From Thermoproteota archaeon (lineage in GTDB: Archaea > Korarchaeota > Korarchaeia > Korarchaeales > Korarchaeaceae): a stretch of 64,000 nucleotides of DNA. Below, in pieces: positions 1-64,000 of this stretch (its first letter is position 1; the number at the start of each line of letters is the position of its first letter). The notes under the pieces were generated by a model. The model was not told where the DNA came from. It searched no databases and saw only the letters and a list, made by a program, of their open reading frames with translations. Where the stretch lies: positions 1-64,000 of the forward strand of contig JAOZFI010000006.1 in the NCBI GenBank assembly GCA_027491395.1, in the 5' to 3' direction. The position numbers were made by a program, and so were the translations under genes.

Positions 1-9957: not shown

Positions 9958-10690
9958 GCGCGACGATTACAGCATTCCCCTTTTTCTACAGGCCTCCAGA
10001 GCCCTTTCCCACCTGTCCTTCCTTCCGTAGCTCTCGAGTTACTCGAATACCTCATCAGCAGCTCTCCCCTCAACCCGGAGCTCCTTATTACGCCCAAAAT
10101 CCAGTTAAGGTTCTTCTTACCGTCAAGGTAGGCGATCATGGACCTCTTGACGTAGTTTATGGAGGCCCTAGCCAGCTCTCCTGGGTACTCCTTACCCTCC
10201 GATCTAGTCGCCTGTGCTCTTACCTTCTTTTTCCTCTCCTTTGGCTTCCCCTCACCCATCTCCTTCATCTTCAAGTAGAGATCCCTGAGGGTCATGGGCT
10301 CCTCGTATCTCCTGCATACCTCCTCATTGGGTACCACTATCCACACCTCCTTGAACCCCTCCCTATGCGCTGGTTTCCTGCTTTTCTTCCCTGTCTCGAC
10401 CTCTATTCCTATTCCTTCAATCATCAGATCGACATCCGCCCACCTTTCCACCTTCAATCCAAGCTTTCGGGCTAAGAGGACTATCTCCTCGATCATCAGC
10501 TTGTGAAGGTGATTCTCCGAATCGGAAGAAAGCTCGTAATACACGACTTTCCTTCCATGATGATCAATGAGCTCTGTCTTCACCACCTAGCCCTTGTTGA
10601 GGAGCCCCCTCAGGTATGTAAGAACGGCAAACTTCGTCCTGCTTACGTCGGTCCCATACTTTTCAGCGATAGCCATAGCTATCGAGGAGT
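9954..10690 (-). pseudogene. Decayed gene: wHTH fragment followed by PD-(D/E)xK-like domain (mobile-element-type)
   Basis: H..MIEEI...DVDLMIEGIGIEVETG motif. In-frame upstream segment SSIAMAIAEKYG...LRGLLNKG* is separated by TAG 10587-10589. A frameshifted natural-looking C-terminus reads EVFE*LESYGRKDRWERALEACRKRGML. Confidence 0.55.
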
Positions 10691-10919
10691 TGAAGTAGTA
10701 GGAGGATTAGGGGGATGGGTATTGCCCTCAGCATCTTCCTGAGTATCAGGGGGATCATAGACTACTGTAAAGATGAGCTTTCGTGATAAAAGGGGGTTAT
10801 CTAAACACTTCATGAAAACTTTCAGGGGAGGCGCTTCCAGCCCCCCAGATCGCTAGAGCTCTCGAATGAACGAATCGGCCGCATAGGTGATGCGCGGAGT
10901 CTGGTTTAGTTAAGGATTG

Positions 10920-11156
10920 TTAGCAGTCCCTCTCCAATAGTTCGAAGTACTTTTCTCTGGTAAGCCCCGCCTCGGCCATTATAACCCTTATAAGTCCGGG
11001 CTTAAGCTTCTTTCCAGGGTGTACGGGTACTACTATCCTGACGTGTTGCTCATTCACTAGTATCACGTGGGAGCCTCTTTGCCGTATAGGTTTGAATCCA
11101 AGCTTACTAAGTATCTTAATGAGCTTATAAGGATCTATGGGTGTTATTTTAGGCAA
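10920..11156 (-). CDS. hicA: HicA family toxin (intact)
   Basis: LGF..IRQRGSHVIL...VVPVHPG...L.PG motif. Confidence 0.92.
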   Translation of the reverse strand: MPKITPIDPYKLIKILSKLGFKPIRQRGSHVILVNEQHVRIVVPVHPGKKLKPGLIRVIMAEAGLTREKYFELLERDC

Positions 11157-11385
11157 CGGCTTTCACTCTCTGAAGACCTACCACCCTACGGCTTAACAGT
11201 TCCTTCTTTTCCTCCTCAGAGAGTGTTTCGAGGTATAGCTCAATTGCTTCCCTAACATTACTGATCACCTCATCTAGACTATCGCCTTGGGTATGGCATC
11301 CAGGGAGTTCCGGGACGATCGCGACGTATCCTCCGCCCTCATCCTCCAATATAATAACACTAAACTCGCGAATCCTCCTGTCCAT
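11149..11385 (-). CDS. hicB: HicB family antitoxin (copy 2)
   Basis: GGYVAIVPELPGCHTQGDSLDE motif; overlaps hicA. Confidence 0.92.
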   Translation of the reverse strand: MDRRIREFSVIILEDEGGGYVAIVPELPGCHTQGDSLDEVISNVREAIELYLETLSEEEKKELLSRRVVGLQRVKAVA

Positions 11386-11816
11386 GGACTAATCCCCCTC
11401 AAATAAATGAAGTTGGTTCTCCAAGGCAGCCTCCAAAGAACTAGCTTCTTAACTTCTAATAAACTATATCCCGATGACGGTTTTCCTACTCTGGGCCTCA
11501 CTTATCCATACAAGTTTCATAAGCTAATCCCTGCCGGTGCGGTCCCTCCACTCACCTCAGTTCTCTCTTATAGAGTGCTGTATTCCTGCGCAGTGGTCTC
11601 AAGCCTGAACTACCTCAGAAATACTCGCACGGTATCCCAAGGGAGATCAAAGCGTTGACACCACAAATCTCAAGCGATAATATGAGGCGAGATGCGAACT
11701 CTCCCGCATCATAAGCCGATCTCCCCGCTATCCTCTAGCGAACGGGTGGGCAAGAAAAACATATTTTATGTGTAGTGAGAAATCGCATTATACTAGTATC
11801 AACTTCATACGGTAGC

Positions 11817-12131
11817 CTAGTTTTTCCACTGTTTGAAGAATATGTGCCAAATCTGTGTCACACGGGTGACTAGTTCTTCATCACGGTTAACGGCTATAGC
11901 GGCGGCCAGTAGGTCTGCAAATGCTTGGGGCTTCCCCCATCCTCAGTAGCTCAAGTTGTATTCTATGAGCTAGAATGAAGTCATCTCTGATAGGAAATAT
12001 CACTCCGCCATTAAAGTGCTTATAGAAAATGATCTTGGATACTCCACGAGGGTTACAGCCGTTATATCCTCTTGGATGGGCTTCTTCTCTCTAACCCTAT
12101 CAATAACGATACCTGTATCTAGTATGGTCAA
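11817..12131 (-). pseudogene. vapC: Frameshifted VapC/PIN toxin
   Basis: MTILDTGIVIDR...ITAVTLVEYPR / IIFYKHF...LAHRIQLELLRMG / FADLLAAAIAVNRDEELVTR across shifted frames. Confidence 0.75.
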
Positions 12132-12340
12132 GACATCCTCCCCTTCTCCCTACGCCTCAGCTCCCCTACATCATAGATCTCTATATCCTCAGTCAGCTCC
12201 TCCTATCTAATACCAAGCATCTCCCTAACATCAGCTACATCAACACGGCCACCAAGCCTCGCTAAAACGGCCTTTATGATCTCCTTCACCTCCTCCTCAG
12301 AGAGCCATGGAGGAATCCTCACTACCACACTCTTAAACAC
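12128..12340 (-). pseudogene. Putative VapB-type antitoxin with internal TAG (12203-12205)
   Basis: MFKSVVVRIPPWLSEEEVKE...MLGIR*EELTEDIEI...; its stop overlaps the vapC start. Confidence 0.65.
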
Positions 12341-12429
12341 CTACACATACCCAAGACTATATGAGGCCTAAAGAATCTATAATCTTGTTCGACAAACTAC
12401 AGCAGGTACCTCAGAGAGGTTTTAATCTG

Positions 12430-12482
12430 TGGCGGCCGCCGGGATTTGAACCCAAGACTCCGCGGCTCCGGAGGCCGGCTCT
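12430..12482 (-). pseudogene. Degenerate 3' half of a tRNA-Arg(CCG)-like gene (att-site relic)
   Basis: Reverse complement GAGCCGGCCTCCGGAGCCGCGGAGTCTTGGGTTCAAATCCCGGCGGCCGCCA has anticodon arm, T-arm and CCA but no 5' half. Confidence 0.7.
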
Positions 12483-12788
12483 TAAATACCTCTTAACTAA
12501 TTGATAGTGAGCGGGGCAGATAGGTACGGTTTTATACCATTATCCAGTGTATAGGACAGCAGTCTAGAAATTTAGCGATATTAAGAAAGATATTTTGAGA
12601 GAATAGAGGTAATCTCCAATGGATATTAACGTCTTTAATGAATAGATAGGTTATATCTAATATGCTTGCATGTGATTAGTGAACTGATAGATAGAACCAA
12701 TATATGAAGCTCTTGGTTAAGAGAAAGTTAAGCCACTGGATGATACTGCTCCCTTTCCGGTCCCGGAGTTCCACACCTTTCCCTTGGC

Positions 12789-13063
12789 TTAAAAAAGATT
12801 AGAGGATTGAGGGTCAACCTCAGCCATTGGATATACTCCTCTCAAGGGGAACTGGGCCTCGTTCAATATCCTCCTTATGGATTCCGCGTCTGGGGACTCC
12901 CAGCAGTAAATCCTCTTGATCAAGCTTTCCTCTGTTAGTTGGATCCGTGTTAATCCACTTGACCTCTTGAGTGGTGAGGTCCTCCATCTTCCTCCCCATA
13001 GCGGAGACAACTTCAACATACTGGCTCAGCCATATCGTGCACAGTCAAGAACTTTCGGGACAT
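12789..13063 (-). pseudogene. Frameshifted DUF4242-like small protein
   Basis: MSRKFLTVH... / VKWINT... / IYCWESPDAESIRRIL..AQFP..GVYPM.EV in different frames. Confidence 0.5.
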
Positions 13064-13221
13064 CCGCGCGCGATATCAAACGCCTTTCATAGGTAAATTC
13101 TCTAAAGAATCCTTGGAAAGGACTGCTTATGTGGATCCTACCCAAAAACCACACCGCAGAATGAGCGATATCGGATGTAACTCTTGCTCATTACTCCTCA
13201 AAATGACCGTCAGAGAGTGCC

Positions 13222-13821
13222 TTAGGGATAGGGTGCGTTATTTTTTAATAATTGTTGGGCAGCAACCTTTGGATAATATATTCTCAGCACTATGTCTGTC
13301 AAAAGAAGCATGAGTATCATCGCTACACCGTCCTCCCTCTTCATCCCATATCTATGATTGAAAACGCGATAGAAGTAGATGAAGGATAGAGTCGAGAAGG
13401 AAGTATCGATTAGCGCCTTGATTGATGAGTATAGCTCGATACTAGATGCTCCTATAATGGGAAGAAGCACCAGATCCGTTATCAGTGATATAGACGAAAA
13501 GAGAAAGTAAAAAGACACAACACCCAGTATTGGGGAGAGTGGGCCCTTATACACGCTTCTATAAAACAAGAAGAGGTAAGTTAGTGCTCCCAGCAGGCCC
13601 CAGAGTAGGGCTCCGGTGAAGCTGCTTCCTAACAACACAAAATATGCGATAACATATGGGGGAATGGATTGATTGGCTACACCCAGCTCGTTCAGGACGA
13701 TCATTAGGTACAAGGATTGAGTACCCGTGTAGAGCAGGTATAGGAGAAGGGGCCTTCTCCTATTGGATGGAGGGTTATTGTTAAGCAGATCCGGATTTTC
13801 TTCTCTTCTACGTATGGCCAT
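13222..13821 (-). CDS. Multi-pass membrane protein (possibly Yip1-like), last gene of peptide cluster 2
   Basis: About 5 TM segments; overlaps the SpoIIM gene. Confidence 0.6.
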   Translation of the reverse strand: MAIRRREENPDLLNNNPPSNRRRPLLLYLLYTGTQSLYLMIVLNELGVANQSIPPYVIAYFVLLGSSFTGALLWGLLGALTYLFLFYRSVYKGPLSPILGVVSFYFLFSSISLITDLVLLPIIGASSIELYSSIKALIDTSFSTLSFIYFYRVFNHRYGMKREDGVAMILMLLLTDIVLRIYYPKVAAQQLLKNNAPYP

Positions 13822-14341
13822 TTAACTTCACCAAGATGCAAGGTATTGAGAGATAATATTCTATAACTGATGATGATATTATCATAATTAAACTTAATAA
13901 CGCTAATTTTGTTAAATAAACTAAATGATCTCTGGAGAGGTCGTAGGGATCCCCGCCATGGATTACCGTTACGGCGCTCGAAAGACCTACGGATGAGGAT
14001 ATGAGGATGGAGGTGATCTCCAGCGGCCCGTGGAATAGAAAGCAGGGGAGTGCACCTGTCAAGTTTTCTCTGAGAATTTCCCTAAAGATGCTACCTACCA
14101 CCATGCCGTTGAAGCTAAGGGAGAGAGCCGTGAGCGTTCCAAGTGTCACATACCCTATGGAAAGAATCAGGATAACGGAACTGTTCAAGAGGATAAGTCC
14201 GCGTAAATTATAATGTCCATTAAAGGGATGAGGAACAAAAACTCCACCTGACCCTTCCGTGTAAGATTGATCTGGGATCAGGAAGCTTCCTAAGATCCCG
14301 GCCGCATAGAAGAGCGATGCTAAGATCAGTCCCTCACTCAT
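13808..14341 (-). CDS. SpoIIM/DUF95 family membrane protein
   Basis: LILLN, FNGMVVG, HGPLEI and C-terminal 'SSVIE' motifs. Confidence 0.88.
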   Translation of the reverse strand: MSEGLILASLFYAAGILGSFLIPDQSYTEGSGGVFVPHPFNGHYNLRGLILLNSSVILILSIGYVTLGTLTALSLSFNGMVVGSIFREILRENLTGALPCFLFHGPLEITSILISSSVGLSSAVTVIHGGDPYDLSRDHLVYLTKLALLSLIMIISSSVIEYYLSIPCILVKLNGHT

Positions 14342-15305
14342 CCTCGGGCCTTGTTTCGTCCCTACCATGGCTCATCCTCCTGATGATCTCTATTCTCTTC
14401 TCCAAGCTAGGATGCGTTGGAAGTAGGGAGGGGGTTTCCTTCATTCCATATATTTTGATCAGAGCGTTTATCAGATCCTCTGGATTTGAGTAAGATGCTG
14501 CAATGAGATCGGCCTTCACCTCCCTCCTCCTTATCAGGATTAAGAAGACCGACAACGCTGCCAAGAAGCCAGTCACCACTAGCAGAAAGCTTACGGGATC
14601 GCGTGTCGTTACTGTCCCCGTTAAGGAGGAGAGTACTTCGCCTACAAGGAGTAGCATCGCGTACATCAGTAGTGTGTAGCCCAGATACCTGACGATGTCT
14701 CCTTCTTTATAATGGGCGAGCTCGTGGGCCAACACGCTCTTGATCTCTCCATTAGACAGCACCTTAAGCAGATCCTCATTTACGAAGACAGTTGGTTGAA
14801 TGATTCCCCCAAGAAGCGTAGTTTTCATTAGAGAGGATCTGAATAATCGGAGCCTTATATCCTTCCTGATCCCCATCTTTCCCTTAAGATCCTCGAAAAC
14901 CCTCTTCAGATCATCTGGGGGATCCTTTCCTTGACCAATCTTATCGAAAATTAAGGGAACCAGATTAACCGTGACGAACAGTACTACGAGAAAAGTGGAG
15001 AATTCGACTAGGATGCTGTGGCTGGGAAGTGAGGAGATTACAGCAGCATAGATGAAGATTAGATATAAATCGAAGTAATTGAGCAGGAGATCCTTGAATA
15101 ATCTCCTAGTTCCCGGGCTTTCCTTACTCAGAATAGAGTCCATAAGAGAGAGAATTATGGCAGTTAGTATCAAGATTACGAATCCAGTTATAAGAGGGTT
15201 AAGCCCATAATTAACCACGATGAATACACTAAGGGACATCATAGCTATGGCTATGAGAGCCATCACCAAGTTGTAAAGAGAAAAAAATGTAGGATTAGTT
15301 CTCAA
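14334..15305 (-). CDS. M48/HtpX-like membrane zinc metallopeptidase
   Basis: E.KSVLAHELAHY, RRREVKAD, THPSLEKRI motifs; 4 N-terminal TM segments. Confidence 0.9.
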   Translation of the reverse strand: MRTNPTFFSLYNLVMALIAIAMMSLSVFIVVNYGLNPLITGFVILILTAIILSLMDSILSKESPGTRRLFKDLLLNYFDLYLIFIYAAVISSLPSHSILVEFSTFLVVLFVTVNLVPLIFDKIGQGKDPPDDLKRVFEDLKGKMGIRKDIRLRLFRSSLMKTTLLGGIIQPTVFVNEDLLKVLSNGEIKSVLAHELAHYKEGDIVRYLGYTLLMYAMLLLVGEVLSSLTGTVTTRDPVSFLLVVTGFLAALSVFLILIRRREVKADLIAASYSNPEDLINALIKIYGMKETPSLLPTHPSLEKRIEIIRRMSHGRDETRPEDE

Positions 15306-15315
15306 TACAGATCCC

Positions 15316-15561
15316 TTACCCTATTAGGAAACTACCTACTGCTACAAGAGCGCCGGCTAAACCCGTAATTGGAGTACTGCATGCTGCTATTTTTGCTAGG
15401 GCTAAGAAGTACCCTCCTAGTGCCACTGCAGCTGCTCCATAATTACCTCTAGCAAGTAGATAGCCTACTCCCAACTGAGTTGCTGCAGGTGTTAATATAG
15501 GAAGTACCAATATTGCTATATTGAGGGCGAGAAGGGCTAGGGCTTTCTTTTCTGCCTCCAT
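15316..15561 (-). CDS. Small hydrophobic peptide precursor (putative circular bacteriocin/archaeocin precursor 2)
   Basis: 81 aa, Ala/Gly/Leu-rich, ends in Gly. SD GGGGTGAT and AT-rich TATA-like TTTTATAA upstream. First gene of the peptidase-SpoIIM operon. Confidence 0.75.
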   Translation of the reverse strand: MEAEKKALALLALNIAILVLPILTPAATQLGVGYLLARGNYGAAAVALGGYFLALAKIAACSTPITGLAGALVAVGSFLIG

Positions 15562-15922
15562 TTCATCACCCCCTGAGGATATTATTCTCTTAATTTGGGA
15601 AATATTATAAAAATATTGCGCGTAATCTACCTTTTTTATAAAAAAGGAAGAACACTGAAAAATTTGAAGATGACAGCATCCTTAGGGTAGAATCATCTGT
15701 CTAGATTTCAACAGAAGTGGGTATGCTAAATTGATTCAAGTGAGAAGGTTCTATTTTATGAGATTCTAGGAGGACTCTCATGAGGCATTTAAGCTAGAGA
15801 TAGTTGCTGCCAATCGACTAAAAGGTTCTACATTGAAATATTAATCCCAATTAATTAGATTCGGTTTATGCTCCCCTTATCAGTCAAAATCTCCCAATCT
15901 CCAATAGCTAATCGATTTTTCA

Positions 15923-16240
15923 CACCTAGCCTCTGTTGAGGAGCCTCCTCAGGTAGTTAGGACGACGAACTTTGTTCTGTTGATATCGATCCCATACTTA
16001 TCGGCAATGGCCCTAGCTATCGAGGAGGTATTCTAATACCGTTCTCCGCTAAAAGGCGTAGGATCTCTCCTGCGTAGTCTACACTGGTCTTGGTGGACTC
16101 CCTATGTCCTCTATAGGATCTTCGAGGAGTTTCTGCCGAAAATACCCTGATCGCATCTACTATGGGTGTCTCAACTACCTCGCTCAGCCTCTTAACGTAA
16201 TGAAGTCCTGAGCGGAGGTCAGGGAAGCCCCACCGTAGAG
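15923..16240 (-). pseudogene. Second fragment of the wHTH-containing gene seen at 10584-10690
   Basis: DYAGEILRLLAENG / SSIARAIADKYGIDINRTKFVVL / YLRRLLNRG*; DNA similar to 10584-10689. Confidence 0.55.
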
Positions 16241-16289
16241 CAGGCGCGCGAATCCCCTAACTAGGGACGTCCCCACTCCAGCTTTAGCA

Positions 16290-17267
16290 TCACCTTTCCC
16301 TTGACCTCCTAACCGCTCTACTCCTAAGCCTTCCCACCTCTTCCTCCGGAATGTACCACCTGCCAGCCAGCTTGACCGCCTTCAAGTACCCCTTCCTAGC
16401 AAGCTGCCCCAAGTAGTCGACGCTCATCCCAAGCTCCTTGGCCGCCGTCGATAGGAGAACCATGCCCTCCAGCGATCCCAGGTAGAGGGTCAGGCTCTCG
16501 TCCACCGCCCTCGCCACGAGGTTAGTTATGGGTCTGGCCCTTCCCCTGTCGGCCTCCTCCAAAGCCATGTAGTAGGCCCTCCGCCTCTCCTTCCTTATGA
16601 TGGCCAGTGGGTAGCCCCGTCTCAACAGGAGGAGGTTCATCAGGAGCCTGGCCACCCTCCCGTTCCCATCGGTGAAGGGGTGTATGGCCGTGAGGTAGGC
16701 GTGGGCCACGGCAGCCAGCTCGATCGGATGGAGTTCATCGGAATTCATGGCGCCGTTCAACCAATCAACGAACCTCCTCATCAATCCCGGTACTTCCGAG
16801 GGAGGGGGAGGTACGTGACCCGATCCACCGATGAAGACCTGTTCCCTCCTGTACTCGCCCGGTCTCGCTTCCCATATTCCCATCATCACGAGGTGGTGCA
16901 GCTTGAGTAGGTCGAACTCCTCCACCCTCTCAGCGCGAGAGAGATCCTCCACGTACCTCAGAGCTTGAAGGTGGTTCCTAGCCTCCAAATGATCTCTCAG
17001 GGGCTTTCCTGCTACAGTTATACCCTCCTCTAGCACGAGCCTCGTCTCCCTGAGGGTGAGGATGTTCCCCTCTATGGCGTTAGTGTTGTAGACGTACTCT
17101 ATCGTCAGGAGGTTCCTCAGCCTAGCTAGGGCCTCTCTGCTGAGCGGACGCTCGGAGCTGATTCTCTTGAATCCCTCCTCTATCCTCGCCATGAGCGCCG
17201 GGGCTATCAGCGGGGACCTAGCTTGTTCCAGCAGGAGAAACCTGTATCGACTAATCATGCTTTCCAT
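16290..17267 (-). CDS. Fic family protein (class II, N-terminal inhibitory motif) with C-terminal HTH
   Basis: HPFTDGNGRVAR catalytic motif, TNAIEGN inhibitory motif, C-terminal excisionase-like HTH (AAKELG...AVKLAGRWYI). Confidence 0.93.
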   Translation of the reverse strand: MESMISRYRFLLLEQARSPLIAPALMARIEEGFKRISSERPLSREALARLRNLLTIEYVYNTNAIEGNILTLRETRLVLEEGITVAGKPLRDHLEARNHLQALRYVEDLSRAERVEEFDLLKLHHLVMMGIWEARPGEYRREQVFIGGSGHVPPPPSEVPGLMRRFVDWLNGAMNSDELHPIELAAVAHAYLTAIHPFTDGNGRVARLLMNLLLLRRGYPLAIIRKERRRAYYMALEEADRGRARPITNLVARAVDESLTLYLGSLEGMVLLSTAAKELGMSVDYLGQLARKGYLKAVKLAGRWYIPEEEVGRLRSRAVRRSRER

Positions 17268-17554
17268 ATTATCGATATAGTTAGTGCTATATAAAGGATG
17301 ACCACCGCCTCTCGGTAGGTCGCGCGTCGGGGGTCACCCCTCGTTCCCGCTCTTAAATCCTTCAACAGCTTTATCCCATTGGCTAGCCATGATACAGCTC
17401 TCTAAGGATTAATCATATTCTGATACCTCGCGCGTGGCTCTGAAGCGATCATTTCATGCCTCACACGACTAGTTCCCATCTACGGTTTGCGGCTATGACT
17501 CGCTCGCTGTGGAGGCCATCTGGAGGAAGTGAGTCCCCTATTTTTCACACTCAA

Positions 17555-18080
17555 TTAACCACTCGCGATTACGGATATAACTTCACTGGCCTCCAAACCC
17601 TGACGGGATCCCTCACCTTTGGCGCGAGTTTGGGGTAGGACCTTATAGCTGGATGTAGGCCCTGAGAAATTTCGTTGTAGCGGTTCCAACGAGTCCCTCT
17701 TCCACAAATTCCTCCCATACTCATCTCTAACTGCTGCCGTGGTGGTCTCCGCAGAGAGGACCGGTTCCAAGCCCTCAATTCCCTCAATGTCTATCAGGGG
17801 TTGCCCTATCATCCTCACCGTATCCACCTTCATCTGGATGCTTCACTACAACGGACGTGGTATCGAAGCCTGCGAATCAGAAACAATCCAGCAGATCCTC
17901 CTTGGCTACTGTCCTCGTACAGTGCTAACGGGATATCTCCCCCCTATATCTACGGTGATGATACCCTTGGCATCCCTTCCGCCTTAACTCCAATTGTAGC
18001 TACTACCTCAGCACCCAAGGGCGATGATATGATCTTCCTACCCAAGAACCATCCCATATTCGGTGACCCTCATATTCCCA
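17555..18080 (-). pseudogene. Heavily degraded coding remnant, possibly an NAD(P)-dependent dehydrogenase
   Basis: Protein-like fragments in several frames (GRKII..GAEVVATI; PLIDIEGIEG; GLVGTAT); family uncertain. Confidence 0.25.
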
Positions 18081-18375
18081 CCTTGCCTTGCCGTGGTGCA
18101 GCTCTAGGTTTTTTACTATCTCAGCGTACTCCAGCGCGACTTACGCCGGCCGCGCGATCGTGTACAGCAAGAACTTCGGGATATCCATAACCTTCTAGCG
18201 GTTCAAACCTCGCTCTAGGATTCCACATAAACTTAAAAAGTACGAATATTTATTAGATTATTTCTACACATCTTCTATTTAACTCTCCCTGCAAATTAAA
18301 TTTCTTGAGCTAAACGAATCTTGGGTATCGTGAGGGGCTGTTCAACTTTTTTAGCCCTATGGGGGGCACCTACCG

Positions 18376-18858
18376 ATGGCCGAGATCCCAAGTGAACCAT
18401 CCCTCTTCAGGACTGAGTGTGGCTTCATATTGGTGGCCGGGCTGCTTCCCACTGGTAAGTTGCCTCTATCAGCCTTACCCGGTAGAATAGCCCTAGTTCC
18501 CGTCGAGTTAGTGGCTTCCCTGAGGCATATCGTCATGGCAGCGTTCAGAGCTTGCAGGGCCCTTAACACGGGGAAGAATGTAGCTGAAGCATTCGCCTAC
18601 GAGCTGGGAGCGTGCCTCATGGGTGTGAGGGAGGTATCTAGGATAAGACAGGCTCTCTCATCTTCGGGCCCCAAGGTGTTCGTCTCCATCTGCGAGGATG
18701 TGGGTGACTGTCTGAGGCCGTTGATGACCATGTTAGCGTGGGGTTCTCGCCTCATCGATGTCGAGCCCAGATATAGGCCAGACGACCTGCCCTCCTGTTC
18801 CGGCAATGTTGAGGCCCTAGCGATGGAGGAGGGCGCCATGCTGGAGCTGGATCGGTGA
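18376..18858 (+). CDS. cgi121: KEOPS complex subunit Cgi121
   Basis: H...AA.RA.RA...G.N.A.....E......G.R.. pattern. Confidence 0.7.
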   Translation: MAEIPSEPSLFRTECGFILVAGLLPTGKLPLSALPGRIALVPVELVASLRHIVMAAFRACRALNTGKNVAEAFAYELGACLMGVREVSRIRQALSSSGPKVFVSICEDVGDCLRPLMTMLAWGSRLIDVEPRYRPDDLPSCSGNVEALAMEEGAMLELDR

Positions 18859-18922
18859 GGCGAGGGAAGGGAGAGAGGAGGATGGGATACCTTTTAAAGA
18901 GTAGTAGTTAGAAGCGGAGGAG

Positions 18923-19249
18923 ATGGAGATGTCTTCCGAGGATTTCCTGCAGGCTAAGGCGGAGGAGCTACTCAACGAGTTGAATCAAGTGGTCACTCAG
19001 ATATCGACCCTGAAGGCCGAGCTCGCCTCGGTGGACGAGGCGCTCAAGAGGCTGGAGAAGCTGAGCGATGTGGAAGAGGTCTTCGAGAGGGTCGGGGTGG
19101 TCTATGTCAAGAGGGACAGGGAGTCCGTGATAGTCGAGCTGAAGGCCACCAAAGAGGCGCTCGAGTCCACCATAGGGTCGCTGGAGAAGAGGGAGAGGGA
19201 CCTCAGGGAGACCTTGAACAGGATGCTGCAACCCTCTCAGGGCGGTTAG
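18923..19249 (+). CDS. pfdB: Prefoldin beta subunit
   Basis: Coiled coil - VFERVGVVYVK hairpin - coiled coil, 108 aa. Confidence 0.85.
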   Translation: MEMSSEDFLQAKAEELLNELNQVVTQISTLKAELASVDEALKRLEKLSDVEEVFERVGVVYVKRDRESVIVELKATKEALESTIGSLEKRERDLRETLNRMLQPSQGG

Positions 19250-19383
19250 CCTAGAGTTTAGATCTGATCTGGGGATGTCTGCGTCCCAGTTTCCATTTCA
19301 TTAATTTATCGATTTCCTCAACCTCGGATCCTCGCCTATCTAAGTACCGCGGTATTGTGTCCCCTCTCAGGGATGGATTCTAT

Positions 19384-20730
19384 TCACTCGAGGTAATTGA
19401 GAAGTGTGGATTCGAAGGCCTTCTTCCCTTCCTTGGGTATCTGAGCTCCGGCAGCCATCTGATGCCCCCCACCCGTGCCACCGGCCTCTTTAGATGCCGT
19501 CCTGAGGAGTTCGTCGAGGTCTATCTGTTTAGAGCTTCCCCTTCCCGTCAGCCTGGCTGACACCTTTATCATGCCCTCATCGGTGTGCGCGTATCCCACC
19601 ACGACGTCGGCATCCCTAAGGGATTTGCTGAGTATCGATGTGACCGTGCCGATCATGGTGTCCTCGGCCAGGCCCTCATCTATGAAAGCTATTCTGCCGA
19701 CTATTCTCGGCCTGGCGCTTCTCAGTACCTGGGATAGGACCCTCCTGTACGACTGTTGCAGCTCGAGCGCCTTGTTCAGGATCTCCCCCCTGAGGCCAGA
19801 GGCTAGCAGGGCCCCTACGTGGCCGCCACCCATGCGTCCGCAGGCGTTGAGTACGGTGGCAAAGCTGCTCAGGTCCCTGAGAGGTGAGCCCTTTGGTTCC
19901 TTGAGGTATATGTATACGTTACCCACCAGGGTTTTGGCCTTCTCCAAGCTTTCCATCCTCTTGACCAGCTCGTTCGTCAGGTCCCTCTTCTGCTCCTCCG
20001 TCAGGTCGGAGAGGGTGGTCCACCTCTCTCCCACCTTTATGGGTATTCCTAGGGACTCGACTAGTGCCAGCGCCCCGGCCGAGTTGTTGGATACCCCTTC
20101 TATGAAGGGATCCACCGTCCTCTCCAGCGACGCGACCAATGGGTAGTCCGGGCCTCCGAAGAGCCTGAGATCCGGTCTCACCTCTACCAATCCAGATTCG
20201 ACGGCCAGCTTCAATATCTCAGCGTTGAGACCCCGGAAACCATCGTCCTCCTGGACATCGCCCAGAGCTCCGGTTATGGCCATCGGAGCCATACCCGGAT
20301 CGTCCAGCATCTCGTAATACAGTAGGAAGGCCACTCCTGCACCGCTGATCTCCCTATCACCGTCAAGTCCGGCTAGGAACGGGTTGAGGATCCTTATGCC
20401 TCCTATATCTCCCTCGGGACGGTGGTGATCCACTATGAAGACCTTCTTCCCTAGGTAGGATATGACCTCGAGATCACCGGATCCCAAGTCTGAGAAGAGA
20501 TATATCTCGTAGGGCTCCTTCCTTAATTCCTCTATTAGGGGCTCGCTGACGTATTTGATAATAGTGAGGTGAAAGGGGACGTTAAGCCTCCTGAGGAGCG
20601 AGATCAATATACCGGCTGAGCTCAGGCCGTCCGCATCCAAGTGGCTTACCAACCTTACCGTGCCCTCAAAAGAGTTGTACAAGTCCTGGGCGAAGGACTT
20701 GACGTGATCCCGAAACCGGCCTATTTCCAA
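19384..20730 (-). CDS. DHH-family RecJ-like/GAN nuclease
   Basis: SHLDADG, SDLG, VDHH, GALGD, GGGH..AAG motifs; follows rps15. Confidence 0.92.
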   Translation of the reverse strand: MEIGRFRDHVKSFAQDLYNSFEGTVRLVSHLDADGLSSAGILISLLRRLNVPFHLTIIKYVSEPLIEELRKEPYEIYLFSDLGSGDLEVISYLGKKVFIVDHHRPEGDIGGIRILNPFLAGLDGDREISGAGVAFLLYYEMLDDPGMAPMAITGALGDVQEDDGFRGLNAEILKLAVESGLVEVRPDLRLFGGPDYPLVASLERTVDPFIEGVSNNSAGALALVESLGIPIKVGERWTTLSDLTEEQKRDLTNELVKRMESLEKAKTLVGNVYIYLKEPKGSPLRDLSSFATVLNACGRMGGGHVGALLASGLRGEILNKALELQQSYRRVLSQVLRSARPRIVGRIAFIDEGLAEDTMIGTVTSILSKSLRDADVVVGYAHTDEGMIKVSARLTGRGSSKQIDLDELLRTASKEAGGTGGGHQMAAGAQIPKEGKKAFESTLLNYLE

Positions 20731-20741
20731 GGGAACCCCTT

Positions 20742-21197
20742 CTAAGATGCGTAGAGTTCAGCCAGCTCGGGGCTGTAGCGCCAGTCAGGTGGGAGCTTGC
20801 CTACCCTCTTGTAGTACTTGACCAGCCTGCTTATCTTGGACTCTGTGAGTATGAGGCCCCTCTTGGCGTGGAAGTCCTTCCTGTGCTCCTCCAGATGCTT
20901 CCTGATCTTGTATGCCTTGCTTATCAGGGCTAGGAGGTCCTCGGGTATGGGCGGGGCCGCATCGTGCTCCTCAAGTATCTGAGTTATCTTCTTACCGATG
21001 ACCCTCTTCACTAGGGGTACTCCGTACTCATCCCTGAGTATCATGCCTATCTGGCTGGGAGGCACCCCCCTCTTGCCGAGCTTCACGACCAGCTCCTCTA
21101 TCTCTTCCTTGGATAGGGGGACCCAGTCCAAGGGAGTCTCCCTAGGGGGCCTAGTCGACTCGGACTTGCCCTTCTTCCTGCTGTGCATCCTAGCCAT
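20742..21197 (-). CDS. rps15: 30S ribosomal protein S15 (uS15/S13e)
   Basis: [12 protein letters not shown]..., KRGL...ESKI.RLVKYYK. Confidence 0.97.
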
Positions 21198-21201
21198 TTG
21201 T

Positions 21202-21792
21202 TCACCCTTCAGCTCCCCATGACCCAAGCTCGTTTTTAAACAATTGCGCCCCCCTCGCCTGAATGAAACGCCGGAGTTCCCTCACCGCTGCTCCTCTATG
21301 GGAGAATGCGTCCTTCTCTTCACCCAGTTCACCGAAGGTCCTGCCTCCCGACCCCTCGGGAATGAAAACGGGATCAAAACCCCAGCCCCCTCCCCTGGGC
21401 TCGGTGGATATCTGGCCCCTCGACCTGCCCATGAAGGTCAATAGCTCTCTCCCCGTGTGCAGCGCTATGACTGAGATGAACTCCGCTTCCCTATCCTTAA
21501 CATCGGACATAAGTTTTAGCACGCCCTCGTTTCCCAGCTTCGAGAACACGTAGGAGGAGAACGGTCCCGGGAAGCCCCCCAGCGCGCGTATGAACAGACC
21601 GGCGTCCTCCAAGAAGAAGGGCTTGGGTAGGTAGTCTGCCAGCCACAGGGCCGAGGTGAGCGCCACTTCCTCAAGATCGTCGCTCTGCGGTTCTAGATAG
21701 TCCACTTGGATCCATCGAACCTCCATTATGTCAGAGAGCATCCTCCTGAATTCCTCGTACTTGTGCCTGTTAGAGGACGCTAGATAGATCAT
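21202..21792 (-). CDS. rdgB: Non-canonical purine NTP pyrophosphatase (RdgB/HAM1)
   Basis: ASSN.HK, EDAGL, GFPGPFS, GFDPVF, SHRG motifs. Confidence 0.95.
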
Positions 21793-22376
21793 TTGTATCT
21801 CCCCCTAGCTTCCACCTTGACCAGCCTGGCCAGCACCCTGTCTGCGAGTTCACCGCACCTCCGATATCCGCGGAGGAATGATCGCCAGAGCGGCTCCCAG
21901 TCGTCCCTGAGGGACTTGAGAGATCTCTTGAGCACGTAAAGGTCGACGGCATAGTCCTCGATGTCATGAGTGTACTCAGCGAGGCCGAAGTCTATGAGGC
22001 ATATTCCAGAGGGAGCCACCAGCGCGTTATAGGGGGTAAGGTCGTTGTGGGCTATGTGGGACGAGTGGAGCCTGCAGGCCATGTCCCCGAAGATCTCCAT
22101 CCTCTCGGGAGTGAGCTCCTCTGCAAGCCTCGCACCTTCTATGAACTCCATCATCAGTGAGTCCTCCCACACATCCAGCACGGCCGGAACGCTCACCCCT
22201 CCCAGTCTAGCCCTCCTCATCAACCTGGCCTCCTTCCTAGTCCTCCCCCTCCTCAGGTGGATGTCCAAGTCGGGGTGCCTGTACCCCTTCTTGATCCTCC
22301 TCTTCACCACCACGGGAAGACCCATGAACTCGGTCCTGTAGAGTTCCGCCTCAGCTCCTCTGTATATCAGCTCCAT
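21789..22376 (-). CDS. bud32: KEOPS kinase/ATPase Bud32
   Basis: GAEA, K.R..K.YRHP.LD, HNDLT..N, IDFGL, RGRY end. Confidence 0.93.
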   Translation of the reverse strand: MELIYRGAEAELYRTEFMGLPVVVKRRIKKGYRHPDLDIHLRRGRTRKEARLMRRARLGGVSVPAVLDVWEDSLMMEFIEGARLAEELTPERMEIFGDMACRLHSSHIAHNDLTPYNALVAPSGICLIDFGLAEYTHDIEDYAVDLYVLKRSLKSLRDDWEPLWRSFLRGYRRCGELADRVLARLVKVEARGRYK

Positions 22377-22385
22377 CCCATTAGC

Positions 22386-23054
22386 TCACCTCCAACCGAA
22401 CTTGCCCCTCAAGGGGACGAAGGCCACATCCGTGACCCTCTTGGTGACCATTCTCCCTTCGACTTTCTCTACTAGAAGGAGCTCCTGGCCCCAGAGCCCC
22501 GGGGTCCCGACAGGGATGACCATCTTGCCGCCCTCCTTGAGCATCTCGAAGAGGGGCTTTGGAATGTCGGGCGCAGCGGCGGTCACTAGTATTCTGTCCA
22601 CCTTCACCCTCATGGGAACCCCGGCGCTGCCGTCCATGTTAAGCACCTGGACCCTGCAGGAGTACCCCGCGGCCATCAGATTATAACGCGCGAGTGTAGC
22701 GAGATGGGGGTCTATCTCGACGCTCACCACGACTCCCCAAGTGTGGGGCGGTTTTTCCGATGGAGCCACTATCTCGGCCACCGTAGCAGCGTGATATCCG
22801 CTGCCCGCCCCCACCTCCAGCACCATGTGACCCACATCTAGATCCAAGAGCTCGTTCATCATGAATACCATGTGGGGGGCGCTTATGGTCTGCCCCTCCC
22901 CTATGGGGAGGGGTGTGTCAGCGTAGGCCATGTCCTTATAACTTTCAGGGACGAACAACTCCCTCCTGACCCTTTCAGCGGCCCTCCTGACCTTCTCGCT
23001 CCTTATTATTCCGAGCCTCACCAGCCTATCCACTAACGATTTATGGGCGTCCAT
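22386..23054 (-). CDS. pcm: Protein-L-isoaspartate O-methyltransferase
   Basis: AYADTPLPIG.GQTISAPHM, LEVGAGSGY, FVPL motifs. Confidence 0.95.
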   Translation of the reverse strand: MDAHKSLVDRLVRLGIIRSEKVRRAAERVRRELFVPESYKDMAYADTPLPIGEGQTISAPHMVFMMNELLDLDVGHMVLEVGAGSGYHAATVAEIVAPSEKPPHTWGVVVSVEIDPHLATLARYNLMAAGYSCRVQVLNMDGSAGVPMRVKVDRILVTAAAPDIPKPLFEMLKEGGKMVIPVGTPGLWGQELLLVEKVEGRMVTKRVTDVAFVPLRGKFGWR

Positions 23055-23066
23055 CTGGGGAAACTT

Positions 23067-23477
23067 ATGCTGGAGGAAATAATAGCTTACGGGCACCCCA
23101 ACATAACTGCCAAGCACAGGACCACGCTTCAAGTGACTAAGGACGAGGAGATAACCCTGAGGGCGGACTGCGTCATAGGGGTCAGGGCCGATAAGGCGGT
23201 GATGGACCTCTCGCAGGAGCTCAAGTCCCACCTGATCGGGGGAGGGTCCGTGAGTATCACCATTTCAGTGGGGGGAATGGAGTTCCGCCTAGAGGCGGTG
23301 GGAGATCCGAGGCTCAGGCTCACTCACGCTAGGGATGTGGTCGTGAGGAAGTCCGACTTCGTTGATGATAGGACCTTGGCCATAAGGTCCAACGCCGCGG
23401 CCAAGGATCTGCCTAGGGAGATGGTGAGGGTCATGAGGAGGGCTGATGAGGTGGTGGTCATGGAGATAATCTTCTGA
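23067..23477 (+). CDS. DUF371 family protein
   Basis: GHPNITAKH.TT..TK...T..ADC.IG and RKS.F motifs. Confidence 0.88.
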   Translation: MLEEIIAYGHPNITAKHRTTLQVTKDEEITLRADCVIGVRADKAVMDLSQELKSHLIGGGSVSITISVGGMEFRLEAVGDPRLRLTHARDVVVRKSDFVDDRTLAIRSNAAAKDLPREMVRVMRRADEVVVMEIIF

Positions 23478-23480
23478 CGG

Positions 23481-24569
23481 TCAGTGAAACCCCTGAGCCA
23501 CCGGATCAGTGGGTTTGATGATCTCCCTCAGGAAGGAAGTGGCGTAAGTCCCTCTATCGAGGAAGAAGGATAGAACCAAGTTATTCCCTCTCCAAAGTGA
23601 CGTCAGGGACTTGGCCCTCGCCAGCGCCGCTCTGAGGTCCCCCAAGGCGCTTATCTCCGGAAGTTCCCTGAACAGGAACAGGTCCAAGGATACATCCTCC
23701 TCCCTCAGCAAGTCCCTCAGTGCCTCCGACGCCCATCCCCTCACCCTAGTGTAGGCCCCGGGAATGGGTAGCACCAACTCACCATCTTCGGGGTAGAGGG
23801 ACACCTCACCGTTCTCCTTGACGACGAGATCCCCCCTTCTCGGGTCTAGGCCCTCAAACAGCCTCTTTGACAGGAGCAGGTTGAAGAGGTAGGATTGATA
23901 GGAGTGGATGTAGAACCTGAGCAGTTCCACCCCCACCTCACTGGCCAGCTGCCTCAGGCTCCTACCTTGGGTCTCGTACCCCTGATCCGCCATCATAGAC
24001 GTGGCTGACCTGAGATCCCTGAGGAGGAGGGCTTTACCTATTTCGTGGTTGAAAGGGGGCCTCACCCCGAACCTCTGGTAGGAGAAGAAGTTGGGGAACC
24101 TGTTGGGTATGGAGGAGGTTAAATCGGCCCCCCGGACAACTACGGTGAAGTGGTTGCCGTCGTTCCTCCCCTTGGACAGAGGTTCGCGGAGCCGTCCCGC
24201 TGGCCTGATCCACACGCCGTTTCTGACCTCCCTGAGCCTGAATCTCCCCTCAATAGAGAAGAACTGGAAGGTAACGGCCCTAGCGTCCTTCAGGCCTGCA
24301 TACCTAACCCGACCACCCAGCTCCCTGCTGATGAGGGAGACGAGCTCCCTAGTTCCCACCTTGGTGAATTTGGCGGCCACCACGTAGTGATAGGGTCCCT
24401 CTGACGGAAAGTCCTCCAGCCCTAGGAGGACCCGGGATGCCCTCCTTCCCATGAGGACCTCGTCCACTATGAAATCGCTGAGCCTCTCCTTTATCCTCCC
24501 GCCGATTCCATCACCTTCAGTGAGGTAGGTCAGCATCCCCAGCCTCTCGTCCAGTTCGGGCACCCTCAC
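23481..24569 (-). CDS. truD: tRNA pseudouridine(13) synthase TruD
   Basis: DFIVDE, AGLKDARAVTFQ, GNHF, PNFF..QRFG, GTYAT..LRE. Confidence 0.93.
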   Translation of the reverse strand: MRVPELDERLGMLTYLTEGDGIGGRIKERLSDFIVDEVLMGRRASRVLLGLEDFPSEGPYHYVVAAKFTKVGTRELVSLISRELGGRVRYAGLKDARAVTFQFFSIEGRFRLREVRNGVWIRPAGRLREPLSKGRNDGNHFTVVVRGADLTSSIPNRFPNFFSYQRFGVRPPFNHEIGKALLLRDLRSATSMMADQGYETQGRSLRQLASEVGVELLRFYIHSYQSYLFNLLLSKRLFEGLDPRRGDLVVKENGEVSLYPEDGELVLPIPGAYTRVRGWASEALRDLLREEDVSLDLFLFRELPEISALGDLRAALARAKSLTSLWRGNNLVLSFFLDRGTYATSFLREIIKPTDPVAQGFH

Positions 24570-24922
24570 CTGTACAGCCTCAGCCTCCCGGTGACCCTAT
24601 CGATCCTCTCGCTCTCGTGGGGCCCTATCCCAACGGCCGTGGGAGTTCCGGGTTCCAGCTCGGTCAGGCCAGCATCCCTTATCAGGACCGCAGGCAGGTC
24701 CATCTCCAAAGCCTCCCGATAGAGATCCATGAGCTCGTCCTCGCTCCCCACCTGAACGACCACCTTCTTGGCTCCCTCCTCTCTCCACATTCTGTACACA
24801 TCCGGCATCCTCTTTCTCACCACTTCCGCTGCCTCGAGTGATGCGTGGGCTACCTGAACCGCAAGTTTGCCGCAACTCATTCCCAGATCCTTCCTCACCA
24901 CTATGACCTGCTTGTACCTCAT
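24566..24922 (-). CDS. pth2: Peptidyl-tRNA hydrolase Pth2
   Basis: KQVIVVRKDL.MS.GK.A.QVAHAS, DAG.TE..PGT.T..GIGP. Confidence 0.96.
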   Translation of the reverse strand: MRYKQVIVVRKDLGMSCGKLAVQVAHASLEAAEVVRKRMPDVYRMWREEGAKKVVVQVGSEDELMDLYREALEMDLPAVLIRDAGLTELEPGTPTAVGIGPHESERIDRVTGRLRLYR

Positions 24923-25992
24923 GAGAGCACCCTCCCAAGCAATCTCAGGTAATCTAGGGCAACATGCCTCCACGTCCTAGATAGGGCCTTATCTCTACCT
25001 CTCTCACCCATCTCCTCCCTGAGATCGTCGTTCAGTAGGAGGAAGGCCACTCTATCTGCTATCTTCTCGGCATCCCTATCCTCGATGTAACCATTCACCC
25101 CGTCCTCCACGAGGTCCCTAGCCCCACCCACGTCAGTGGTGATCACAGGGGTGCCAGCAGCCATCGCCTCCCTTATCACCAATCCGTAGCCCTCATACCT
25201 AGCTGGATGGAGGAGGAGATCGGCCGCTCTGTAGTATTTGACCGTCTCCTCGAACTTCTTACGACCTAGAAGGATGATGCGGTCCCTCACACTCAGGCGG
25301 TCGGCGTTTCCCTCTATGATCCTCCTGAGGGGACCCTCCCCGATTAGGAGGAACTTCGCGTTTATCCCCCTCCTCGACAGGAGGGCCGCCACCTCTGGGA
25401 CCATGTCGAACCCCTTGGCCTCGATCAGGGCCCCGACCGATAAGACCAGCTTATCTCTGGGATCCAAGCCCAGCCCCTCTCTCACCTCCTCCTTGGTAGG
25501 GAGGGCTAGAAAGGGCTCTGGATCTATACCTCCAGGTATGATCTCGCTTACCTCTATGCCCGAATCCTCGAGGCGCCCGGCCAACCAACTACTCACTGAG
25601 ATCACCGCTTCAGCCCTAGAGGATGCAATTCTGGAGAGGCGGGGCGAGATCCTGAGATCGCTGCCGTGAAATGTGACGGTGTAGGGCACTCCGAGGAAGC
25701 TTGCAAGCCAGGCGGCGACGCCGGAAGTTATGGCGTACTGGGCTAGGGCCACATCCGGTCCCTCCCTGACTAGCGAGAATGCCGAATGGATCATGAACGC
25801 GAGCCCCCTGAGACCCCGAATCCCCACGTTAGGGGACCTCCTCACCTGCTCTCCCCACCTAGAGCTGGCGTAGTGGTAGGATACAACGACCACATCGTGC
25901 CCTAGGGACATGAGCTCTCCAGCTAGGTGTATGGTGTATATCTGCACGCCGCCAATGTCTGGATGGTAAGGCCCCACGAGCGCTATCCTCAT
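24919..25992 (-). CDS. Glycosyltransferase family 4
   Basis: GG...Y, TFHGSD, KG, EGYGLV..EAMA.G.PV motifs. Confidence 0.92.
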   Translation of the reverse strand: MRIALVGPYHPDIGGVQIYTIHLAGELMSLGHDVVVVSYHYASSRWGEQVRRSPNVGIRGLRGLAFMIHSAFSLVREGPDVALAQYAITSGVAAWLASFLGVPYTVTFHGSDLRISPRLSRIASSRAEAVISVSSWLAGRLEDSGIEVSEIIPGGIDPEPFLALPTKEEVREGLGLDPRDKLVLSVGALIEAKGFDMVPEVAALLSRRGINAKFLLIGEGPLRRIIEGNADRLSVRDRIILLGRKKFEETVKYYRAADLLLHPARYEGYGLVIREAMAAGTPVITTDVGGARDLVEDGVNGYIEDRDAEKIADRVAFLLLNDDLREEMGERGRDKALSRTWRHVALDYLRLLGRVLS

Positions 25993-26068
25993 CTGGGGGA
26001 GTTGACGGTCCGACTTGATAAAGACCAAGGTTTAATTCGAGGGAGCGGCGGAATAACTGTGACCTCCC

Positions 26069-27097
26069 ATGGGGGTCAAGATAGGTGACCTCATAGCCAA
26101 GAAGGTGGAGCTCAGGCTGAAGGACCTGTCTGGGAAGAGGTTGGCCCTCGATGCGTTCAACGCGATGTACCAGTTCCTCGCCAAGATAAGGCAGCCCGAT
26201 GGCACGCCTTTAATGACCAGTAAGGGGGAGATAACCAGCATCCACTCTGGGGTCTTCTACAGGACCGCGAACCTGCTGAAGGAGGGGATAATTCCCGTCT
26301 ACGTTTTTGATGGAGAGCCACCGGAGTTCAAGGCCGAGACCGTTGAGGAGCGCATAAAGGTGAGGGAGGAAGCTGAGGAGAGGTGGAAGGAAGCACTCCA
26401 GAAGGGAGATCTGGAGGAGGCCAGGAAGTACGCCCAAGCAGCGTTGATGGTCACGGATGAGATGGTGGAGGACGCCAAGCAGATACTCCGACTGATGGGC
26501 GTCCCAGTCGTGCAGGCGCCAAGCGAAGGTGAAGCTCAAGCCGCCTACATGGCCGCCAAGGGGGATGTCTGGGCCGCCGCCTCCCAAGATTATGATTCCC
26601 TCCTGTTCGGCGCGCCAAAGCTCGTTAGAAATGTTACGATCACAGGTAAGAGGAAGCTCCCAGGGAAGAATATCTACGTTGATGTGCATCCCGAGTTAAT
26701 AGAGTTGAAAGGGGTTCTGGAAGCCCATGGGATCACCAGGGAGCAGCTGATACTCATAGGCATCCTAGTGGGGACCGACTACAACCCCGGGGGTGTCAGG
26801 GGAATAGGAGTAAAGAGGGCATTGGAGCTCGTGAAGAGATTCCCGAAGCCCGAGATCCTCTTCTCTAAGGTGAATTGGGAGTTCGATGTGGATCCCCGAA
26901 GCATATTCGAGTTCTTCCTGAATCCACCCACCACCGATAATTATGACACCAACCTGAGGAGGCCCGATAGGGAGGGATTGCTCAAGTTCATGGTTGAGGA
27001 GCACGAATTCTCGGAGGACAGGGTGAGAAAGGTGATAGATGAGATCGATGAGGCGTACAAGATGTTGGCCGGGGGAGGGCTGGAGGCTTGGTTCTAA
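26069..27097 (+). CDS. fen: Flap endonuclease 1
   Basis: [32 protein letters not shown]-terminal L..WF PIP-like box. Confidence 0.97.
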
Positions 27098-27102
27098 GCC
27101 GC

Positions 27103-27351
27103 TCACTCCTCGTCCGGTGTCAGATATCTCCTCTCACCGGCTATTTCGATGAGCAACTCTCCCTTCTTACCGCTCGCTGACGTGACGACTTTGCCCATTA
27201 CCTCCAGCTTCAGCAGAGCCTCCTCAATCTGTGAGAGAGATACCCCTGGTATTTTAGAGGAGACCAGCTCGTACAGATCCCTGTCGTTTATGACCTTCTT
27301 GCTCCTGACCACATCGTAGACTACTGTGAGGAGAGGCAGGTTCCGGGACAT
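27103..27351 (-). CDS. Small winged-helix-like hypothetical protein
   Basis: 82 aa, DRDLYE...ALLKLEVMGKV pattern; co-oriented after ef1B. Confidence 0.65.
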   Translation of the reverse strand: MSRNLPLLTVVYDVVRSKKVINDRDLYELVSSKIPGVSLSQIEEALLKLEVMGKVVTSASGKKGELLIEIAGERRYLTPDEE

Positions 27352-27621
27352 TCAGCCCGCCCTACTCACCCTCTCAAGTTCAGCGCTGCTCACTCCTTCG
27401 ATGTCCTGTATGGCCTCCATTATCGTGTCGGTTATTCCGTCCTCCTCCGGGGCGGTGAGCACTACGCTGAGGGCCGTTATCCCGAAGCCAATGGGTTTCT
27501 CCTCGTAGCTCTCTAGGTTCCCTCCGATTGAGGAGAGGGCCTTCCTGAGGTCCTCAACGACCTTGGCCGGTTCCACGCTCCCATCGAGGAGCACCCTCAC
27601 TAGAGCCATTATCCTAGCCAT
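27352..27621 (-). CDS. ef1B: Translation elongation factor 1-beta
   Basis: E.PIGFG..AL, EGVSSAE motif, 89 aa. Confidence 0.92.
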   Translation of the reverse strand: MARIMALVRVLLDGSVEPAKVVEDLRKALSSIGGNLESYEEKPIGFGITALSVVLTAPEEDGITDTIMEAIQDIEGVSSAELERVSRAG

Positions 27622-27631
27622 CTAGACCACC

Positions 27632-27838
27632 TCACGGACCTACAAACCCGCAGTTAGGACAAACATACTCGTTAGCCTGCTTCCTGCAGACCTTGCACCT
27701 TATTATGACAGCCTCTCCGCAGTTGGGGCAGCGGAAGGCCACGAATCCCTGCTCGTAGGTGACCTTCTTACCGCACGAGGTGCAGTAAACATCCTCGTCG
27801 GGAGGTACTAGGGTGAAGACTAGGCTCTCGCTGGACAC
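27632..27838 (-). CDS. Zinc-finger protein DUF1610
   Basis: CTSCG, F.CPNCG, RC..CRK, Y.CPNCGF.GP; typical neighbour of ef1B. Confidence 0.9.
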   Translation of the reverse strand: MSSESLVFTLVPPDEDVYCTSCGKKVTYEQGFVAFRCPNCGEAVIIRCKVCRKQANEYVCPNCGFVGP

Positions 27839-27886
27839 TTCATCACACCGGTAAGGGCCCCGCCTCACGGTAATTTAAAGATGTCC

Positions 27887-28954
27887 CTAATTGGTCTGCG
27901 ACCGGAACCTCTCAGTGAGGGTCACCAAGTAGGTCTTGCCGTACTTCTTCCTCTCCACAACCTTTCTATCGACCAGATCTTTCAATAGTCTGCTTATCTT
28001 TGGTTTAGAGAACCCGGTCAGCTCGGGGAGCTCCTCTTGCGACACTTCGCCCCTCTCCATGACGACCTCTATGAGCTTCCTTTCATCCACGGTGAAGAAG
28101 TCCATTACGTCGGAGGGACCCGGCTTGGGCCTCAGCCTGTAGATCAAGATCGCCATTGCCAGGCCGGCAAGCAAACCAGTGAGGAGGGGGAGGGGGCTGA
28201 GGATCTCCCTCATTATGAACGAGGGTGACCATCCGCCTGAGAAGGGCTTGGTACCTCCTATCTCCCCGATGACCTCCACCTTATACCCTTGGGATGTGAA
28301 CTTAGCTGCCTCCTCCCTATCCAAGCTATTGCTTATCACCACCAAGCTCCTCACATCCTTGAGGTGCTCCCTCAGGGCCGCTTCAAATCCCTCGGGAGGC
28401 CTGCCGTTCATCGTGTAGATTATCGGGGCGTTCCTCTCCACGGCAACGGAGAGCGCTACCATATAGTAGGAGGAATTGAGCCCGTCAGCCAGCACCACCG
28501 AATCGCAGTCGTTCCAGTAGTACATGGCTAGGAGGAGGGATGTGTCGAGCCTAGTTGCCCCTCCTATCCTGCTGACGGTCGCCCCCATCCCTCGTAGCTT
28601 CTCCTCGAACTCAATGGGGACGGCGTTAGGGGCACCTATTATGAGGATGCTCATTCCCTTACGGAACCTCATGAACCCGGAGAGGAGTTTGAGCACCTCT
28701 CCCTCGTTGTCCGCCGTTAGATGCATGACCCAAGATCCGTGGGTTATGCCATAGGCCATGGCCACCGCCCAGTCGGTGTATATGTCCCCCCTAACGATCA
28801 CTGCATCGAAGCGGATTGGTTGCCCCGAGATGGGTAGCAGAGGTATGATCAGGATGATCAGCAGGAGTATGGCGGGCCCGCCGGGACTCGAACCCGGGAC
28901 CTCCGGCTCAGCAGGCCGGCGCTCTAATCCTTGCTGAGCTACGGGCCCGCTCAT
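27887..28954 (-). CDS. Membrane protein: signal peptide, cell-wall-binding-repeat-2-like domain, TM helix, C-terminal winged HTH
   Basis: RIGGATRLDTS CWB2-like motif; TM near aa 255-275; QEELPELTGFSKPKISRLL..L wHTH. N-terminus reads through a tRNA-like gene. Confidence 0.8.
   Translation of the reverse strand: MSGPVAQQGLERRPAEPEVPGSSPGGPAILLLIILIIPLLPISGQPIRFDAVIVRGDIYTDWAVAMAYGITHGSWVMHLTADNEGEVLKLLSGFMRFRKGMSILIIGAPNAVPIEFEEKLRGMGATVSRIGGATRLDTSLLLAMYYWNDCDSVVLADGLNSSYYMVALSVAVERNAPIIYTMNGRPPEGFEAALREHLKDVRSLVVISNSLDREEAAKFTSQGYKVEVIGEIGGTKPFSGGWSPSFIMREILSPLPLLTGLLAGLAMAILIYRLRPKPGPSDVMDFFTVDERKLIEVVMERGEVSQEELPELTGFSKPKISRLLKDLVDRKVVERKKYGKTYLVTLTERFRSQTN
28870..28948 (-). tRNA. tRNA with Arg-type class I body but GCT (Ser) anticodon
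   Basis: Perfect cloverleaf GGGCCCG..GCTC-AGCAAGGATTA-GAGC G CCGGC-CTGCTGA-GCCGG AGGTC CCGGG-TTCGAGT-CCCGG CGGGCCC G CCA. Confidence 0.85.
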
Positions 28955-29004
28955 TTGAAACCCTCCGAGTGAGAGGAGCTTGTGGATTGAAAAAGGTTAG
29001 TGGA

Positions 29005-29169
29005 TCACTTCCTCACGAGCTTGGTCTTCTTCAGCCGGAGGTTCTTGCTCCTGCACCTCCTGCATCTAGTAGCGCTTAGGGGATTTCTAGCGCCGCATTT
29101 CCTGCATATCTTGTATCCCAGCAAGGCTTTCATAGCCACACTCCTTTTGAATGGGTCTTCTATCGGCAT
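29005..29169 (-). CDS. rpl40e: 50S ribosomal protein L40e
   Basis: MPIEDP...KICRKCGARNP..AT.CRRC.S..LR.K, 54 aa; below the ORF track cutoff. Confidence 0.93.
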   Translation of the reverse strand: MPIEDPFKRSVAMKALLGYKICRKCGARNPLSATRCRRCRSKNLRLKKTKLVRK

Positions 29170-29238
29170 TTCGATCTCCCAGCTAGGGGCATCGCACGGC
29201 TTGATAAAACTTTATGCCTGTGGATCGTGGGATAGATC

Positions 29239-29556
29239 ATGGGCTCTGGATTGAGGGAGAGGGTGCTCAGGGAGCTTAGTGGACCGGAGGTGCTCCATCT
29301 CAGGGAGCTCCTGAGGAGGCTGGATGTCTCCATCTCCGAACTTAAGCCTGTACTGGAGGAGATGGTGAGAGAAGGGCTGGTCGAGAAGTTCTCTCATGGA
29401 GGATACACGTTCTACAGGATAACCAGTGAGGGTAAGGGATTCCTGCTTCAGATGGAGGCCGAGTCCCTACTCCCAAGTGAGGGAGTGGGGGTGGAAGCCG
29501 ATGAGGGTTCAGAAAGAAGCATCGGAGAAGGTGAGAGTGAGGATACGGAGGGTTGA
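29239..29556 (+). CDS. Winged-helix domain protein with acidic tail
   Basis: LRELLRRL...L..M..EGLV....YRIT.EG pattern. Confidence 0.7.
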   Translation: MGSGLRERVLRELSGPEVLHLRELLRRLDVSISELKPVLEEMVREGLVEKFSHGGYTFYRITSEGKGFLLQMEAESLLPSEGVGVEADEGSERSIGEGESEDTEG

Positions 29557-29579
29557 GGTCAGGTAAAAGATTCGGTGAT

Positions 29580-30470
29580 TTAGACCAACCCCCTTTCCTT
29601 CATCACCTTCTCCAGTAGGGGAGCTATTTCGAATGGGGTCTTAGCCACCGGCACCCCGGCCTCCCTGAATGCCGCCTCCTTGCTCTCAACAGTGCCCTGT
29701 CCTCCGGTTATTATGGCTCCCGCGTGTCCCATTCTCTTGCCGGGAGGTGCGGTCCTTCCAGCCACGTACGCCACCACCGGCTTGGGATAGTTCGTCTCTT
29801 TTATGTAACGAGCGGCCCTCTCCTCAGCATCTCCTCCGATCTCCCCTACCAAGACGACTGCCTTGGTTTCTGGATCCTCCTTGAACATCTCCAGCACCTC
29901 TATGAAGTTAAGTCCAGTTATCGGATCCCCGCCTATGCCTATGGTCGTGCTTGATCCGTAGCCGTCCTCCTTGAGTGAGATGGAGATCTCATAGGTCAGG
30001 GTTCCACTCCTCGAGACTATCCCGACCGGTCCGGGAGCGAAGGCGTCGGCGGGCATTATCCCTATCTTCACCCTGCCAGGCGCGATTATACCGGGACAGT
30101 TGGGTCCTATTATTGTGGTTCCCTTGCTTTTCGCGTAACTCACGAACTTGGCCGTGTCGTGGACGGGTATACCCTCGGTTATCACCACCACTAAGGGTAT
30201 TCCGTTATCGACAGCCTCGATGACCGCATCCAAGGCGAAGGGGGCTGGCACGAATATTATGGAGGCGTCTATAGGTCCCACCTCCTTAATCGCTTCCTCC
30301 ACCGTGTCGAAGACCGGAACACCGTGGACCTCCGTTCCCGCCTTTCCTGGAGTAACCCCAGCGACCACGTTCGTTCCATAATCAAGCATGAGCTTCGTGT
30401 GGATGGTTCCCTGCCTTCCAGTAATGCCCTGAACTAGCACCTTCATGCCCTCGCGTACCAGTATCGCCAT
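29580..30470 (-). CDS. sucD: Succinyl-CoA synthetase alpha subunit
   Basis: [31 protein letters not shown]. Confidence 0.96.
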
Positions 30471-30530
30471 CCGATCACCGGGTCCAATCGGCGGTGTAAT
30501 GATTAAAATTATCGATAGAAGGATTGCCCT

Positions 30531-31661
30531 ATGAGGTTGCTCGAGTACGAGTCAAAGGAGGCACTCGCTTCAAAAGGAGTGCCAATCCCCCAAGGTGAAG
30601 TCGCCAGAACTCCAGAGGAGGCTGCCACTATAACTGAGAAGCTAGGTGGGAGGGCTGTTTTGAAGATTCAGATCCCCCACGGGCAGAGGGGGAAGGCCGG
30701 AGGGATAAAGGTAGTCAGCTCACCGGAGGAGGCTAGGCAGGTAGCCAGCGAGCTGCTCTCCAAGACGTTTTACGGTTACAAGCCTGAGTCCTTGCTGGTG
30801 GAGGAGCCCATAAAGGTCAAGACTGAGATATACGTAGGCGCGATCGCCGACAGAAATGCGAGAAGCATGACCTTCATCTCCACTCCCTATGGGGGGATGG
30901 AGGTCGAGGAGATCGCTGCGGAACATCCCGAGTCAATAGAAAAGAGGTCCGTCCATCCCCTGCTCGGGATGGTTCCCTACATTGCCAGGGCTTTGGCCAA
31001 GAACGCCTCCATGAACGTGCCTGACAAGCTGAGGGAGATACAGAAAGTTGTCATGGCTTTATGGGAGGTCGCTAGGGACTACGATGCCATGATGCTCGAG
31101 ATAAACCCTCTAGCGGTCACGGAGGACGGCAGGCTATTGGCCCTAGATGCTAGGATAGAGGTGGATGACAACGCCCTGTTCAGGCACAAGGAGTTCGAGA
31201 AGCGATACTATGCGGTGGGCAATCCGAGGGAAGCGGAGGCAAAGAGAAAGGGAATAGCTTATGTGGAGCTCGAGGGTAACGTGGGCACGATGGCCAACGG
31301 AGCAGGTCTGGCGATGGCCACCATGGACCTAGTCTACACCTTCGGAGGGAAGCCTGCCAACTTCTGTGATGTAGGAGGGGGCGCCTCAGCTGACAGGGTC
31401 GCCGAGGCTCTGGAGCTTGTGGTGAGCAATCCCAAAGTGAAGGTGGTCCTGATAAACACGCTATGCGGAATAACCAGTTGCGTGGATGTGGCTGAGGGCG
31501 TGAGGAAGGTGCACGAGAAGGGCCTCCTCAAAGTGCCCGTGGTGGTCAGGATGTCCGGTAACAGGGCTGAGGAGGGCAAAAGCATCCTGTCGGAGCTCGG
31601 AATAAAGGCGACGGAGAAGGCCGTGGAGGCAGTGAAGCACGCCATCGAGCTGGCCAAGTGA
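30531..31661 (+). CDS. sucC: Succinyl-CoA synthetase beta subunit
   Basis: [38 protein letters not shown]. Confidence 0.95.
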
Positions 31662-31700
31662 GGGAACTTTTTTATATCCCTCTAATCCCTGTAGGTGATG

Positions 31701-31777
31701 GGGCCCGTAGCTCAGAATGGTAGAGCGCCCGGCTCTTAACCGGGAGGTCGGGGGTTCGAAGCCCCCCGGGCCCGCCA
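31701..31777 (+). tRNA. tRNA-Lys (CTT)
   Basis: Cloverleaf, anticodon loop CTCTTAA, encoded CCA. Confidence 0.96.
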
Positions 31778-31956
31778 TCTGTTTCCTTCTGTATTCTGTA
31801 GTCTGTAGCCTCTTACGATCATCGATCTTGATTGCCTAGAAATCGATACTCCCCGTGAGTTCACACTTTGATGACACCCTAGCTCACACCTCAACGATCT
31901 GGGGTGTTTGAAGAAATGGGTAAAACATTGGTTTTGGAGTTATAATGAGTGAAATG

Positions 31957-32032
31957 TGGTAGCCCCGCCCGGATTCGAACCGGGGTCTCCGGGTCCAGAG
32001 CCCGGCGTGCTTGGCCGCTACACCACGGGGCT
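31957..32032 (-). tRNA. tRNA-Gln (CTG)
   Basis: A1-U72, anticodon loop CTCTGGA, encoded CCA. Confidence 0.96.
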
Positions 32033-32343
32033 CCGGAGTGATCATCGTCGTGATAAGTTCATAAGCTTTGCGGTGGGGTCCCCGCGGTCCCTAGAAAGAC
32101 TGACTACCTCACCGCTTTACTGACGATTTATTTTATGTGTATTTGGCATGGATATGTAACTTCTTTGAGCATTTAGGATGGAGGTATCCAGCTGATGGAG
32201 CATCTAATGACAGGACCCCATCATCTGATCAAGAGGCATGGCCGGGGGGACGGCGATCAGGGGCTCTCCTTTAATGTTAGCGTTCCTGATAAGGTTCTAG
32301 GGGATCAGTTGAGCGATCGGCTCTATTTCGTGGATCTAGCAGG

Positions 32344-33111
32344 TTAGGCTCTAGAGGTCCTCTCCTTGAGGGATCTCACCTTCTCCTCTACGTTGCCGCC
32401 CTCCTCTATGTGAGTTCCCACCACCACTATGTCGGCGCCCGCCCTGACCCTCTCCTCCACCTGGTCGGGGGACCTCAATCCCCCTCCCACTATCATCCCG
32501 AGTCCCGTCTTCGCTCGAACTGCGGCCACCATCTCGACTGGAACTGGCTCCTCAGCACCGCTACCCGCCTCGAGATACACCCACCTCATGCCCAACAACT
32601 CAGCCGCCATGGCATAGGCCAGCGCTATCTCCGGCTTCTTCCTAGGAATGGGATTTACCCACCCGACCCATCCCGCGGCGCTAGTGTGTCCGGGTTCGAC
32701 TACGAGGTATGCGGTGGGCATGACCTCTATTCCCAGCCTCCTAACGACCGGCGCCGCTAAAGCTTGGGCTTGGATTATCCAGTAGGGGTTGGACGAGTTT
32801 AGGAGGGACATGAAGAGTATCGCGTCAGCGTAGGGAGAGACCCCGTCCACGTTACCGGGGAAGAGTATTACAGGGAGATCGGATCCCTCCTTGGCTCCCA
32901 GTATGGTATCGTTGAGCCCGAAAGCCGCGCCAACCGAGCCACAAACGAATATGAGGTCGGCCCCACCTCTCTCAGCTTGGGAGGTTATTTGACGCGCCTG
33001 ATCCCTCGTGAGGTTTGCGGGATCCAGTAGCACGGCGAGAAGGGCCTCCTTCCTCGATCTCTCCCTTATCCTCTCCTCTATGGACATCTCTCTTTGGGAG
33101 AGAGGAGACAA
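32344..33111 (-). CDS. Geranylgeranylglyceryl phosphate synthase
   Basis: LLDP, LPVILFPG, SLLNS.NPYWI, YLEAGSGA, VGGG motifs. Confidence 0.93.
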   Translation of the reverse strand: MSPLSQREMSIEERIRERSRKEALLAVLLDPANLTRDQARQITSQAERGGADLIFVCGSVGAAFGLNDTILGAKEGSDLPVILFPGNVDGVSPYADAILFMSLLNSSNPYWIIQAQALAAPVVRRLGIEVMPTAYLVVEPGHTSAAGWVGWVNPIPRKKPEIALAYAMAAELLGMRWVYLEAGSGAEEPVPVEMVAAVRAKTGLGMIVGGGLRSPDQVEERVRAGADIVVVGTHIEEGGNVEEKVRSLKERTSRA

Positions 33112-33125
33112 TATAAGGAGGGGTG

Positions 33126-33485
33126 TTAGTCATCTGCTCCAAGTTCGGCCAACCTAGCCAGCCTGGTGGACAGATCTTTGAGCCTCTTCTTACTATCCTT
33201 ATCCAGCTCCATGTGCTCCAGCTCGGAGACTATGCTATTCAAGTAGTCCAACAATCTATGGCGACTCTCCCCAATCAGACCACGTAGCGGAAAGCCCTGT
33301 AGGGGAGTCACCCTGGAGTAGAGCTTCGGACCCAAGTAGCACCTCTTTTTCCTCCACTTGCTACCCTCCTTGTATATGTGAACCGCGTAGAAGTACACCT
33401 GCTTGGATCCCTTGACTGTCCTCCTCTCGATGTAGCTGTAGGGCTGACCGCAGCGTGGACATATCTTCTCGCTCATTACCCACAA
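33126..33485 (-). CDS. Small Zn-ribbon/beta-hairpin protein of a type common in archaeal viruses and plasmids
   Basis: CPRCG...YFYAVH...RCYLGP followed by helical tail. Confidence 0.6.
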   Translation of the reverse strand: MWVMSEKICPRCGQPYSYIERRTVKGSKQVYFYAVHIYKEGSKWRKKRCYLGPKLYSRVTPLQGFPLRGLIGESRHRLLDYLNSIVSELEHMELDKDSKKRLKDLSTRLARLAELGADD

Positions 33486-33550
33486 ATTTATGGGTAAAAA
33501 TATAACCTTTGCCCCCCTAAATTTATGGGGGGCTGGAGGCGAGTGACCCG

Positions 33551-34105
33551 ATGAAGAGAGGGATCAGGATACTCGCCGTGGACGATGCACCCTTCAATAA
33601 ATGGTCGGATGAGAAAGCATTCCTCGTCGGACTTCTCTTCAGGGAGTTGACTCTTGAGGTGGCCTTGAGGGAGATCGTGAGCGTCGATGGCGATGACTCG
33701 ACCTCAGCCCTTGTCAGGATGGTGAGGCATCCAAAGGTAAGAGAGGAGGTGAAGGTGGTCTTCACTCACGGGACGACGTTCGCGGGCCTCAACCTGCTCG
33801 ATATGCGATCCTTCTATGAGGAGACCGGCGTGCCGGTGATAGCCGTCACCTCAAAGGAACCTACTGATGAGATAAGGGATGCGCTCCGGGCCGCAAAGCA
33901 GGAATGGAAGGACGAGATTCTAGAGAGGAACCCGCCCTATAAGGCGCTCGAGACCCCACATGGAACCTGCTACTACTCCCACCTTGGATTGGGAAGGGAT
34001 GAGGTTGAAGAGTTGCTGAGGAGGTACTCCATAGAGTCCAAGCTACCTGAGCAGCTTAGGGTGACTGACCTAGTAGCGAGGCTGCTCGAGGGCCTTGCCC
34101 CCTAA
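33551..34105 (+). CDS. DUF99 family endonuclease V-like protein
   Basis: LAVDDAPF, VDG.DST, G.TFAG.N, KLPE.LR motifs. Confidence 0.88.
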   Translation: MKRGIRILAVDDAPFNKWSDEKAFLVGLLFRELTLEVALREIVSVDGDDSTSALVRMVRHPKVREEVKVVFTHGTTFAGLNLLDMRSFYEETGVPVIAVTSKEPTDEIRDALRAAKQEWKDEILERNPPYKALETPHGTCYYSHLGLGRDEVEELLRRYSIESKLPEQLRVTDLVARLLEGLAP

Positions 34106-34160
34106 ACTATTTATTGACGGAGGGGATCATCAGGAGAGCTGAAGGAAAGGAGGGATCCCT

Positions 34161-36494
34161 TTGTCTAGACGAGAGCCCCGACTCAAGGAAAAGCACTGGT
34201 CTCCCGATATGGAGCTCGAGATGCAGAAGGTGTGGGAGGAGGAGAATACTTATCGCTTCAATCCGAACTCTGGTAAGCCCCTCTTTTCCATAGATACACC
34301 ACCTCCCTACGCCAGCGGTAAGTGGCACATAGCTGCAGCCATCCATTATTCTCAGATCGACATGATCGCGAGGACCCAGAGGATGAAGGGTTACGAGGTC
34401 TACTTCCCCTTCGGAGTGGACAGGAACGGCCTCCCGGTGGAGGTGGAGACCGAGAAGAGGTACAAGATTAAGATGTTCGAGTACCCGAGAGAGGAGTTCC
34501 TCAGGCTGTGCAAGGAGTTCCTAGACGAGGCCGAGCAGGATATCCTCTCAATAGTCAGGAGATTGGGTATCAGCGCAGACACCAAGAACTACTTCCAGAC
34601 TGATAGCGAGCAGTGGAGAGCCGTGACTCAAGCCACCTTCATCGACGCCTGGAATAAGGGATATGTTTACGAGGACTACAGGCCGAACATATACTGCCCG
34701 AGGTGCAGGACCACACTAGCTGATGCGGAGGTCGAATACAAGGAGCTCCCCACCAAGCTCGTATACCTCAAGTTCAGGGTGGAGGGGAGTGAAGAGGAGG
34801 TAGTCGTGGCAACTACTAGGCCGGAGCTCCTCCCAGCATGTAAGGCGGTCATATACAATCCTGACGATGAGAGGTACAAATGGCTGAAGGGGAAGAGGGT
34901 GGTCACGCCCCTAGGGGACGCTATACCCATTATGGAGCACCCGTACGCTGACCCCAAATTCGGGACCGGCTTGGTGATGATATGCTCCTACGGTGACAAG
35001 ATGGATGTCCAGCTCTTCAGGGAGCTCGGTCTGGAGCCGAAGATAGTGGTCAATGAGGACGGCACCCTCAACGAGAGCGCGGGGGAGTATGCGGGCCTAA
35101 CTATACAGGAAGCAAGGAAGAGGATAATAGAGGAATTGGAGCGGAAGGGGCTCGTTGAGAAGGTCGAGACCATAATGCACAGGACTCCTGTGTGCTGGCG
35201 TTGCAAGACCCCTCTGGAAATAGTCCCGATGAGGGAGTACTATCTGAAGCAGGTAGATCTGGTTCCGGAACTCGAGGAATACCTTGATGTGGTGAGGTTC
35301 TATCCGGAGTGGGCATCCAACTACTGGAGGGACTGGTTGAAGTCCGTGAGTTCCGACTGGCCCATCTCTAGGAGGAGATACTACGCCACGGAGATACCGG
35401 TGTGGTACTGCAAGAGCTGCGGAAAGCCCGTGTTACCACCTCCCGGTAAGTACTACCGGCCCTGGAAGGAGGACCCCCCCTACGACAGGTGCCCGCACTG
35501 CGGTTCGACGGCTGGCTTCGAGGGAGAGAGGAGGGTCTTCGACACATGGATGGACTCCTCCATCTCGCCCTTGGTCTACAACGGATTCGGTTGGGACGAC
35601 AAGCTCTTCGGTAAGCTGGGATCGAGCGATCTAAGACCTCAGGGCAAGGACATAGTGAGGACTTGGCTCCACTACACTTTCCTGAGGGTGCATCAGGTGC
35701 TAGGGAAGCCGGCCTTCAAGCACGTCTGGATATCGGGGATGGGGCTAGATGCGAAGGGCAGGGCGATGCACAAGAGCTTGGGTAACATAATATACCCGTG
35801 GCCCCTGTTCAAGAAGTATGGAGCCGATGCTGTGAGATTCTTCGGTGCGGCGGAGGCGCATCACGGCTCAGACTTCAGGATATCTGAGAGGAAGATAGAG
35901 GGGGCCTACAAATTCCTGCAGAAACTGTGGAACGTAGCCAGATTCATCTCACAATTCGAGGAACCTGAGGAGATGCCTGAGTTGGAACCCACTGATCTCT
36001 GGATACTGGGAGAGCTGAACGGGTCTATAAGGAGAGCTCTATCAGGGTATGAGAGGTTCGACTTCTTCGATCCGGCTAACGAGGTCAGGATATTCGTCTG
36101 GGATGTGTTCGCCCCGCACTACATAGAGCTCGTCAAGGGAAGGGCCTACGGTGATGGTGTGGGTGAAGGGAAGTCGGTGGCCGCGAGGTGGACCCTCCAC
36201 TACGTCTTGAAGGCCGTGCTTAGATTAGCGGCCCCCGTCATCCCCCACATCACTGACTACATATGGAGGAGCATCTATGGGGGAACGGTCCACAGGGAGC
36301 TCTTCCCTGAGGTGAGGGAGGAGTGGGACACTGAGTACTTGGAGATCGGGAGTAGGTTAATGGAATTCAACAGCCTGGTATGGAAGACCAAGAAGGAGAG
36401 GGGCATGAGGATGAAGGATCCAATAGAGATGGAGATCCCTATAGAACTTAAGCCGTTCGAAGAAGATCTGAGAAGCCTTCACAACATAAAGTAA
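34161..36494 (+). CDS. valS: Valyl-tRNA synthetase
   Basis: IDTPPPY.SG, ATTRPEL, DW.ISRRRYY, DTWMDSS, RPQGKDI, MHKS.GN. Confidence 0.95.
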   Translation: MSRREPRLKEKHWSPDMELEMQKVWEEENTYRFNPNSGKPLFSIDTPPPYASGKWHIAAAIHYSQIDMIARTQRMKGYEVYFPFGVDRNGLPVEVETEKRYKIKMFEYPREEFLRLCKEFLDEAEQDILSIVRRLGISADTKNYFQTDSEQWRAVTQATFIDAWNKGYVYEDYRPNIYCPRCRTTLADAEVEYKELPTKLVYLKFRVEGSEEEVVVATTRPELLPACKAVIYNPDDERYKWLKGKRVVTPLGDAIPIMEHPYADPKFGTGLVMICSYGDKMDVQLFRELGLEPKIVVNEDGTLNESAGEYAGLTIQEARKRIIEELERKGLVEKVETIMHRTPVCWRCKTPLEIVPMREYYLKQVDLVPELEEYLDVVRFYPEWASNYWRDWLKSVSSDWPISRRRYYATEIPVWYCKSCGKPVLPPPGKYYRPWKEDPPYDRCPHCGSTAGFEGERRVFDTWMDSSISPLVYNGFGWDDKLFGKLGSSDLRPQGKDIVRTWLHYTFLRVHQVLGKPAFKHVWISGMGLDAKGRAMHKSLGNIIYPWPLFKKYGADAVRFFGAAEAHHGSDFRISERKIEGAYKFLQKLWNVARFISQFEEPEEMPELEPTDLWILGELNGSIRRALSGYERFDFFDPANEVRIFVWDVFAPHYIELVKGRAYGDGVGEGKSVAARWTLHYVLKAVLRLAAPVIPHITDYIWRSIYGGTVHRELFPEVREEWDTEYLEIGSRLMEFNSLVWKTKKERGMRMKDPIEMEIPIELKPFEEDLRSLHNIK

Positions 36495-36495
36495 G

Positions 36496-36605
36496 TGGCG
36501 CCGGGGGTGGGATTCGAACCCACGAGGCCCGTGAGGGCCACCGGATCTCGAGTCCGGCCCCTTGCTTCGCCGGGCGCTTGGGCCCTCTGGCTAGGGTACC
36601 CCGGC
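36496..36605 (-). tRNA. tRNA-Ser (CGA) with 21-nt non-canonical D-loop intron (36566-36586)
   Basis: Long variable arm, anticodon loop CTCGAGA, G73, CCA. Removing the intron restores D-loop AGCCAGGCA. Confidence 0.88.
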
Positions 36606-36660
36606 TCTACCCCGCCACTTCCTCTCTGGTCTCTGGGGCTATAAATGTTGGGGTGGTAAG

Positions 36661-37419
36661 ATGGACGCTGCCATCGTCTTGGGGACAGCTGGATCAGGTA
36701 AGACTACCTTCACTGCGAGTTACTCCGAATGGTTGAGGAGAAGATTCATGCCACTCCGAAGTTGCACAGCCAACTTGGATCCTGGAGTGCTGAGCCTGCC
36801 CTACAAACCCGATTATGATGTTAGAGAGCTGGTCAGCGTGCAGGATATAATGGAAAGAGAAGGATTGGGCCCCAACGGCGCTCTGGTGAGGGCTGCGGAG
36901 ATCATGGTGGCTAAAATGGATGAGATAGTCGAATCCCTATGCTCTCTCAGCTGCGATCATCTGGTGATAGACACCCCAGGGCAGATGGAGATCTTCGCCT
37001 TCAGGCCCTTGGGGAGAGTGCTGTGTGAGAAACTCTCCTCATGCCTTAATCTGGCTGCCGTCTTTTTAGGAGATCACGAACCGGGAAGGGAACTGGAGGA
37101 TGTCGTTACCTCTGCCCTGCTTGCCAAGATACTAGAACTGAAGCTCGGAGTGACTGTGATCCCCCTGCTCAACAAGATGGATATCTGGTGGGGCGAGGGG
37201 ATCGAGGAGGTATGGGGGAGAGTGCTGAGGGGGGAGGTGGATGGGCTCGATACTGGCGAGGGTACCCTATCTGATGCATTGTTGGAGCTAGTGAGGGCCG
37301 TCTCCACCTTCAAATCACCGGTCAGGGTGGTGGCCATCTCAGCTAAGGAGGGAACCAACTACCAGGAGGTTTTCGATCTTCTAAGCGAGGTGTGGTGCTC
37401 CTGCGGAGATATGACTTGA
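36661..37419 (+). CDS. GPN-loop GTPase
   Basis: GTAGSGKTT, NLDPG, GLGPNGA, DTPGQME, NKMD. Confidence 0.93.
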   Translation: MDAAIVLGTAGSGKTTFTASYSEWLRRRFMPLRSCTANLDPGVLSLPYKPDYDVRELVSVQDIMEREGLGPNGALVRAAEIMVAKMDEIVESLCSLSCDHLVIDTPGQMEIFAFRPLGRVLCEKLSSCLNLAAVFLGDHEPGRELEDVVTSALLAKILELKLGVTVIPLLNKMDIWWGEGIEEVWGRVLRGEVDGLDTGEGTLSDALLELVRAVSTFKSPVRVVAISAKEGTNYQEVFDLLSEVWCSCGDMT

Positions 37420-37961
37420 TCGGCATTGACCTAGCCGTTAAGAAACCCTCCTCCCTAGCGGGTTACTCAAAAGGGAGGGGGATAGAGATATGGAGAATGG
37501 CCCATCATGAGCTGTTAGAGGGGGAATTAGAGACCGAGCTCGTCGTTATAGATGCGCCCCTCTCCCTTCCCAAGGAGGGTGCCTTCAGGGACTTCGAAAG
37601 GAAGGTATTATTGAGAGGATACAGGCTCCTACCTATAAAGAGGGGACCGATGAGAGAGCTAGCGATCATAGGATCACAGCTGAAGCTTAAATTGGAGAGT
37701 AAAGGGGTTAAAGTGTTAGAGACTCATCCATCATCAGCCCTGAAGGCGATCGGAATAACTAGGCATCAAGTGGTCTCCCTCCTGTCGAAGATGGGCTTCA
37801 TCCCGAGCCCACCTAAGAGTGAAGATGATGAGGATGCCCTGATATGTCTGTTAGTAGGTATGCTCTACCTGAAGGGAGGAGTAGAGATCTATGAGGGCGA
37901 GGAGGGGTTGATGGTCTTGCCCAAGCCGGGATTGAGGTTCAGGGATTTGGATCTCACTTGA
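37392..37961 (+). CDS. DUF429 family (RNase H-like fold) protein
   Basis: GIDLA, IDAPLS, ETHP, D..DA motifs. Confidence 0.8.
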   Translation: MVLLRRYDLIGIDLAVKKPSSLAGYSKGRGIEIWRMAHHELLEGELETELVVIDAPLSLPKEGAFRDFERKVLLRGYRLLPIKRGPMRELAIIGSQLKLKLESKGVKVLETHPSSALKAIGITRHQVVSLLSKMGFIPSPPKSEDDEDALICLLVGMLYLKGGVEIYEGEEGLMVLPKPGLRFRDLDLT

Positions 37962-38010
37962 AGGAATTGAGATCACCTTTTTAGTAGCGATGGGGGGTAA
38001 CTGACATTAG

Positions 38011-39447
38011 ATGGCACAGCAAGTGGAGATCGTCAGGAAGTTCTTGGGTAGAGGCTATAACATATCACCGGAGGCTTTGGCCCTCTTAATGGAGCAAGAC
38101 ATTGGGGAGGTAGACTCCTTACTTGATTCTATTCCTGATAAACCCGTAATAGAGTTACATGACTTGGAAGAAGCATTAAGGAGGATGAGGAGACGCGTAG
38201 AGAGGCAAACCTCCTATGCTACTGGAGAGGTCTTGGAAGGGGTGAGTATCGTCAAGTCCCCTACAAATTTGGGGGTAAAGGGAAGCCCAGAGGAATTCGT
38301 GGAACTTATGAGGAAGAGGTTTCAGTTCTTGAAATCTGTTCTCATGAGTAAGAACGGGATAGATCCCATCCCCATATCCAATCTCCTGAATTCGACGTCC
38401 AGGAATGGAGATAGAGTGCTCGTGGTCGGGATGGTTTTGGAGAAAAGAGTGCTGAGGGACTTCTCCATAAGGATGGAGATAGATGATGAGACCGGGTCGA
38501 TCCCCGTCGTATTCAAGAAGGGCAGTAGATACTGGGATAAAGCCGATAAGATTCCTGTAGATAGCGTGATAGCTGTCAAGGGAACCTTCGTCAATGGGAA
38601 ACTTTACGCTGATACTTTCAGGATCCCGGATCTCAATGGCGAGCTGGTGAGGCCGGGCTCGGCATCTGGGAGAGTTGCCTTGGTAAGCGACATCCACATG
38701 GGAAGTAAATACTTCAACGAGGAGGCCTTTGGGAGGTTCGTGAGGTGGTTGAACAGCGACCAAGCAAGAGATGTGAAGTATTTGGTGATCTGCGGCGATT
38801 TGGTTGATGGTATTGGCGTCTACCCCAATCAGGAGGAGGAGTTGAAGATATCGGATGTATACAAGCAGTTCCAACTGGCATCAGGGTTCTTGGAGAGGAT
38901 CCCCAAGGACATCAAAGTAGTCTATATACCTGGTAATCACGAGCCGGTCAGGCAGGCAGAGCCCCAGCCAGTCGTCCCAGAGGAGTATTTGGATCCTCTG
39001 TTGGAGGTTAGACCTGATCTCATACCCCTTCCCAATCCGACGATGATAGGTATAGGCGATATACGCATTCTGGTCTACCACGGACGAAGTCTGAATGCCA
39101 TCTTCAAACACATACCTGGTTTGCAGCCCATAAGGCCCGAGTCCGTCGTTGAGGCCATGAAATGGATCCTCAGATTAAGGCACTTAGCTCCCATCTATGG
39201 GGAACACCCGATAGCTCCAGAGAGTGAGGACTGGCTCTTAGTGGATCAGATTCCCCATGTTCTCCACGTCGGTCACATCCATGTGTATGGAGTGGGGGAG
39301 TACAATGGGGTGAAGATTGTCAACTCGGGGACTTTTGAGAATGAGACTCCATACATAAAGAGTTTGGGAATCGAAGTAACTGTGGGGAAAGCCCCGATAC
39401 TAAATCTAAAGAGTATGGAAATCGAAGTGAAGGATTTCTCCTCATAG
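38011..39447 (+). CDS. polB: DNA polymerase D small subunit DP1
   Basis: OB fold, then SDIHMGS, GDLVDGIG.YP.Q, PGNH, YHG, RHLAP, GHIH. Confidence 0.94.
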   Translation: MAQQVEIVRKFLGRGYNISPEALALLMEQDIGEVDSLLDSIPDKPVIELHDLEEALRRMRRRVERQTSYATGEVLEGVSIVKSPTNLGVKGSPEEFVELMRKRFQFLKSVLMSKNGIDPIPISNLLNSTSRNGDRVLVVGMVLEKRVLRDFSIRMEIDDETGSIPVVFKKGSRYWDKADKIPVDSVIAVKGTFVNGKLYADTFRIPDLNGELVRPGSASGRVALVSDIHMGSKYFNEEAFGRFVRWLNSDQARDVKYLVICGDLVDGIGVYPNQEEELKISDVYKQFQLASGFLERIPKDIKVVYIPGNHEPVRQAEPQPVVPEEYLDPLLEVRPDLIPLPNPTMIGIGDIRILVYHGRSLNAIFKHIPGLQPIRPESVVEAMKWILRLRHLAPIYGEHPIAPESEDWLLVDQIPHVLHVGHIHVYGVGEYNGVKIVNSGTFENETPYIKSLGIEVTVGKAPILNLKSMEIEVKDFSS

Positions 39448-39450
39448 CCG

Positions 39451-40635
39451 TTACCTTATGCCCATCTGGGCTAAGAGGTTTCTCATCTGCCTGAGGGGCA
39501 GAGCCATCTTCTTCACCACTTTGGTGTTCCCCCTAGCCCCCCCGTACTGCATCTCTATCTCTATGAGACCTTGCGACTCCAGCTCCCTCAATATGCCTGA
39601 GACCCTCCTCATAGTCAGTGGTTTCACCCCGTACAGGCTGGCTCTCTGCTCGTATGCCCGGTAGATGGTACCAGTTCCAGCCCTGACCACCGGTCGTTCG
39701 AGCACATCGGCAATGGCTGCTAGTATGAGCCTATGGTGGAGAGGTAGAGTCCTGACAGTTATTGACACCTCTTCCTCATTGACTGTGTCTACCGCCATGA
39801 TAGCATGCTCCTTCGTCAGCTTCTCAGCTCTCTCGTTCTCCGCTAGCTCGGCAGCCATCCTCAGAATGTCTATAGCCCTCCTGGCATCACCAGACTCCTG
39901 AGCCACCCTGCTAGCTATGTACTGTAGGGCCTCGTCCTCCCAAGTGCCGACCTTAAGCCCCAGATCCGCCCTCTGCCTGAGTATCTGATACAGCTGGGGA
40001 TGATTGTAGGGTGGGAACTGCAACCTGTTTGGTTCAAAGCTGCTCCTCTCTCTAGGATCAAGCCTCTCAAGGAAGTCCATTGTGTTGCTAATAACCACCA
40101 AGCTTATGCTCAACTCCTCAGGGAGGTCGTAGTTCAACCTAGTGAGGGCATAAAGCAGCCTCCCTCCATCCCTCTTAACCAACAAATCTACTTCGTCGAG
40201 AACTATCACCAGCCTAGAGTTTGAGGTCATGTAGGCATCGACGAATTTATCCCAGAGGACATCGAAGGGGTAGCCTGATGGTGGAACTAGGACTCCCAAG
40301 GACCGATTCAATTGATAAAGGACTCTATAGGCTGTGGTGGCTTGGCTGCAGTTCACATATGCGAATTTAGCCCTGAGATTCGGATACTCGTTCCTGTACT
40401 TCTTGATCACATGTTTCACTACGGCTGTTTTACCCGTACCGGGCTTCCCAATGAAAGCCACATCGCTTGGAGGCTGATCCACGAGTAGATCTGAGAGTAT
40501 CCTCGAGAATTGGAATATCTGCTCCTCCCTACCGGGCAAGGTATCAGGGATATAAGAGTCCCGGAGAACCCGCTTATCTTTAATTATGGTGTAGGACATG
40601 TAAGAGGTATCGATAAACGCCTCATCCAACGGCAT
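39451..40635 (-). CDS. cdc6: Orc1/Cdc6 replication initiator
   Basis: YIP..LPGRE.Q, GKPGTGKT, LDEVD, GDARRA, C-terminal wHTH with G.RG.T. Confidence 0.96.
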   Translation of the reverse strand: MPLDEAFIDTSYMSYTIIKDKRVLRDSYIPDTLPGREEQIFQFSRILSDLLVDQPPSDVAFIGKPGTGKTAVVKHVIKKYRNEYPNLRAKFAYVNCSQATTAYRVLYQLNRSLGVLVPPSGYPFDVLWDKFVDAYMTSNSRLVIVLDEVDLLVKRDGGRLLYALTRLNYDLPEELSISLVVISNTMDFLERLDPRERSSFEPNRLQFPPYNHPQLYQILRQRADLGLKVGTWEDEALQYIASRVAQESGDARRAIDILRMAAELAENERAEKLTKEHAIMAVDTVNEEEVSITVRTLPLHHRLILAAIADVLERPVVRAGTGTIYRAYEQRASLYGVKPLTMRRVSGILRELESQGLIEIEMQYGGARGNTKVVKKMALPLRQMRNLLAQMGIR

Positions 40636-40659
40636 CCGATCACTTCCCCTCCGCCCGGA

Positions 40660-40860
40660 CCTGAATAAGTTGTATTGCCTCTGGAGGATTTAAAGTTGGT
40701 GCCTTTTTAAAGGGAAAAGGTTCTAATGATAAGATGATAAGTTTCAGGTGATATAGCCTTATTATAATTAAGTGCGCAACATTTCCATTCCATCAACTCC
40801 GTAGGGAGTCTCCCCTATGGTTCAATTCCTTCAACTCCACGGGGCGTGTGATGGACCGGA
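40660..40860. other. Candidate replication origin upstream of cdc6
   Basis: AT-rich stretch plus two related ~22-bp repeats (40786-40808, 40824-40846) with ORB-like CC..GGA core on the minus strand. Confidence 0.45.
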
Positions 40861-40886
40861 AGTATAGTTATTTCAGGTCTGCAGCT

Positions 40887-41654
40887 CTAGTATTGGAACG
40901 GAAGGAGTTGAAACTGTGGCGTGAGTGTCCCCACCATTAGCCCTACGGTGATCACAATTATGGCATAGACTAGAAGGATCCAATCCCCCCTACCATAATC
41001 ATAGACTACATAGTTACTCCTCTTCTCTGTAGCCCCAAAGGCCTTAGTCTCTAAGGCCTCTGCCAGTTGATGACCTCTCCTTATCGCTATTATTATCATC
41101 GGGATCAATATGGGGATCAGCCTCCTTACCTTCTCCAAGAAGCTCCCCCTCTCCAGTTCATAACCTCTGCTAACTTGAGATGTGATGATCATTACCACAT
41201 CATCCGCCAAAACGGGTATGAACCTTAGGGCTATCACGAAGGAGAAGGTTATCTGAAGGGGGACTTTGAGCTTGGTCAGGAGGTCCCCTATCTCAGCCGG
41301 GCTAGTGCCTGTCATGAATATTGCCGAGGCTATTATCATGCTTACTAGCCTCAGCACCATCGCGAGGCTGAACTCCAGACTATGGGTAGTGAGGTAGTTT
41401 AGCACCACCAATACTACGATGAATAGGAGAGATGCCTTGAGGGACCTCTTCACCCTTCTCTCAGATCTTGATAGGATTATTAGTGGTGTTTGAGCCATGA
41501 GGGAGAATATCTGCATTAGGAGCGAGGCGCTGATGAGAGGAAGGGCTATGAATGAGGCGAAGAGTATGAGTTTCGTGAGGGGATTGAGCTTGGAGTATGA
41601 TGTTTCCCCCACCTGAGTCCTGAAAATCTCCACCATTCCCATAGGATCGAGCAC
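40887..41654 (-). CDS. ecfT: ECF transporter transmembrane subunit
   Basis: LNP.TK, ALRFIP, SQ.SRG, LAEALE motifs. Confidence 0.92.
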   Translation of the reverse strand: MLDPMGMVEIFRTQVGETSYSKLNPLTKLILFASFIALPLISASLLMQIFSLMAQTPLIILSRSERRVKRSLKASLLFIVVLVVLNYLTTHSLEFSLAMVLRLVSMIIASAIFMTGTSPAEIGDLLTKLKVPLQITFSFVIALRFIPVLADDVVMIITSQVSRGYELERGSFLEKVRRLIPILIPMIIIAIRRGHQLAEALETKAFGATEKRSNYVVYDYGRGDWILLVYAIIVITVGLMVGTLTPQFQLLPFQY

Positions 41655-42434
41655 TCAACCCACCTCCAGCAGAGAATCTACTATGTATCTGTATGGGGGT
41701 ATGAGGCCATTAGTAGCGAGATTCCTTATATCCGAGAAGATCTTCCTAGGGTCTCCTCCACCGATCACAACCCCGTAGCGAAGCACAAATACCAAATCAG
41801 GGCCGAGATCGTCCAACCACTCCAAGTCGTGGGTGACGATCACGACACCCTTACCCTCCCCCTTCATCCTTTTGAATATCTCCAATAAGGACTCCTTTGA
41901 GAGACTATCCTGTCCTATTGTGGGCTCATCTACCGCCAAGAACTCCGGCTTCATAGACAGGACGCACGCTATCGAGAGTCTCTTCATCTCACCACCGCTT
42001 AGTGACCAAGGACTCCTCTCTCTCAACTCCCAAAGGCCTACTTCCTCCAACGCCCACTTAACAGACTCTCTAATTTCTTCAGGGTCCATACCTATCGATT
42101 TAGGGCCGAAAGATACCTCTTCATATACGGTCTCGGAGAAGAACATATGCTCCGGGTTCTGGAAGACCAACCCAACTTTCTTGGACAGCTGAGCGACGCT
42201 GGCCTCTCTCGTGTCCACTCCATCCACGAGGACCCTCCCCTTCATCTCCCCCCTGTAGAAATGCGGTATCAATCCGTTCAAGAGCCTCAAGAGGGTCGAC
42301 TTGCCAGAGCCGTTCGGACCCACGATACCGTAGATCTTGCCCCTCTCTAGCTCTAGGCTGACATCTCTGAGGGCATTTATCCCACTTCCCTCGTACTTGA
42401 ACGTTACCTCTTCAACTTCGATCAATCCTAACAC
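41655..42434 (-). CDS. ecfA: ECF transporter ATPase
   Basis: GPNGSGKST, VFQNP, LSGGE, DEPT.GQD. Confidence 0.93.
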   Translation of the reverse strand: MLGLIEVEEVTFKYEGSGINALRDVSLELERGKIYGIVGPNGSGKSTLLRLLNGLIPHFYRGEMKGRVLVDGVDTREASVAQLSKKVGLVFQNPEHMFFSETVYEEVSFGPKSIGMDPEEIRESVKWALEEVGLWELRERSPWSLSGGEMKRLSIACVLSMKPEFLAVDEPTIGQDSLSKESLLEIFKRMKGEGKGVVIVTHDLEWLDDLGPDLVFVLRYGVVIGGGDPRKIFSDIRNLATNGLIPPYRYIVDSLLEVG

Positions 42435-43132
42435 CCCTCCTCAGAGCCACTATTAGCTCTCCCACTGCGAGCGGCTGGGCTCCCACTACCCCATACTTTC
42501 TAGCGAGCTTGACCACACTGGGAGGTCTGACCCCATGCAGCGAGATGTCTCCCCTGTAGAGCAGCTCCCTAGGATGGCCCTCCCTTACTATCCTCCCATT
42601 GGAAATCACTATCATCCTATTAGCCTTTGGGGCGAAGAGGTCGAGCCTATGCTCAGCAACTACCACAGTCACCCCTTCCCTGTTCAGGTTTCCCAGCACC
42701 TTAGCGATCCGCGCAGAGCTGAATGGATCCAACTCACTTGTGGGTTCATCCAGCACGATAACATCGGGCTTCATAGCTAGGACTGAGGCGATGGCCACTA
42801 GTTGCTTCTCTCCACCGCTTAGCTCGGCTGTGCTCCTCTTTCTCAGGTGTTCTATTCCCAATTTCTTGAGGACCTCATCTATTCTCCCGACGATCTCGTC
42901 CCTAGGCAGCCCCAAGTTCTCGAGACCGAATGCTATCTCCCTGTCTACTCTGAGCGTCACGATCTGATTGTCCGGGTTCTGGAAGACCAACCCAACTTTC
43001 TTAGACAGCTGAGCGACGCTGGCCTCTCTCGTGTCCACTCCATCCACGAGGACCTTCCCCTTCATCTCCCCCCTGTAGAAATGCGGTATCAATCCGTTCA
43101 AGAGCCTCAAGAGGGTCGACTTGCCAGAGCCG
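42151..43132. repeat. 162-bp near-identical direct repeat (42151-42312 and 42971-43132)
   Basis: Only 2 mismatches seen by eye; lies within the two ATPase genes. Confidence 0.9.
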
Positions 43133-43254
43133 CTGAGTCCGGCTATCAGGAGAAACTCACCTCTATCTATCTCCAAGCTGACCTCGGACAGCGCTGGTCT
43201 CTTACTGCCCTCGTAACGGAAGGTCACGTCTTCTATTTTAAGCATCGGGGCCAC
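42412..43254 (-). CDS. ecfA: ECF transporter ATPase (second)
   Basis: GLSGSGKST, VFQNPDNQ, LSGGE, LDEPTSELD. Confidence 0.93.
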   Translation of the reverse strand: MAPMLKIEDVTFRYEGSKRPALSEVSLEIDRGEFLLIAGLSGSGKSTLLRLLNGLIPHFYRGEMKGKVLVDGVDTREASVAQLSKKVGLVFQNPDNQIVTLRVDREIAFGLENLGLPRDEIVGRIDEVLKKLGIEHLRKRSTAELSGGEKQLVAIASVLAMKPDVIVLDEPTSELDPFSSARIAKVLGNLNREGVTVVVAEHRLDLFAPKANRMIVISNGRIVREGHPRELLYRGDISLHGVRPPSVVKLARKYGVVGAQPLAVGELIVALRRGVRIDRS

Positions 43255-43315
43255 ATGCTCACACTGTCAAAAAAGATTATAATACCTCCCACTGCCATCC
43301 AGCTGAGGGATCCAA

Positions 43316-43969
43316 ATGCCTAGGAGGAGAGCGCGCAGAAAGGGACCGGCCAAGACGTGGTACCAAGTCCACGCTGTAGATATCTTCCCGAACCAGTGGA
43401 TCGGCGAGACCCCGGCTAGCGACCCCGAAAAGCTCATGGATCGGAATGTGGAGGTGGTGGTGAGGGACATAACCGGGGACTTCATGCACGAGAAGTACAA
43501 GCTGTGGTTCAGGATCTTCAAGGTCGACGGTAACAAGGCCTACGCTCGCTTCGTGAAGGAGATGCTGAACAGGGACTACATGAGATCCATAGTCCAGAGG
43601 AGGAGCTCTAGGATAGATATACAATCCGAAGGAGTGACCAAGGACGGTAATGAGATCCGCATCTTCACCCTCATCGTCACAGCAGTGAGGATCAGGAGCA
43701 GTCAGAAGAGCGCCATAAGGAAGAGGGTCGACGAGTATGTGAGGAGCCTCATCCCAGAGTACACGGTGGAGGAATTGGTCAAGTCGTATATATTCGGGGA
43801 ACCGGTACCCGTAGTCTCTGAGATCCAGAGGATAGCCTCTAAGGTCGCTCCCATAAAGTACGTGGAGCTCAGGAAGATGGTCATACTGAAACCTGCTGAG
43901 GCTCCGGAGATACTGGCAGGGGTGGAGCAGGAGGTTGAAAGCAGCACTACTGGCAGCGGGGAAGGGTAA
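43316..43969 (+). CDS. rps3ae: 30S ribosomal protein S3Ae (eS1)
   Basis: K.WY, IGETPA.DP..L..R, RDY.RS.V.RR.S.ID, E.RK motifs. Confidence 0.93.
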   Translation: MPRRRARRKGPAKTWYQVHAVDIFPNQWIGETPASDPEKLMDRNVEVVVRDITGDFMHEKYKLWFRIFKVDGNKAYARFVKEMLNRDYMRSIVQRRSSRIDIQSEGVTKDGNEIRIFTLIVTAVRIRSSQKSAIRKRVDEYVRSLIPEYTVEELVKSYIFGEPVPVVSEIQRIASKVAPIKYVELRKMVILKPAEAPEILAGVEQEVESSTTGSGEG

Positions 43970-44990
43970 GAGGTTACGACCAGCCACTGAAGCGAGGCCA
44001 AAGCCCCTCCTACCTATAGCCGGTTCCACTCTTTTTGAATACAACTTCTCCCTAATTTCCGACCTACAGGTATACGCGGTCGTGAGCTACAGGAAGGAAC
44101 TATTTATCGACCTGTCCCAGCACCTCAATTTCAAGGTTGTGGACCAAGGCAAACCCATGGGAACGGGTCATGCAGTGATGAAACTCGGAGACGAGGTGAA
44201 GGACGACATCCTACTCATCTACGCGGACATCTACCTCCCTCCTGACTCTGTTGAGAGGATCCTGTCCTACCGCGACAGGTATGACCACGTGGTGGCAGTC
44301 ACACCGGTGGAGAGGCCTTGGGAATTCGGGGTGGTGGAGATATCTTCAGGTCTTCTGAAGAGGATAGTGGAGAAGCCTAAAAGGGGCGAAGAGCCCTCGA
44401 ACCTGATAGTGGCTGGGGCCTTCTTCCTCTCCCAGTCAATCTTCGATCACCTGATGGATGTGACCCTCTCTCCTAGGGGGGAGATAGAGCTGACGGACGC
44501 CCTTACGCTAGCTGCTTCGCGAGGGGAGAGGGTTGGAGTAGTCACTATTTCACCTTGGGTGGACGCGGGAAGACCGTCAGACTTCTTGCTAGCCCAGAAG
44601 TATCTGATGAACGATTTGATCAGTGGCGAAAGGTCACCTCCGGAGGGGTACGTCTTGGAGGGGGACATACTCATATCGAGCACGGGGGTCATAGAGAGCT
44701 CGGAGCTGGAAGGACCTTCGGTGGTGGCGGGGCTGCTGAGGGAATCGACCTTAGGCCCTTACTCATATTTGGAGGCCGGTTCTCGTGTCACGAACTCGAA
44801 GGTCCTCAACTCCATAGTGATGAGGGGCTCATCGGTCCTCAAATCTGAGGTGACGGATTCCCTGATCGCAGACGATGGGGTGGTCGAGGGGAGTACCCTC
44901 ACGAGCTCAGTTACCGCACCATCTTCCCGCATCGTCAATTGCGAGATAGAAGGGGAGAAGGTATGGGAGAGTAGGATGTGCATCACTTAG
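43935..44990 (+). CDS. Sugar-phosphate nucleotidyltransferase with C-terminal beta-helix
   Basis: LLAAGKGKRLRP.T..RPKPL, GTGHA, VEKP, RGEIELTD. Confidence 0.9.
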   Translation: MKAALLAAGKGKRLRPATEARPKPLLPIAGSTLFEYNFSLISDLQVYAVVSYRKELFIDLSQHLNFKVVDQGKPMGTGHAVMKLGDEVKDDILLIYADIYLPPDSVERILSYRDRYDHVVAVTPVERPWEFGVVEISSGLLKRIVEKPKRGEEPSNLIVAGAFFLSQSIFDHLMDVTLSPRGEIELTDALTLAASRGERVGVVTISPWVDAGRPSDFLLAQKYLMNDLISGERSPPEGYVLEGDILISSTGVIESSELEGPSVVAGLLRESTLGPYSYLEAGSRVTNSKVLNSIVMRGSSVLKSEVTDSLIADDGVVEGSTLTSSVTAPSSRIVNCEIEGEKVWESRMCIT

Positions 44991-46176
44991 CGGCCACTAT
45001 CTTCACGACATCCCTGTGCCTCAACACGTAGTCTAGGGATATCCTCCTCTTCCCCCTAACATCGATCCCGTAAAGGGCCTTCTTAGCTATCTCACTGTGG
45101 ATCTTCTCAGCCAGATCCCTGACCGTCGCATCCTTGGGAAGCAGTATGGCATCCGGGAGGATGTTCCCATCCTTGTCAGACAGCTTAGTCTCGTTCTCAA
45201 CTGGGAAAACGACCTTCATACCGAGTACATCATAAACAGCAGCTTCCAGCGTCACCTGAACCCCAGTACTCCCGTATCTCTTCAGCACCCTCTCCCTAAT
45301 GGCCTCCAGAGCCTTTAACTGAGCCTTAGTGAGTCTGGACTCATCCACCACATCGAAGTCAGGATCTCCTGGCTCGTACCTGACGAGTCCCGCCTTTGCT
45401 GCCTTCCTCAGGATGAGCTCGGCCTCAGCCGACACAGGAATTACGGGCTCCTCAAGAACTTCTCTCATCCTCCTGACATTATCCTCTGCTTCCAGCACAT
45501 CCACCTTGTTAGCTGCTACCACGAAGGGCTTCCCCCTCCTCAAGATCTCCCTCGAGAATTCGATCAGGTCCTCATTGCTCCAGTCTAGGGGGGATTTCTC
45601 CAGCGACAGTTCCCTAAGCACAACCTTGATGATTTCCCTATCTATATCCAGTCCCGAGAGGACCTCGTGAAGCGCCGCATCAACCGATGAGCCGGCCACT
45701 ATCCTCCCCCTGATCTTACTTTTGGATCTCTCGATGATGGACGCCACCCAGAGAGCGAACTCCTCCTTCACTATCATAACATCCTCTATGGGATCGTGAC
45801 TGGAGGCGGGTACGGGATTGCCCTCTTCATCGGTGGAGCCCGAGGCGTCCACCACGATCACGTTCACGTTGGCCCTCCTTAAGTCATCTAGAAACTTATT
45901 TCCGAGCCCCCTTCCCTTAGACGCTCCCTTCACCAATCCAGCGACGTCCAAGAGCTTCACCGGAACGTATCTGTACCTACCGTTGCACCAACCGTACTTC
46001 GGATCACACTTCACCCCGAACTCGGTGCACACGGACTTGACCCTCACATACCCCACGCCCTCGTTCGGATTTATCGTGACGAAAGGTCGATTTTCCCTCT
46101 CTGCCTCCACTAGGGTAGCAGCTGAGAAGAAAGTGGTCTTACCGACGTTCGTCTTTCCGACCAAGCCTACTAGCAT
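44983..46176 (-). CDS. ychF: YchF/Obg-family ATPase with TGS domain
   Basis: GKTNVGKTT, PFVTI.PN.G, DVAGLV.GA..GRGLGN.FL, C-terminal TGS. Confidence 0.92.
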   Translation of the reverse strand: MLVGLVGKTNVGKTTFFSAATLVEAERENRPFVTINPNEGVGYVRVKSVCTEFGVKCDPKYGWCNGRYRYVPVKLLDVAGLVKGASKGRGLGNKFLDDLRRANVNVIVVDASGSTDEEGNPVPASSHDPIEDVMIVKEEFALWVASIIERSKSKIRGRIVAGSSVDAALHEVLSGLDIDREIIKVVLRELSLEKSPLDWSNEDLIEFSREILRRGKPFVVAANKVDVLEAEDNVRRMREVLEEPVIPVSAEAELILRKAAKAGLVRYEPGDPDFDVVDESRLTKAQLKALEAIRERVLKRYGSTGVQVTLEAAVYDVLGMKVVFPVENETKLSDKDGNILPDAILLPKDATVRDLAEKIHSEIAKKALYGIDVRGKRRISLDYVLRHRDVVKIVAAK

Positions 46177-46241
46177 CCCGCCTTCTCGAACTATCAAATT
46201 TTAAAATCCACCAGTGGAGGGCCTGAGTGCAGGGTGTAAAC

Positions 46242-46844
46242 TTGGTAGTTGCAGGAAGGTACATGGAGAAACTGGTCTGGAGGAGACGCAAGGAGGATCC
46301 GGACCTAGTCAAGCTCTGGAAGGATAGGCTGATACGGTGGAGGAGGGAGCCAGCGATAGTCAGAGTGGAGAGGCCCACCAGAATAGATAGGGCAAGGGCT
46401 CTAGGGTACAGGGCCAAACAGGGATTCGTAGTGGTGAGAGTCAGGGTCAGGAAGGGCGGTAGGAGGAAGGGAAGGCCGAGATCCGGTAGGAAGCCCGCGG
46501 GACTGGGTATTCTAAAATTGACCCCCGGTAAGAGCATAAGGTGGATAGCTGAGGAGAGGGCTGCGAGGAAGTTCCCTAACTTGGAGGTCCTCAACTCTTA
46601 TTATGTCGCCGAGGACGGCAAGTACTATTGGTACGAAGTGATAATGGTCGATCCCCATCACCCGGTCATAAAGGCCGACCCTAGGATCAACTGGATACTC
46701 AACCCCGCCAACAAGAGGAGGGTGTTCAGGGGCCTCACGAGCGCCGGTAAGAAATCTAGGGGGTTAAGGGCTTCTAGAGGGATACCTGACATAGTCAGGA
46801 GGTTCAAGCGCAAGAGGAAGCTTGCTAGGAAACCGGGGGCCTGA
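46242..46844 (+). CDS. rpl15e: 50S ribosomal protein L15e
   Basis: [38 protein letters not shown]; start codon uncertain. Confidence 0.96.
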
Positions 46845-46849
46845 GCGAT

Positions 46850-47302
46850 TTGCGGCCCCTCGCCCTCTCCTCTGCAGAGATCAACACAATGGTATATCCC
46901 ACGGAATTGGAGGAGAGGGTGAGAGATCTCCTCTTCGCACTTGCAGGAGGGGAAGGCGACCTCAAACTCAAGGAGGAGAAGTTCACAAGCCATTACGGCT
47001 ACTCTTTCAAGATACTAACGGTTAAACTCGGGAAAGAAGCGGCGGAATCCCTTCTGAAGCGTGTTATCTGCTTCTTGGAGGAGCTCGACTTCCTCTCTCT
47101 GATGAATACACTGGAAAGTCACGTGGATGGAAGGGATCTCTATATAAGGCTTGATAAACAGGGGCTAGCGCTGGGTAGGTATGAGCTATTCTCGGGAGGT
47201 CTAGGAGGCTATGTGAGGATCAAGCTGACATTCAGGAAGAAAGTGAACGACCTGAAATCCTTGCTTAGAGAGGTGAGGGAAGGCCGGTGCCCCGCTACAT
47301 AG
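46850..47302 (+). CDS. Predicted RNA-binding protein of the exosome superoperon
   Basis: PTE..ERV, SHYG, LYIRLDKQ motifs; position after rpl15e. Confidence 0.8.
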   Translation: MRPLALSSAEINTMVYPTELEERVRDLLFALAGGEGDLKLKEEKFTSHYGYSFKILTVKLGKEAAESLLKRVICFLEELDFLSLMNTLESHVDGRDLYIRLDKQGLALGRYELFSGGLGGYVRIKLTFRKKVNDLKSLLREVREGRCPAT

Positions 47303-47940
47303 ATATAATAGCACCTGAGAGTGAGGAACAACTCGAACTGATGGTTAATAGAGCAATTTCGCTTGGGTTCGGTGCGGTAGGGATTGTCGGAGAATTTTCT
47401 GACCTTCCCAGCGGAACCTTCAGGGTCTCCATAGTGGGGCCATCCTCCATTCCTCAAGAAGCGAGGAAGATAAGGAGTAAGGTGAGGCTTCTCCTGTCCT
47501 CGCCCAAGACCCTCGAAGAGTCGAGGAAGGTCACTTTCAGCAAGCTCGTGGACGGTGTCGTCGCGAGCTACGATACTGGTAGGCCCAATTTCGATTACGT
47601 ATCGGCGAAGCAGCTCAAGAGGAATGAAGGGACACTCTTGGTTCCGGTAGCATGGATGATCAGGAAAATGCTCGAGGAACCTCATGTGATCCGGAACGTT
47701 CGGCTGGAGGTTAGGATCGCTCTTAAAGCGGGATTATACCCCGTGATTGCCTCCATGGCTAGAGATATCAGAGAAGTGGTGCCTCCTCGTCTACTCGCCT
47801 CATTCGGCGAGTTCATTTTAGACCTGAAGAGGGACCAGGCCAAATCCATGGTAAAGGACTTCCCATCCTATCTCATCAGCGAGGAGAGGAGGCTTAGAAC
47901 CAAGGGAGTTGCCTTGGATGAAGTTCAGGGTTCCCATTGA
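47287..47940 (+). CDS. rnp3: RNase P protein Rpp30
   Basis: PHP-like fold features; conserved position in the superoperon. Confidence 0.7.
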   Translation: MPRYIDIIAPESEEQLELMVNRAISLGFGAVGIVGEFSDLPSGTFRVSIVGPSSIPQEARKIRSKVRLLLSSPKTLEESRKVTFSKLVDGVVASYDTGRPNFDYVSAKQLKRNEGTLLVPVAWMIRKMLEEPHVIRNVRLEVRIALKAGLYPVIASMARDIREVVPPRLLASFGEFILDLKRDQAKSMVKDFPSYLISEERRLRTKGVALDEVQGSH

Positions 47941-48256
47941 ACTAAAAGAGAGGCGGAGGTACATCTGCGTGTATGCACCGGTTTCCAAGTCCGATCTGAA
48001 TAAGGCCCTAAAGAGGAGGTTGAGGGAGTTATCGGGGATTAAGGGGTGCGGTATCTATAGATTCACCCTGCTCTCTCTGGGGAATGGCCTCTTCCTAGTT
48101 AGGACAACCGAAGCCTCCTTGTCCGCCTTACTCACGGCCCTCCTCATAAACAGATATGAGGACTTCCCCTCACTGGAAGTTAGAGGGATCTCGGGCACCC
48201 TAAGGAAGGCGGAGGAGTTATGCGCCGTTCCTCCCAATGTCAAGCGACGTAGTTGA
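47909..48256 (+). CDS. rnp2: RNase P protein Pop5/Rpp14
   Basis: KERRRY, GISGTLRKA motifs. Confidence 0.85.
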   Translation: MPWMKFRVPIELKERRRYICVYAPVSKSDLNKALKRRLRELSGIKGCGIYRFTLLSLGNGLFLVRTTEASLSALLTALLINRYEDFPSLEVRGISGTLRKAEELCAVPPNVKRRS

Positions 48257-48329
48257 TCGTGATCACGGAGGGAAAACTCTTTATGTCCTAGGACTTTTCA
48301 ATGACTGAACATCCTAGTGGGGTGGACAA

Positions 48330-49040
48330 ATGTTTCCACAGGTTACAGGGTATGATAGAGCGATTACAGTCTTCAGTCCTGATGGCAGACTCCTCCAGGT
48401 GGAGTACGCTCTTTCTGCCACTAAGAGGACCCCTCTGGCCTTGGGTATAAAATGCAAGGACGGAGTGGTCCTCCTAGCCGTGAGGAAGTACATCTCTCCG
48501 TTGGCTACCCCTCCCGAGAAGATATACAAGATAGACAACCACATAGGCGCGATTGCTGCAGGTCTGGTGGGCGACGGCCTCGTCCTCATAGAGAGGGGAA
48601 GGCTCGAGGCCCAGTACAACAGGCTCATCTACGGTGAGCCCATAACCGTGAAGAACTTGGCTAAGAGGATTGCTGTTCACAAGCAGCAGTTTACCCAGTA
48701 TGCCGGTCTAAGACCGTTCGGCGTCATGATGATGATAGGGGGCATAGATGAGGAGCCTGAACTCTACGTGACCCATCCGGGCGGGGCCTTCTACGACTAC
48801 GCGGCCTTCGCGGTTGGAAAGAACTCCGACAAGGTGAACGAGACCCTGAAACAGACATACAAAGAGGGTATGTCCCTAGAGGAGTGCTTGAAGTACGCTA
48901 TAAAGCTGATAATGGAGGCAGAGGAAGGAGAGGTGACCGCGGACTCGTTAGAGATTGCGGTCATAGACAGAGAGACGAAGAAGTTCAGAAAGCTGTCCAG
49001 AGATGAGCTTGAAGAGTATGTAAAGGCCGCGAAGGGGTGA
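48330..49040 (+). CDS. psmA: Proteasome alpha subunit
   Basis: YDRAITVFSPDGRL.QVEYA, RPFG. Confidence 0.97.
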   Translation: MFPQVTGYDRAITVFSPDGRLLQVEYALSATKRTPLALGIKCKDGVVLLAVRKYISPLATPPEKIYKIDNHIGAIAAGLVGDGLVLIERGRLEAQYNRLIYGEPITVKNLAKRIAVHKQQFTQYAGLRPFGVMMMIGGIDEEPELYVTHPGGAFYDYAAFAVGKNSDKVNETLKQTYKEGMSLEECLKYAIKLIMEAEEGEVTADSLEIAVIDRETKKFRKLSRDELEEYVKAAKG

Positions 49041-49045
49041 TTTAG

Positions 49046-49723
49046 GTGCCCGAGCCGGTAATAGCGAGGATCACTCGGGCCGGAAAGAGGTTCGAGATAT
49101 ATGTGTATCCAGAGAAGGCCTATCAGTTTCGGGAAGGCAGGTCAGTAGATGTGAGAAGCATTCTGGCAGTGGAGAACGTGTTCACGGACGCCAGAAAGGC
49201 TCTGAAGGCCTCCTCAACCGATCTCAAGAAGGCCTTCGGAACTACCGATCCCTACGAGATAGCCGAGATAATCCTTAAGGAGGGGGAGGTCCAGCTGACT
49301 GCGGAGTATAGAAAGAAGCTTCAGGAGGAGAAGACTCGCTGGATAGTCAACTACATACACAAGAACTTCGTCGATCCACAGACCAACCTCCCACATCCCG
49401 TATCTAGGATACAGAAGGCCCTGAAGGAGGCTAAAGTGAAGATAGATCCAATGAAGGAGCCCGAGCAACAGGTCAAGGAGGTAGTGGAGCAGCTTAGGAA
49501 GATACTCCCCCTAAAGAGCGGTCAGGTCAGAATGACTGTGATCGTTCCCGCTTCGGTGTGGGCCAAGGCGAGATCCCTCTTGGCTGGTCAGGGGAGCATA
49601 CTGTCGGAGAAGTGGTCTGACGACGGGACCCAAGTCACCTTCAAGGTGGAGCTCCCCATAGGGGCCCAGATGCTCGTCTTGGAGAGGATAGGAGAGATGG
49701 GAGGCCAGGCGAAAGTTGAGTGA
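49046..49723 (+). CDS. Ribosome maturation protein SBDS
   Basis: G.RFEI, VF.DA.K, AFGT.D, GE.QLT, P.T..PHP..RI. Confidence 0.95.
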
Positions 49724-50408
49724 AAGTGCGATACTCGTCAAGAACAGGGAGGTCGTCGTTCCCGGGCAACCCCTAGCCAAGGGGAGGTTTAAGCTAGGTA
49801 GGGATGTTTACCGGGATGAATCCGGCATCATCAGGGCCAAGAAGCTGGGATTGGCCGATATAAAGGAAGATACTGTGTCAGTAGTGCCGCTTTCCGGCGT
49901 TTATATCCCCAAGGAGGGGGACATTGTCATAGGGATAATCTCTAGGATAAGCGGATCCACCATAATAGTGGACATAAGGTCTCCTTACCAAGGCGTGATC
50001 CCCATACCTAGGGGGAGGGCTACCGAGAGGGTGGACATGAGGAAGTACGACCTGAAGCTGGGCGATGTGATACTGGCGAAGGTCAAGGCATTTGATGGAT
50101 CATCATCCCTCCTCCTCACGATAGACATGGAGGGCTTGGGGAAACTGGAGGGAGGTTACATACTCGAGGTGGAACCCGCCAAGGTACCTAGGGTCATAGG
50201 GAAGAGGCAATCTATGCTAACGATCCTCAAGGAGAAGACTGGGAGCGATATAATCGTCGGAAACAATGGAAGGATATGGGTGCGCTCTCCCTCCTTGAAG
50301 GAGTTACTAGCTCTGGAGAAGGCTTTGAGGAAAATAGAGGCAGAATCTCATGTCTCAGGACTCAGCGATAGAATATCTTCCTTCTTGACTCAAGAACTCT
50401 CTGATTGA
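49716..50408 (+). CDS. rrp4: Exosome subunit Rrp4
   Basis: [25 protein letters not shown]. Confidence 0.95.
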
Positions 50409-50422
50409 GGAGGTGTAAGATC

Positions 50423-51178
50423 ATGCCCCTGTATGTTGAGAAGAAGCCCGAGGTCCTGATAACCGAGGATGGTGTGAGGACTGATGGGAGAAAGCCCTAC
50501 GAGATGAGGCCTGTTAGAATGACCGTCGGCATACTGGACAAGGCTGACGGCTCGGCATTCATCGAGTGGGGCGGTAATAAGATACTGGCTGCGGTTTTCG
50601 GTCCGAGAGAGGTGCATCCCAAGCACCTAGTCCTGCCTGACAAGGCGCTGGTGAGAACCAGATACAACATGGCTCCCTTCTCCACACCGGAGAGGAAGAG
50701 GCCCGGACCGGACAGGAGAAGCGTGGAACTATCAAAGGTGATAAGGGAAGCCCTGAAACCAGCCATCTTCGTGGAGAACTACCCAGGATCCGTGATCGAC
50801 ATATTCGTAGAGGTGCTGAGATCGGACGCTGGCACTAGGGTAGCTGGAGTGAACGCTGCATCCCTCGCCCTGGCTAACGCAGGGATAGCGATGAGAGGAC
50901 TCGTGGCAGCCTGCGCGGTGGGCAGGGTGGGGGATTTCGTGGTCTGCGACCCGAATCACGATGAGGATATGTGGGGGGATGCCGACATGCCGATGGCCAT
51001 GCTCATGGAGGCAGAGGAGATAACTCTGCTTCAAACTGACGGTCCAATGACGGAGGAGCAGTTCAGGGAGGCGCTCAAGCTGGGAAGGAACGCTATCCGC
51101 TTACTCTACGAGATGCAGAAGGAGGCCTTGAAGAGGCCCTACCAAGTTGTGGAGAGATCCGTCAGGGGTGTTGTGTGA
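50423..51178 (+). CDS. rrp41: Exosome subunit Rrp41
   Basis: R.DGR...E.RP, GPRE, YNMAPFS, DAGTR, E.D..G.ADMP. Confidence 0.96.
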   Translation: MPLYVEKKPEVLITEDGVRTDGRKPYEMRPVRMTVGILDKADGSAFIEWGGNKILAAVFGPREVHPKHLVLPDKALVRTRYNMAPFSTPERKRPGPDRRSVELSKVIREALKPAIFVENYPGSVIDIFVEVLRSDAGTRVAGVNAASLALANAGIAMRGLVAACAVGRVGDFVVCDPNHDEDMWGDADMPMAMLMEAEEITLLQTDGPMTEEQFREALKLGRNAIRLLYEMQKEALKRPYQVVERSVRGVV

Positions 51179-51984
51179 TGTTCGAATCCGAGATGCTCAC
51201 CCACAACCTGCTCAAGGAGTACGTTAAGGATCTGGTATCGAAGGGCCAGAGGATCGATGGTAGGGGGTTCCAAGACTACAGACCAATAGAGGTGAAGGAG
51301 GGGACATTCACCAAGGCGGAGGGCGAGGCTTGGATAAAGCTGGGGAACACACAAGTACTAGTCGGCGTGAAAGCTGATGTGGGAGAACCCTTCCCCGACA
51401 CGCCAGACAAGGGGGTACTAGTGTCCAACACAGAGCTGCTTCCACTGGCCTCCCCAACATTCGAGCCGGGTCCTCCTAATGAGAACGCCATAGAGGTTGC
51501 GAGAGTAGTGGACAGAGCTATAAGGAGCGCTGATGCGGTCGACATGTCCTCTCTCGTGATAGTGGAAGGTAAACTCGTCTACATGCTTTTCCTCGACATG
51601 TACGTGTTGGACTACGACGGGAATCTAGAGGACGCCCTGACCATCGCTAGCCTCATAGCCCTCGGAAGGGCCGAGATCCCCAAGGTGGAGGTAAAGGAGG
51701 ACGGTGAGATAGAAGTCAAGGAAGAGAAGTGGAGGGTGAACCTGAAGGACCTCCCCATAAACTTCACATTCGTCAAGATAGGGGACCAGCTGCTTTTGGA
51801 TCCCGTGCTTGAGGAGGAGCAAGTCTCCGATGCGGCCATAACTCTGGCTATAGACAAGGAGGGTAGGATTTGCTCAATCCAGAAAAGACACGGTAAGTTC
51901 ACCATGGAAGAGATTTTAAGTGCCGCCAGCATAGCCCGTAGCAAGTGGCCTGAGATAGCGGAGAGAGTTAGGGAGGCAATCTGA
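51175..51984 (+). CDS. rrp42: Exosome subunit Rrp42
   Basis: R.DGR....R, PFPDTP..G, FEPGPP.E..IE.ARVVDR. Confidence 0.96.
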   Translation: MMFESEMLTHNLLKEYVKDLVSKGQRIDGRGFQDYRPIEVKEGTFTKAEGEAWIKLGNTQVLVGVKADVGEPFPDTPDKGVLVSNTELLPLASPTFEPGPPNENAIEVARVVDRAIRSADAVDMSSLVIVEGKLVYMLFLDMYVLDYDGNLEDALTIASLIALGRAEIPKVEVKEDGEIEVKEEKWRVNLKDLPINFTFVKIGDQLLLDPVLEEEQVSDAAITLAIDKEGRICSIQKRHGKFTMEEILSAASIARSKWPEIAERVREAI

Positions 51985-51985
51985 T

Positions 51986-52234
51986 ATGACCGGCGCGCCT
52001 AGAGCCAAGCTGAGAACCCCCAGGTACGGTCTGAAGATCAGGAGAAGGGTCGAGCACATCCTCCAGAAGTCCAAGAGAACTTACAAGTGCCCCTACTGCG
52101 GCGCCAATGCCGTCAGGAGGATCAGACTGGGTGTCTGGGCCTGCAAGAAGTGCGGTAAGGTGTTCACCGGAGGTGCGTGGGAACCCTTCACTGCAGTGGC
52201 TAGGAGCGCAGAGTTAGCAAGGGAGAGGGCTTGA
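51986..52234 (+). CDS. rpl37ae: 50S ribosomal protein L37Ae (eL43)
   Basis: RYG..IR, CP.CG, G.W.C.KC...F.GGA. Confidence 0.95.
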   Translation: MTGAPRAKLRTPRYGLKIRRRVEHILQKSKRTYKCPYCGANAVRRIRLGVWACKKCGKVFTGGAWEPFTAVARSAELARERA

Positions 52235-52815
52235 TACTTATAACGACCACGAGAAGGCCCTCTCGACGCACCCGTTCTTTTGTTCGGGACCTATACCATG
52301 TCCTTCCCAACGCGATCAGAAGAAATAGGGGGAAGATGTCCTTAGAGGATCTAAACGAGCTGGCTCTCCAGTCGGGAGCCGAGAGGGTGCTCGTCGTAGG
52401 TACTTCGAGGGGTAACCCCTCCTTCTTAGCCTTTTACGAGCCTTATCCATCAGCGATAAGACCCATCTCGATAATACACCTGAGAGGGGTTTCCTTAAGG
52501 AGAGAGATAACTGGGAGGAGAGCCCCTCACTCGAAGGACCTCTGCATCACGTACTCTCGCCCGGATCTAGCCCACTTAGCTCAAGTACTCTCCCTTTCCT
52601 TCAACGTGGGAGAGCCCATCCTAGCGCTGCTCGAACAGCTGACTCAAGTGGAAGGATGCGACCTCACACTTCACCTATCACAGGGATCGGACGACATAAC
52701 CAACTCGTCCTTCTACAGGACCAGACCACCTTGGGAGGTGGGCCCTAGGATGAGGATAGGGGGGTTCAAGGAGTTTGAAGGTGAAAGTGGATCTGAGAGT
52801 GAGAGTAACGTTTGA
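52231..52815 (+). CDS. Brix-domain ribosome biogenesis protein
   Basis: ITT.RRPSRRTRSF..DL, RGK.S, GNP, GP motifs. Confidence 0.9.
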   Translation: MILITTTRRPSRRTRSFVRDLYHVLPNAIRRNRGKMSLEDLNELALQSGAERVLVVGTSRGNPSFLAFYEPYPSAIRPISIIHLRGVSLRREITGRRAPHSKDLCITYSRPDLAHLAQVLSLSFNVGEPILALLEQLTQVEGCDLTLHLSQGSDDITNSSFYRTRPPWEVGPRMRIGGFKEFEGESGSESESNV

Positions 52816-53005
52816 GAGTAGCAATGAAGCTTCTCGCTTCTACAAAGCCCTACTCCCAGACTTCTCCGATGTGAAGGTAAGTCTAGAGGAGGATTCGGTG
52901 GTAATTGACCTCGTCAGCCTTCCCCCATCCAGAGCCAGAGCTCTAGCTAATAGTCTCTTGAGAACGGTTCAACTCTATCAGAGGATGTTTGAGGCCCTTA
53001 AGTAA
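52775..53005 (+). CDS. pcc1: KEOPS subunit Pcc1
   Basis: 76 aa, AL.PD and RA..NS.LR motifs; follows Brix. Confidence 0.75.
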   Translation: MKVKVDLRVRVTFESSNEASRFYKALLPDFSDVKVSLEEDSVVIDLVSLPPSRARALANSLLRTVQLYQRMFEALK

Positions 53006-53696
53006 TCTTGGGGTAGGCTTCAAATGGCTTCTCCATCAGGAGAACCGAGAGCCCATTATACACTAGGTAAAAGAGGGACTCGCCCAAACCTCTCTTCCTA
53101 ACTCGCCTCGCTGAGGTATAAACAACCATCTCCGGGACGAATTTTATCTTACCCATCCTAGATGCGGCCATGGAGAGTAGAGCATCCTCGGAGACCCTCA
53201 CATCCTCCCTGAATCCTCCCAGCCTCAGTAACACGTCTCTCCTGAAGGCCGAATTGAATCCCATGAGGTGGGGCCGCCCCATTAAGATGGTGAACCTAAC
53301 CATCAGGTCATAGGAGAGAATGTACGCGGCCTTGAGTAGATCATCTCCATCCTCTAGGGGGTAAGCAGGCCCACCTAAACCGATCACTCCCTCCTCCTCG
53401 GATCCCTTAATGAGCGCGGCCCTCCACCCTTTGGCCACGACCGTGTCGGCGTCGACGAAAGCTATCATGTCTCCAGAGGATAATCTAATTCCCGCATTCC
53501 TGGCCTTGGCAGGTGAATCGTATTCAGGCGAACTTCTCACGATATCTGCATATCTCTCGGCTATTTCAACTGTGCCATCCTCACTCCCGCCGTCGATCAC
53601 CACTATCTCATCGACATCCTCATTCCCCAGGGCCATCAAAGCTCTCTCAATGTAACTAGCTTCTCTGTAGGTCGGGATCACCACAGAGAGCTTCAT
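52998..53696 (-). CDS. Glycosyltransferase family 2
   Basis: SVVIP, DGGS.D.T, ARN.G, FVDAD, ED, TSARR. Confidence 0.92.
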   Translation of the reverse strand: MKLSVVIPTYREASYIERALMALGNEDVDEIVVIDGGSEDGTVEIAERYADIVRSSPEYDSPAKARNAGIRLSSGDMIAFVDADTVVAKGWRAALIKGSEEEGVIGLGGPAYPLEDGDDLLKAAYILSYDLMVRFTILMGRPHLMGFNSAFRRDVLLRLGGFREDVRVSEDALLSMAASRMGKIKFVPEMVVYTSARRVRKRGLGESLFYLVYNGLSVLLMEKPFEAYPKIT

Positions 53697-54490
53697 AGAA
53701 CGACACCCATGGCGGCGGAAATGAGGGCGACCACGCCAGTGGATATCAGGTTCACTGCATGGTTATTCAACCATTTCAATCCTCTGACAGGCCTCGCACC
53801 CCCATTACACAGAGAAGGGTCCTCGACTATCCTATCCTCTTCAACACACCTGTATCTGACCTGCAATAGGGCCCCAAGCAGACTATCTATCAGACTACAG
53901 GAGAAACCCAAAGCTACGACCAAGAGCAGCTGGTTCAGCCCTATCATGGAGAAGGAAAACGCCTCAATGGCTATCAGAAGAGCGCCTATCAGGCTTGCGA
54001 GTGTCCCCAACGGAGAGATGGCGCCTGACGTGCCCGGTGGTACCCTTCTCAAGGTGTGGATCATAATCGGCGGATCCGCGCTGAGCACCCCTATCTCGCT
54101 CCCCAGAGTGTCTGAGAGTGCTCCAGCTAATGAGGACACGAAGGCCAGCATGGCCGTCTCCCAAGAGGTCAATGAGTAGAGTAGGAGCATGGATGTGGGG
54201 AAGAACAGATTGGCTGCAACGTTCTTCCACGTCCTAGCGCCGCCCTTAAGCTCCGCAGCGCCCAACTCCTCCTTCAGACCGTACTTGTACTTGGTGAACG
54301 CCGATCCTACTAGGAAGAACGTGATTAACATGAATGTCGCGGACAATCCGCCACCTAACACAAACACGATACCCACAAGCAGACCAGCTACGAATCCTGA
54401 CCTGTCTATGGATCTATTGAAGTATCCAGCAGATCCTACGGTCAGGATAACTGCAAGGCCGGCTAATGTGCTCACTAGATCGGCTTTCAT
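53693..54490 (-). CDS. DUF92 (TMEM19) membrane protein
   Basis: R...NV.AN, DT..SEIG, PGTSG.IS..G, DS.LGA.LQ, N..VN. Confidence 0.9.
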   Translation of the reverse strand: MKADLVSTLAGLAVILTVGSAGYFNRSIDRSGFVAGLLVGIVFVLGGGLSATFMLITFFLVGSAFTKYKYGLKEELGAAELKGGARTWKNVAANLFFPTSMLLLYSLTSWETAMLAFVSSLAGALSDTLGSEIGVLSADPPIMIHTLRRVPPGTSGAISPLGTLASLIGALLIAIEAFSFSMIGLNQLLLVVALGFSCSLIDSLLGALLQVRYRCVEEDRIVEDPSLCNGGARPVRGLKWLNNHAVNLISTGVVALISAAMGVVL

Positions 54491-54552
54491 CTCCCCAATC
54501 CAGCCAAGGGATCGGGTAATCGTTTAAAAATGAAAGCAGTTACACAGCGATG

Positions 54553-54629
54553 GGGGCCGTGGTCTAGCTAGGTAGGATGCCAGCCTGGGGCGCTGGTGGT
54601 CCCGGGTTCAAATCCCGGCGGCCCCACCA
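54553..54629 (+). tRNA. tRNA-Pro (GGG)
   Basis: Cloverleaf, anticodon loop CTGGGGC, encoded CCA. Confidence 0.95.
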
Positions 54630-54631
54630 GC

Positions 54632-56185
54632 TTAAGAACTTCCCTTTCTTATCGGCACGCCCTCAACCAATCTATCTGAGAGGACCCTGATGATCTTGAC
54701 CTCGAGCACTTTTCCGATCTTGGGTCTTCTCCTCACTCTTAACTTGACGACTGGGCCGCCAGCTAGGGGATAGGCGTAACTCCCCTTTCCTACAGAGGGA
54801 GCAACGATTACCTTGATTACGGCTCCTAAAAGCTCCCTCTTTCTCATTCTGTTGAGCTCGATAGCCTTTTCCGCGATCATCTTGGATCCACGATCCGGGA
54901 TCACGTCGTAACCTTTGAAGGCCGTCCCTGGAAGTGGTCTGAACCTGTAGACCGTTATCTTCTCTGCACCGTACCTGTAGGCCAGCTCCATCGACCTCAG
55001 AGTCATCTTGACCACCCTATCATTCTGCCCAGGCAGGCTGTGTATGAAGTAGGCGTAGGGTCTGAGTCCTGCCTCTCTCAGTTTCTTTATTGCCTTCATG
55101 GATTCATCAGGTCCACAGGGCCTGCCCAGTAGGTCAGCATGTTCCGGATCGCCCGTCTCCACACCTATATGTATCGCTGTCCCTTTGAGGTATCTCCCCA
55201 ACACCTCGGCAACTTCATCGTTAATTAGGCAGGGCTTCACATTCTCAACCTCGAAGAAAAAGCGGTATTCCCAGGAAAGCTCCTTGATGGCCTTCAGTAA
55301 CTCCTCTATAGCGTTCACATTGGGTCCTGGCTCGTAGGGATGCGTGAGAGGTCCATTGACCAGCCGCTCCCTACCGTACTCTAGGAAGTCGGCGCCGCTG
55401 AGCACTATCCTCCTGACCCCCATCTCAGCCAGACCCCTAACCTCCTCTACAACGGAGTCCTTGTCCCTGGACTTCGGCGTCCCGTAAAGAGCTGGAATAG
55501 AACAGTAGCCACAGCCAGGAGGGATGCCTTGGGGGCATAGTAACCTCTTGCTTAGATCGAACTCATAACAAGCTCTACAGAGATCGCACATTTCCTCGGA
55601 AACCCCTATCTTCGGTCTATTGAAGTTAGAGCAGCTCCTCACGACCTCGACGTAGACCCTGCTGCTTCTGTAGTGGGGTATGGTCCTATAAAACTTGACA
55701 GCAGATACGGAAGGCCGGAACCTCTTGAGGTCCTCTGCTGATAAGTTAGAGACACGGGTCAACACCCCGTCCCCAGTTATCAGGTTGGGAACGCCCTCCA
55801 AATCTTGAGGAATCTTGCCTACAGAGAGGCCTCTCCTCAGGAGGGACTCGAGAGCGACCTCTCCCTCACCCCACACTCCCAAGTGGAAGCCCAATCTAGG
55901 TACGATGCTAGGATCTGAGGTTATAGGTCCACCTATGATCTTTATACCCTTGAATCTGCTGGCGACTCTCCGAACAACTGGCTCATCCATGGTCATGGCG
56001 CTAACTAGAAGGACACCGAACTTGCCTGCTCCTTTCCTCAAGTAGTCCTCCACTCTGTAAATCCGGTACTCCAAATCAAACATCTCCAGCACTCCTGCGA
56101 TCGCCCTAGGACCTGCTCCTATGACGTCTAGAGAGGACAGCCTCTTTCCCTCACCTGCGGCCAGCGCATCCAATATTAGGAACAT
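54632..56185 (-). CDS. B12-binding-like radical SAM protein with Cys-rich insert and C-terminal TRAM-like domain
   Basis: IGGP, GEGE, EVVRSC...(insert)...GCGYCS, G.ETG, PGQ motifs. Confidence 0.85.
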   Translation of the reverse strand: MFLILDALAAGEGKRLSSLDVIGAGPRAIAGVLEMFDLEYRIYRVEDYLRKGAGKFGVLLVSAMTMDEPVVRRVASRFKGIKIIGGPITSDPSIVPRLGFHLGVWGEGEVALESLLRRGLSVGKIPQDLEGVPNLITGDGVLTRVSNLSAEDLKRFRPSVSAVKFYRTIPHYRSSRVYVEVVRSCSNFNRPKIGVSEEMCDLCRACYEFDLSKRLLCPQGIPPGCGYCSIPALYGTPKSRDKDSVVEEVRGLAEMGVRRIVLSGADFLEYGRERLVNGPLTHPYEPGPNVNAIEELLKAIKELSWEYRFFFEVENVKPCLINDEVAEVLGRYLKGTAIHIGVETGDPEHADLLGRPCGPDESMKAIKKLREAGLRPYAYFIHSLPGQNDRVVKMTLRSMELAYRYGAEKITVYRFRPLPGTAFKGYDVIPDRGSKMIAEKAIELNRMRKRELLGAVIKVIVAPSVGKGSYAYPLAGGPVVKLRVRRRPKIGKVLEVKIIRVLSDRLVEGVPIRKGSS

Positions 56186-56201
56186 CCGGTGGTAAGACGA
56201 G

Positions 56202-56741
56202 ATGCTAGGTAAATCTTTTCTCTCAGAGTGCGGAACCCTTCTATCGGACCTAGCATTAAGGGAGGAAGCGAGAGAGATAGTAGCGGAGGCGAAAGGGAAA
56301 CTCGTTACTTCAATCGAGGATATACCCGATGCTCCTCTAGTGTCGGTGGGGGATAGGGTCACCTACTCGCTACTAGAGAACGGTAGAAAGCCAGAAGTGG
56401 CAATAATTGATCTCAAGGAGAGGAGATCTAGGGAAGCGCCCGCAGTGTACCGGCTGAGCGGGTACCTCATCCTATCCTCAAGTAATCCTCCAGGCAGGAT
56501 AACTAGGGATTCTTGGAACGCTGTTAGGCTCGCTATAAATATGGCGTCTCGCGGGTTTAGAATTGTCTTGATCGTGGATGGTGAGGAGGACCTGCTGGGC
56601 TTTCCCGTCACCCTGCTGGCGCCTCCCGGCTGGTACATGCTTTACGGTCAGCCGGGTATGGGGATGATTTTGGTGGAGATCAACGATGAGGTGAAGAAAG
56701 AGGCAAAGAGCCTACTCATTAAAGCATTTAAACCTCTCTAG
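56202..56741 (+). CDS. GTP-dependent dephospho-CoA kinase (DUF359)
   Basis: VGD.VT, IID.K..R, NPPG.IT, VDGEEDLL, YGQPG.G. Confidence 0.9.
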   Translation: MLGKSFLSECGTLLSDLALREEAREIVAEAKGKLVTSIEDIPDAPLVSVGDRVTYSLLENGRKPEVAIIDLKERRSREAPAVYRLSGYLILSSSNPPGRITRDSWNAVRLAINMASRGFRIVLIVDGEEDLLGFPVTLLAPPGWYMLYGQPGMGMILVEINDEVKKEAKSLLIKAFKPL

Positions 56742-58482
56742 GAAGCTTATGCCTCCTAATAAGTATGAATGGATGGTTCTCGTCGAAATCTCTGTATTCC
56801 CGACCAGATAGAACCGCCTTACCTGTAGCCAGCAGCTCGTCCCTCGTGTTCACGACCAGCACCTCACTCTTGGGCCTTATCTGAGGATCAGCCCAGTCCA
56901 CGAACTTCACGAAGACCGTAGTCCCTCTAGCAACAATCTCCTCGAACCTCTTCTTTACGCACACCCTAGATCTAGGTGAGGGGAGGAGCTTGAGCATCAG
57001 CTCCGCTCCCTGCAGCGTGGGAACGAACATCCCATCACTGGGCCTGATAAATCCGATGGTAACGCCATCCTTCATCACTTCCCTAGGCATACCCGTCCTC
57101 TTGGACCTCCTTATTCGAGCTCCTTTACCGAGCTCCTTCAGGGAAGGGTGAAACTGGTAAGATAGCAAGGAGGAGACTAGCTCCTCGTCAGAGGGCTCAT
57201 CTATCACTTCCTCCTCATAGGGGAAGACGGTCTGACCGAATGGATAAGCGTACTTCAACCCCAAGGGAACCCTCCCATAGAGCCTCCTCATGATGTGCCT
57301 TCCGAACACAACGTTCCTGACCCTATCCCGGGCCCTGATTACTTCGGGCCTGAAAAATGTCTCTGGACCCGAGTACAACAGACCTGACGACTTGGAGAAG
57401 GGCTCCCTGATCTCCAGTAGGCCCTTCCAATTCTTTAGAACGTATTCAAGTGCCATGTGCAGCTTGGGATGGAACCTAGTCCTCTCCTGCACGAGCTCCC
57501 ACAGCCACTCACCTCTTATGGCCTCTCTCACCTTCCTGATTTCTGCAATCGACACATATAGGTTGTGTTTCGCTATCAATCGAACCCTCTCCTCTCTAGG
57601 AAGCTCTTTAATCTCCTTAGGAGTATATCTCATGCATACTGGACATGAACACGGGAACTCATCGATATCATCCAACTGGAGGGTTCCGTGGGGCGTCATG
57701 TACCTCCCTTGCTCAGCATACAGCGCATACGCTGCCGAATCGAAGGAATCTGCACCTAGAGCTGCGAAGAGGGCGAAGGTGGAAGGATGACCTATCCCCC
57801 AGAAGTGAAAGGGTTTTCCAGACTTGAGGATAGACCTCACGAGCAGGAAGTGCTTGGCTTGGAGGGTGAAATCATATCTCTCAAGCGCAACCTTGAGGGA
57901 GCCCACTCCATTATAGTCGAAATCCAACTCCCTTATCCGTCTGGAGCTGTACTCCACCAAATCTATGTGAACCGATCCCTGAGGCGTTCCTACCCATAAG
58001 GTCCCCCTCAAATTATCCCTTAGCTCTGACCATTCCTCCGCGTTCTTTAGTGTCCTTATAACTCCTTTCTCCGCCTCTCTCCTGCTGATCTCAGATGACA
58101 TGGGAACATCCAGTATGGACCCGATGTCCGATCCTATCGCGTGTTGGAACTCAAGTATCTCCCTGTTGGATATCTCTACATCCCCGTACCTGTAGATCTG
58201 GTAGGCGCCGGAGTCGGTCATCACGATTCCATTAAATCCTAAGAGGGAGTGGATCCCCTGCTCTAAGGCCTTCTCTCTCAAATCCTCCGACTTGTATATT
58301 ATGTAAGAATTCGTTATCAGGGCTCTAATCCCCATTCCCCTCATTTCCTCAGGAGTTACTATAGGTTTGTTTGGGTTATACACAGGAAAGAACTCCGGCA
58401 GGGTGAGCGTCCCGCTCTTAGTTCTAAGGTCGGATAGCCTAGCGGAGGCATCGCTCTTCCTGACTCTGAAGATCAGATCCAT
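56728..58482 (-). CDS. tgtA: Archaeosine tRNA-guanine(15) transglycosylase
   Basis: ITNSYII, MTDSG.YQ, D.FDSA.Y, C.CP.C, HN, C-terminal PUA. Confidence 0.95.
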   Translation of the reverse strand: MDLIFRVRKSDASARLSDLRTKSGTLTLPEFFPVYNPNKPIVTPEEMRGMGIRALITNSYIIYKSEDLREKALEQGIHSLLGFNGIVMTDSGAYQIYRYGDVEISNREILEFQHAIGSDIGSILDVPMSSEISRREAEKGVIRTLKNAEEWSELRDNLRGTLWVGTPQGSVHIDLVEYSSRRIRELDFDYNGVGSLKVALERYDFTLQAKHFLLVRSILKSGKPFHFWGIGHPSTFALFAALGADSFDSAAYALYAEQGRYMTPHGTLQLDDIDEFPCSCPVCMRYTPKEIKELPREERVRLIAKHNLYVSIAEIRKVREAIRGEWLWELVQERTRFHPKLHMALEYVLKNWKGLLEIREPFSKSSGLLYSGPETFFRPEVIRARDRVRNVVFGRHIMRRLYGRVPLGLKYAYPFGQTVFPYEEEVIDEPSDEELVSSLLSYQFHPSLKELGKGARIRRSKRTGMPREVMKDGVTIGFIRPSDGMFVPTLQGAELMLKLLPSPRSRVCVKKRFEEIVARGTTVFVKFVDWADPQIRPKSEVLVVNTRDELLATGKAVLSGREYRDFDENHPFILIRRHKLPREV

Positions 58483-58539
58483 GGGGAGAGCCCTAACCTC
58501 CTTACAACAATCAAAATAATAAAAAGGAAGGCTGATGGT

Positions 58540-58782
58540 TCAGGAAATACCGTTCCCCTCACTTCTCAATAGGTTAAGCCCCTTAGGAGTTATGAAGACT
58601 CGCTCCCCCCTAAACCTTCTCCTCCTCGTAATAAGGCCCTTGTTGGCGAGGTACTTCAGGACGAACTCCCTAGCTACCCTGTCAGGAATCAGTTCAGATG
58701 CAACGATACCGTCATTTCCCGCTTTCTCTAGTTTCCGTAGGATCCTTAAATGCGCATCCATTAGTACCCTCAATTTATTCAC
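58540..58782 (-). CDS. Small winged-helix protein
   Basis: L.YL...GLI.......V.IT.KG..L motif; start may be the ATG at 58761. Confidence 0.7.
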   Translation of the reverse strand: MNKLRVLMDAHLRILRKLEKAGNDGIVASELIPDRVAREFVLKYLANKGLITRRRRFRGERVFITPKGLNLLRSEGNGIS

Positions 58783-58987
58783 CTTTCGCCGTCATCCGGC
58801 ATCAGCCGGAGGGATGACGACGTGGGAGGGCCTGAGCACCCCCCAACTAACACTAAGGTAACATTTCTGTCTATAAAACTTTACCTATCTGCCTTGCCGT
58901 TCCACCACTGTTTACGTCGATTGGTTAAACGAGATCCCTACGTGAAAACGCTGAAATAGGGTCGGGGTTAGAAGGTCAGGTGCCACT

Positions 58988-60127
58988 ATGGAATGGGATG
59001 TCATAATAGTCGGCGGTGGACCCGCTGGCCTATCTGCGGCAAGGTTTTCCTCTGAACTGGGGCTCAAAACCCTGCTCTTCGAGGCCTATTCCGATATCAA
59101 GGCTTGGAAGCCCTGTGGTGAGGGAGTGAGCAAGGAGACCTTCGAAACAGCCGGGATAGAACCCAAACCAGGTATAGTTGCAAACGAGCTTAGTATGAGG
59201 GTGTACGCCCCATCGGGCAAGTATGTTGAGATCCCACTGCACGGTTTCGCCATAAACAAGGACCTGTTCTTACAAGAGATGGGTAAGGAGGCACTAAAGG
59301 CAGGTGCCGAATTTAGGATAGGGGAGAGAGTAGAAGGCGTCGTCAAGGAGGGCGGCAAGATCATAGGCGTCAAGACCTCTAAGGGTGAGGTGGTCAAAGG
59401 GAAGGTGGTCATAGGTGCGGACGGTTACAACTCGGTTGTCGCCAAGACGGCCGGTCTCGACAACACTACCGAGCTGATCCCCGTTTACCAGTACAAGATG
59501 GTCGGTGTGGAACTGGACTCACACACAACCGGCCACATATACGTAGGCTCTATGGCTCCCGGGGGATATGCTTGGATATTCCCGAAGGACGAGGATATAG
59601 CCAACGTTGGTATTGGAGTGCGACCAGGGGCACCCAAGCCCTATCTAGATAAATTCATAAAGGACAGGCCAGAACTCTTCAGAAAAGCCAAGATAATGGG
59701 GGTTGGAGGAGCGGCAGTCCCAATTGGAGGAATAGCTAAGGAGTACATCGCGGACAACCTCATACTCCTAGGAGACGCGGCGGGAATGGTCATCCCCTTC
59801 ACGGGTGCCGGTATCCACTCCTCCATAGCAGCGGGCAAGGTGGCTAGCAAAGTCATAAAGGAGGCCATAGAGAGGGGAGATACCTCGGGGAGATCCCTCA
59901 AAGCCTTCGAGAAGGAGTACGAACACTGGATAAAGAGGATAAACGATAGCCTGAAGGCCATGAGGGTCTTCGAGAAACTGAGCGATGATGACCTCAACCA
60001 ACTGGCGGATGTACTGGATTACGAGGACGTGATAAACTTGGCAAACGGGATGAATCTGGGCAAAGTGGCCATGAAGCTGATGAAGCATCCGATCCTAGCC
60101 ACCAAGGTGGCTAAGGCTCTCCTGTAG
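58988..60127 (+). CDS. Geranylgeranyl reductase family flavoprotein
   Basis: GGGPAG, PCGEG, GADG, GGYAWIFP, GDAAG...P.TG.GI. Confidence 0.92.
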   Translation: MEWDVIIVGGGPAGLSAARFSSELGLKTLLFEAYSDIKAWKPCGEGVSKETFETAGIEPKPGIVANELSMRVYAPSGKYVEIPLHGFAINKDLFLQEMGKEALKAGAEFRIGERVEGVVKEGGKIIGVKTSKGEVVKGKVVIGADGYNSVVAKTAGLDNTTELIPVYQYKMVGVELDSHTTGHIYVGSMAPGGYAWIFPKDEDIANVGIGVRPGAPKPYLDKFIKDRPELFRKAKIMGVGGAAVPIGGIAKEYIADNLILLGDAAGMVIPFTGAGIHSSIAAGKVASKVIKEAIERGDTSGRSLKAFEKEYEHWIKRINDSLKAMRVFEKLSDDDLNQLADVLDYEDVINLANGMNLGKVAMKLMKHPILATKVAKALL

Positions 60128-60138
60128 GGGGTGTCTCC

Positions 60139-60927
60139 TTGCCTATAAAGGAGGGCGACACTGCCCTCCTAGTTGTTTACAGTAAGAAGGGAAGAGCCAA
60201 GAAGTTCCTAGTTAGGATCAAGGAAGGTAAGAGGGTTCACACCCATAAAGGATATGTGGATCTCTCTCTACTGATCGGGAAGGATTGGGGATTGATTGTC
60301 CAAACTAATAAGGGCGTTCCAGTCGAGGTGCACAAGCCAACACTATCGGATATCATCGAGAAGCTGGGTAGAGCCACCCAGATAATATATCCCAAGGACT
60401 CGGGGTTCATCTTACTGAAATCAGGGATCAAACCAGGAGATAAGGTGGTCGAGATAGGAACGGGATCCGGAGCCCTGACCATAGTGCTAGCCACATTTCT
60501 GGGTCCCGAGGGGAAGGTGTACAGCTACGATGTGAGGGAGTCATCACTCAAGATGGCGGAGAGGAACTTGAAGGCCCTGCAACTGACCAACGTCATCCTG
60601 AAATTGAAGGATGCGAAGCAGGGGATAGATGAAGAGGACGTGGATGCAGTGTTCGTAGATGTACCCGATCCTTGGGAACTCCTCCCTATGATCCACGAGA
60701 GGCTGAAGCCCAACGGCATCTTCATTGCCTTCGTTCCCTCCTGTGAACAGATAAGCAAAACCGTAGTGAGGGCTAGGGAAGCGGGGTTCAGTATGGTAGA
60801 AGTTCACGAGATATTGGACAGGGAGTATGAAAGCGATGAAAGGAGGACTAGGCCCTATCCCAGAATGATAGCGCACACGGGCTTCATAATAATCGGTAGG
60901 AAGATTAGCCTGCCCTCCTCAGCCTGA
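60139..60927 (+). CDS. trmI: tRNA (adenine-N1)-methyltransferase TrmI
   Basis: TQIIYPKD, E.GTGSG, D.PDPW, R.RP...M..HTGF. Confidence 0.95.
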   Translation: MPIKEGDTALLVVYSKKGRAKKFLVRIKEGKRVHTHKGYVDLSLLIGKDWGLIVQTNKGVPVEVHKPTLSDIIEKLGRATQIIYPKDSGFILLKSGIKPGDKVVEIGTGSGALTIVLATFLGPEGKVYSYDVRESSLKMAERNLKALQLTNVILKLKDAKQGIDEEDVDAVFVDVPDPWELLPMIHERLKPNGIFIAFVPSCEQISKTVVRAREAGFSMVEVHEILDREYESDERRTRPYPRMIAHTGFIIIGRKISLPSSA

Positions 60928-61234
60928 ATACTATCTCATACTCCCCTAGCTCCAGCTCTGCGACAGCTACCTCCTCGGAGATCGTCCTAGAGAGATCGAT
61001 CTCCCATTCTCCCTCCGATACCTTCCTCAGGAAGGCCTCCTCTATCAGTGACGGGACCCCGCTTTCAGGGACCTCGCGTTCAACCCCCTTTTCAGATCCT
61101 TCGCTAACCCTGTAGACAACGAATTCCAGATCCCTCGAACCACAGGACGGGCAAGTTTCCGGAAGGATCTCATTTGATCCCTCTAGATCCTTCTGAAACC
61201 CACAGGATCTGCAAACAAGCATTGCCCTCAGCAA
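60905..61234 (-). CDS. Zn-ribbon protein OapC-like
   Basis: CRSCG...CPSCGS, G.WEIDL, G.Y.I; third gene after the GTPase. Confidence 0.75.
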   Translation of the reverse strand: MLRAMLVCRSCGFQKDLEGSNEILPETCPSCGSRDLEFVVYRVSEGSEKGVEREVPESGVPSLIEEAFLRKVSEGEWEIDLSRTISEEVAVAELELGEYEIVFRLRRAG

Positions 61235-61500
61235 GGCCCTACACCCGATATGAGGACAGAACCTCTCCTCTTAGACAGCTTCACTCCTCCTGGGTGAATG
61301 AGATACGGACCTCCCTCCGAGAGTTTCTCGATCTCCATTCCCGATGACTCGCCCTCGTGTCTGGATAGCAGGGACTCTAGGGCAGAGACCACCGCCTTGG
61401 GATCTATGGTTTTCGCTATGATAACGCTTCCTTCCATCAGGAGGCTCACCACATCACCCACGCTATCCTCGGAGAGCTCCTCTAGGAATAGTATGTTCAT
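61228..61500 (-). CDS. OapB/DUF2073-like protein
   Basis: SGMEI motif; lies between the Era-like GTPase and the Zn-ribbon gene. Confidence 0.6.
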   Translation of the reverse strand: MNILFLEELSEDSVGDVVSLLMEGSVIIAKTIDPKAVVSALESLLSRHEGESSGMEIEKLSEGGPYLIHPGGVKLSKRRGSVLISGVGPC

Positions 61501-62153
61501 CTACTGGCTACCTCCGCTATGGCCTCATAGAGGGTCTCTATATTGTCTCCCCTTAGGGCGGAGATCTTCACGACCAAGTCCTCCGAGAAGGCCTTCTCCA
61601 CTCTGTTGGGCCTGGCGTATGGGAGGTCAATCTTGTTAGCCACCACTATGTAGGGGATCCCTCTAGCCTTCAGATTTCCGGCTATCACCCAATTAACTTG
61701 GGATGTCGGGTCCTTGGTGGAGTCCAACACTATCAAGGCCACATCTACCCTCTCCATTGATTTTATGGCCTCAACCACCCCCTTAGCGGCCTCGGCAGCT
61801 CTCTCCAGTGCCTCCTCCTTCTTGAATCCGTATCTCAGGAAGCTCCTGTAAGTGACCCTCATCGCTATTCCCGGTGTATCAACGACATCCATAACTAGGG
61901 AGGAACCATTTCTCAACTTCAAGGAGACGTTCTCCATCACACTGACAGTTCTAGTCTCGTGTGGCACCCTACTCACAGTCCCGAGCTTCTCTCCCACGAA
62001 GTCCATGCATATCTTGTTGGCTAGGGTGGTCTTCCCGGAGTTAACCGGACCGTAAATGCCCAGTATTATCCTCTTCCTTCTGCGAAAGAGCCTAGAAAAT
62101 ATTCGAGAAAGAAACCCGCCACTCTGTTTCGGCTCCACGAGTCTAGCCAGCAT
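61497..62153 (-). CDS. Era-like GTPase OapA
   Basis: GIYGP.NSGKTTLAN, PHETR, DTPG, RA.EA.KGV, NKIDL, ISAL. Confidence 0.88.
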   Translation of the reverse strand: MLARLVEPKQSGGFLSRIFSRLFRRRKRIILGIYGPVNSGKTTLANKICMDFVGEKLGTVSRVPHETRTVSVMENVSLKLRNGSSLVMDVVDTPGIAMRVTYRSFLRYGFKKEEALERAAEAAKGVVEAIKSMERVDVALIVLDSTKDPTSQVNWVIAGNLKARGIPYIVVANKIDLPYARPNRVEKAFSEDLVVKISALRGDNIETLYEAIAEVASR

Positions 62154-62228
62154 TTTCCCATATAAGCAGCTTCCACTGCCGTTATAAAGGGCCTAACTGG
62201 GATGTAATGCGCCTTAAATATCGGACTC

Positions 62229-63560
62229 CTAGCTCAGCTGGACTACCTCCCCTAACCTAGGAATGTAAGTCCTAATACCCCTCTTTTCCAGCTTCCTTCT
62301 CAACTGACGCATCTTGTCTGGCTCTCCATGGACCAGAATAACTTCTCTAAGCTCGCTTTCACTTAACTTCGATACGAAATTTATCAGGTTTGGTTGGTCT
62401 GCGTGGGCGGAGAAGTCAGCAAACTTGACATCTGCCTCTATGCGTATCGTACTGCCGTCGGGCATGGGTATGTCCCTCTCACCATCCATCAACAGCCTGC
62501 CTCTAGTTCCCTTGACCTGATACCCTGTCAGATAGATCAGGTTCCCTCTCTTCGTCCCGAAGTGCTTCAAGTATGTGAGAACCGGGCCTCCTTGGAGCAT
62601 TCCAGACGTAGTTACCACTATGAAGGGTTCACTGAGATCCAAGATCTCATCCCTGCTCCAGACCTCCTCTATCGCCCTGTGATCGAACAGGCCTTTCTTG
62701 CTCTCTCTCACTCTCCTCTGCAGCTCAGGCCTCAGCCAGGACCAGTAAATGGTGTAGAATTTGGAGACCTCCCTGATCATGCCATCAACGAATATCGGAA
62801 CCTCAGGGAGGAACCCGGACTCCATATAATGGATGAGCGTCAGAAGGACCTCTTGAGCCCTTCCTAATGCGAAAGCGGGGACGATCGTCACGCCACCTGA
62901 CTGGATAACGGATCTTATGTCCTCGACGAACTTCCTCTCCACCTTCCTCCTAGAGGGGTGGACATCTTGGTCTCCGCCATACGTACTCTCTATTACGAGG
63001 TAATTCACTTCCGGAAGGTTTACATCTGCGCCCCTGAGCGTCCTAGTATTTGATGTGTTCAGATCGCCTGTGTACAGGAGGGAAATCCCGTCAGGCGATC
63101 TCAAGTATATCATCGCGGAACCCAGTACATGCCCCGCGTTGAAGGGGATGACCTCCCAGCCGTCCACTTGGGTGGACATGCCGAATCTGATAGACCTCTC
63201 TCTCTTCTTTAGCAACCCTATATCCTGATTAGTGAAGGGCTTCGGTTCATCCTCAGGAAATAGATTAAGGAAATCCCTCAATAGGATCTCGGACACATCT
63301 ACAGTGGGAGGGGTAGCTAGGAAGTCGCATCCCCATTTGGATACTACGGCGGGGGCGTACCCTGAGTGATCTAGGTGAGCATGGGTCAGCACTAGGGAGC
63401 TGACGTCACGCTGAGGATCCAAGGGGAATTTGTCCCTGCCCCTCCCTCCGAAATCGACACCGGAATCGAGTATGATCGACCCTTCCCTCCTGATCACCTC
63501 TAAGCTGGACCTCCCTACCCTCTCGGCGGCTCCCAAGAACCTGAGCTTAATCTCGCTCGT
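62229..63560 (-). CDS. MBL-fold beta-CASP ribonuclease (CPSF-like); probable ACG start at 63560
   Basis: FLGA..RVGRS, THAHLDHSG, AGHVLG, YTGD, ESTYG, FSAHAD, VHGE. Confidence 0.92.
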   Translation of the reverse strand, partial: TSEIKLRFLGAAERVGRSSLEVIRREGSIILDSGVDFGGRGRDKFPLDPQRDVSSLVLTHAHLDHSGYAPAVVSKWGCDFLATPPTVDVSEILLRDFLNLFPEDEPKPFTNQDIGLLKKRERSIRFGMSTQVDGWEVIPFNAGHVLGSAMIYLRSPDGISLLYTGDLNTSNTRTLRGADVNLPEVNYLVIESTYGGDQDVHPSRRKVERKFVEDIRSVIQSGGVTIVPAFALGRAQEVLLTLIHYMESGFLPEVPIFVDGMIREVSKFYTIYWSWLRPELQRRVRESKKGLFDHRAIEEVWSRDEILDLSEPFIVVTTSGMLQGGPVLTYLKHFGTKRGNLIYLTGYQVKGTRGRLLMDGERDIPMPDGSTIRIEADVKFADFSAHADQPNLINFVSKLSESELREVILVHGEPDKMRQLRRKLEKRGIRTYIPRLGEVVQLS

Positions 63561-64000
63561 TCTTACGCACCTCCTGAATTAGTCTTTTAGCTCTCTCAAA
63601 TTCCAGACTTGCTATCTCATGTCCGGCCCCGATATATGTGTTCGGATCTCTCAAAGCCTCCACTTCCTCAGGAGTTAAGAGACCTCTTATGGTAGGGTCC
63701 TCCAAGGCGACCTTGAATAAGGGGTCTCCCCGCTCGTAGGATGTCATCGCTATCCTCCTCACTAGCTCGTGGGACTCCTGTCTTCCCAAGCCCTTCTTCA
63801 CTAGGGCTATCATCAACCTCTCACTCAAAGCTAGGTCAGAGTACTTTGAGAGGTTCTCCCTAATCCGGTCCTCATTGATCACCAGATTTCTAATCACATC
63901 GGTAAGAGAGATGAGTTGCTCTTCCAGCAGCAGGAAAGCTTCGGGCAGGAAACACCTTTCTGCAGAACTATTCGTTAGATCTCTCTCATGCTCGAGCACT
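63547..64000 (-). CDS. purB: Adenylosuccinate lyase, C-terminal part (runs off window)
   Basis: HERDLTNSS.ER, L..KG.GRQ..HE, P..YIG. Confidence 0.9.
   Translation of the reverse strand, partial: VLEHERDLTNSSAERCFLPEAFLLLEEQLISLTDVIRNLVINEDRIRENLSKYSDLALSERLMIALVKKGLGRQESHELVRRIAMTSYERGDPLFKVALEDPTIRGLLTPEEVEALRDPNTYIGAGHEIASLEFERAKRLIQEVRKNERD

What the first reader, a model, noticed from the sequence alone, without database searches (positions are those of the whole stretch)
13222..15561. Second circular-peptide cluster with an M48 peptidase and no ABC transporter
Seen: an 81-aa Ala/Gly/Leu-rich precursor with its own TATA and SD, followed by an HtpX/M48 metallopeptidase (HELAH), SpoIIM (HGPLEI) and a ~5-TM protein, all coupled. 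The core (about TQLGVGYLLARG...GSFLIG) is highly hydrophobic with only two basic residues, reminiscent of low-charge group II circular bacteriocins. Inference: the linked membrane protease is a candidate leader peptidase or transpeptidase for cyclisation, a step that remains poorly understood even in bacteria.
Basis: partly seen in the sequence, partly recalled or inferred. Interest (0 to 1): 0.85.

Follow-up and report, generated by a model that had tools for sequence, protein, structure and literature searches.

The report
Archaeal SpoIIM–M48 hydrophobic peptide cassette
A four-gene operon in an archaeal genome island pairs a tiny, very hydrophobic peptide gene with a membrane zinc protease and the protein that marks ring-shaped antimicrobial peptide clusters in bacteria, so it may make an archaeal version of such a peptide, but this is unproven.

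Summary
Window 15561-13222 (minus strand) is one tight operon: an 81-aa Ala/Gly/Leu-rich ORF, an M48 peptidase with a complete HExxH...E site, a short SpoIIM/DUF95 paralog and a 199-aa protein with about 5 TM segments. There is no ABC transporter in the operon. All four genes are under purifying selection (dN/dS 0.11-0.24 against a 90-95% identical copy in a sister genome).

A 2025 preprint describes a proven bacterial circular bacteriocin, altitudin S. Its cluster has the same parts: precursor, adjacent M48, YIP1-family protein and SpoIIM, plus an ABC transporter. Protein-language-model features place the 81-aa peptide nearest three circular-bacteriocin families, but below the tool's trust mark. 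No HMM, fold or sequence search links the peptide to any known precursor. Its family has four members in billions of proteins.

Short SpoIIM cassettes with unrelated small hydrophobic peptides occur in 4 of 21 genomes of the genus, as in the archaeal arCOG01996 cassettes described in 2014-15. M48 sits next to SpoIIM in 4 of 6 loci examined. One relative carries an Rce1-like/CPBP protease there instead.

I read it as an archaeal, M48-bearing variant of a circular-bacteriocin-type cassette. Cyclisation and the role of M48 remain inferred.

The parts
15566..15613 (-). Putative promoter and ribosome-binding region of the operon. It holds a TTTTTATAAT box (about 15613-15603) and a GGGGGTGA Shine-Dalgarno-like run (15573-15566) 4 nt before the ATG.
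   Evidence: Read directly from the sequence. The sister genome keeps the same box and has a similar G-run before its start, while the surrounding bases differ. No transcript data are available.
15316..15561 (-). 81-aa Ala/Gly/Leu-rich peptide gene. Residues 1-27 look like a hydrophobic leader (EKK, then about 18 hydrophobic residues, with P21 and P25 invariant). Residues 28-81 form a 54-aa core ending in an invariant Gly81. I read it as the candidate precursor peptide.
   Evidence: ORF. dN/dS is 0.11 against G002. The family has 4 members at 93, 79 and 60% identity, with 79-81 aa kept. It matches no Pfam or NCBIfam family. Its language-model neighbours include PF16942, PF12173 and PF09221 at 0.85-0.86.
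14334..15305 (-). 323-aa M48 (HtpX/BlaR1-like) zinc metallopeptidase. It has four N-terminal TM segments, then HELAH (194-198), two more TM segments and Glu262.
   Evidence: PF01435 at 5.8e-22 and PF05569 at 3.6e-09. It scores far below the HtpX equivalog cut-offs. The invariant residues come and the hydropathy segments. The subfamily has 8 proteins at 54-90% identity in 5.8 billion.
13808..14368 (-). 186-aa short SpoIIM/DUF95 paralog. It overlaps the end of M48 by 35 nt and carries the HGPLEI motif.
   Evidence: PF01944 at 6.6e-12. N62, G72, E117 and E170 are invariant among 10 cassette SpoIIMs. It is one of 3 SpoIIM genes in the genome.
13222..13821 (-). 199-aa membrane protein with a hydrophilic N-terminus and about 5 TM segments. 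It may be Yip1-like. It overlaps the end of SpoIIM by 14 nt.
   Evidence: ORF and hydropathy. Its 3 relatives are 95, 68 and 53% identical. Language-model neighbours point to Yip1 (0.92; PF04893 on 39% of that cluster's members). The Yip1 HMM does not hit it, and hhalign gives 1.1% probability.

Best explanation
This is an accessory operon on a genome island. It encodes a SpoIIM/DUF95-centred peptide cassette of the circular-bacteriocin type, in an archaeon, with an M48 peptidase built in.

Proposed working:
- The 81-aa product is a precursor. Its leader of about 27 residues is hydrophobic and signal-like, and takes it to the membrane.
- M48 has a complete zinc site, predicted at the cytoplasmic face. 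It cuts the precursor, most likely removing the leader near the invariant P25-x-x-T28. Less likely, it destroys stray peptide and so acts as producer immunity.
- SpoIIM (invariant N62, E117, E170) and the 199-aa five-TM partner handle the 54-aa core at the membrane. They release it, possibly joining T28 (or a neighbouring residue) to the invariant C-terminal Gly81. No ATP-driven exporter takes part.
- The product would act on the membranes of competing cells.

Shown here: the gene content and order, intact catalytic motifs, purifying selection, sporadic distribution, and the parallel with the altitudin S cluster.

Inferred: every biochemical step, the cleavage site, cyclisation, export and antimicrobial activity.
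For: 1. The operon is tight and all four genes are under purifying selection.

2. SpoIIM/PF01944 is the class-defining gene of circular bacteriocin clusters (PMC13289728, passages; PMC13463998, passages).

3. The altitudin S cluster in Bacillus altitudinis holds a precursor, an M48 gene adjacent to it, a YIP1-family protein, SpoIIM and an ABC transporter. The L1-W76 ring junction was shown by MS/MS, and M48 is conserved in all homolog clusters (bioRxiv 10.1101/2025.10.31.685828, passages). The same order, precursor then M48, is seen here.

4. The language-model feature search of the peptide alone, without context, returns three different circular-bacteriocin families among its top five sets: PF16942 at 0.86, PF12173 at 0.85 and PF09221 at 0.85.

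5. A leader of about 27 residues and a core of 54 lie near the subgroup II ranges quoted in the preprint (leader 22-35, core about 58, pI 4-10). The core has pI 9.1 and charge +2.

6. In the genus there are 12 short SpoIIM loci, in 4 of 21 genomes. At the six further loci fetched, and at the cassettes seen, small hydrophobic ORFs lie close by, mostly upstream. These ORFs are mutually unrelated, and several have signal-like N-termini. The neighbouring cassette in this window has a full ABC transporter. This is the pattern of fast-evolving conflict loci.

7. M48 of this subfamily lies beside SpoIIM in 4 of 6 loci examined, in two different architectures.

8. In G030 a SpoIIM is followed, overlapping, by an Rce1-like/CPBP protease (PF02517, 2.2e-10). 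A membrane metalloprotease is therefore a recurrent, exchangeable module of these cassettes.

9. The island context is low GC (0.44 against about 0.55), with HicAB, HEPN/NTase, Fic and LAGLIDADG genes nearby.
Against: - No circular-bacteriocin precursor HMM matches the peptide or its core, even at E<=10.
- A profile of the family finds only its own members among 1.84 billion representatives.
- The language-model scores are under the tool's 0.9 mark, and 121-148 shared features are fewer than is typical of true family members.
- The AF2 models have modest confidence (pLDDT 72 and 68). They show long helices or a hairpin, not a compact 4-5-helix bundle.
- The operon has no ABC transporter or ATPase and no large membrane protein, which bacterial clusters normally have.
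- The 199-aa protein is not recognised by the Yip1 HMM or by profile-profile comparison (1.1%).
- The M48 active site is predicted to be cytoplasmic. A signal-like leader would place the P25-T28 site on the outer face (inference).
- The closest M48 relatives also occur without SpoIIM: G008 stands alone, and G020 has none downstream.
- The C-terminal residue is Gly, whereas the altitudin S junction joins Leu to Trp.
- Everything rests on a handful of closely related MAG sequences.
Confidence: 0.45

Rival explanations
1. A non-antimicrobial membrane complex. As proposed for archaeal arCOG01996 cassettes, SpoIIM, the 199-aa (Yip1-like) protein and the small 3-TM protein are stable subunits of a membrane-remodelling, vesicle or other membrane-associated system. 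M48 acts as its dedicated quality-control or assembly protease, as HtpX does.
For: - Makarova et al. 2015 (PMC5898192, section 3.3 read in full) and 2014 (PMC4158269, passages) describe 3-4-gene cassettes of a SpoIIM paralog, a Yip1-family protein and small fast-evolving 3-TM proteins. They read them as membrane remodelling or vesicle formation, or as a novel membrane-associated defence.
- The peptide has three hydrophobic segments, and AF2 gives long TM-like helices.
- In G004:C18 the M48/SpoIIM cassette carries 113-aa 3-TM proteins that have a charged loop and no obvious leader.
- Every genome of the genus that has SpoIIM carries a long form of about 475 aa. In the own genome this is an RDD-SpoIIM fusion, which shows non-bacteriocin roles for the family.
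Against: - A housekeeping role does not fit presence in only 4 of 21 genomes of the genus, or the complete turnover of the small proteins between cassettes.
- It also does not fit the ABC exporter in the sister cassette.
- The same gene set makes a proven secreted circular peptide in Bacillus.
- The peptide's language-model neighbours are bacteriocins.
Confidence: 0.25
2. A membrane toxin with a protease as immunity, or an immunity-only island. The hydrophobic peptide is a linear, uncyclised membrane-active toxin or addiction peptide. M48 protects the host by degrading it, as Abi/CPBP proteases are held to do in class II bacteriocin loci. Alternatively, the cassette only confers resistance to a neighbour's peptide.
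For: - In G030, a relative in the same family, an Rce1-like/CPBP protease takes the place next to SpoIIM. From recall, Pfam named this family 'CAAX protease self-immunity', and Abi proteins give bacteriocin immunity; neither point was checked in a paper here.
- The cassette sits among toxin-antitoxin genes (HicAB, HEPN/NTase, Fic).
- No exporter is present.
- The M48 site is predicted to face the cytoplasm, which suits clearing mislocalised peptide (inference).
Against: - The peptide gene comes first in the operon, has the strongest ribosome-binding site and the lowest dN/dS (0.11). That fits a product rather than a hazard.
- The leader-like N-terminus, with P21, P25 and T28 invariant, suggests defined processing.
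- SpoIIM and the 199-aa protein would have no role in this model.
Confidence: 0.15
3. M48 is a fellow traveller or a regulator. The peptidase is a BlaR1-like sensor-protease or an independent island gene that merely lies next to a SpoIIM cassette, and the 81-aa protein is not its substrate.
For: - It matches M56/BlaR1 models over residues 115-218.
- Its distant relatives in Paenibacillus are BlaR1 proteins beside a BlaI-like repressor. One locus, L035, was read.
- The 55-56% identical ortholog in G008 has no SpoIIM or peptide gene beside it.
- The 75% identical fragment in G020 is followed by a 604-aa soluble protein.
Against: - No BlaI-like repressor and no extracellular sensor domain are present.
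- Only 10 nt separate the peptide's stop codon from the M48 start, and M48 overlaps SpoIIM by 35 nt, in both G000 and G002.
- M48 lies next to SpoIIM in two different gene orders.
- All 4 members of the 199-aa family lie in genomes, or on contigs of matching size, that also hold a member of the M48 subfamily.
- There is an independent bacterial precedent for M48 in such clusters.
Confidence: 0.1
4. A short type IV pilin-like protein. The N-terminus (EKK-A | LALL...) is a class III signal cut by a prepilin peptidase, and the protein polymerises into a filament.
For: - By eye, a K-[A]-L-[A/I] motif precedes the hydrophobic helix in 3 of 4 family members; the fourth has Ser. The motif rule itself is recalled, not run.
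- AF2 models a long N-terminal helix, residues 2-37.
Against: - The rest of the protein is as hydrophobic as the N-terminus (core GRAVY 1.21), with no soluble domain.
- The operon encodes no pilus ATPase, platform protein or prepilin peptidase.
- SpoIIM cassettes carry unrelated small proteins at this position.
Confidence: 0.03

Closest known systems
Altitudin S-type circular bacteriocin gene cluster (Bacillus altitudinis ECC22 and Bacillales homologs; bioRxiv 10.1101/2025.10.31.685828, passages seen)
   Same: Both have a small precursor gene with an M48-family metallopeptidase gene directly beside it, a SpoIIM/DUF95 gene and a further small multi-TM protein (YIP1 family there, possibly Yip1-like here). 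In both, the role of M48 is unproven and is proposed to be precursor processing.
   Different: - Domain: bacterial there, archaeal here.
- ABC transporter: present there, absent from this operon.
- Precursor: altitudin S has 132 aa (56 leader + 76 core) and is strongly cationic with low hydrophobicity (pI about 11, +13). Here it has 81 aa (about 27 + 54), +2 charge and GRAVY 1.21.
- Ring junction: L1-W76 there. Here the C-terminus is Gly.
- I could not obtain the altitudin S sequences, so homology of the M48s or of the peptides is untested. The closest bacterial relatives of this M48 that I found are BlaR1-like.
Archaeal arCOG01996 (SpoIIM paralog) cassettes of 'dark matter islands' (Makarova et al. 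2014, PMC4158269; 2015, PMC5898192)
   Same: Both have a short SpoIIM paralog in a 3-4-gene cassette with small, fast-evolving multi-TM proteins and a protein of about 200 aa with 4-5 TM segments. Both are sporadic and island-borne, and some carry an ABC exporter (as the sister cassette at 876-4390 does).
   Different: - Those cassettes were described in Archaeoglobi, Methanococci and Thermococci. This one is in a lineage whose relatives' records are titled Crenarchaeota/Thermoproteota.
- No M48 or other protease is mentioned in the text I read.
- The authors read the cassettes as membrane remodelling or defence. In the passages I saw they made no link to circular bacteriocins.
Subgroup II circular bacteriocins (gassericin A/acidocin B type; ranges as quoted in the preprint)
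   Same: A short core of about 58 aa, a leader of 22-35 aa, low net charge, high hydrophobicity, and dependence on a DUF95 gene.
   Different: There is no sequence or HMM similarity. The predicted structure is a hairpin of modest confidence rather than a four-helix globule. Known members are bacterial and come with ATPase or ABC genes.
HtpX / Ste24 / BlaR1 membrane metallopeptidases (M48, M56)
   Same: An HExxH motif after a TM segment, a third Glu ligand after a further TM pair, and a predicted cytoplasm-facing site, as in HtpX (topology from recall). Ste24 processes a small secreted peptide precursor, yeast a-factor (PMC2134828 and PMC2148179, search listing with titles and abstract starts seen).
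   Different: It has four N-terminal TM segments rather than two. It scores far below the HtpX equivalog cut-offs (29-41 bits against 245-422). It has no BlaR1 sensor domain. The subfamily is tiny, 8 relatives in 5.8 billion proteins, and is an accessory gene.
CPBP/Abi (Rce1-like, PF02517) proteases of bacteriocin loci
   Same: A membrane metalloprotease encoded inside a small-peptide locus. In G030 such a protease occupies the slot beside SpoIIM.
   Different: It is a different fold and family from M48. The immunity role of Abi proteins is recalled, not read here.

Membership tests
Circular bacteriocin gene cluster (criteria as used in PMC13289728) | A SpoIIM/DUF95 (PF01944) gene inside the cluster | tested here: met
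   PF01944 at 6.6e-12, 46.1 bits against a cut-off of 26.9. The gene overlaps its neighbours on both sides.
Circular bacteriocin gene cluster (criteria as used in PMC13289728) | An adjacent CDS under 100 aa recognised as a circular-bacteriocin precursor (PF12173 and related models, TIGR03651) | tested here: not met
   The 81-aa protein, its core and two homologs match no Pfam family even at E<=10, and the 81-aa protein matches no NCBIfam model. The only link is a language-model lead to PF16942, PF12173 and PF09221 at 0.85-0.86.
Circular bacteriocin gene cluster (criteria as used in PMC13289728) | An ATP-binding or ABC transporter gene, and usually a large membrane protein, in the cluster (PMC13463998 passages) | tested here: not met
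   The operon has none. The nearest ABC genes, 2361-4390, belong to the other cassette.
Circular bacteriocin gene cluster (criteria as used in PMC13289728) | A head-to-tail peptide bond in the mature product | not testable with these tools
   This needs mass spectrometry of the product.
Circular bacteriocin gene cluster (criteria as used in PMC13289728) | A compact globular bundle of 4-5 helices in the core | tested here: inconclusive
   AF2 on the full length gives pLDDT 72 and helices 2-37, 41-62 and 64-80. The core alone gives pLDDT 68 and helices 3-32 and 37-53. The alignments are shallow (4 and 2 rows). Fold searches return only generic helical matches.
Altitudin S-type subgroup (bioRxiv 10.1101/2025.10.31.685828) | An M48-family metallopeptidase gene adjacent to the structural gene | tested here: met
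   PF01435 at 5.8e-22. The gene starts 10 nt after the peptide's stop codon.
Altitudin S-type subgroup (bioRxiv 10.1101/2025.10.31.685828) | A YIP1-family membrane protein in the cluster | tested here: inconclusive
   Language-model neighbours point to Yip1 at 0.92. The PF04893 HMM hits two other genes of the genome but not this one at E<=10. hhalign against 23 Yip1 proteins gives 1.1% probability, E 0.048, over 91 columns. A topology of about 5 TM segments fits.
Altitudin S-type subgroup (bioRxiv 10.1101/2025.10.31.685828) | A long leader (56 aa) and a long, strongly cationic core of low hydrophobicity (pI 10.3-11, +7 to +13, GRAVY -0.18 to 0.27) | tested here: not met
   Here the leader is about 27 aa and the core 54 aa, with pI 9.1, charge +2 and GRAVY 1.21.
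Altitudin S-type subgroup (bioRxiv 10.1101/2025.10.31.685828) | Sequence homology of the precursor or M48 to altitudin S cluster proteins | not tested
arCOG01996 SpoIIM cassette (Makarova 2014/2015) | A short SpoIIM paralog with neighbouring small, fast-evolving multi-TM proteins, in variable genome islands | tested here: met
   There are 12 short SpoIIM loci in 4 of 21 genomes of the genus. The neighbouring small hydrophobic ORFs are unrelated between cassette types. The region has low GC and toxin-antitoxin genes around it.
arCOG01996 SpoIIM cassette (Makarova 2014/2015) | Assignment of the SpoIIM to arCOG01996 itself | not testable with these tools
   No arCOG profiles are on hand.
Peptidase family M48 | A Pfam match above the gathering score, plus HExxH and a downstream Glu ligand | tested here: met
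   78.9 bits against 20.3. H194, E195, H198 and E262 are invariant in 4 members.
HtpX (NCBIfam equivalogs) | A score above the equivalog cut-off | tested here: not met
   The best score is 40.7 bits against a cut-off of 341. All HtpX models fall far below their cut-offs.
Archaeal type IV pilin-like proteins | A class III signal motif plus a non-membrane C-terminal domain and pilus assembly genes nearby | tested here: not met
   A motif-like K-A-L-A is present by eye in 3 of 4 members. The remainder is hydrophobic, and the operon has no assembly genes.

The most novel reading that the evidence does not exclude
This is the first archaeal head-to-tail cyclised peptide system, and a minimal one. 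Three membrane proteins (M48, SpoIIM and a five-TM partner), with no ATPase, would be enough to cut, ring-close and release a 54-aa core. The heat-stable archaeal proteins could then be used to work out the long-unsolved cyclisation chemistry of circular bacteriocins. The recurrent, exchangeable protease slot (M48 here, Rce1-like/CPBP in G030) would mark the leader-removal step.
Probability: 0.25. Interest if true: 0.8.

Novelty: new variant of a known kind. Interest (0 to 1): 0.55.

Why it matters
How circular bacteriocins are cut and ring-closed is still unknown. A 2026 paper and a 2025 preprint (passages seen) both say so, and point to DUF95 and, in one subgroup, to M48.

An archaeal cassette holding only a peptide, M48, SpoIIM and one more membrane protein would be a stripped-down system, probably thermostable, for testing which protein does what. 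It would also extend this peptide class to archaea. My searches of the held library found no described circular peptide from archaea.

It would also link the puzzling archaeal 'dark matter' SpoIIM cassettes of 2014-15 to a concrete biochemical function.

If the peptide is instead a resident membrane subunit, the finding is an ordinary variant of a known, uncharacterised cassette.

Tried and rejected
- Complex prediction of M48 (alignment A2) with the peptide (A3). The tool gave no verdict (score 0.01, mark 0.32). I do not use this either way.
- Sequence search of solved structures with the peptide, the other cassette's 103-aa peptide and SpoIIM. The result was nothing, or one chance-level hit.
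- Foldseek of the full-length model against the PDB: no match with E<=0.001.
- VIA-align wide search with the core model: the best Z was 7.0 and the matches were generic helical hairpins, so it is uninformative. No circular bacteriocin was listed, which excludes nothing.
- Pfam at E<=10 on the core, two homologs and five peptides of other cassettes: nothing relevant.
- Profile search of the peptide family against 1.84 billion representatives: it found only its own members.
- Viral contigs searched with the peptide and M48 alignments: none.
- Genome and metagenome scans with the M48 alignment. There were only 3 close loci. The best metagenome locus was 31% identical. phmmer of 12 cassette proteins against all ORFs of loci L030-L101 found SpoIIM only in L030 and L032.
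- Looking for bacterial M48-SpoIIM neighbours in the 5 bacterial genomes reached through distant M48 hits. None share a contig, and one locus read (L035) is a BlaI/BlaR1 pair. This was a poor proxy for altitudin S-type clusters, which I could not reach.
- Tests for homology between peptide types and between the multi-TM partners by hhalign. Only A-A, C-D (56%) and the C/D membrane proteins (95.8%) are related.
- Sequencing runs: no RNA holder is listed.
- The Makarova 2019 mBio paper is not held. It may already discuss such loci.
- Supplementary tables of the 2014/2015 papers and of the preprint are closed. They may list crenarchaeal cassettes or proteases.
I therefore could not read the 99,688-bp and 58,966-bp contigs that hold further copies. 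The gene upstream of M48 in the G004:C57-type cluster remains unseen, because the contig ends inside M48.
- Four short SpoIIM open frames in G005, G011, G012 and G014 were not examined. They score like the long form and lie on small contigs.

Full report
**What is there.** On the minus strand, window 15561-13222 carries four ORFs with a 10-nt gap and then overlaps of 35 and 14 nt. They encode 81 aa, 323 aa (TTG start), 186 aa and 199 aa. Pfam assigns the second to Peptidase_M48 (5.8e-22, with a weaker M56/BlaR1 match) and the third to SpoIIM/DUF95 (6.6e-12). The first and last match nothing. NCBIfam places the peptidase far below every HtpX equivalog cut-off. The upstream sequence shows a TTTTTATAAT box and a GGGGGTGA run 4 nt before the ATG. 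The sister genome keeps the same box and has a similar G-run before its start. The region has GC 0.44, against about 0.55 further along the window.

**Are the genes real?** A sister genome of the same genus (G002) has the same four genes in the same order, at 93, 90, about 95 and 95% protein identity. Nei-Gojobori dN/dS is 0.11 for the peptide gene (19 synonymous against 7 non-synonymous differences), 0.24 for M48, 0.22 for SpoIIM and 0.15 for the 199-aa gene. The peptide ORF is thus a conserved coding gene and not a chance frame.

**How wide are the families?**
- The peptide has three relatives among 5.8 billion clustered proteins, at 93, 79 and 60% identity and 79-81 aa.
- A profile of the four finds nothing else among 1.84 billion representatives.
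- The 199-aa protein has three relatives, at 95, 68 and 53%.
- The M48 subfamily has eight, at 54-90%.
- Genome and metagenome scans with the M48 alignment found three close loci. All other hits were at or below 44% identity over short stretches, or 31% at best over a long match.
- Records of the close relatives are titled as Crenarchaeota/Thermoproteota MAGs. The phylum as held has only 43 genomes.

**The peptide.** Invariant positions in the four members include E4, K5, K6, P21, P25 and T28, the block A37-x-G39-N40-Y41-G42-A43-A44-A45, K57, S62-T63-P64, and the C-terminal G76-S77-F78 and G81. Residues 1-27 look like a signal-type leader: charged residues, then about 18 hydrophobic ones with two prolines. 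No conserved small-x-small signal-peptidase site is kept across the four (my reading). The 54-aa remainder has GRAVY 1.21, pI 9.1, two basic and no acidic residues. AF2 gives helices 2-37, 41-62 and 64-80 (pLDDT 72). For the core alone it gives a helical hairpin (pLDDT 68). Neither model matches anything specific. No circular-bacteriocin HMM matches. The one positive context-free signal is the language-model feature search. Among its top five sets are PF16942 (carnocyclin type, 0.86), PF12173 (0.85) and PF09221 (circularin/uberolysin type, 0.85). These scores are below the tool's 0.9 mark and share fewer features than true members usually do. This is a lead, though a pointed one.

**The peptidase.** H194, E195, H198 and E262 are invariant in the subfamily. 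Hydropathy gives four TM segments before the catalytic stretch and two between HExxH and E262. With the basic loop 62-72 placed inside, both catalytic stretches fall on the cytoplasmic side, as in HtpX (inference; the HtpX topology is recalled). A metallopeptidase has no covalent intermediate, so I regard it as a poor candidate for the ring-closing step and a reasonable one for a cut (established enzymology, inference).

**SpoIIM and its partner.** The genome has three SpoIIM genes. One is a long RDD-SpoIIM fusion. A long form of about 475 aa is found in 18 of 21 genomes of the genus. The other two are the short ones in this window. Short forms occur at 12 loci, in only 4 of 21 genomes of the genus (G000 2, G002 4, G004 5, G020 1). 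Ten cassette SpoIIMs share only N62, G72, E117 and E170. The His of HGxxE is present in 8 of 10. The 199-aa protein looks Yip1-like to the language model (0.92) and in its topology of about five TM segments. The Yip1 HMM does not find it, and profile-profile comparison is not significant (1.1%). The partner proteins of two other cassette types reach 24%.

**The cassettes of the genus.** I fetched all the short SpoIIM loci. Each has small hydrophobic ORFs (61-136 aa) close by, in most cases directly upstream, and several of these have clear signal-like N-termini. Most also have a multi-TM protein of 190-250 aa.
It adds an ABC ATPase and two permeases.
- Type E is this finding. A 60-67% diverged copy at G004:C57 sits in tandem with a further cassette.
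- Type F (G004:C18) has three small TM proteins, SpoIIM and then M48.

The peptides of different types show no detectable similarity. This matches the arCOG01996 cassettes that Makarova and colleagues described in euryarchaeal 'dark matter islands': a SpoIIM paralog, a Yip1-family protein, small fast-evolving 3-TM proteins and sometimes a SalXY-type ABC transporter. They read these as membrane remodelling or a new membrane-associated defence (PMC5898192 section 3.3 read in full; PMC4158269 passages).

**Is M48 really linked?** I examined six loci of the M48 subfamily. SpoIIM is adjacent in four (G000, G002, G004:C57, G004:C18), in two different gene orders. G008 has a lone M48 between unrelated genes. 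In G020 the contig ends inside M48, and a soluble 604-aa protein follows. All four members of the 199-aa family lie in genomes, or on contigs of matching size, that hold an M48 of the subfamily. In another genus of the family (G030), a short SpoIIM is overlapped at its end by an Rce1-like/CPBP protease (PF02517, 2.2e-10). A further small HExxH membrane protein lies opposite. The link is therefore real but facultative, and a membrane metalloprotease seems to be an exchangeable module of such cassettes.

**Comparison with what is known.** SpoIIM/DUF95 is treated as the class-defining gene of circular bacteriocin clusters (PMC13289728 passages). The enzymes for leader removal and ring closure are still unknown. 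DUF95 has been implicated in leader cleavage and proposed to do both steps (PMC13463998 passages).

A literature search for M48 together with circular bacteriocins led to a November 2025 preprint on altitudin S of Bacillus altitudinis. This has a 132-aa precursor (56 + 76) and a ring junction proven by MS/MS. Its cluster holds the precursor, an M48 metallopeptidase adjacent to it, a YIP1-family protein, SpoIIM and an ABC transporter. M48 is conserved in all homologous clusters and is suggested, without proof, to process the precursor. The operon here has the same parts in kind, minus the transporter, in an archaeon. Its peptide is much shorter, far more hydrophobic and of low charge, closer to the subgroup II ranges quoted there.

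I could not obtain the altitudin S sequences, so whether the two M48s are specifically related is open. The nearest bacterial relatives of this M48 that I found are BlaR1-type.

**Verdict.** My best reading (0.45) is an archaeal, M48-bearing variant of the circular-bacteriocin-type SpoIIM cassette. The 81-aa product would be a processed peptide and M48 its cutter (somewhat favoured) or the producer's protection. The main rival (0.25) is that the small protein is a resident subunit of an uncharacterised SpoIIM membrane complex. Cyclisation itself I put near 0.25-0.3.

The finding is a new variant of known kinds: bacterial altitudin S-type clusters and archaeal arCOG01996 cassettes. Searches of the held library for archaeal circular bacteriocins found none described. 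The 2019 mBio survey of archaeal antimicrobial systems is not held, and supplementary tables were closed, so prior mention cannot be excluded.

Noticed in passing
It is conserved in G002. G004:C25 has a different gene order (transporter first) and a 102-aa peptide with hhalign probability 99.6% to the window's.
   Followed up: partly
window 10584-10689 and 15923-16027: An imperfect direct repeat of about 106 nt (78-85% identity, 5.3 kb apart). Read on the minus strand it looks like the 3' end of a small gene plus the GTG start of the next. The upstream copy has a 1-nt shift. The pair brackets HicAB, some small ORFs and the four-gene operon, so it may be a scar of insertion or duplication.
   Followed up: partly
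window 1-681 and 6646-6932: The 3' end of the 23S rRNA (cut by the window edge) and archaeal RNase P RNA. The type A cassette sits directly after the rRNA gene.
   Followed up: no
window 4795-5593; 7406-7663; 10920-11385; 16290-17267: A dense set of toxin-antitoxin-type genes: a HEPN + nucleotidyltransferase pair, an orphan HicB, a HicA-HicB pair, and a Fic/DOC protein with a C-terminal HTH.
   Followed up: partly
window 8442-8517 and 8857-9957: tRNA-Met followed by a free-standing 366-aa LAGLIDADG-type protein. GC drops to 0.44-0.48 from about 8 to 16 kb. I did not look for integration-site repeats of the tRNA beyond.
   Followed up: no
L139 (G030:C21) 5532-7391: A cassette with a 99-aa TM protein, SpoIIM (177 aa), an overlapping Rce1-like/CPBP protease (PF02517, 2.2e-10) and, on the opposite strand, a 164-aa membrane protein with an HELAH motif and no Pfam match. 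Membrane proteins of 281, 108 and 486 aa follow.
   Followed up: partly
L027 (G004:C57) 1179-5172: Two SpoIIM cassettes in tandem on one strand. The first is M48 (cut by the contig end), SpoIIM and a 186-aa protein. The second has three small TM ORFs (91, 102 and 111 aa), a second SpoIIM (172 aa) and a 237-aa TM protein.
   Followed up: partly
L029 (G000:C28) 2860-4239; G003:C16:106201-108119: The conserved long form of SpoIIM in this genus is an RDD-like N-terminal domain fused to SpoIIM (about 475 aa). In G003 a Yip1-family gene lies about 0.9 kb upstream of it, so the Yip1-SpoIIM pairing may also exist for the housekeeping pair.
   Followed up: no
window 36496-36583: ARAGORN calls a tRNA-Ser (cga) here. 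The Rfam gathering-threshold scan does not list it.
   Followed up: no
L104 (G002:C6) 2888-6436: A type B cassette: a 94-aa His-rich hydrophobic peptide, a 136-aa TM protein and SpoIIM (207 aa). Diverging from them are a 208-aa TM protein and a 456-aa large membrane protein (weak 12TM_1 match, 0.0026). The latter recalls the 'large membrane protein' of bacterial circular bacteriocin clusters.
   Followed up: no

Follow-up and report, generated by a model that had tools for sequence, protein, structure and literature searches.

A serine-type GCU anticodon private to the tRNA-Arg(GCG) gene of one korarchaeal genome: probably an artefact or unfixed variant, possibly a very recent mutation

Does a free-living hyperthermophilic archaeon carry an arginine tRNA that reads serine codons, or does a single base make its assembly appear to do so? 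The question arises from a tRNA gene in a 64,000-nt stretch of korarchaeal DNA (the window, meaning here the whole stretch that was analysed), which is part of contig C26 of a genome, G000, of 1.716 Mb in 62 contigs and 98.4% completeness. ARAGORN called a tRNA with the anticodon gct on the minus strand at 28870-28948, and Rfam model RF00005 matched the same interval with 67.3 bits (gathering score 29, E 1.7e-12) and no non-canonical pairs flagged. The 79 nt of the gene comprise a 76-nt class-I cloverleaf followed by an encoded CCA, and its parts are collected in Table 1 together with the other annotated RNAs of the window.

Table 1. Coordinates, strand and supporting evidence for features of the tRNA locus and for other RNA genes of the window.
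Feature	Position in window	Strand	Evidence
tRNA gene, Arg-type class-I body, anticodon GCU	28870..28948	-	ARAGORN; Rfam RF00005; 78/79 bases as in G010 tRNA-Arg(GCG); alignment
Anticodon G34 C35 U36 (A-G-C on + strand)	28910..28912	-	direct sequence reading; ARAGORN
Single private base U36 (A on + strand); G36 (C on + strand) in 20/20 recovered orthologues	28910	-	comparison with orthologues; three-genome alignment
Acceptor stem GGGCCCG/CGGGCCC	within 28870..28948	-	sequence reading
U8 A9	within 28870..28948	-	sequence reading
D stem GCUC/GAGC, D loop AGCAAGGAUUA, A after G18G19	within 28870..28948	-	sequence reading
Anticodon stem CCGGC/GCCGG, loop CU-GCU-GA, hence G37	within 28870..28948	-	sequence reading
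Variable loop AGGUC, 5 nt	within 28870..28948	-	sequence reading
T stem CCGGG/CCCGG	within 28870..28948	-	sequence reading
Discriminator G73 and encoded CCA	within 28870..28948	-	sequence reading
Candidate archaeal TATA-like promoter element, A/T-rich box TTTTTCAA	28987..28994	-	39-46 nt upstream of mature 5' end; inferred
Archaeal 23S rRNA, 3' end	1-681		Rfam, 605 bits
Archaeal RNase P RNA, complete	6646-6932		Rfam, 175.6 bits

Set against a class-II tRNA-Ser, the gene has a serine anticodon, GCU, which reads AGY, but lacks the long variable arm, its variable loop being 5 nt; the tRNA-Ser(CGA) of the same window (36496-36583), which served as a comparator, is 88 nt and thus of long-arm class-II size (ARAGORN). 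With BLAST identity to the genome's own isoacceptors taken as a proxy for isotype assignment, the gene was 87-90% identical to the Arg tRNAs CCG, CCU, UCG and UCU of G000, and no Ser tRNA was among the matches. The acceptor stem, the D arm and the A after GG are common to the gene and to all four of these undisputed Arg tRNAs. A 355-aa ORF (27887-28954, minus strand) starts upstream of the tRNA gene and passes through it, and the true start of the downstream gene must lie below 28870.

The relatives of the gene were sought by BLAST in 40 related genomes with a 121-nt query made up of the tRNA and its 20-nt flanks. The query was found in the same genomic context at 99% identity in G010, the nearest relative, and at 95% in both G012 and G002, the last of which is the outgroup of our three-way alignments, and the 3.1-kb loci around these matches are colinear with the window at 96.1% (G010), 93.0% (G002) and 92.0% (G012) identity. 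The G010 gene (locus L002) is a tRNA-Arg(GCG) with which ours shares its position, its flanks, G37, G73, the encoded CCA and 78 of 79 bases, the sole difference being U36 for G36 (window 28910), and hence GCU for GCG. Other genomes yielded 29 loci, of which 20 carry a GCG orthologue, all 20 reading GCG in ARAGORN, and the remaining nine hold other Arg isoacceptors; the 20 orthologues were drawn from 16 of 20 same-genus genomes, three of four other family-level genomes and one of two order-level genomes. When the 21 genes are aligned together with their upstream 60 nt, position 36 is T in the window alone and G in every one of the 20 relatives, and the three-genome alignment polarises 28910 as a G000-private C>A on the plus strand. 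The same 21-gene alignment contains compensatory changes in the stems among the relatives, which fits a working tRNA, and the TTTTTCAA box upstream, found in nine of the 21 sequences, is the same in G000 and G010. Judged from its sequence and flanks, the gene is the syntenic orthologue of the tRNA-Arg(GCG) of the genus, agreeing with that family in genomic position and Arg-type body and departing from it in a one-base private difference that replaces the GCG anticodon.

The preliminary description of this DNA, made from the letters of the window, had listed a paired cloverleaf, CCA, the AGGUC loop, A20, G37, G73 and a CT-GCT-GA anticodon loop, every one of which we found. Its proposal of an arginine body with an ancestral tRNA-Arg(GCG) is borne out by synteny and by the one-base difference from G010.

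No GCG orthologue was recovered from four genomes of the same genus, namely G001 (83% complete), G007 (63%), G014 (70%) and G017 (99%). A 13-mer arm pattern had no matches in G001, G014 and G017, and its one match in G007 is not a tRNA; G017 gave 37 Rfam tRNA matches, as opposed to the 44 of G000, so that its tRNA set is incompletely assembled. The missing orthologues of these four genomes are uninformative for either side of the question.

Two further observations concern tRNAs of the relatives. In G002, two partial matches (C4:161883-161939 and C4:162874-162928) cover only the tRNA 3' half (query 48-104) and lie ~15 kb from the Arg(GCG) gene of that genome; integrated elements may have left them as remnants of attachment sites. 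In the sister family, the Arg(UCU)-like tRNAs of L029 (G028:C18) and L030 (G027:C56) have a ~17-nt insert in the D-loop region, owing to which ARAGORN mislabels them as Pyl(cta) and Ser(aga), and they look like carriers of a non-canonical intron.

A wider scan used an exact pattern of the 25-nt anticodon arm in which the stem positions that vary among the orthologues were left degenerate. The GCU form of this pattern had no match in genome_contigs and none in metagenome_contigs, collections from which the records of the window's own genome may be absent, and the equal pattern for the GCG arm had at least 119 and at least 120 matches, respectively. A limited search of the literature turned up no description of a GCU tRNA with an Arg body from archaea.

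An inventory of the Arg(GCG) and Ser(GCT) genes of the genome and its relatives had also been suggested in the preliminary description. Besides the four Arg tRNAs named above, the whole-genome ARAGORN and Rfam inventories of the 98.4%-complete G000 contain no tRNA-Arg(GCG) elsewhere, and they include a normal, intron-bearing tRNA-Ser(GCU) with a long arm and A37 (C45:40099-40201). A second or partial copy of the gene was not found in G000 by BLAST, and a regular expression for a 5-bp stem around a YU-GCG-R loop matched eight places in the genome, none of them an Arg(GCG) tRNA. Hidden intron-bearing copies were rejected, the intron-bearing tRNAs mislabelled by ARAGORN reading CAU (C26:131648), UAU (C37:18295) and CCA (C50:3001), and the 'Arg tcg' that ARAGORN called at C37:12332 lies antisense over a tRNA-Gln and lacks a separate Rfam match. 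Archaea are described as using G34 tRNAs for pyrimidine-ending codons (PMC8450103), and since there is no other Arg(GCG) in G000, the gene fills the place of the only CGY reader. One ArgRS was found, with matches at the starts of two contigs (C5:603-998 and C50:81-302) that cover different parts of the Pfam model, so that an assembly break seems to have split its gene; SerRS gave one full match above the cut-off.

Codon usage was assessed in a crude ORF set of G000 comprising 1,617 ORFs and 502,023 codons. CGY accounts for 2,095 codons (4.2 per 1,000) and occurs in 1,029 of the 1,617 ORFs (64%), AGY for 10,555 codons in 1,589 ORFs (98%), and AGR for 31,043 codons (62 per 1,000). Were U36 real, ~2,100 CGY codons in ~1,000 genes would be left with no cognate reader, and an Arg-charged tRNA would be pitted against tRNA-Ser(GCU) at ~10,500 AGY codons. 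Three CGY codons were lost and eight gained on the G000 branch, compared with eight lost and one gained on the G010 branch (Fisher p = 0.0098), which is the opposite of what is expected of a lineage deprived of its CGY reader. For AGY the figures were 16 lost and 15 gained on the G000 branch and seven lost and 21 gained on that of G010, a weak, non-significant trend (p = 0.06) to which we give no weight. Among the 307 G000 AGY codons that differ from G002, 193 align with Ser codons and 18 with Arg codons, which indicates that AGY means serine in G000; the earlier remark that AGC still encodes Ser here, so that there is no full reassignment, holds, and neither codon usage nor the alignments of G000 contain a signature of codon reassignment.

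At position 36, the replacement of G by T would convert the anticodon GCG, which reads the arginine codons CGU and CGC, into GCU, which reads the serine codons AGU and AGC. We infer that such a change, private as it is, would be too costly to persist: it falls on the most constrained position of a tRNA present in a single copy, there is no back-up gene and no genomic adaptation, and CGY was gained recently. This expected cost favours the reading that the T arose as an error of base calling or consensus, or that the assembler picked up a rare or unfixed variant; to this reading we assign a probability of roughly 0.55, and it takes in the assembly error named among the options of the preliminary description. 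The organism would then decode CGY with an ordinary tRNA-Arg(GCG), and the base in the assembly alone would differ.

If the T is an error, the assembly around it should be considered, and for this ~150 kb of G000 were aligned to G010 with G002 as the outgroup, giving 149,797 three-way sites. G000 has 2,903 private substitutions (a branch of 1.94%) and G010 has 2,993, and the two spectra match, C>A, the class to which 28910 belongs, making up 11.2% of the G000-private and 10.8% of the G010-private changes; an excess of C>A of the oxidative-damage type was thus not seen in the G000 assembly. The private changes in 142 ORFs, expressed as synonymous to nonsynonymous, number 1,528:438 in G000 and 1,475:536 in G010, a signature of purifying selection in both, and three of 122 ORFs are privately broken in G000 and five of 124 in G010. 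Among the twelve tRNAs that could be aligned three ways, the two further G000-private changes fall in Ser(CGA) and Cys(GCA), at benign positions outside the anticodons; G010 has three private changes. The assembly of G000 therefore looks equal in quality to that of its neighbour, which argues against a generally sloppy consensus and is still compatible with one wrong base. Two other origins of the T were considered and rejected. In a chimeric assembly the 5' half and G34 would derive from the GCG gene and U36 from a YCU-type gene, which would have A37, so that two crossovers within 2 nt would be needed; replacement of the tRNA 3' half by integration at an attachment site was set aside, G000 having no partial copy of the tRNA and C26:16093-39296 being colinear with G010.

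Public sequencing runs were also compared with the locus. Of 11 runs listed, none of them RNA, the best accounts for 0.21 of the words sampled. Four runs, each from a different study and all as Logan contigs, were compared with the window at a likeness of at least 88%, and the long pieces over the flanks differed in 35-38 letters per ~500 (~93% alike), so that these pieces come from relatives and not from the source strain; pieces at least 99% alike to the window numbered three of 56 in run X1 and none in the other three, and the 40 of 85 rows listed do not include position 28910.

The clean assembly and the rarity of CGY keep a second reading plausible, which we hold tentatively and consider less probable than the first, namely that the T is genuine and is the dominant base of the strain sampled, as a very recent private G36U change in the only tRNA-Arg(GCG) gene, with arginine at AGY as a side effect that is neutral to harmful and unselected. 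The long private branch of G000 and the real substitutions in its other tRNA genes make a real mutation at 28910 entirely possible; the rest of the tRNA and of the 121 nt around it is intact and identical to G010, and a frequency of 4.2 CGY codons per 1,000 may make the loss of a GCG tRNA less costly than in most organisms. The burden could also be eased by near-cognate reading, U34 tRNAs being described as capable of reading four-codon boxes in plastids (PMC3499367). Against a real change stand its restriction to one assembly, the absence of a back-up GCG gene and the presence of CGY in 64% and of AGY in 98% of the crude ORFs. The CGY gains on the G000 branch imply that the change, if real, is very young.

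The consequences of a real U36 can be set out conditionally, step by step. The upstream region, including the TTTTTCAA box, is the same as in G010, so that transcription should be unchanged. ArgRS must accept both NCG and YCU anticodons, so that it meets C35 with U36 naturally in the Arg(YCU) isoacceptors, and would be expected to still charge the U36 tRNA with arginine; likewise, the acceptor stem, D arm and A after GG that the gene shares with the Arg tRNAs of G000 predict, on sequence grounds, that the body would remain an ArgRS substrate. SerRS would be unlikely to charge the tRNA, the long arm being absent. The ArgRS identity set of A20, C35, U/G36 and A/G73 is bacterial, and the archaeal Arg entry is blank in Table 1 of the review that gives it (PMC9976931). 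All of the corresponding nucleotides (A after G18G19, C35, U36 and G73) are present in the gene, when counted by this bacterial set in place of an experimental archaeal one. The earlier argument from ArgRS identity is hence right as to the nucleotides, and the A20, C35 and G-or-U36 rule on which it drew is the bacterial rule; that archaeal Arg determinants have no experimental basis in the review (PMC9976931), and that both charging and decoding of the U36 tRNA are predicted, weigh against the second reading.

At the ribosome, G34 would pair with AGC and AGU, where arginine would compete with serine. Readers of AGN codons normally carry A37, and since the gene keeps G37, in place of the A37 of the G000 tRNA-Ser(GCU), decoding should be weakened. 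CGY would then be read inefficiently by the near-cognate UCG or CCG tRNAs. Provided that U36 is real and that the RNA is made and charged with arginine, a combination that we regard as unlikely, this would be a wild hyperthermophilic archaeon just after the loss of its only cognate reader of CGU and CGC and the gain of a tRNA that puts arginine at AGU and AGC. Such an archaeon would mistranslate Ser to Arg naturally and with no buffer, as a live 'ambiguous intermediate' of codon reassignment, and the rarity of CGY together with the weak decoding expected from G37 may be why it is tolerated.

A selected device would be a different matter, whether a tRNA whose purpose is mistranslation or the onset of a reassignment of AGY from Ser to Arg with CGY becoming unassigned. 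The perfect cloverleaf, the encoded CCA, the intact promoter region and the AGY loss trend mentioned above could be cited for it. The lack of conservation largely refutes it, GCU occurring in none of the 20 orthologues and in neither contig collection; furthermore, CGY has been gained rather than purged, AGY aligns with Ser and no duplicated tRNA or synthetase was found, so that we consider such a device exceedingly improbable. An evolved mistranslating tRNA would recur in independent genomes and have a normal copy or a dedicated synthetase alongside, and neither was found here. The 'mistranslating allo-tRNA' offered by the preliminary description, taken as an evolved system, is accordingly not supported by these results: a spare GCG copy was not found, nor were additional ArgRS or SerRS genes, and codon usage has not responded. 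The allo-tRNAs and other irregular bacterial tRNAs that Mukai et al. reportedly described in 2017 are said to have unusual cloverleaves and long variable arms and to recur across genomes. They share with our gene a disagreement between body identity and anticodon, but the G000 gene differs in its canonical 7/5 class-I cloverleaf, in being a singleton and in having no partner genes.

A mismatch between anticodon and body would also be accounted for if the gene were a pseudogene in decay or if, as the preliminary description allowed, its RNA served outside translation or had its anticodon restored by editing. That mismatch is the only hint of any of them and is specific to none, whereas the gene has no other lesions, shares 78 of 79 bases with a functional orthologue, has all stems paired and scores 67.3 bits, and no other candidate for an essential isoacceptor was found. 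Editing would in addition require a change of U to G; C-to-U and A-to-I are known, and we know of no tRNA editing chemistry that turns U into G. Taken together, these alternatives are very improbable, if slightly less so than a selected device.

The nearest precedents for a real change come from eukaryotes. In evolved yeast, Arg isoacceptors were reported to switch by mutation of a tRNA anticodon (PMC3868979), and there, as would hold for G000 if ArgRS accepts its tRNA, one anticodon point mutation alters the codons read by an unchanged body that the synthetase still accepts; the yeast switch, as reported, lies within one amino acid, in a multi-copy family and under selection, whereas the G000 change crosses into the serine box in a single-copy gene with no sign of selection. 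Spontaneous mistranslating tRNA variants have likewise been described in yeast and human genomes (10.1101/2021.05.12.443880; PMC11028032), in which a single-nucleotide anticodon variant sets the anticodon against the identity of the body, as in our gene. The variants covered by these accounts are mostly Ser, Ala and Leu tRNAs, whose synthetases ignore the anticodon and whose many gene copies act as a buffer; in G000, by contrast, ArgRS reads the anticodon but should accept C35-U36, and a buffering copy is absent. Conflicts of this kind are flagged by tRNAscan-SE 2.0 as an 'isotype prediction disagreement' (PMC8450103).

Should the favoured reading be right and the T be an error, the locus is a warning that the appearance of a recoding tRNA can come from one wrong base in a metagenome-assembled genome, and that tRNA inventories of such genomes call for checks at read level. 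Should it be real, an archaeal tRNA that exists in one copy and is recognised by its anticodon has undergone an anticodon point mutation, a rare case in nature, and both Ser-to-Arg mistranslation and the loss of a CGY reader, as tolerated by a free-living hyperthermophile, become measurable. In neither case does the locus point to a new genetic code or to a new tRNA class.

Three minor observations concern other parts of the assembly. Positions 7000-16000 of the window align with G010 only piecewise, at 72-92% identity amid surroundings of 96-97%, and thus form a locally variable or rearranged region. The RNase P RNA carries private differences among G000, G010 and G002. An intron-bearing tRNA at G000:C37:18295-18405, labelled Leu(taa) by ARAGORN, has a CU-UAU-A loop followed by a 33-nt insert and a body like that of the tRNA-Ile(GAU) of the same genome, and may be a tRNA-Ile(UAU), a tRNA that is uncommon in archaea.
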